From Promethearchaeota archaeon (GTDB taxonomy: Archaea; Asgardarchaeota; Lokiarchaeia; Sigyniarchaeales; SOKP01): a DNA stretch of 11,611 nt. This document shows, in pieces, positions 1 to 11,611 of the stretch. The DNA lies in NCBI GenBank assembly GCA_048938895.1, contig JBHLLU010000093.1:1-11611 (forward strand), given 5' to 3'. How positions within the stretch are numbered: the stretch's first letter is position 1; every line of letters starts with the position of its first letter. The notes beneath the pieces are model-generated. The model searched no databases. It was not told the origin of the DNA and saw only the letters and a program-made list of their open reading frames with translations. A program made the position numbers and the translations under genes.

Positions 1-1
1 T

Positions 2-487
2 TTGCATAAGAACACTCGAAGAATTATATCCCGCTTGATTCTCAACTATATTATTTTCACCAACATCCGATAAATCAACTTTTGATTCAATAAATGTCGA
101 TTCTGACTTCTTGTTCATCATCGCAGCGGCTCTGGCCAAAGCTGGATATGCCATATGAAACCAACCTTTTGCTTTTGGTTTAATATGAGCAATAAAAAGC
201 GTTTTCCCATCGGGAGTGGATGCTCCTACCAAGTGTCCCATTTTTTTACGATTTGTTGCAATAAATCGTTCAGGTTCCATTTGCAATATTGAATATCTTA
301 TACCATCAAGGGTTACAAATTGAGCATTTCCACTGGCCCAATTCGATAGTACTCCTTTTATATCTCTCTTCACATCCCATTTTCCACTGGAATGTAGCAC
401 TTTTCCCTGTCTATCTACTACCGCAACTTGGGATGCGTCAGGATAATGTTTTTGTAATTTATCTACAATGGATTTGATATTTACCAT
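2..487 (-). CDS. Asgard-type profilin-domain protein with C-terminal extension (partial, runs off the left edge)
   Basis: Not in the ORF track. Manual translation from ATG at 487 is open for 162 codons to the window edge: MVNIKSIVDKLQKHYPDASQVAVVDRQGKVLHSSGKWDVKRDIKGVLSNWASGNAQFVTLDGIRYSILQMEPERFIATNRKKMGHLVGASTPDGKTLFIAHIKPKAKGWFHMAYPALARAAAMM-NKKSESTFIESKVDLSDVGENNIVENQAGYNSSSVLMQ... The first ~124 aa follow the Lokiarchaeal profilin pattern as I recall it (AVVDxxGxV...W...; GIxYxI...ERxIxTNxxxxGH; C-terminal helix). Confidence 0.85.
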   Translation of the reverse strand, partial: MVNIKSIVDKLQKHYPDASQVAVVDRQGKVLHSSGKWDVKRDIKGVLSNWASGNAQFVTLDGIRYSILQMEPERFIATNRKKMGHLVGASTPDGKTLFIAHIKPKAKGWFHMAYPALARAAAMMNKKSESTFIESKVDLSDVGENNIVENQAGYNSSSVLMQ

Positions 488-511
488 AATATAGGCTCTA
501 CTTAATAATTA

Positions 512-1897
512 TTATATTTTATCAGAATGGTCTATTGCTAATTTTACCCATTTATTTAGCTCTACCAGAAGTTCTTTCTTTTCTTTGGGACTTAATCCTA
601 TATTGGGTTCTGATCGTTGATAAATATTTGCATACTTACTTAGATCCCATAAATAATTTTCATGCAGTACCTTCTTTTTGATATTATTTCGTGCTATATC
701 AAATACTTTTCCAATTGTTATTATATCATAATTTTGTTCAACTATTTTTTTCAAAGTCATCAGGATTTCTAAAACGTTATTATGGGGTATATAGGGGAGA
801 GGCTTTATTTCTACAAAAGGGCGTTTCATGGTTCTAATTTCAAATTCTTCTTGTCTTCTTTGAAACTCAGATATTTCAGGTTGTTTTAGCTTTCCTTCTT
901 CCTTGGATTGGTATAATTTAGTTTTTACTTTTGGTACCCTTCTCTCTAATTCTTCTTTTGTCTGTCTTTTATGATCCATGGACCAGTCTTTAAAGGAATT
1001 CATTCTACTTTCTGCTGAAATAAAAATAGACTCTTTAGGCATTTTTTTATCGGTTCTATCTTCTTCAAGGTTAAATGTAAATGGTCTAGATGATTTTAGT
1101 AGAGGAGCAGAATTTTCAATTATTGAAAAGAGAAACATTGGGTCATAATCAATCGTGGAATAAAGAACTTTTAATTTTATGATATTATCTTTAATCTTTT
1201 TTAATTCAGAATTTGTAAAATGTTCATATAAGTGTCTATCTGCTCCAAAAGTAATACCAAATAACCCCGCTGTAGGATTTAAGTATGATGCCTTAGGTTC
1301 ATATTCCATATCTCCAGAAATCAATATCTTATTATAAGAATCCCATTCTGTGCTTAATAGCATATGACCATTTCTGTTAAATTGAAAAGACTGGGGATCA
1401 CGAATAGTTTCCATAAATTCTAAGAAGATATCTTTATAGGGTATAAACAAATTTCTCATAAGTGTACCTTGGATGAACGTTATTTTGTTTTCTGACTTAA
1501 AAGACATATCAATTGGTACTTTGAATAGATTTTCGCTGACAATTACATCTCTATCGTTTTCTAAGGTAATATTTTTCAAAGTCGCTAGATGATCATATAC
1601 AAAGTCATTTAATATTAACCCTGTCAATTGCCTGTTATCTGTTATATATCTCCCAGATTGTAGTTCAAATTTGACGTAATAGTAACCCAATCCAAATATG
1701 TAATAAAGAGTTCCTCTTTCAGTTGAAACAGCAACCTCGATACCACCTAAGAAAATTACAAGATCTTGAGAAATCTTCGATATCTTGTGATTTGCATAGC
1801 TTCCAAGAGTAGGATATCCTAATAAATTCCCCCAACTAGGGATGACAAAAAACATATTATTTTCGAAAAGATTACGGGCAATGATTTGGGTCGACAT
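512..1897 (-). CDS. Hypothetical cytoplasmic protein (N-terminal globular domain, charged linker, C-terminal helical domain)
   Basis: 461-aa ORF with no TM segment or signal peptide. About 260 aa of aromatic/Gly-rich alpha/beta sequence (IPSWGNLLGYPTLG, YIFGLGYYYVKFELQSG), a K/E/R-rich linker and an ~85-aa amphipathic helical C-terminus. Its stop is 24 bp upstream of the profilin start, which suggests an operon. No family recognised. Confidence 0.85.
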   Translation of the reverse strand: MSTQIIARNLFENNMFFVIPSWGNLLGYPTLGSYANHKISKISQDLVIFLGGIEVAVSTERGTLYYIFGLGYYYVKFELQSGRYITDNRQLTGLILNDFVYDHLATLKNITLENDRDVIVSENLFKVPIDMSFKSENKITFIQGTLMRNLFIPYKDIFLEFMETIRDPQSFQFNRNGHMLLSTEWDSYNKILISGDMEYEPKASYLNPTAGLFGITFGADRHLYEHFTNSELKKIKDNIIKLKVLYSTIDYDPMFLFSIIENSAPLLKSSRPFTFNLEEDRTDKKMPKESIFISAESRMNSFKDWSMDHKRQTKEELERRVPKVKTKLYQSKEEGKLKQPEISEFQRRQEEFEIRTMKRPFVEIKPLPYIPHNNVLEILMTLKKIVEQNYDIITIGKVFDIARNNIKKKVLHENYLWDLSKYANIYQRSEPNIGLSPKEKKELLVELNKWVKLAIDHSDKI

Positions 1898-1904
1898 TAT
1901 TCTA

Positions 1905-1951
1905 AAATTTAATCTAATTTAACTATTAATGCTCAAATTAGATTTAAATTT
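1905..1951. repeat. Imperfect inverted repeat overlapping the promoter
   Basis: AATCTAATTT (1911-1920) and its reverse complement AAATTAGATT (1935-1944) with a 14-nt spacer; extends to 16 bp per arm with one bulge. TTAATCTAAT recurs at 1909-1918 and 1956-1965. Confidence 0.55.
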
Positions 1952-1956
1952 CTTGT
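1942..1956 (-). promoter_or_regulatory. Putative archaeal BRE/TATA promoter of the 461-aa gene/profilin unit
   Basis: Minus strand reads ACAAGAA-ATTTAAAT, about 45 bp upstream of the ATG at 1897. The AT-rich background limits specificity. Confidence 0.45.
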
Positions 1957-1981
1957 TAATCTAATCTTTTGATATTATTAT

Positions 1982-2006
1982 AAAAATAGAAAGAAAATTA
2001 AAAAAA
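1982..2006 (-). terminator. Putative archaeal oligo-T terminator of the 1529-aa gene
   Basis: Minus strand TTTTTTTAATTTTCTTTCTATTTTT begins 9 nt after the stop codon. Confidence 0.5.
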
Positions 2007-2015
2007 GTTTTATGT

Positions 2016-5000
2016 TTAAGATTTCTTTTTGATTTCTGTACCACAGGTAGGACAGAATTCTGCTTCTTCATAGATATATCCATCGCAATTTGAACACTTT
2101 GAAGTATAAATTCCAACATTTTCAGAAAAGATCATTTGATTACCACATGATCCACAGTATTTATTTGATAAATATATTGATTTACCACAATTGTTACACA
2201 CTTTTTTAGAATCTATAAAAGGTAGTTCGATTTCTTCAACTTCTTCTTTTTGACTTTTCCTTTCCATTATGCGATGTATAACGAGAGCAGAAAATCCAGC
2301 AATAATAAAGGGTACAATTACTACTAAAAGTGCCATTCCGGTTTCAGCAGTGAGTAAATTTGTAGTCGAAACAACTCCAATCAACACTGTTACTAAAAAT
2401 GCTATTGTTTTATAACCCATCTGAGTTATTAATCGGGAGGAATTTTGATCTTTTATATAAAGTAATAGATTATCTGAAGCTCCTTGTGTTCGCTGTTCTT
2501 GAACGTTCTTCACTGTTTTTCTTAATTGGAGGTAGGTTGTTATCATTACAAGTACTAATGATGTAAAAAATACACCGAATACAGAAATATATAATTTTGG
2601 GATTGAAATTGTCCCAAGATCATAAGTTTGTTCTATCAAATAATAACGGAACCAAGCTATTTCGTATCCTCTAAACAGAATCATCACAATATTGAGTAAC
2701 ATAAATCCAATTTGGAAAAATTCTAACATGATATTTCGCTTGAATATCTTTTCCAAATAGATATTTAGACTGATATCCCTACTAATAAGGATCATATATC
2801 CGAATATACTTAGAACTAGGCTCGCAGCAAGGAGTAATACTCCTCCTTGTGGATTATAATCAGCAAGTATATAACCCATAAAGAAAACGGATATGGTTAT
2901 AGCTAAGATTCCTAAATAAGCTATGGTAAAAGGTGATGCTCCTGCAGATTGTTTCAAAAGAATTCCTTTTTCATCAGATAGTTCTTTTTTTTTACCAAAT
3001 TGCAAACGTTTTTTCTTAGGTTCTTCTGCACCCTTTTCAATTTTCAATGACTTTTTAGCATATTCTCTGAGAAAAATTTGTTTATATATTACTTCATGGC
3101 TTTTACTTTTCAATTTAATATATCCAAAGGCAACTAGAAACCCTACTACTGCAGCTAATACTACTACAATGATAGATCCAGAGCCAGAAATTGCTAGGCT
3201 TGGAATCTCGGGGTAAAATGAAATTTGCTGAGTATCAAGCAAAATTGTCTGATCACCGAAAATATCATAAAGCAAGACTTCATACATCAGAATTCTAGTA
3301 TCTTCAGGGATGCCTTCTAACGTACCTGTGAATTCAGGACTATTTGGTATTAATTCCAAATAATACCACGTTGTTCCTCCATCAAAGGAGTAGTGGAAAG
3401 TGATGTTTTGTACATATTCTAAATCTGTGTTAATTGATATAATTATCTCGTAATTTTGGGACGAAGAATAGCTATCTGTTTCGTTGAAAAGACCCAAGCT
3501 TTCCCATTCAAAGCGAGGCATATCATAAGTGTAATATAAACTTCCTCGGTCTTCATCATAGACATTTCCTGCAAGGTCAATAGCTTTAATATAGTATTGA
3601 ATCATATTTGTGAGATTATCATGAGGAATTACCGCCAGAAACGTATCTCCTCCAACATTTTCCATCGGAATGATAATCCAATTTCCTAAATCTCTTTTAT
3701 AGTATACGAAGGCAGAAAAACCGACACCATCCGTTATATCTGCTGTTACTTCTACATCTAGTCGTGGTGTTGGAGTAAATGTCCAATTAATATTCGGTTC
3801 TGAAATTTGTGGTGCATTGTAGTCTGCAAAGAACCAACCTTGAGTGTTGATGAAATTACCCGCATCATCTCTAAGATGAAGATTATAGGAATAATTACCT
3901 TCTGAAATATATGACCCAAAATCATCAATTCCATCAAAACTAATTTCTGTATGACTCGCTGAAGAAAGAGTTTCCTTTTTAGTCCGAATTAAACTTCCTT
4001 CACGGCTAAAATATACTTCATAATCATTTCCATCAGATTTCTGAGTCACATAAAAGGTATCAAAAATACTTGATGTAAAAGTTGTTGCATTATTTGAATC
4101 TTTCACCATATATGGACCTGACCATGTTGCTCCTAAGTCAACTGAAACAATTTTTTTAACAGTATAATTAGTCCAACTTCCTGTGGTTTGTTGGTCATGT
4201 ATATATATCATTTTCATTTTAATGAATGGTGGATCTGGAGCTCTGGTAATTAATAATTTCGGCTCTCTAGTGAATGTCCCTACGGGATAAATTGTCCCCG
4301 TCCCTCTAGGATTTCTCCATACTCCAGTTGCAACGTCTAGAGTAGCAACTAAATAATTTGCGACACGAGTACTATTTAAATAGGGTAAAACTACATGTAA
4401 TAAATCATTTTCAGGATCATATGCCATGTCACCCGGTCTGTCGTATACATTCGTAAAGCCGGGTGGATGTACAAGCCATTCTTCAGAAATTTCCCAATTA
4501 AACCCTAAGTCAATCGATTTTAAAACAGTATATAGTGAGGGATAATTTCTATACAACAGAAATAGCGTTCCATTATTTGATAAAACCAATTTCTCAACTT
4601 TATCATTCGTTACTAAATTTGTCATTACTATTGGAGGTTCAAAAAATTCTCCCCCAACAAAACTCCTATATAGGAGATCCTCATTTGTATCCACGTTTCT
4701 CAAATAGATTAAAACCATAGGTCCCCATGCAACACCTTCGTATCTAAAATCTGAACTGTCACTTACAATTCTTGTAATTTCGATTGGATTTGACCAAGTA
4801 ATCCCATTATCATGAGACTTTATTAAATAAACAATTTTTGTACCTAATTCAATTGTGTGATAGAGAATATAGAGTTCGCCTGTATTGGATCTAAAAATCT
4901 TAGGATCTCGTTCATGTAAGTTATTGTTAGTAACTTTTTGCCAGTCGCTTAGACTTGAACCTTGTTTAAAAATTTCTAAATAGGCGGTACATTCCTCTGA

Positions 5001-6605
5001 AGCAAGTAAATCCCACTCAATGTCTTTAAAAGTGATATCACTAGAAAGAGGATTGAAGTAGTGTTTCAATTGCGCATAATCTTCATAATACGGTATATCA
5101 TTATCAATGGTTATATATTTCGTGCTTGAAATTATATCTGTACCATTTTGAGCTCTAAATTCTACCTTTACTGTTGAAATGGTAATAGGATCTATATCAT
5201 TTATTCGACCATTCCAAAATCTCTGCACTGGTTCATCTTTGATAAAGAAACCATTAGATTCCCAAAAGATAGGATTAGTAAGGACATAATATTGATATAC
5301 TTCTGTAAATCCAGTATATGATGCTTCATAGAACAATTGGAATTGATTTCCATCATACATGAAATTTAGAGGAGCATAAGAATGAAACATATTTTCTAAG
5401 ACATCATGATGGCCAAGTGATGTGTTATCCCATGGATTTCCAAAACCCATACAAGTAACATTTAAAACTTCATATGCATCATAAGGATAACTCATACCAA
5501 TTGGATGAATTTGTATCATCCGGAAAAAGGATTTTTCCCAATCATAAAGAAAATCAAAGTTACAATCTTTTCCACTATATGCAACATCAAATGGAACGTT
5601 TGAATATAAACTCTCGTTATCCCCTCCGTTAAACTCCACCCAATCAATATTGAAAGTAAATGTATCATTTGTATACAGCCACGTCAACCAATAATCACCT
5701 GATGTATGATCGACTTGTAATTTAATTTTTCTTATAGAAGTACCATGTGAAATTGATACGTTCTTTGGGACACTCCAAGTCATACCATTATCATGACTTT
5801 CAAAATAGACGATAGGCGTATAGCTAGGGTGGCTTGATTGAGAAATTACGTAAATAGTTTCGTTTTTTAAGATGCATAAGTCGATTTGAGGGATGTAACC
5901 TTTAAATGGATTAAAGAAAAAATTTGCACCAATCTCAGGAGCCTTTATAATTGTTTTTGGTGTATCCCATGTTGTCCCATTGTCAGTAGAGCTTACAAAA
6001 ATTAAATCTGAATAATTATACCAAGAGACAGATCCAATTAAACCGGTTTCAGGGTAAGCAGAGATAGCAGAGCCTCCTAAATCATAGAATAATTCAAGAT
6101 AATCACTCCCTGAAGGGACAAATTCCGCCATTGTTTTTTCCTCCCAATTTTTTCCCTTGTCAATTGAAATTAATAATTTCATTTTGAATGTGCCAATTCT
6201 ATTGATTGTTAAACCCTCGAATTCGATATCTTTTTCTATGTAAGAAACATACCAGAGATTAGAACCACTTGGATTATCGAAAGCAACATTTCCTTCTAGA
6301 TCTATCGTACTTGTTAATTCACTCGGAAAGTTTTCTACTGTTATTGAAAAATTTCCATCTTTATTAGCCGTAAATGAGAAAAAAACATCATCATTTGAGC
6401 CAGGAGATGCCTCAGGAGAGATATAATATGTGGATGCTCCAAATTCTTGGACTAACATGAAAGGTTCATTTGATAAACTTAAATCTTCTACATATAAATA
6501 TTGATTTGTACTATCTTTTTTATTATTCAAAACTCCCAAACTTAGAATACTTGGAATTATCATTAAAAGTAATAGTAAAATTGAACCCATTGTGTTTTTT
6601 TTCAT
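2016..6605 (-). CDS. Large cell-surface multi-pass membrane protein: 2 BNR/Asp-box (sialidase-like) propellers, FlgD-type/Ig-like domains, ~7 TM, C-terminal double zinc ribbon
   Basis: N-terminal signal peptide/anchor MKKNTMGSILLLLLMIIPSILSLG. Asp boxes SIDKGKNW, STDNGTTW, SHDNGMTW, SHDNGITW, SIDLGFNW, SVDLGATW, SFDGGTTW. FlgD-Ig motif ISFDGIDDFGSYISEGNYSYNL. Ig-like ends DDAGN, AIDLAGN, YDIFGD. Many N-x-S/T sequons. Seven hydrophobic segments at ~2270-3180 and four CxxC motifs (CNNC, CGSC, CSNC, CPTC). Confidence 0.9.
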   Translation of the reverse strand: MKKNTMGSILLLLLMIIPSILSLGVLNNKKDSTNQYLYVEDLSLSNEPFMLVQEFGASTYYISPEASPGSNDDVFFSFTANKDGNFSITVENFPSELTSTIDLEGNVAFDNPSGSNLWYVSYIEKDIEFEGLTINRIGTFKMKLLISIDKGKNWEEKTMAEFVPSGSDYLELFYDLGGSAISAYPETGLIGSVSWYNYSDLIFVSSTDNGTTWDTPKTIIKAPEIGANFFFNPFKGYIPQIDLCILKNETIYVISQSSHPSYTPIVYFESHDNGMTWSVPKNVSISHGTSIRKIKLQVDHTSGDYWLTWLYTNDTFTFNIDWVEFNGGDNESLYSNVPFDVAYSGKDCNFDFLYDWEKSFFRMIQIHPIGMSYPYDAYEVLNVTCMGFGNPWDNTSLGHHDVLENMFHSYAPLNFMYDGNQFQLFYEASYTGFTEVYQYYVLTNPIFWESNGFFIKDEPVQRFWNGRINDIDPITISTVKVEFRAQNGTDIISSTKYITIDNDIPYYEDYAQLKHYFNPLSSDITFKDIEWDLLASEECTAYLEIFKQGSSLSDWQKVTNNNLHERDPKIFRSNTGELYILYHTIELGTKIVYLIKSHDNGITWSNPIEITRIVSDSSDFRYEGVAWGPMVLIYLRNVDTNEDLLYRSFVGGEFFEPPIVMTNLVTNDKVEKLVLSNNGTLFLLYRNYPSLYTVLKSIDLGFNWEISEEWLVHPPGFTNVYDRPGDMAYDPENDLLHVVLPYLNSTRVANYLVATLDVATGVWRNPRGTGTIYPVGTFTREPKLLITRAPDPPFIKMKMIYIHDQQTTGSWTNYTVKKIVSVDLGATWSGPYMVKDSNNATTFTSSIFDTFYVTQKSDGNDYEVYFSREGSLIRTKKETLSSASHTEISFDGIDDFGSYISEGNYSYNLHLRDDAGNFINTQGWFFADYNAPQISEPNINWTFTPTPRLDVEVTADITDGVGFSAFVYYKRDLGNWIIIPMENVGGDTFLAVIPHDNLTNMIQYYIKAIDLAGNVYDEDRGSLYYTYDMPRFEWESLGLFNETDSYSSSQNYEIIISINTDLEYVQNITFHYSFDGGTTWYYLELIPNSPEFTGTLEGIPEDTRILMYEVLLYDIFGDQTILLDTQQISFYPEIPSLAISGSGSIIVVVLAAVVGFLVAFGYIKLKSKSHEVIYKQIFLREYAKKSLKIEKGAEEPKKKRLQFGKKKELSDEKGILLKQSAGASPFTIAYLGILAITISVFFMGYILADYNPQGGVLLLAASLVLSIFGYMILISRDISLNIYLEKIFKRNIMLEFFQIGFMLLNIVMILFRGYEIAWFRYYLIEQTYDLGTISIPKLYISVFGVFFTSLVLVMITTYLQLRKTVKNVQEQRTQGASDNLLLYIKDQNSSRLITQMGYKTIAFLVTVLIGVVSTTNLLTAETGMALLVVIVPFIIAGFSALVIHRIMERKSQKEEVEEIELPFIDSKKVCNNCGKSIYLSNKYCGSCGNQMIFSENVGIYTSKCSNCDGYIYEEAEFCPTCGTEIKKKS

Positions 6606-6724
6606 TTTCTTATACCTTTTCTGGTAAATTGTAAATTAAATGTTGAAATATTAATAATAAAATTTGTTTATATGGATTTCTATCTCACTAAAACTGGACA
6701 GAATGTTATATTATATTGAATAAT

Positions 6725-6744
6725 GAGAAAAGATAAAAAGAAAA
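6725..6744 (-). terminator. Putative oligo-T terminator after chemoreceptor 1
   Basis: Minus strand TTTTCTTTTTATCTTTTCTC directly after the stop at 6746. Confidence 0.45.
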
Positions 6745-6745
6745 T

Positions 6746-7858
6746 TTAGAAATTTTTACTTTGTACTAGTGCTGCTTTCAGAGATTCTGCTAATTTATCA
6801 AGCTTATTTGCTGTTGCTGCTATTTCTTCCATTGAAGCTGTTTGTTCCTCAGCACTGGCATTAATTCCTTCCATTGATTGGGATACAGTTCTTATTTTGT
6901 AAATAATATCATTAATATTTGTATCTGTGCTTGATATTGCATTCTTTGAGTTTTCTGCTAATTTTCTTACTTCACTAGCTACAATGGCAAATCCTCGGCC
7001 ATGAGCTCCAGCTCTACCTGCTTCTATACTTGCATTCAAAGCGAGTAAATTAGTTTGGTCAGAAATCGAGGTAATAATGTTCATAATATTCTGTATTTTA
7101 TTTGATAAATTCATTACCTCTTCTGTTGTCGAAGCAGCTTCTTGAGTAGAAGATGATATCTGCTCTGAAGCTGCATTTACTTCGCTTGCACTAGCAGATA
7201 ATTCAGTTGCTATATTTGATACATTTATACTCATTTGAGTTGCACTTTCAATGATAGAGGTTAAAGAATTATTCATTTGATGAATTCTATGTTCAATAAT
7301 AGCAACCAATCCCATTACAAGATAAATAGTATCCATATATACCATAGCAAAATGACTGAATTCGGTTTGGCTTGTTCCAGAAGTTCCAATCATTGCACTG
7401 AGTAAGCTTAAAATTGCACCTACAAATTGTAAACAATAAAATGCATGAAAAAGAGATCTTTTCTTAATGTATAACCGAATAACTAATACAAAGCAAACCA
7501 GTATAAGACCCATCATCATATAATAGAAACCAAAAGTCACTCCCCCCATAAGAGCAGCAGTGTATTTAACTTTTATATTTTTCACGTTCTTTATTTTTAT
7601 GAATGTTTGATAATATTCTCGAATTACTGCGTAAAATAATATGAATGTACCTGAGGAGAAAAAAATCATTGCAACCGGATTCACTTGGTTTGCTTCTTCC
7701 ATCGGAATCGCATTTATAATATAACCAATGGTTGTTATAAGACATGACATGAACCAAAGTTTTATATCTCTTCTTTTTGTATAAGCTACGAAGAATATAC
7801 CAGAAGCGAAACACATAATTGTGGCATGTAATATATTTATCAAACTGAGAACAGGCAT
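6746..7858 (-). CDS. Methyl-accepting chemotaxis protein (multi-TM sensor, short MCPsignal hairpin)
   Basis: MCP signature [38 protein letters not shown]. Methylation-type motifs ASEQISSS and [10 protein letters not shown]. The N-terminal ~188 aa hold 6-7 TM segments. Confidence 0.93.
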
Positions 7859-7952
7859 TTTCTTATCCTTTAGTGGTTTTATTTACAAATATGCAAATCT
7901 TTATTTTATTGTGTAAAATAAAAAATTATTGATAAAAGAATCTAAGATTTGA

Positions 7953-7970
7953 TATATAAACCTTTCTTTT
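7953..7970 (-). promoter_or_regulatory. Putative BRE/TATA promoter of chemoreceptor 1
   Basis: Minus strand AAAAGAAAGG-TTTATATA, a good archaeal consensus, ~95 bp upstream of the ATG. Confidence 0.6.
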
Positions 7971-8004
7971 TACAAATTTCCATAAAATTAATCGAGGAAT
8001 TAGA

Positions 8005-8031
8005 TCTAGAGGATCAAAGCGATCCTCTAGA
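8005..8031. repeat. Perfect 11-bp intergenic inverted repeat
   Basis: TCTAGAGGATC-AAAGC-GATCCTCTAGA. Confidence 0.85.
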
Positions 8032-8070
8032 AAAATTTGGAAGAAGCTAAGGAAGTAATATTTCTAATTT

Positions 8071-8361
8071 TTAGGTTAGAAATACATTTTTTAAGATATT
8101 AATAGCTATTTTTTTTTTTCCATTTGATATTTGATTTATTTCATTTCCAATTGAATTAAAATTATCTGGGGGTAAATCCTCGAATAAAGCTAATATAATA
8201 AGCATTTTATTCAAAAAGTATTTTGTGTTTTTATTATTTTCCAAAGTTTTGACTAACTTGATCTCATCTATATTCTTACTTGAGATATTTGTTTGAAAAT
8301 AATTAATAAGATTTGAATGTTCCTCCCTTTCATTATGGTCTTTATATTTTGAGTTAAACAT
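8071..8361 (-). CDS. Small hypothetical protein (96 aa)
   Basis: ATG preceded by SD-like GTGAGGA (8369-8375, 7-nt spacing). Starts 26 bp after the chemoreceptor 2 stop and fills the intergenic space. No recognisable domain. Confidence 0.6.
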   Translation of the reverse strand: MFNSKYKDHNEREEHSNLINYFQTNISSKNIDEIKLVKTLENNKNTKYFLNKMLIILALFEDLPPDNFNSIGNEINQISNGKKKIAINILKNVFLT

Positions 8362-8387
8362 GCCTTATTCCTCACTCTAAAGTGATT

Positions 8388-9533
8388 TTAGGAAATTGTA
8401 TTTTTTACTAGTGATTCTTTCAGATTATCTGCCAGTTTATCTAGCTTATTTGCGGTAAGGGCAATTTCTTCTAGTGAAGTTGTCTGTTCTTCTGCTGAAG
8501 TGTTGATTCCTTTCATGGCGTCGGAAACTCTTTGAATTTTATTTACAATCTCATCGATCTCTGTACCCGTTTCTGAAACAGCATTTTTAGAAGTTTCAGC
8601 GAGTTTTCTTACTTCACTTGCTACGACCCCAAATCCACGACCATGTATGCCTGCTCTTCCAGCTTCAATACTAGCATTTAATGCAAGTAAATTTGTTTGG
8701 TCAGAAATCCCTGTTAAGATATTCATTATTTTTCTAATATTATTAGATAAATTCATAATCTCCTCGGCTATTTTAAAAGCTTCTTGGGTCGAGGATGAGA
8801 TTTGTTCTGATGCAGCATTTATTTCACTTGCACCAGCCGCCAACTCTGTCGCAATATTCGATACATTAATACTAGCTGAAGAGCTCTCTGATAATAATTT
8901 TTTCAATGAATTTTGAAATTTCTCAGTTTGTAATTCTAATAAAGCAACAAGCCCAGTTATTAACATCAAAGACACAAATATAATTGTCATTCCTAAGCCA
9001 AATTCATTGGTTTCGGTTAAGTTTAGATCCCTTAAAGTAGAGGAAAGGATTGTTAGAATTGCTGCAAATAGAGTTAAAATAAAGAATGCATAGGTGGGGG
9101 ATCGATTTTTCCAATATAATCTGAATTGCATAATTAAACTAGCTATTGCAAGAATGAGGATAAGGAATTCAGCACCTAATATTATAGGCAATATTGAAAA
9201 CATAGAAAGTTTCTTCATTTCGATAGATTGTTTACTCAAATTTGGTTTAATGAATACTGAATAATATTCTCGAGAAATTCCTGCGAAAATGAATATTATT
9301 GCAAGAACAAAAAGAATATTCATTATTATACTTCCTGTCTCTCCTACATATCTATGAAATGTACTAAGTAACTGACCTGTCATGACCAAAAAATAAGATG
9401 GAAGCCATTTTAATAAGTCTTTACGCTTTCTACAAACCCAAATAAAAATCATGGTTGCTATTACAATGATTGTCGTAGCTTGGTTATCTATTATTGTAAA
9501 ATTGGTTTCTACCATATTATATTCCAAGATCAT
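8388..9533 (-). CDS. Methyl-accepting chemotaxis protein, paralogue of 6746..7858
   Basis: MCP signature [38 protein letters not shown]. Same multi-TM N-terminus with the shared REYYxxFIK motif. The start could alternatively be the ATG at 9515. Confidence 0.93.
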
Positions 9534-9636
9534 TCTATTATAACAAAAATTTATACAAAAGAGTCAGAGGAAAATGTGCAAATTCTACTCTTTCTGATAA
9601 ATTTCCTTACTTTTTTATAATTTATAATTTATTTTG

Positions 9637-9650
9637 TATATAAATTTTTA
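9637..9650 (-). promoter_or_regulatory. Putative TATA promoter of chemoreceptor 2
   Basis: Minus strand TAAAAA-TTTATATA, the same TATA octamer as upstream of chemoreceptor 1. Confidence 0.5.
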
Positions 9651-9699
9651 CATCACAAATAATTTATTATAAAATAGAACAATGTTATTTACAACAAGA

Positions 9700-11040
9700 T
9701 TATTGAGAAAATTTTTGGTATCCTCTCCTTTTTATCCTAACTTCTTTTATACGATATAAGAAAATAAAATCAAAAAATAATCTAAATAAACAGGAAATTA
9801 AAAAAAGAGTTTCATACACACTTACAAAAATAACAGGAACTATACTTAATAATATTGTTCCAAAAATTCCACCAAATAAAACTCCAATGCCAAGAAAAAG
9901 ACTATAATAGGAGACATAAAATCCTCTTTCTTGAGATGATACATTATCATATATAAAGTTTGAAGCAGTTAAATTTACTCCCGTCCAGGTGAATGCTGAA
10001 ACCAGTTGAGGACCAAATATTAGTTGAAGAGGAGTATTCATCGCAATCCACAGAATGGGCACAATAGGCAATATTAAACAACAAATCTTTAGTACAAATG
10101 CATTTCCGAATCTATCTGAAAGATAACCTAATAGAGGGTAGAATAACATGCCAAGAAGAGGTGTAGATAAATTCACAATTACATATTCTAAGGGTGTGAA
10201 TTTTAAAATAACCCACATATAAACTCCAACAAACGGTGCTCCAATATTAACAGAAAAAAAAATTAGAGTCATAAATAATGTAAAAAATCCAAAATTGTTG
10301 TTTCTCATCAGTTTTATAAACTTTTTAAGACTGATATAAGATTTTTCTTCAATTTTAAAAGATGGATAATAATGTCGTGCTAGTAAGTACCGGGATAATA
10401 CTCTACTTATGAAAGCAATGAAAAATATAATAGAAAATCCTAGAAACACTTTATTGATATCTAGAAATCTTTCCAAAGCTATTGAAGATAATAAACTTAC
10501 ACTTATAGAGATAGCAGTAATGAATAAATTACGTTTGGAAAAATACCTTCCACGATGACTTTCAGGTACAATATCTCCCATTAAAGAAAACCAGCTGGGT
10601 CCACCAATTGAACCAAAAAAAGAATAGAGGCAATAAAAAATAATTAGAAAAATAGGTAGAAATGATAAGAACCAATTATTTAGGGCAAATATACCAAGTA
10701 GGATAATTAATGGCCAGACAATTAACTGTAAAAAAACACTTCTTAATATTAGAGATCGTCTTGTGTTCTTCTTCATAAGATTTGATCCAGCAATCTGACC
10801 AATTGGTGATAAAATACCAAGTAATGAACTCATGATTCCTATTTGAGTATCTGTAGCTTGTAAAGAAAGCGCATAAGGAGTTATAAATTGATCTGCTAAA
10901 CTTTGAGCAAGTCCACCGAATAATCCCTCTTTTATTGAGAGAGACATAGTTTCATTCTTAAAGAAGATATCCTCAAATTCTTCTAAAACTGACGTTTCTT
11001 TCTGAATAAATTCGGGTGGTTTATCCTCTTCAGCACTCAA
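9700..11040 (-). CDS. MFS transporter (substrate unknown)
   Basis: 446 aa, ~12 TM in a 6+6 arrangement. Motif-A-like GYLSDRFGN, plus MGDIVPESHRGRYFS and YDNVSSQERGFY loops. TTG start. Confidence 0.9.
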   Translation of the reverse strand: MSAEEDKPPEFIQKETSVLEEFEDIFFKNETMSLSIKEGLFGGLAQSLADQFITPYALSLQATDTQIGIMSSLLGILSPIGQIAGSNLMKKNTRRSLILRSVFLQLIVWPLIILLGIFALNNWFLSFLPIFLIIFYCLYSFFGSIGGPSWFSLMGDIVPESHRGRYFSKRNLFITAISISVSLLSSIALERFLDINKVFLGFSIIFFIAFISRVLSRYLLARHYYPSFKIEEKSYISLKKFIKLMRNNNFGFFTLFMTLIFFSVNIGAPFVGVYMWVILKFTPLEYVIVNLSTPLLGMLFYPLLGYLSDRFGNAFVLKICCLILPIVPILWIAMNTPLQLIFGPQLVSAFTWTGVNLTASNFIYDNVSSQERGFYVSYYSLFLGIGVLFGGIFGTILLSIVPVIFVSVYETLFLISCLFRLFFDFIFLYRIKEVRIKRRGYQKFSQ

Positions 11041-11240
11041 TTATTTTCCCTTAAATGGTAAATTTATTTTAATAAGGAAAAAGAATCTCCTAATTTAAGC
11101 TTATTTTTATAATAATTTTTAAAAATATGATGTCAGTATATTTAAATAATTAAATTTCTGAAGAGGAAAAATATATTTAGAACAGATGATATTTTGGTTT
11201 ATTCCTCTTAAATCATTTCTTTTATACTAGGTGTAGTGTT

Positions 11241-11611
11241 CTGAAAGAAAATAAGTTTAATAGATATCTAAAAGAGAATAATATAGCCCAAAAACAAACC
11301 AAAATTTACATATCTTTGTTAAAGGAATTTAAAGCCTTTCTTAGTAAAGATAGGATTGATGTTGACGATTTTCCGAAAGGAAATATAACAAGATTCACCG
11401 AATATTTAATACAAAAGGGAGAATCTGAGATTGTATTAAACTTCTTAAAAGCACTAATAAATTATGCAAATTTTAAGAAGAAATATGATTACATAATTGA
11501 AATTATTGATGTCTCTGAATCTTATAATGCAATGAATAATCTCTACCAACGAGTTGCTGAACAATTTGGAGAGAATTTACGAGATGAAATTTTTAAAGAG
11601 ATTGAAGTTCC
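11241..11611 (+). CDS. Hypothetical helical protein, partial (runs off the right edge)
   Basis: Not in the ORF track. Open frame from CTG 11241: (M)KENKFNRYLKENNIAQKQTKIYISLLKEFKAFLSKDRIDVDDFPKGNITRFTEYLIQKGESEIVLNFLKALINYANFKKKYDYIIEIIDVSESYNAMNNLYQRVAEQFGENLRDEIFKEIEVP... SD-like AGGTG at 11229-11233. The N-terminal helices loosely resemble a SAM-like bundle; a tentative resemblance to DUF6144-type proteins is from memory only. Confidence 0.75.
   Translation, partial: MKENKFNRYLKENNIAQKQTKIYISLLKEFKAFLSKDRIDVDDFPKGNITRFTEYLIQKGESEIVLNFLKALINYANFKKKYDYIIEIIDVSESYNAMNNLYQRVAEQFGENLRDEIFKEIEV

Follow-up and report, generated by a model that had tools for sequence, protein, structure and literature searches.

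A basic profilin with a conserved C-terminal tail domain, predicted to self-pair, in a lokiarchaeal genome

What is encoded by a reading frame that begins like a profilin and then runs off the end of its contig? The window, that is the whole stretch of 11,611 nucleotides analyzed here, is an entire contig (C32) of a Promethearchaeota genome (G000) of 4.65 Mb in 174 contigs. A preliminary description made from the letters of this DNA had noticed an open frame of at least 162 codons at its edge, with a profilin fold over the first ~124 aa and an acidic/polar linker without stop behind it, and had read it as a fused or extended paralogue. This reading was borne out, as the protein consists of a profilin domain, a linker and a conserved tail.

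Reading frame across a contig junction

The frame starts with ATG, is open at its 3' end and runs for 162 codons without a stop, and the forward strand across the same positions contains many stops. Because the window comprises all of C32, the profilin frame leaves over the contig edge. Extended leftwards through an overlap with contig C148, it adds 57 residues before a stop at C148:4474-4476. Overlaps of 77 bases join 204 of the 348 contig ends in the same assembly, and this particular 77-mer has two occurrences in the genome. Support for the junction comes from database record P0006, whose 219 aa begin with the 162 aa of the window and finish with the piece from C148, although this record could stem from the same organism. 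The full protein thus has 219 aa. The frame does not stop just past the edge without a further conserved domain, as the preliminary description had considered; the additional residues hold the conserved tail.

Table 1 Features of the tailed profilin gene and of related loci in the same genome. Positions are those of the window unless a contig or locus is given.
Feature	Position	Strand	Basis or remark
5' part (codons 1-162) of the 219-codon tailed profilin gene	2..487	-	frame, overlap, record P0006
Profilin domain, residues 1-126	110..487	-	homology, AlphaFold2 model, structure searches; basic, no Loki-loop
Three-strand motif, residues 57-80, actin-contacting element of profilins	248..319	-	mean column conservation 0.91
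KPKAKGWFH, residues 103-111, subtype-specific basic/aromatic loop opening the C-terminal helix	155..181	-	K105, W109 and H111 invariant in 121 sequences
Linker, residues 127-162, variable, predicted disordered	2..109	-	pLDDT <50; dN/dS 0.45
77-base assembly overlap	1..77	.	window start identical to the last 77 bases of C148; gene continues through it
3' part with tail domain (residues 165-219) and stop	C148:4474-4646 (locus L001), off window	-	frame continuation
Upstream co-oriented 461-aa gene	512..1897	-	24 nt before the profilin start
Second tailed profilin P0127, 210 aa, acidic	L002:4965-5597 (G000:C39)		TFIIB-like and C2H2 zinc-finger genes nearby
Free tail-like microprotein P0128, 53 aa	L037:3686-3847 (G000:C123:40685-40846)	-	divergent from a DnaJ-zinc-finger-like gene
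Canonical Loki-type profilin	L003:3797-4207 (C44)		Loki-loop, single domain

Related genomes carry intact open frames of about 210-310 codons, and among the matches listed the homologues are of near length, with 209-269 aa in about 118/119 others and exceptions of 120 and 143 aa. Head and tail are under purifying selection, with dN/dS of 0.098 and 0.153, respectively, compared to 0.448 for the linker (CDS from 20 of 28 loci; pairs with pS of 0.05-0.6), and the gene is not a chance frame. A promoter scan stayed at chance level (11 found vs 11.4 expected) and was of bacterial type, hence it was left unused.

The co-oriented gene for a 461-aa protein is a possible operon partner, lying 1-56 nt upstream in 24 of the 34 loci examined, own locus included. 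Its product has no Pfam match and nothing above 0.77 in the ESM Atlas. A 648-aa paralogue with 49% identity is encoded at L139:3463-5409 (G000:C140) and has long charged repeats at both ends. The window further encodes, on the reverse strand, a membrane-anchored protein of 1529 aa (2016-6605), in which BNR/Asp-box repeats are combined with several predicted transmembrane stretches and, at the C-terminus, a double zinc ribbon. Also on this strand are two tandem methyl-accepting chemotaxis-like proteins (6746-7858 and 8388-9533), each with a hydrophobic N-terminal half and a short signaling domain.

Fold, conserved face and charge of the profilin head

By sequence and fold the head belongs to the Asgard profilin family. 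Using phmmer against PDB sequences we obtained the Odin profilin first (5zza, E 2.7e-9; 5yed follows at 2.3e-7), and the only sequences at E<0.001 were the Odin, Loki-1, Loki-2 and Thor profilins. A profile of 121 sequences gave just four PDB matches at E≤0.01, the same four Asgard profilins. The AlphaFold2 model of the full-length protein (mean pLDDT 80.5, pTM 0.56) displays the profilin domain at residues 1-126, an unresolved linker with pLDDT below 50 at 127-162 and helices at 168-182, 187-196 and 200-218. In Foldseek the top match is again the Odin profilin (5zza_P, E 6e-11, TM 0.90, rmsd 1.7), every row down to rank 37 is a profilin and roadblocks begin at rank 38. VIA ranks profilins at positions 1-10, with Z 20.2 for Odin (rmsd 1.5, 118 aligned) and 18.8 for Loki-1, compared to 13.2 for the best roadblock and at most 9.9 for GAF-like matches. 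The head model (H43-52, E57-60, E63-70, E74-78) contains three strands in place of half the central helix, a motif that in the accessible text of Tran et al. (PMC10933270) is both the actin contact and the distinction between profilins and roadblocks. A roadblock/LC7, longin or GAF domain, in which the central helix would be uninterrupted, was rejected on this motif and on the Z scores.

Neither the window piece (P0001) nor P0006 matches Pfam PF00235 at the gathering score. The canonical Loki-type profilin of the genome stays below the cut-off of 25 bits as well (21.8 bits), and the tailed relative P0227 passes with 27.1 bits. In the ESM Atlas the closest clusters consist of Promethearchaeota proteins of 189-214 aa without a name, and the first named match is a profilin at 0.89. 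The Loki-loop, whose absence had been predicted together with the fold, is indeed missing, as the head has six residues fewer than the canonical copy before FVTLDG. W37, taken as the equivalent of Heimdall W53, is invariant, and the end of the last helix is without an aromatic residue. Loki and Odin profilins are described as not binding polyproline in the portion of the literature available, and the polyproline pocket is for this reason not defining for Asgard members. The protein lies outside the Loki-1/-2 subtype and outside the single-domain form: characterized Asgard profilins are single domains of about 120-148 aa, whereas this one has 219 aa and a second folded domain. To the extent that fold and conservation allow a judgement, its way of working is that of a profilin.

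Conservation is unevenly distributed over the head, with a column mean of 0.91 in the three-strand motif and 0.94 in the loop and C-terminal helix compared to 0.66-0.83 elsewhere. We take the C-terminal helix region to be where human His119, Lys125 and Tyr128 map. These three are among the actin-binding residues that the accessible text of PMC2694148 gives for human profilin. The most conserved parts of the head are thus those that make up the actin-facing side of profilins. The WFH loop is two residues longer, at the site where characterized profilins contact actin, and this could block or redirect actin binding. Its motif K.KGW.H is found in 115 of 124 homologues and in 0 of 56 members of another tailed group.

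Residues 1-125 have a net charge of +10 and a pI of 10.1, and the head charge in 124 homologues has a median of +11 (range 5-14), with 18 positions occupied by K or R in at least 70% of 121 rows. The other profilin heads of the genome are acidic (-4 in the second tailed, -7 in the canonical and -9 in the short copy). Of the basic/aromatic patch KPKAKGWFH, pointed out in the preliminary description, the presence at residues 103-111 stands, but the whole head is basic and not one patch alone. In a tree of 32 rows the basic proteins form a clade with support of 100/99, and a sister member from genome G009 is acidic; the basic surface is, by this phylogeny, derived. The same tree separates tailed profilins and related fusions from canonical and short copies at 99/99, with long branches that make the placement less sure. 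Of the 161 genomes of the class, 88 have a close orthologue (E≤4e-35, the next match being at 2.5e-24), and 86 of those 88 belong to the same family as G000. A second and apparently independent basic head (+13) is present in P0177, a protein of another tailed clade.

From the conserved face we lean towards a head that binds actin, and for lipid, suggested by the basic surface, we see the chances as even. A Lokiactin co-IP from Ca. Lokiarchaeum ossiferum, as far as given in the accessible part of PMC13716822, bears on the first point. B35_Pro2 (14.47 kDa) was enriched in the Lokiactin co-IP (log2 1.07, adjusted p 0.015), whereas B35_Pro1 (UYP46361.1, 22.82 kDa) was not significantly so (log2 0.31, adjusted p 0.27), and the latter is abundant, with rank 267 in the proteome sheet (3,061 expressed proteins by the paper's count). 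The tailed proteins have 22.2-25.0 kDa (n=50 full-length) and single-domain profilins 13.8-14.5 kDa; by mass alone B35_Pro1 is probably tailed, and it need not be of the basic subtype. The supplementary discussion of that paper concerns B35_Pro2 only and describes no tail. If B35_Pro1 is tailed, the result speaks against Lokiactin binding, but a co-IP weighted towards filaments may miss a protein that binds monomers.

The head may instead have left actin regulation and be specialized for phospholipid or for another protein such as the upstream 461-aa product, with the tail still dimerizing. Such a shift would fit the derived basic surface with its acidic sister in G009, the motif confined to this subtype among the tailed groups compared, the gene linked upstream and the missing Lokiactin enrichment of the probably tailed B35_Pro1. 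It also has a precedent in PFN4, according to the accessible text of PMC2694148, and in the poxvirus profilin, which is known from a reference title there. However, the three-strand motif can still be aligned with Loki and Odin profilins and ranks with the best-conserved parts of the head, whereas PFN4 is described in the same source as having lost actin-site residues. Moreover, the upstream gene is not beside the profilin in 10 of the 34 loci; for L006-L035 the sequence covered extends no more than 1.5 kb beyond the match. Overall, we regard a departure from actin as unlikely and continue with a head that binds actin.

Distribution and predicted pairing of the tail domain

The preceding linker is as acidic and polar as had been described, with a net charge of -2 over residues 126-164. 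In the relatives P0002-P0005 and P0177, lysine-rich linker expansions lead to proteins of 285-321 aa. The tail that follows comprises 55 aa (residues 165-219) in three helices with a net charge of -4, and folded alone it reaches a pLDDT of 95. Of 124 homologues 121 carry the tail, and the other three are 120, 143 and 269 aa long. Small helical domains for docking or dimerization include RIIa/Dpy-30, SARAH and the villin headpiece. Neither the tail nor the free mini-protein of 53 aa matches a Pfam family at cut-off. Against PDB sequences the tail profile gave a best E of 0.16, with matches that are repeat-driven or weak, and searches with the fold returned 0 matches in Foldseek and a best Z of 5.5 (rmsd 3.3) in VIA, which shows neither a new nor a known fold.

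With its own tail as query we found the domain in 147 of 400 Asgard genomes, all within the same order (147 of 154 genomes; three hits are weak, E 6e-5 to 1e-3), and this query found it in 0 of 246 other Asgard genomes. A profile search gave none in seven genomes of the other orders of the class. The tail thus appears to be an order-restricted module. A profile search of the genome itself yields three copies, in the L001 gene, in the second tailed profilin (C39) and in the free 53-aa protein (C123), and in a sample of 61 genomes 52 of the 54 positive ones have 2-4 copies. The mini-protein is 60-96% identical over most of the family. As a query it detects 147 of 161 genomes of the class, a count that includes cross-hits to tails, and among the matches listed all but eight lie in open frames of 42-87 codons. 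It detects nothing in 4 of 4 genomes of family f4 (63-88% complete), though this family has tailed profilins. Loci L119-L121 of family f3 have neighbors like those of the second tailed profilin, namely TFIIB-like and C2H2 zinc-finger genes.

Searching 1.84 billion representatives with the tail profile we obtained 64 matches at E≤0.001. P0185, P0242 and P0244 were dropped as spurious because the tail profile finds no tail domain in them. The remaining 61 comprise 24 with profilin, four with a Ras domain and one with LRRs, the others being mostly short proteins or fragments; among the four Ras-domain matches, one also has a gelsolin repeat and one is counted among the 24. Among the matches listed in 61 genomes the fusions amount to one Ras and one zinc-ribbon protein. 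The Ras fusions resemble the tail of the second paralogue, and the fusion in genome G145 retains a profilin remnant. This remnant and the single Ras fusion among the matches listed weaken the idea of the tail as a stable part of Ras-like GTPases, and the fusions rather look like sporadic recent shuffling without a conserved architecture. Sporadic tail-bearing fusions are L135:981-2039 (G145), L134:91-2277 (G081), P0202, P0219, P0221, P0233 and P0197, with Ras-like GTPases (one with a gelsolin repeat), zinc-ribbon, LRR and a permuted tail-before-profilin type with a polyproline stretch.

Profilin-like domains also occur in other contexts. The locus L004:3181-5898 (G000:C99) carries a second gene for actin, which has 79% identity to the Lokiactin-like one truncated on C58. 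Immediately downstream of it a fusion of profilin with a TrmB HTH (417 aa) is encoded, and the profilin part of this fusion clusters with the acidic tailed paralogue and has the PY[LM]D motif in common with it. L036:3823-5373 (G000:C125) encodes 516 aa with an HTH, a weak internal profilin-like region (E 1.6e-5) and an LRR. At the end of contig C130 (L038:2778-3065) a truncated, weakly profilin-like frame (E 0.006) adjoins genes that read by sequence as proteasome-alpha-like and SBDS-like. A fusion of profilin with a leucine carboxyl methyltransferase (LCM) is found at L109:1950-3212 (G006) and L111 (G038), including in a family without the tail.

A survey of Asgard profilins with AlphaFold has reportedly been published by Ponlachantra et al. 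in BioEssays in 2023. The accessible text of the Asgard profilin and actin literature (PMC13716822, PMC9834061, PMC12993045, PMC8410842, PMC9433394, PMC10933270, PMC12962969, PMC2694148, bioRxiv 10.64898/2026.10.28.762692 and bioRxiv 10.1101/2020.10.19.343400) does not describe any profilin that carries a folded tail at its C-terminus, while supplementary catalogue tables may list the family and Ponlachantra 2023, Akil 2021 and Akil and Robinson 2018 may have it.

Two copies of residues 165-219 were modeled together and scored 0.56 compared to 0.02 for the best of three controls, with at least 97% of contacts in agreement between runs and a pLDDT of 86. Among proteins solved as pairs 20 of 30 reach the mark for pairing, and among those solved as single chains 1 of 23 does (rough counts, own alignment used); since there are only 23 monomer controls, up to 19 in 100 monomers may pass it. 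The score expresses model confidence only, and because the alignment mixed three tail classes, homo- and hetero-pairing are not separable and the signal could come from hetero-pairs. PDB sequence profile, Foldseek and VIA found no solved structure similar enough to explain the pass. The predicted interface covers 32 of 55 tail positions and includes 16 of the 17 that are hydrophobic in at least 90% of 47 tails from three classes, the sole exception being the invariant W180. The model supports, but does not demonstrate, an intertwined dimer, and we consider it probable that the tail forms a homodimer.

The tail could also be a hetero-docking tag whose main partner is the mini-protein or else the tail on the acidic second profilin, such that the working unit is a mixed complex. 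The multiple copies of the module in this and nearly all positive genomes of the sample, the strong conservation of the mini-protein, mostly in short frames of its own among the matches listed, and the interface hydrophobics common to all three classes are consistent with this. However, the homodimer reached the mark alone, and family f4 has tailed profilins while the mini-protein query stays empty there; a mainly mixed complex seems improbable to us. An autoinhibited single chain, with the acidic tail (-4) folded back onto the basic head (+10) by means of the long flexible linker, is very improbable, as the same tail is found on acidic heads and as a free protein, the full-length model has a pTM of 0.56 with an unresolved linker and the conserved hydrophobics of the tail are consumed by the predicted dimer. 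Hardly credible at all is an extension that is an assembly artefact, or a head that is a roadblock, longin or GAF domain: the gene does cross a contig end, lacks a PF00235 match and shares its core fold with roadblocks (Z 13.2), but the full-length record, the near-length homologues and the intact frames in related genomes rule out the artefact, profilins lead both structure searches and the canonical profilin falls below the same Pfam cut-off.

Proposed mechanism and comparison with known profilins

Together, a tail predicted to dimerize and a head that may bind actin suggest a bivalent, two-headed profilin, a model that we put forward tentatively, at slightly less than an even chance. The tail would pair the protein into an intertwined homodimer, whose flexible linkers would allow the two heads to move freely. 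The basic surface of the heads would hold the dimer on anionic membrane lipids, while their conserved face would bind Lokiactin monomers, and dimerization would add avidity and build up profilin-actin locally at the membrane. With copies of this tail also in the acidic second profilin and in the free 53-aa protein, mixed pairs may form, and the mini-protein may compete for the tail and thereby titrate the dimer. The accessible text of PMC9433394 and PMC8410842 describes actin binding by Asgard profilins as well as their inhibition by phospholipids. A basic pI, on the other hand, does not guarantee lipid binding, since PFN3 (pI 9.5) did not bind phosphatidic acid according to the accessible part of PMC2694148.

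Actin is regulated by Asgard profilins in vitro, but how profilin-actin reaches growing filaments is an open question in Asgard archaea, because nucleation machineries, like polyproline-based recruiters, are reported as not found there in the available text of PMC9433394. A dimeric, basic and tethered profilin with a free competitor module would be a small, expressible candidate for the missing recruitment layer. More speculatively, and in our view doubtful, the 55-aa module could be an order-specific dimerization code of the Loki actin system, joining basic profilin, acidic profilin and occasionally Ras-like GTPases in homo- or hetero-pairs. These pairs would deliver two actin monomers at the membrane as an archaeal substitute for formin/VASP-type polyproline recruitment and would be switched off by the 53-aa competitor. 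In a cultured Lokiarchaeon a profilin with the expected mass is already known to be abundant, which makes the idea testable biochemically and in cells. The tailed profilin is lineage-restricted and therefore informs on the elaboration of the Loki cytoskeleton rather than directly on the eukaryotic ancestor.

Comparison to known profilins reveals that the Odin profilin (PDB 5ZZA chain P, with rabbit actin) is the closest by both sequence and structure. Both are without the Loki-loop and keep the three-strand motif and the G-H motif, but the Odin protein is a single domain of 121 aa, while the tailed protein adds the linker, the 55-aa tail, strong basicity and an extended KAKGWFH loop ahead of the last helix. 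Loki profilin-1 and -2 (5YED, 5YEE, 5ZZB) and the canonical copy share the fold (TM 0.79-0.81, Z 18.8) and the lineage, yet all of them are single domains with the Loki-loop, and this genome's canonical copy has an acidic pI of 4.6. B35_Pro1 of Ca. Lokiarchaeum ossiferum has the mass of a tailed profilin and is likened to it by mass alone. The Thor and Heimdall profilins (7PBH and 6YRR, Z 14.7 and 12.2) are extended Asgard profilins as well; their extension, as far as described in the accessible literature, is a short disordered N-terminal stretch, whereas here it is a folded, conserved C-terminal domain. Finally, mammalian PFN4, specialized for lipids according to the accessible text of PMC2694148, and the poxvirus profilin are likewise basic and divergent. 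This is a functional analogy only. Both are single domains, and PFN4 has lost the actin site, while the corresponding face of the tailed profilin is highly conserved.

Follow-up and report, generated by a model that had tools for sequence, protein, structure and literature searches.

Gene and overall layout

On the minus strand, positions 2016-6605 of the window (the whole stretch of DNA that was analysed, 11,611 nucleotides) held a single intact open reading frame (ORF) of 1529 aa with an ATG start and no internal stops. Its product, P0001, is a giant, type-I-like surface protein from an Asgard archaeon, composed in order of a signal peptide, two BNR propellers, an Ig-like stalk, an anchor helix, a basic linker, a six-helix module and a double zinc ribbon:

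2016-6605, minus strand: whole ORF (P0001), 1529 aa, intact
6528-6605, minus strand: signal peptide-like N-terminus (aa 1-26; KK n-region and hydrophobic core, hydropathy peak at 8-26)
5277-6332, minus strand: propeller 1, six-bladed sialidase-fold BNR/Asp-box (aa ~92-443; AlphaFold2 (AF2) and VIA-align)
aa 147, 206 and 270, minus strand: propeller 1 Asp boxes
3996-4961, minus strand: propeller 2, sialidase-fold BNR (aa ~549-870; Pfam BNR_2 and VIA-align)
aa 597, 697 and 821, minus strand: propeller 2 Asp boxes
3201-3965, minus strand: membrane-proximal Ig-like beta-sandwich stalk (aa ~881-1135; all-beta in the AF2 model)
3117-3176, minus strand: TM1, single-pass anchor helix closing the ectodomain (aa 1144-1163; hydropathy, AF2 and charge bias)
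2931-3116, minus strand: cytoplasmic basic linker between TM1 and TM2 (aa 1164-1225; K+R counts, pLDDT and split ORFs)
2274-2930, minus strand: conserved six-helix membrane module TM2-TM7 (aa 1226-1444; no described family)
2040-2198, minus strand: cytoplasmic double zinc ribbon (aa 1470-1522; four CxxC pairs)

The ectodomain of about 1115 aa was followed by seven hydrophobic helices and the C-terminal double zinc ribbon. The complete layout was common to 35 other proteins (TM and tail region E ≤ 2.3e-99) and so is no product of chance. The window's own genome had one copy of the TM module. N-x-S/T sequons numbered 19 in the ectodomain (12.4 ± 3.1 in shuffles) and 1 in the remaining 389 aa, a distribution that fits an extracellular glycoprotein.

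Ectodomain

The AF2 ectodomain model had a mean pLDDT of 80. Propeller 1 (model range 66-417) superposed on GH33 and GH93 propellers with VIA-align Z of 22-23 (rmsd ~4 Å, ~300 residues), and propeller 2 (model range 523-844) on the NanA sialidase with Z of 23.4 (rmsd 3.9 Å, 298 residues aligned). Pfam BNR_2 matched residues 552-616 (3.5e-10; 40.1 bits, cut-off 31.4). The stalk was strongly conserved, with many invariant D, Y and G columns and an extra Asp box at aa 1073, and its matches to FlgD_ig and Reelin subrepeat B were weak and under cut-off.

A GH33-, GH93- or GH74-like glycosidase, tethered to the outer side of the membrane and breaking down polysaccharide on the surface of the cell, would agree with the superposition of both propellers on sialidase and arabinofuranosidase catalytic domains (Z ~23). 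It would also agree with the presence of GH74 xyloglucanases, enzymes with two propellers in tandem, among the top Foldseek matches (E ~1e-11; TM-score ≤ 0.40 by target). Such an enzyme is nevertheless decidedly improbable. The FRIP/RIP motif was absent from P0001 and present in just 3 of 31 aligned members, and Arg residues conserved at ≥ 85% numbered none in propeller 1 and two in propeller 2, with the sialidase Arg triad not conserved, although these criteria concern sialidases and not GH74 or GH93. At the level of sequence, both propellers lacked the sialidase catalytic signature. Pfam matches were limited to generic BNR repeat models, and the propellers evolved fast (31-40% identity, against 53-66% for the TM module), unlike a conserved active site. 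Because a sialidase fold (Z ~23) occurred with neither FRIP nor the Arg triad, the propellers would bind rather than cut.

P0001 shared with bacterial sialidases and BNR-repeat proteins (BNR_2, GH33) the six-bladed propeller, the Asp boxes (seven in P0001) and a BNR_2 match above cut-off, but differed from them in the unconserved FRIP and Arg triad and in carrying tandem propellers on a membrane-anchored giant protein. Sortilin/SorCS (VPS10-domain) receptors likewise combine a BNR/Asp-box propeller, Ig/PKD-like domains, a membrane span and a cytoplasmic tail, and the SorCS2 ectodomain was the top Foldseek match to that of P0001 (E 4.9e-14), with a TM-score of only 0.16-0.18. The VPS10 propeller has ten blades. 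In contrast, the P0001 propellers fitted six-bladed sialidases better and its anchor was polytopic rather than single-pass; Sortilin-Vps10 had no Pfam match in P0001 at E ≤ 0.1.

Membrane topology

Topology was assigned from hydropathy, AF2 helices and charge bias. A Kyte-Doolittle scan of P0001 (19-residue window) returned the N-terminal signal-like segment (8-26) and exactly seven further segments, TM1 at aa 1145-1163 and six after it:

TM2: aa 1228-1246
TM3: aa 1256-1274
TM4: aa 1292-1310
TM5: aa 1338-1356
TM6: aa 1400-1418
TM7: aa 1425-1443

Helices in the AF2 model of residues 1130-1529 coincided with all seven hydrophobic stretches. This model was moderately confident (mean pLDDT 66.8, pTM 0.58), and statements on the fold of the TM module are therefore weak. 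Mean K+R across 35 sequences was 15.4, 3.5, 7.7 and 14.8 in the loops after TM1, TM3, TM5 and TM7, and 0.1, 0.0, 1.8 and 0.0 in the stretch preceding TM1 and the loops that follow TM2, TM4 and TM6. The predicted N-out/C-in topology thus holds, and its positive-inside pattern extends family-wide, beyond P0001. The preliminary description had quoted the same seven segments, noted basic loops after TM1, TM3, TM5 and TM7, and proposed a large ectodomain, an odd number of helices and a cytoplasmic double zinc ribbon; hydropathy and charge counts bore this out, and the even helix count that would place the ribbon outside was not found.

The linker between TM1 and TM2 was 62 aa long in P0001 and 46-62 aa across the family. 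Its juxtamembrane part was conserved and the remainder variable and of low confidence (pLDDT < 50 at AF2 model residues 58-94). No other cytoplasmic stretch was so poorly conserved: in 29 closer homologues, identity was 25-77% in the linker and 53-92% in the six-helix block. Alignments to many distant relatives began only at TM2. At one locus (L022, one genome), an ORF of ectodomain plus TM1 adjoined a separate 345-aa ORF with the six helices and the zinc ribbon, and two database proteins (P0140 and P0146) began at the position homologous to this split point, making the linker a domain boundary where split forms are cut. Because distant relatives align from TM2, the linker is the least conserved stretch and a natural split exists, a 1+6 organisation fits the seven helices best, without a single GPCR-like bundle. 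One anchor with a separate six-helix domain had been offered earlier as the alternative to a seven-helix receptor, and is now the preferred layout.

Six-helix module

In every one of 35 pairwise comparisons, conservation was higher in the six-helix module than in either propeller; with P0004, for instance, P0001 shared 92% identity in the module and 39-40% in the propellers. Loops on both membrane faces matched the helices in conservation (0.75-0.78), including a 41-aa inner loop joining TM5 and TM6 and a 25-aa outer loop. Invariants of the close family were S1275-R1276-D1277 at the cytoplasmic end of TM3, E1295 and Q1298 inside TM4, and W1318-F-R-Y-Y in the outer loop, followed by a beta-hairpin. 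Among 22 diverse members of the wide family, only W1318, P1336, K1399, F1403 and P1432 were invariant or near-invariant.

The TM block matched no family in Pfam or NCBIfam, and had no match among sequences of solved structures or known membrane folds. Foldseek of the TM region against solved structures gave a designed nanopore as its top match (E 0.17). The best reading is that of a new, Asgard-specific membrane module; that the family might be undescribed had been suspected.

A role of the module itself as a channel, transporter or membrane enzyme (e.g., acting on glycans or lipids), fed or gated by the ectodomain, is improbable. It would accord with the strongly conserved membrane core, with the polar E1295 and Q1298 in TM4, the column of the latter holding His in several distant members, and with weak DUF2207_C matches in 4 of 22 members (best E 0.032). 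However, none of the transporter or enzyme families in Pfam and NCBIfam was matched, such a match being what the preliminary description had named as refuting its receptor reading; an internal 3+3 repeat was not detectable (hhalign probability 0.4%); fold searches gave generic helical bundles only; and charged or catalytic-type invariants across the wide family were none. Because only P, F, P, W and K columns were invariant or nearly so, the enzyme or transporter reading is unsupported by residues.

Eukaryotic adhesion GPCRs (class B2) resemble P0001 in their very large adhesion-type ectodomain, seven helices, N-out/C-in orientation and cytoplasmic tail, and the R-D pair at the cytoplasmic end of TM3 is presumably reminiscent, in its placement, of the DRY motif of GPCRs. 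Even so, genuine, very remote homology to the adhesion-GPCR/7TM fold is extremely unlikely. P0001 had no Pfam match to GPS/GAIN or to 7tm families (7tm_1, 7tm_2, 7tm_3) at E ≤ 0.1. The AlphaFold and Foldseek comparison of the TM region with GPCR folds, suggested previously, came out negative (TM-score ≤ 0.25, probability ≤ 0.23), and an exhaustive structural scan reached GPCRs only at Z ~7 (rmsd 10.7-15.6 Å), within noise for helical bundles. The 62-aa cytoplasmic linker, a possible gene boundary, and the natural gene splits part TM1 from the other six helices, and the output is a zinc ribbon. GPCR kinship and an integral 7TM bundle found no support; what stood of the earlier adhesion-GPCR comparison was the large ectodomain, the seven helices and their orientation, an analogy only, as it had been called.

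Prokaryotic 7TM receptors (7TMR-DISM and others) share with P0001 an extracellular sensor, a polytopic core and a variable cytoplasmic output logic. Their Pfam families were unmatched in the 22 members scanned; the outputs here were a zinc ribbon or none, not a kinase or cyclase, and the known range was Asgard only.

Cytoplasmic tail

The CxxC pairs of the ribbon lay at 1470/1473, 1484/1487, 1504/1507 and 1518/1521. Three Pfam models exceeded their cut-offs: DZR (6.8e-7; 29.8 bits, cut-off 27.3), Zn_ribbon_15 (30.7 bits, cut-off 28.9) and Zn_Ribbon_1 (26.1, cut-off 25). In 35 aligned sequences, 7 of the 8 Cys were invariant and the other was conserved at ≥ 90%. A profile match to the DZANK1 chain (6.1e-5) was confined to the ribbon. 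Zinc ribbons of haloarchaeal CdpC are described in a preprint as binding FtsZ1 (bioRxiv 10.64898/2026.07.16.738847). Among 65 representatives of at least 1000 aa, tails carried a zinc ribbon in 42, were short in 18 and long without CxxC in 5. One 439-aa form had a helix-hairpin-helix domain C-terminal of the ribbon.

Distribution, neighbourhood and trees

The six-helix module was carried by the representatives of 113 clusters formed at 50% identity, all named ones being Asgard, and was paired with at least two unrelated ectodomain types (BNR; FG-GAP with Big_1/Invasin Ig domains), the recurrence with varied ectodomains in Asgard genomes that had been proposed as a check. Members labelled Thorarchaeota had FG-GAP/Ig ectodomains and usually no zinc ribbon, with tails after TM7 mostly of 11-36 aa. 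With tails this short, the family can do without a cytoplasmic output domain, and for these members a role as anchor or scaffold would be enough. Integrin alpha subunits likewise join FG-GAP propeller repeats to Ig-like "leg" domains and end in a membrane anchor with a short tail, but these sister proteins, mostly labelled Thorarchaeota, bore the 1+6 TM module where integrins have one helix, and P0001 was BNR, not FG-GAP. PMC9258230 speaks of "integrin repeat-containing" proteins in Asgard archaea, crediting Liu et al. 2021.

The TM block was present in 39 of 201 genomes sampled from the phylum. Within the window's own taxonomic family, a profile query detected it in 1 of 40 other genomes, and a query with one divergent protein in 9 of 134. 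By these counts the gene is accessory and patchy. A conserved gene neighbourhood was not found. Two MCP genes lay upstream in the window only, a PAS histidine kinase occupying that place at the closest related locus (L015), and five further loci had no neighbours in common with the window.

The TM-module tree conflicted with the ectodomain tree. The pairs P0014/P0021 and P0030/P0033, each probably encoded on one contig, were sisters in the former and apart in the latter, and an AU test on the TM columns rejected the ectodomain clade (p 1e-79). The conflict would fit gene conversion, or co-evolving TM modules that touch one another or a common partner.

P0001 might instead be a passive envelope or coat protein, its 1+6 region a sturdy anchor and perhaps a platform for lateral oligomerisation without signalling or coupling. 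This is possible, if doubtful. Its size, signal peptide, sequon enrichment and beta-rich ectodomain suit a surface glycoprotein, Thorarchaeota-type members have no sizeable cytoplasmic tail, the signalling neighbours were not conserved, and Asgard cells are described as showing abundant unordered surface proteins in place of an S-layer (PMC9834061). A passive coat would leave unexplained why the six-helix block is the best-conserved part of the protein, the conserved inner and outer loops, and the 8-Cys ribbon of this subfamily, and absence from most genomes of the window's own taxonomic family is odd for a core envelope component. Archaeal S-layer and surface glycoproteins with a single C-terminal anchor share the signal peptide, the large glycosylatable beta-rich ectodomain and the C-terminal membrane attachment, but the anchor of P0001 was polytopic, highly conserved and joined to a cytoplasmic domain, and its gene accessory and patchy.

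Proposed function

The reading preferred for P0001, with a probability of about 0.5, is a ligand-binding surface receptor or adhesin, serving in adhesion or sensing, with outside-in coupling through the six-helix module, the propellers binding without hydrolysis; the contact- or glycan-sensing role proposed in the preliminary description is reasonable. The extracellular ligand would most likely be a glycan or a component of a partner-cell surface. Because its conservation exceeds that of the propellers, its loops are conserved and it recurs with varied ectodomains and tails, the six-helix module is taken as a functional unit, and it may hold the ectodomain-bearing helix as a functional core, beyond passive anchoring. 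The link from the surface protein to a cytoplasmic partner, either protein or nucleic acid, would run through the conserved outer loop, the inner loops and also, in the subfamily of P0001, the zinc ribbon. By analogy, variable input, a constant membrane core and variable output form the pattern of a modular receptor. As background, a cultured Asgard archaeon is described as having a single membrane and no S-layer, with "complex surface proteins" proposed for cell-cell contact (PMC9834061).

Architecture and membrane topology

The window makes up one entire contig of a genome of 4.65 Mb in 174 contigs (98.7% complete, 7.5% contamination), and its seven substantial ORFs all lie on the minus strand. 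One of them is intact and encodes P0001, so that the large ectodomain, the seven hydrophobic segments and the double zinc ribbon of the preliminary description were confirmed within a single protein.

Features of P0001: segments from a Kyte-Doolittle scan, with the assigned membrane side and mean K+R of flanking segments in alignment A1 (residues 1130-1529 of P0001 plus 34 homologues)
2016-6605, minus strand: intact ORF of P0001, 1529 aa
aa 8-26: signal-like segment
Segment before TM1: outside, mean K+R 0.1
aa 1145-1163: TM1; loop after it inside, mean K+R 15.4
aa 1228-1246: TM2; loop after it outside, mean K+R 0.0
aa 1256-1274: TM3; loop after it inside, mean K+R 3.5
aa 1292-1310: TM4; loop after it outside, mean K+R 1.8
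aa 1338-1356: TM5; loop after it inside, mean K+R 7.7
aa 1400-1418: TM6; loop after it outside, mean K+R 0.0
aa 1425-1443: TM7; tail after it inside, mean K+R 14.8

Hydrophobic segments were absent from the ~1115 aa after the signal-like segment in the Kyte-Doolittle scan, and the seven that followed were exactly those named previously, rather than an even number. An AlphaFold2 model of residues 1130-1529 (mean pLDDT 66.8, pTM 0.58; 70-88 in the TM core blocks) showed each of the seven as helical; the outer loop between TM4 and TM5 was modeled with a short helix and a beta-hairpin, and the ribbon tail with beta strands. N-glycosylation sequons numbered 19 in the ectodomain (12.4 +/- 3.1 in shuffles) and 1 in the rest of the protein. 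Together with hydropathy, the K+R bias of the loops, the AlphaFold2 helices, the sequon excess and the signal peptide therefore support the N-out/C-in topology with a cytoplasmic zinc ribbon that had been proposed from the positive-inside rule. The architecture and topology of P0001 were considered established.

The four CxxC pairs at the C-terminus exceeded the Pfam cut-offs for DZR, Zn_ribbon_15 and Zn_Ribbon_1. Double zinc ribbon DZR (PF12773) matched at aa 1470-1522 with two Cys4 knuckle pairs (29.8 bits; gathering cut-off 27.3), which bore out the reading of the four CxxC motifs as a double zinc ribbon, and the eight ribbon Cys were conserved across the 35 sequences of A1. A profile search of solved-structure sequences matched over the ribbon only (DZANK1, 6.1e-5). 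Archaeal zinc ribbons are described in one preprint as binding FtsZ1 (bioRxiv 10.64898/2026.07.16.738847). The relative P0146 (439 aa) combined six TM helices with a DZR and ended in a helix-hairpin-helix domain (HHH_5, 1.2e-7), and judged from that domain some tails in its family may bind nucleic acid.

One anchor helix and a separable six-helix module

The membrane part of P0001 consists of a single anchor helix and, separable from it, a module of six helices (TM2-TM7), and is not a unit of seven, because the TM1-TM2 loop is long and variable, alignments of relatives start at TM2, the spacing changes, and split forms occur. This arrangement had been put forward as the alternative in the preliminary description, and the long loop, the matches from TM2 onward and the split ORFs favored it. 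The basic TM1-TM2 loop measured 62 aa in P0001 and 46-62 aa in the family, was the least conserved cytoplasmic part, and was modeled with pLDDT < 50 at model residues 58-94. With aa 1136-1460 as phmmer query, many of the distant matches aligned only from query position ~90-120, that is from TM2 onward, and the spacing between TM1 and TM2 was shorter, about 40 aa, in the subfamily with FG-GAP ectodomains. At L022, a related locus in another genome, an ORF with ectodomain, Ig-like region, TM1 and basic tail ended at 2468 and abutted a 345-aa ORF with six helices and DZR starting at 2466 (split pair at L022:1429-3958, minus strand). P0140 and P0146 started with Met at the position homologous to the start of this second ORF. 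All three look like natural split forms, a frameshift at L022 being possible. The neighbor lying tail-to-tail with the six-helix ORF encoded a small GTPase of the Ras family (Pfam Ras 6.7e-43; L022:659-1216, plus strand).

Comparison with known membrane families

Scanned against NCBIfam, P0001 gave no match, and no Pfam membrane family was found in it at E <= 0.1 apart from a noise-level CcmD row. When 22 diverse TM-block sequences (alignment A3) were scanned singly against Pfam at E <= 1 and the 25 most shared families were listed, those common to most of the 22 were all zinc-ribbon models; weak rows in the TM region were DUF2207_C in 4/22 (best E 0.032) and Phage_holin_3_6 in 3/22. CcmD, DUF2207_C and Phage_holin_3_6 were taken as noise and rejected as identities of the TM block. 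The Foldseek comparison of the TM model that had been suggested for this region gave no PDB match at E <= 0.001 (best E 0.17, a designed nanopore). The best row of an exhaustive VIA-align search was a designed helical bundle (Z 10.2, rmsd 3.7 A, 160 aligned), with the noise level for helical models quoted for the tool as ~13. No GPCR, rhodopsin, transporter or channel family stood out in these fold searches. An ESM Atlas search with the TM block gave no usable match, a 3+3 internal repeat was not detected in it (hhalign probability 0.4%), and a homodimer prediction with two copies of residues 10-330 of the TM construct scored 0.00 and gave no verdict.

True homology with GPCRs, which the layout of large ectodomain and seven hydrophobic segments might recall, is very improbable. 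As noted previously, no GPS or GAIN site was visible, and none was matched by Pfam in the whole of P0001 at E <= 0.1; adhesion GPCRs have GAIN/GPS directly before TM1, whereas P0001 has an Ig-like beta-sandwich there in the AF2 model. Pfam matched P0001 to neither a 7tm family nor 7TMR-DISM_7TM, and neither was among the 25 families most often shared by the 22 TM-block sequences. GPCR rows for the TM model (pLDDT 66.8) had E >= 0.4, probability <= 0.23 and TM-score <= 0.25 in Foldseek, and Z ~7 with rmsd 10.7-15.6 A, within helical noise, in VIA-align. Of the adhesion-receptor-like reading, the proposal of a new family therefore stood, the likeness to receptors held as analogy only, and kinship with GPCRs found no support.

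That the family had not yet been described agreed with a TM block without Pfam, NCBIfam or fold match. Features common to the two alignments were an anchor helix and basic linker ahead of a six-helix core, R-D where the second core helix reaches the inner face, a W-F/x-Y-Y outer loop with Pro after it, a conserved inner loop that closes with K-x-x-x-F-L, and Pro in the final helix. A description of the module was not found in full-text searches of the literature; supplementary files might list such proteins.

A channel, transporter or enzyme is an unlikely identity for the six-helix module. No transporter or enzyme family was matched in Pfam, NCBIfam, Foldseek or VIA-align, and although invariants of the close family (A1) included S1275-R1276-D1277, E1295, Q1298 and the W1318-F-R-Y-Y loop, only P1336, F1403 and P1432 were invariant in the 22 diverse members of A3, with W1318 and K1399 nearly so. 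No catalytic-type residue was common to these 22, which, as far as sequence can indicate, argues against an enzyme or ion-coupled transporter.

The ectodomain

An AF2 model of aa 27-1140, from a 31-sequence alignment, had a mean pLDDT of 80 and contained two propellers followed by an Ig-like region.

Domains of the ectodomain of P0001
Model residues 66-417, protein ~92-443: propeller 1, six-bladed (VIA-align)
Model residues 523-844, protein ~549-870: propeller 2, six-bladed (VIA-align)
Protein ~881-1135: Ig-like beta-sandwich, strongly conserved (AF2 model and alignment; fold searches barely covered this region)

The top Foldseek row was SorCS2 (E 4.9e-14, TM-score 0.16-0.18), and further top rows were multi-propeller receptors, sialidases and GH74 xyloglucanases, the last with TM-score <= 0.30 by query and <= 0.40 by target. 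VIA re-ranking put six-bladed sialidases on top, and each propeller superposed on sialidase or GH93 catalytic domains with Z 22-23.4 and rmsd ~4 A over ~300 residues. The VPS10 propeller of sortilins has ten blades and is accompanied by a 10CC module; a Sortilin-Vps10 Pfam match was not found in P0001 at E <= 0.1. Pfam BNR_2 (40.1 bits; cut-off 31.4) and BNR (35.1; cut-off 27) matched P0001, which carried seven Asp boxes of the form S-x-D-x-G-x-x-W.

Catalytic sialidases (GH33) have a FRIP motif and a conserved arginine triad. The motif R-[IVL]-P was not found in P0001, and RIP was present in 3/31 aligned members; Arg conserved at >= 85% in the 31-sequence alignment was absent from propeller 1 and occurred twice in propeller 2. 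Identification of P0001 as a GH33 sialidase was thus rejected. Since the catalytic signature is missing, the sialidase-fold propellers are read, by the GH33 signature, as binding modules rather than hydrolases, and a surface glycosidase, in spite of the fold, is improbable.

Family, architectures and distribution

Word-based searches retrieved 35 other close homologues of 903-1940 aa (E <= 2.3e-99). With P0001 included, precomputed Pfam matches comprised DZR in 35/36 and BNR_2 in 32/36. Another 14 shorter homologues are probably fragments, because they came mostly from contigs under 8 kb. An exhaustive search returned 113 representatives at E <= 1e-3, 53 at <= 1e-10 and 16 at <= 1e-30. By simple motif counts in the 65 representatives of >= 1000 aa, 42 had the four-CxxC tail (>= 2 Asp boxes in 32 of them), 18 had a short tail (0-1 Asp box in 16) and 5 had a long tail without CxxC. 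By Pfam, several sampled distant members combined FG-GAP with Big_1, Invasin_D3 or Big_7 Ig domains, without ribbon, and P0100 and P0085 carried DZR with an ectodomain of no recognisable family. A search with the TM region of P0103, a protein of the FG-GAP type, returned 94 clusters (1148-2529 aa). The suggested check whether the TM region recurs with varied ectodomains in Asgard genomes thus came out positive among the 113 representatives, with BNR and FG-GAP/Ig types. All source names were Asgard (Hodarchaeota, Hermodarchaeota, Lokiarchaeota, Promethearchaeota, Sigynarchaeota, Thorarchaeota, Sifarchaeia and Odinarchaeota), a restriction that holds as far as proteins are named, most of the family carrying no name; named members of the sister FG-GAP subfamily were mostly labelled Thorarchaeota. 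An undescribed, highly conserved six-helix module is common to these giant Asgard surface proteins, with varied ectodomains and tails.

The A3 profile matched 146/201 sampled genomes of the phylum, most matches covering only ribbon positions. Matches spanning the TM block occurred in at least 39/201 genomes, with up to four copies per genome among the matches listed and 116 weaker matches left out of the count. By family within the phylum, these 39 genomes were distributed, among the matches listed, as f7 25, f17 4, f15 3, f20 2, f1 2 (including the window's genome), and f6, f24 and f26 1 each. In the window's kin the profile found the TM block in 0/10 other genomes of the genus and 1/40 of the family, among the matches listed. 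The divergent query P0146 gave TM-block matches in 14/400 genomes, including 9/134 others in the window's family and 1/53 in its genus. Because the TM block was found in few genomes, the giant gene is accessory, with a patchy distribution. The window's genome held one copy of the TM module. The gene was rare among close kin, and the window is a short contig of 11.6 kb in a bin with 7.5% contamination. Eleven sequencing runs of DNA or unknown type from five studies, one possibly the source, held part or all of the giant gene; no RNA run was among the runs listed.

Conservation and evolution of the module

The six-helix block was more conserved than both propellers in 35/35 pairwise comparisons, typically with 53-66% identity vs 31-40%; in P0004 and P0007 compared with P0001, the block reached 88-92% and the propellers 37-40%. 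Loops of both faces were conserved as much as helices. The main rival reading is of a coat protein whose role is structural only and which has a robust anchor: the tail-less state of Thorarchaeota-type members agrees with it, but the extreme conservation of the six-helix module and its loops does not, and it is given only about half the weight of the receptor or adhesin reading.

Trees of 30 full-length proteins from the ectodomain (849 columns) and the six-helix block (223 columns) were in conflict. The pairs P0014/P0021 and P0030/P0033, each probably on one contig because the longest contigs of both partners were equal in length, were sisters in the TM-block tree with support of 99 and 92 but fell in different ectodomain clades, and P0004 and P0007 grouped with the window's clade for the TM block only. 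Forcing an ectodomain clade of eight on the TM columns lowered the log-likelihood by 245 units (AU p 1e-79), the clade having been taken from the ectodomain tree after the pairwise identity table had been seen. This conflict points to gene conversion or recombination affecting the TM modules of paralogues, or to co-evolution.

P0027 and P0029 had consecutive locus tags, and in P0014/P0021, P0030/P0033 and P0027/P0029 giant-gene paralogues were seemingly side by side. The TM modules of such pairs were near-identical sisters with ectodomains of different clades, which suggests concerted evolution of the membrane module in paralogue pairs.

Gene neighborhood

Other ORFs of the window
2-487, minus strand: partial 162-aa ORF, downstream; no Pfam family
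512-1897, minus strand: 461-aa ORF, downstream; no Pfam or NCBIfam family
6746-7858, minus strand: methyl-accepting chemotaxis protein (MCPsignal 1.8e-29), upstream of the giant gene
8071-8361: 96-aa ORF between the two chemotaxis proteins; no family
8388-9533, minus strand: methyl-accepting chemotaxis protein (MCPsignal 4.5e-30), upstream of the giant gene
9700-11040, minus strand: MFS transporter, upstream

The two chemotaxis proteins (MCPs) were paralogous; both had an N-terminal block of five to six TM helices and lacked an obvious extracellular sensor domain. These polytopic domains showed no kinship with the six-helix block (hhalign probability 0.1% and 1.3%). An Atlas search with the 461-aa protein gave a best score of 0.77, below the useful range. 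L015, the closest related locus, was 86% identical over the TM region and retained the MFS gene as well as the two downstream ORFs, and the counterparts of the 461-aa and 162-aa ORFs, found at L015 only, were in the same place with 75% and 81% identity. The MCPs were replaced there by a 757-aa PAS/HisKA/HATPase histidine kinase on the opposite strand. None of the window's other genes occurred in the remaining six of the 7 related loci, and a functional link of the giant gene with its neighbors was rejected, L015 being the only locus of 7 to share genes, without the MCPs. The slot between the MFS gene and the giant gene (6606-9699 vs L015:1904-4177) was variable and held sensory genes in both loci, possibly by coincidence. 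A 97-aa ORF at 2923-3216 (plus strand) lay antisense to the TM1 and linker part of the giant gene, and in L015 it was open as well, with 61% identity over 54 aa. Rather than a gene, it is most likely a by-product of conservation on the coding strand.

Interpretation

P0001 may be a ligand-binding surface receptor or adhesin whose six-helix core couples the ectodomain to the cytoplasm, a reading held at a probability of roughly one half. In a bolder and less probable reading, adhesion ectodomains of eukaryote-like kind would be coupled across the membrane to cytoplasmic partners by the six-helix module; these ectodomains are sialidase/sortilin-like BNR propellers in P0001 and, in the sister subfamily, FG-GAP propellers with Ig legs that resemble those of integrin alpha. 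Candidate partners would be the cytoskeleton, the division machinery or nucleic acid, reached through the conserved loops, the double zinc ribbon, or the ribbon with a helix-hairpin-helix tail. Association of the core with the helix that bears the ectodomain would be in cis, or in trans where the two are split, and paralogues would have co-evolving TM modules because these assemble together. This bolder reading, of an Asgard-wide superfamily of modular outside-in adhesion and signalling receptors, is tentative and given about half the weight of the simpler one.

Asgard cells have been described as having complex unidentified surface proteins and no S-layer, and these proteins are proposed to mediate the contacts between cells that have a central place in eukaryogenesis models (PMC9834061). 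Asgard genomes are also mentioned as encoding integrin-repeat proteins (PMC9258230). The conserved 1+6 TM module is better conserved than its ectodomains and has no Pfam or NCBIfam model. It provides a concrete signature with which a whole set of giant Asgard surface proteins can be searched for, and in these it is accompanied by at least two classes of adhesion-type ectodomain and by several kinds of cytoplasmic tail. If it only anchors, it would be a new archaeal surface-protein anchor and a handle on surface densities in cryo-tomography; if it couples outside to inside, it would define a lineage-specific receptor system. The Asgard-wide reading, if true, would bear on syntrophic contact between cells in the lineage ancestral to eukaryotes.
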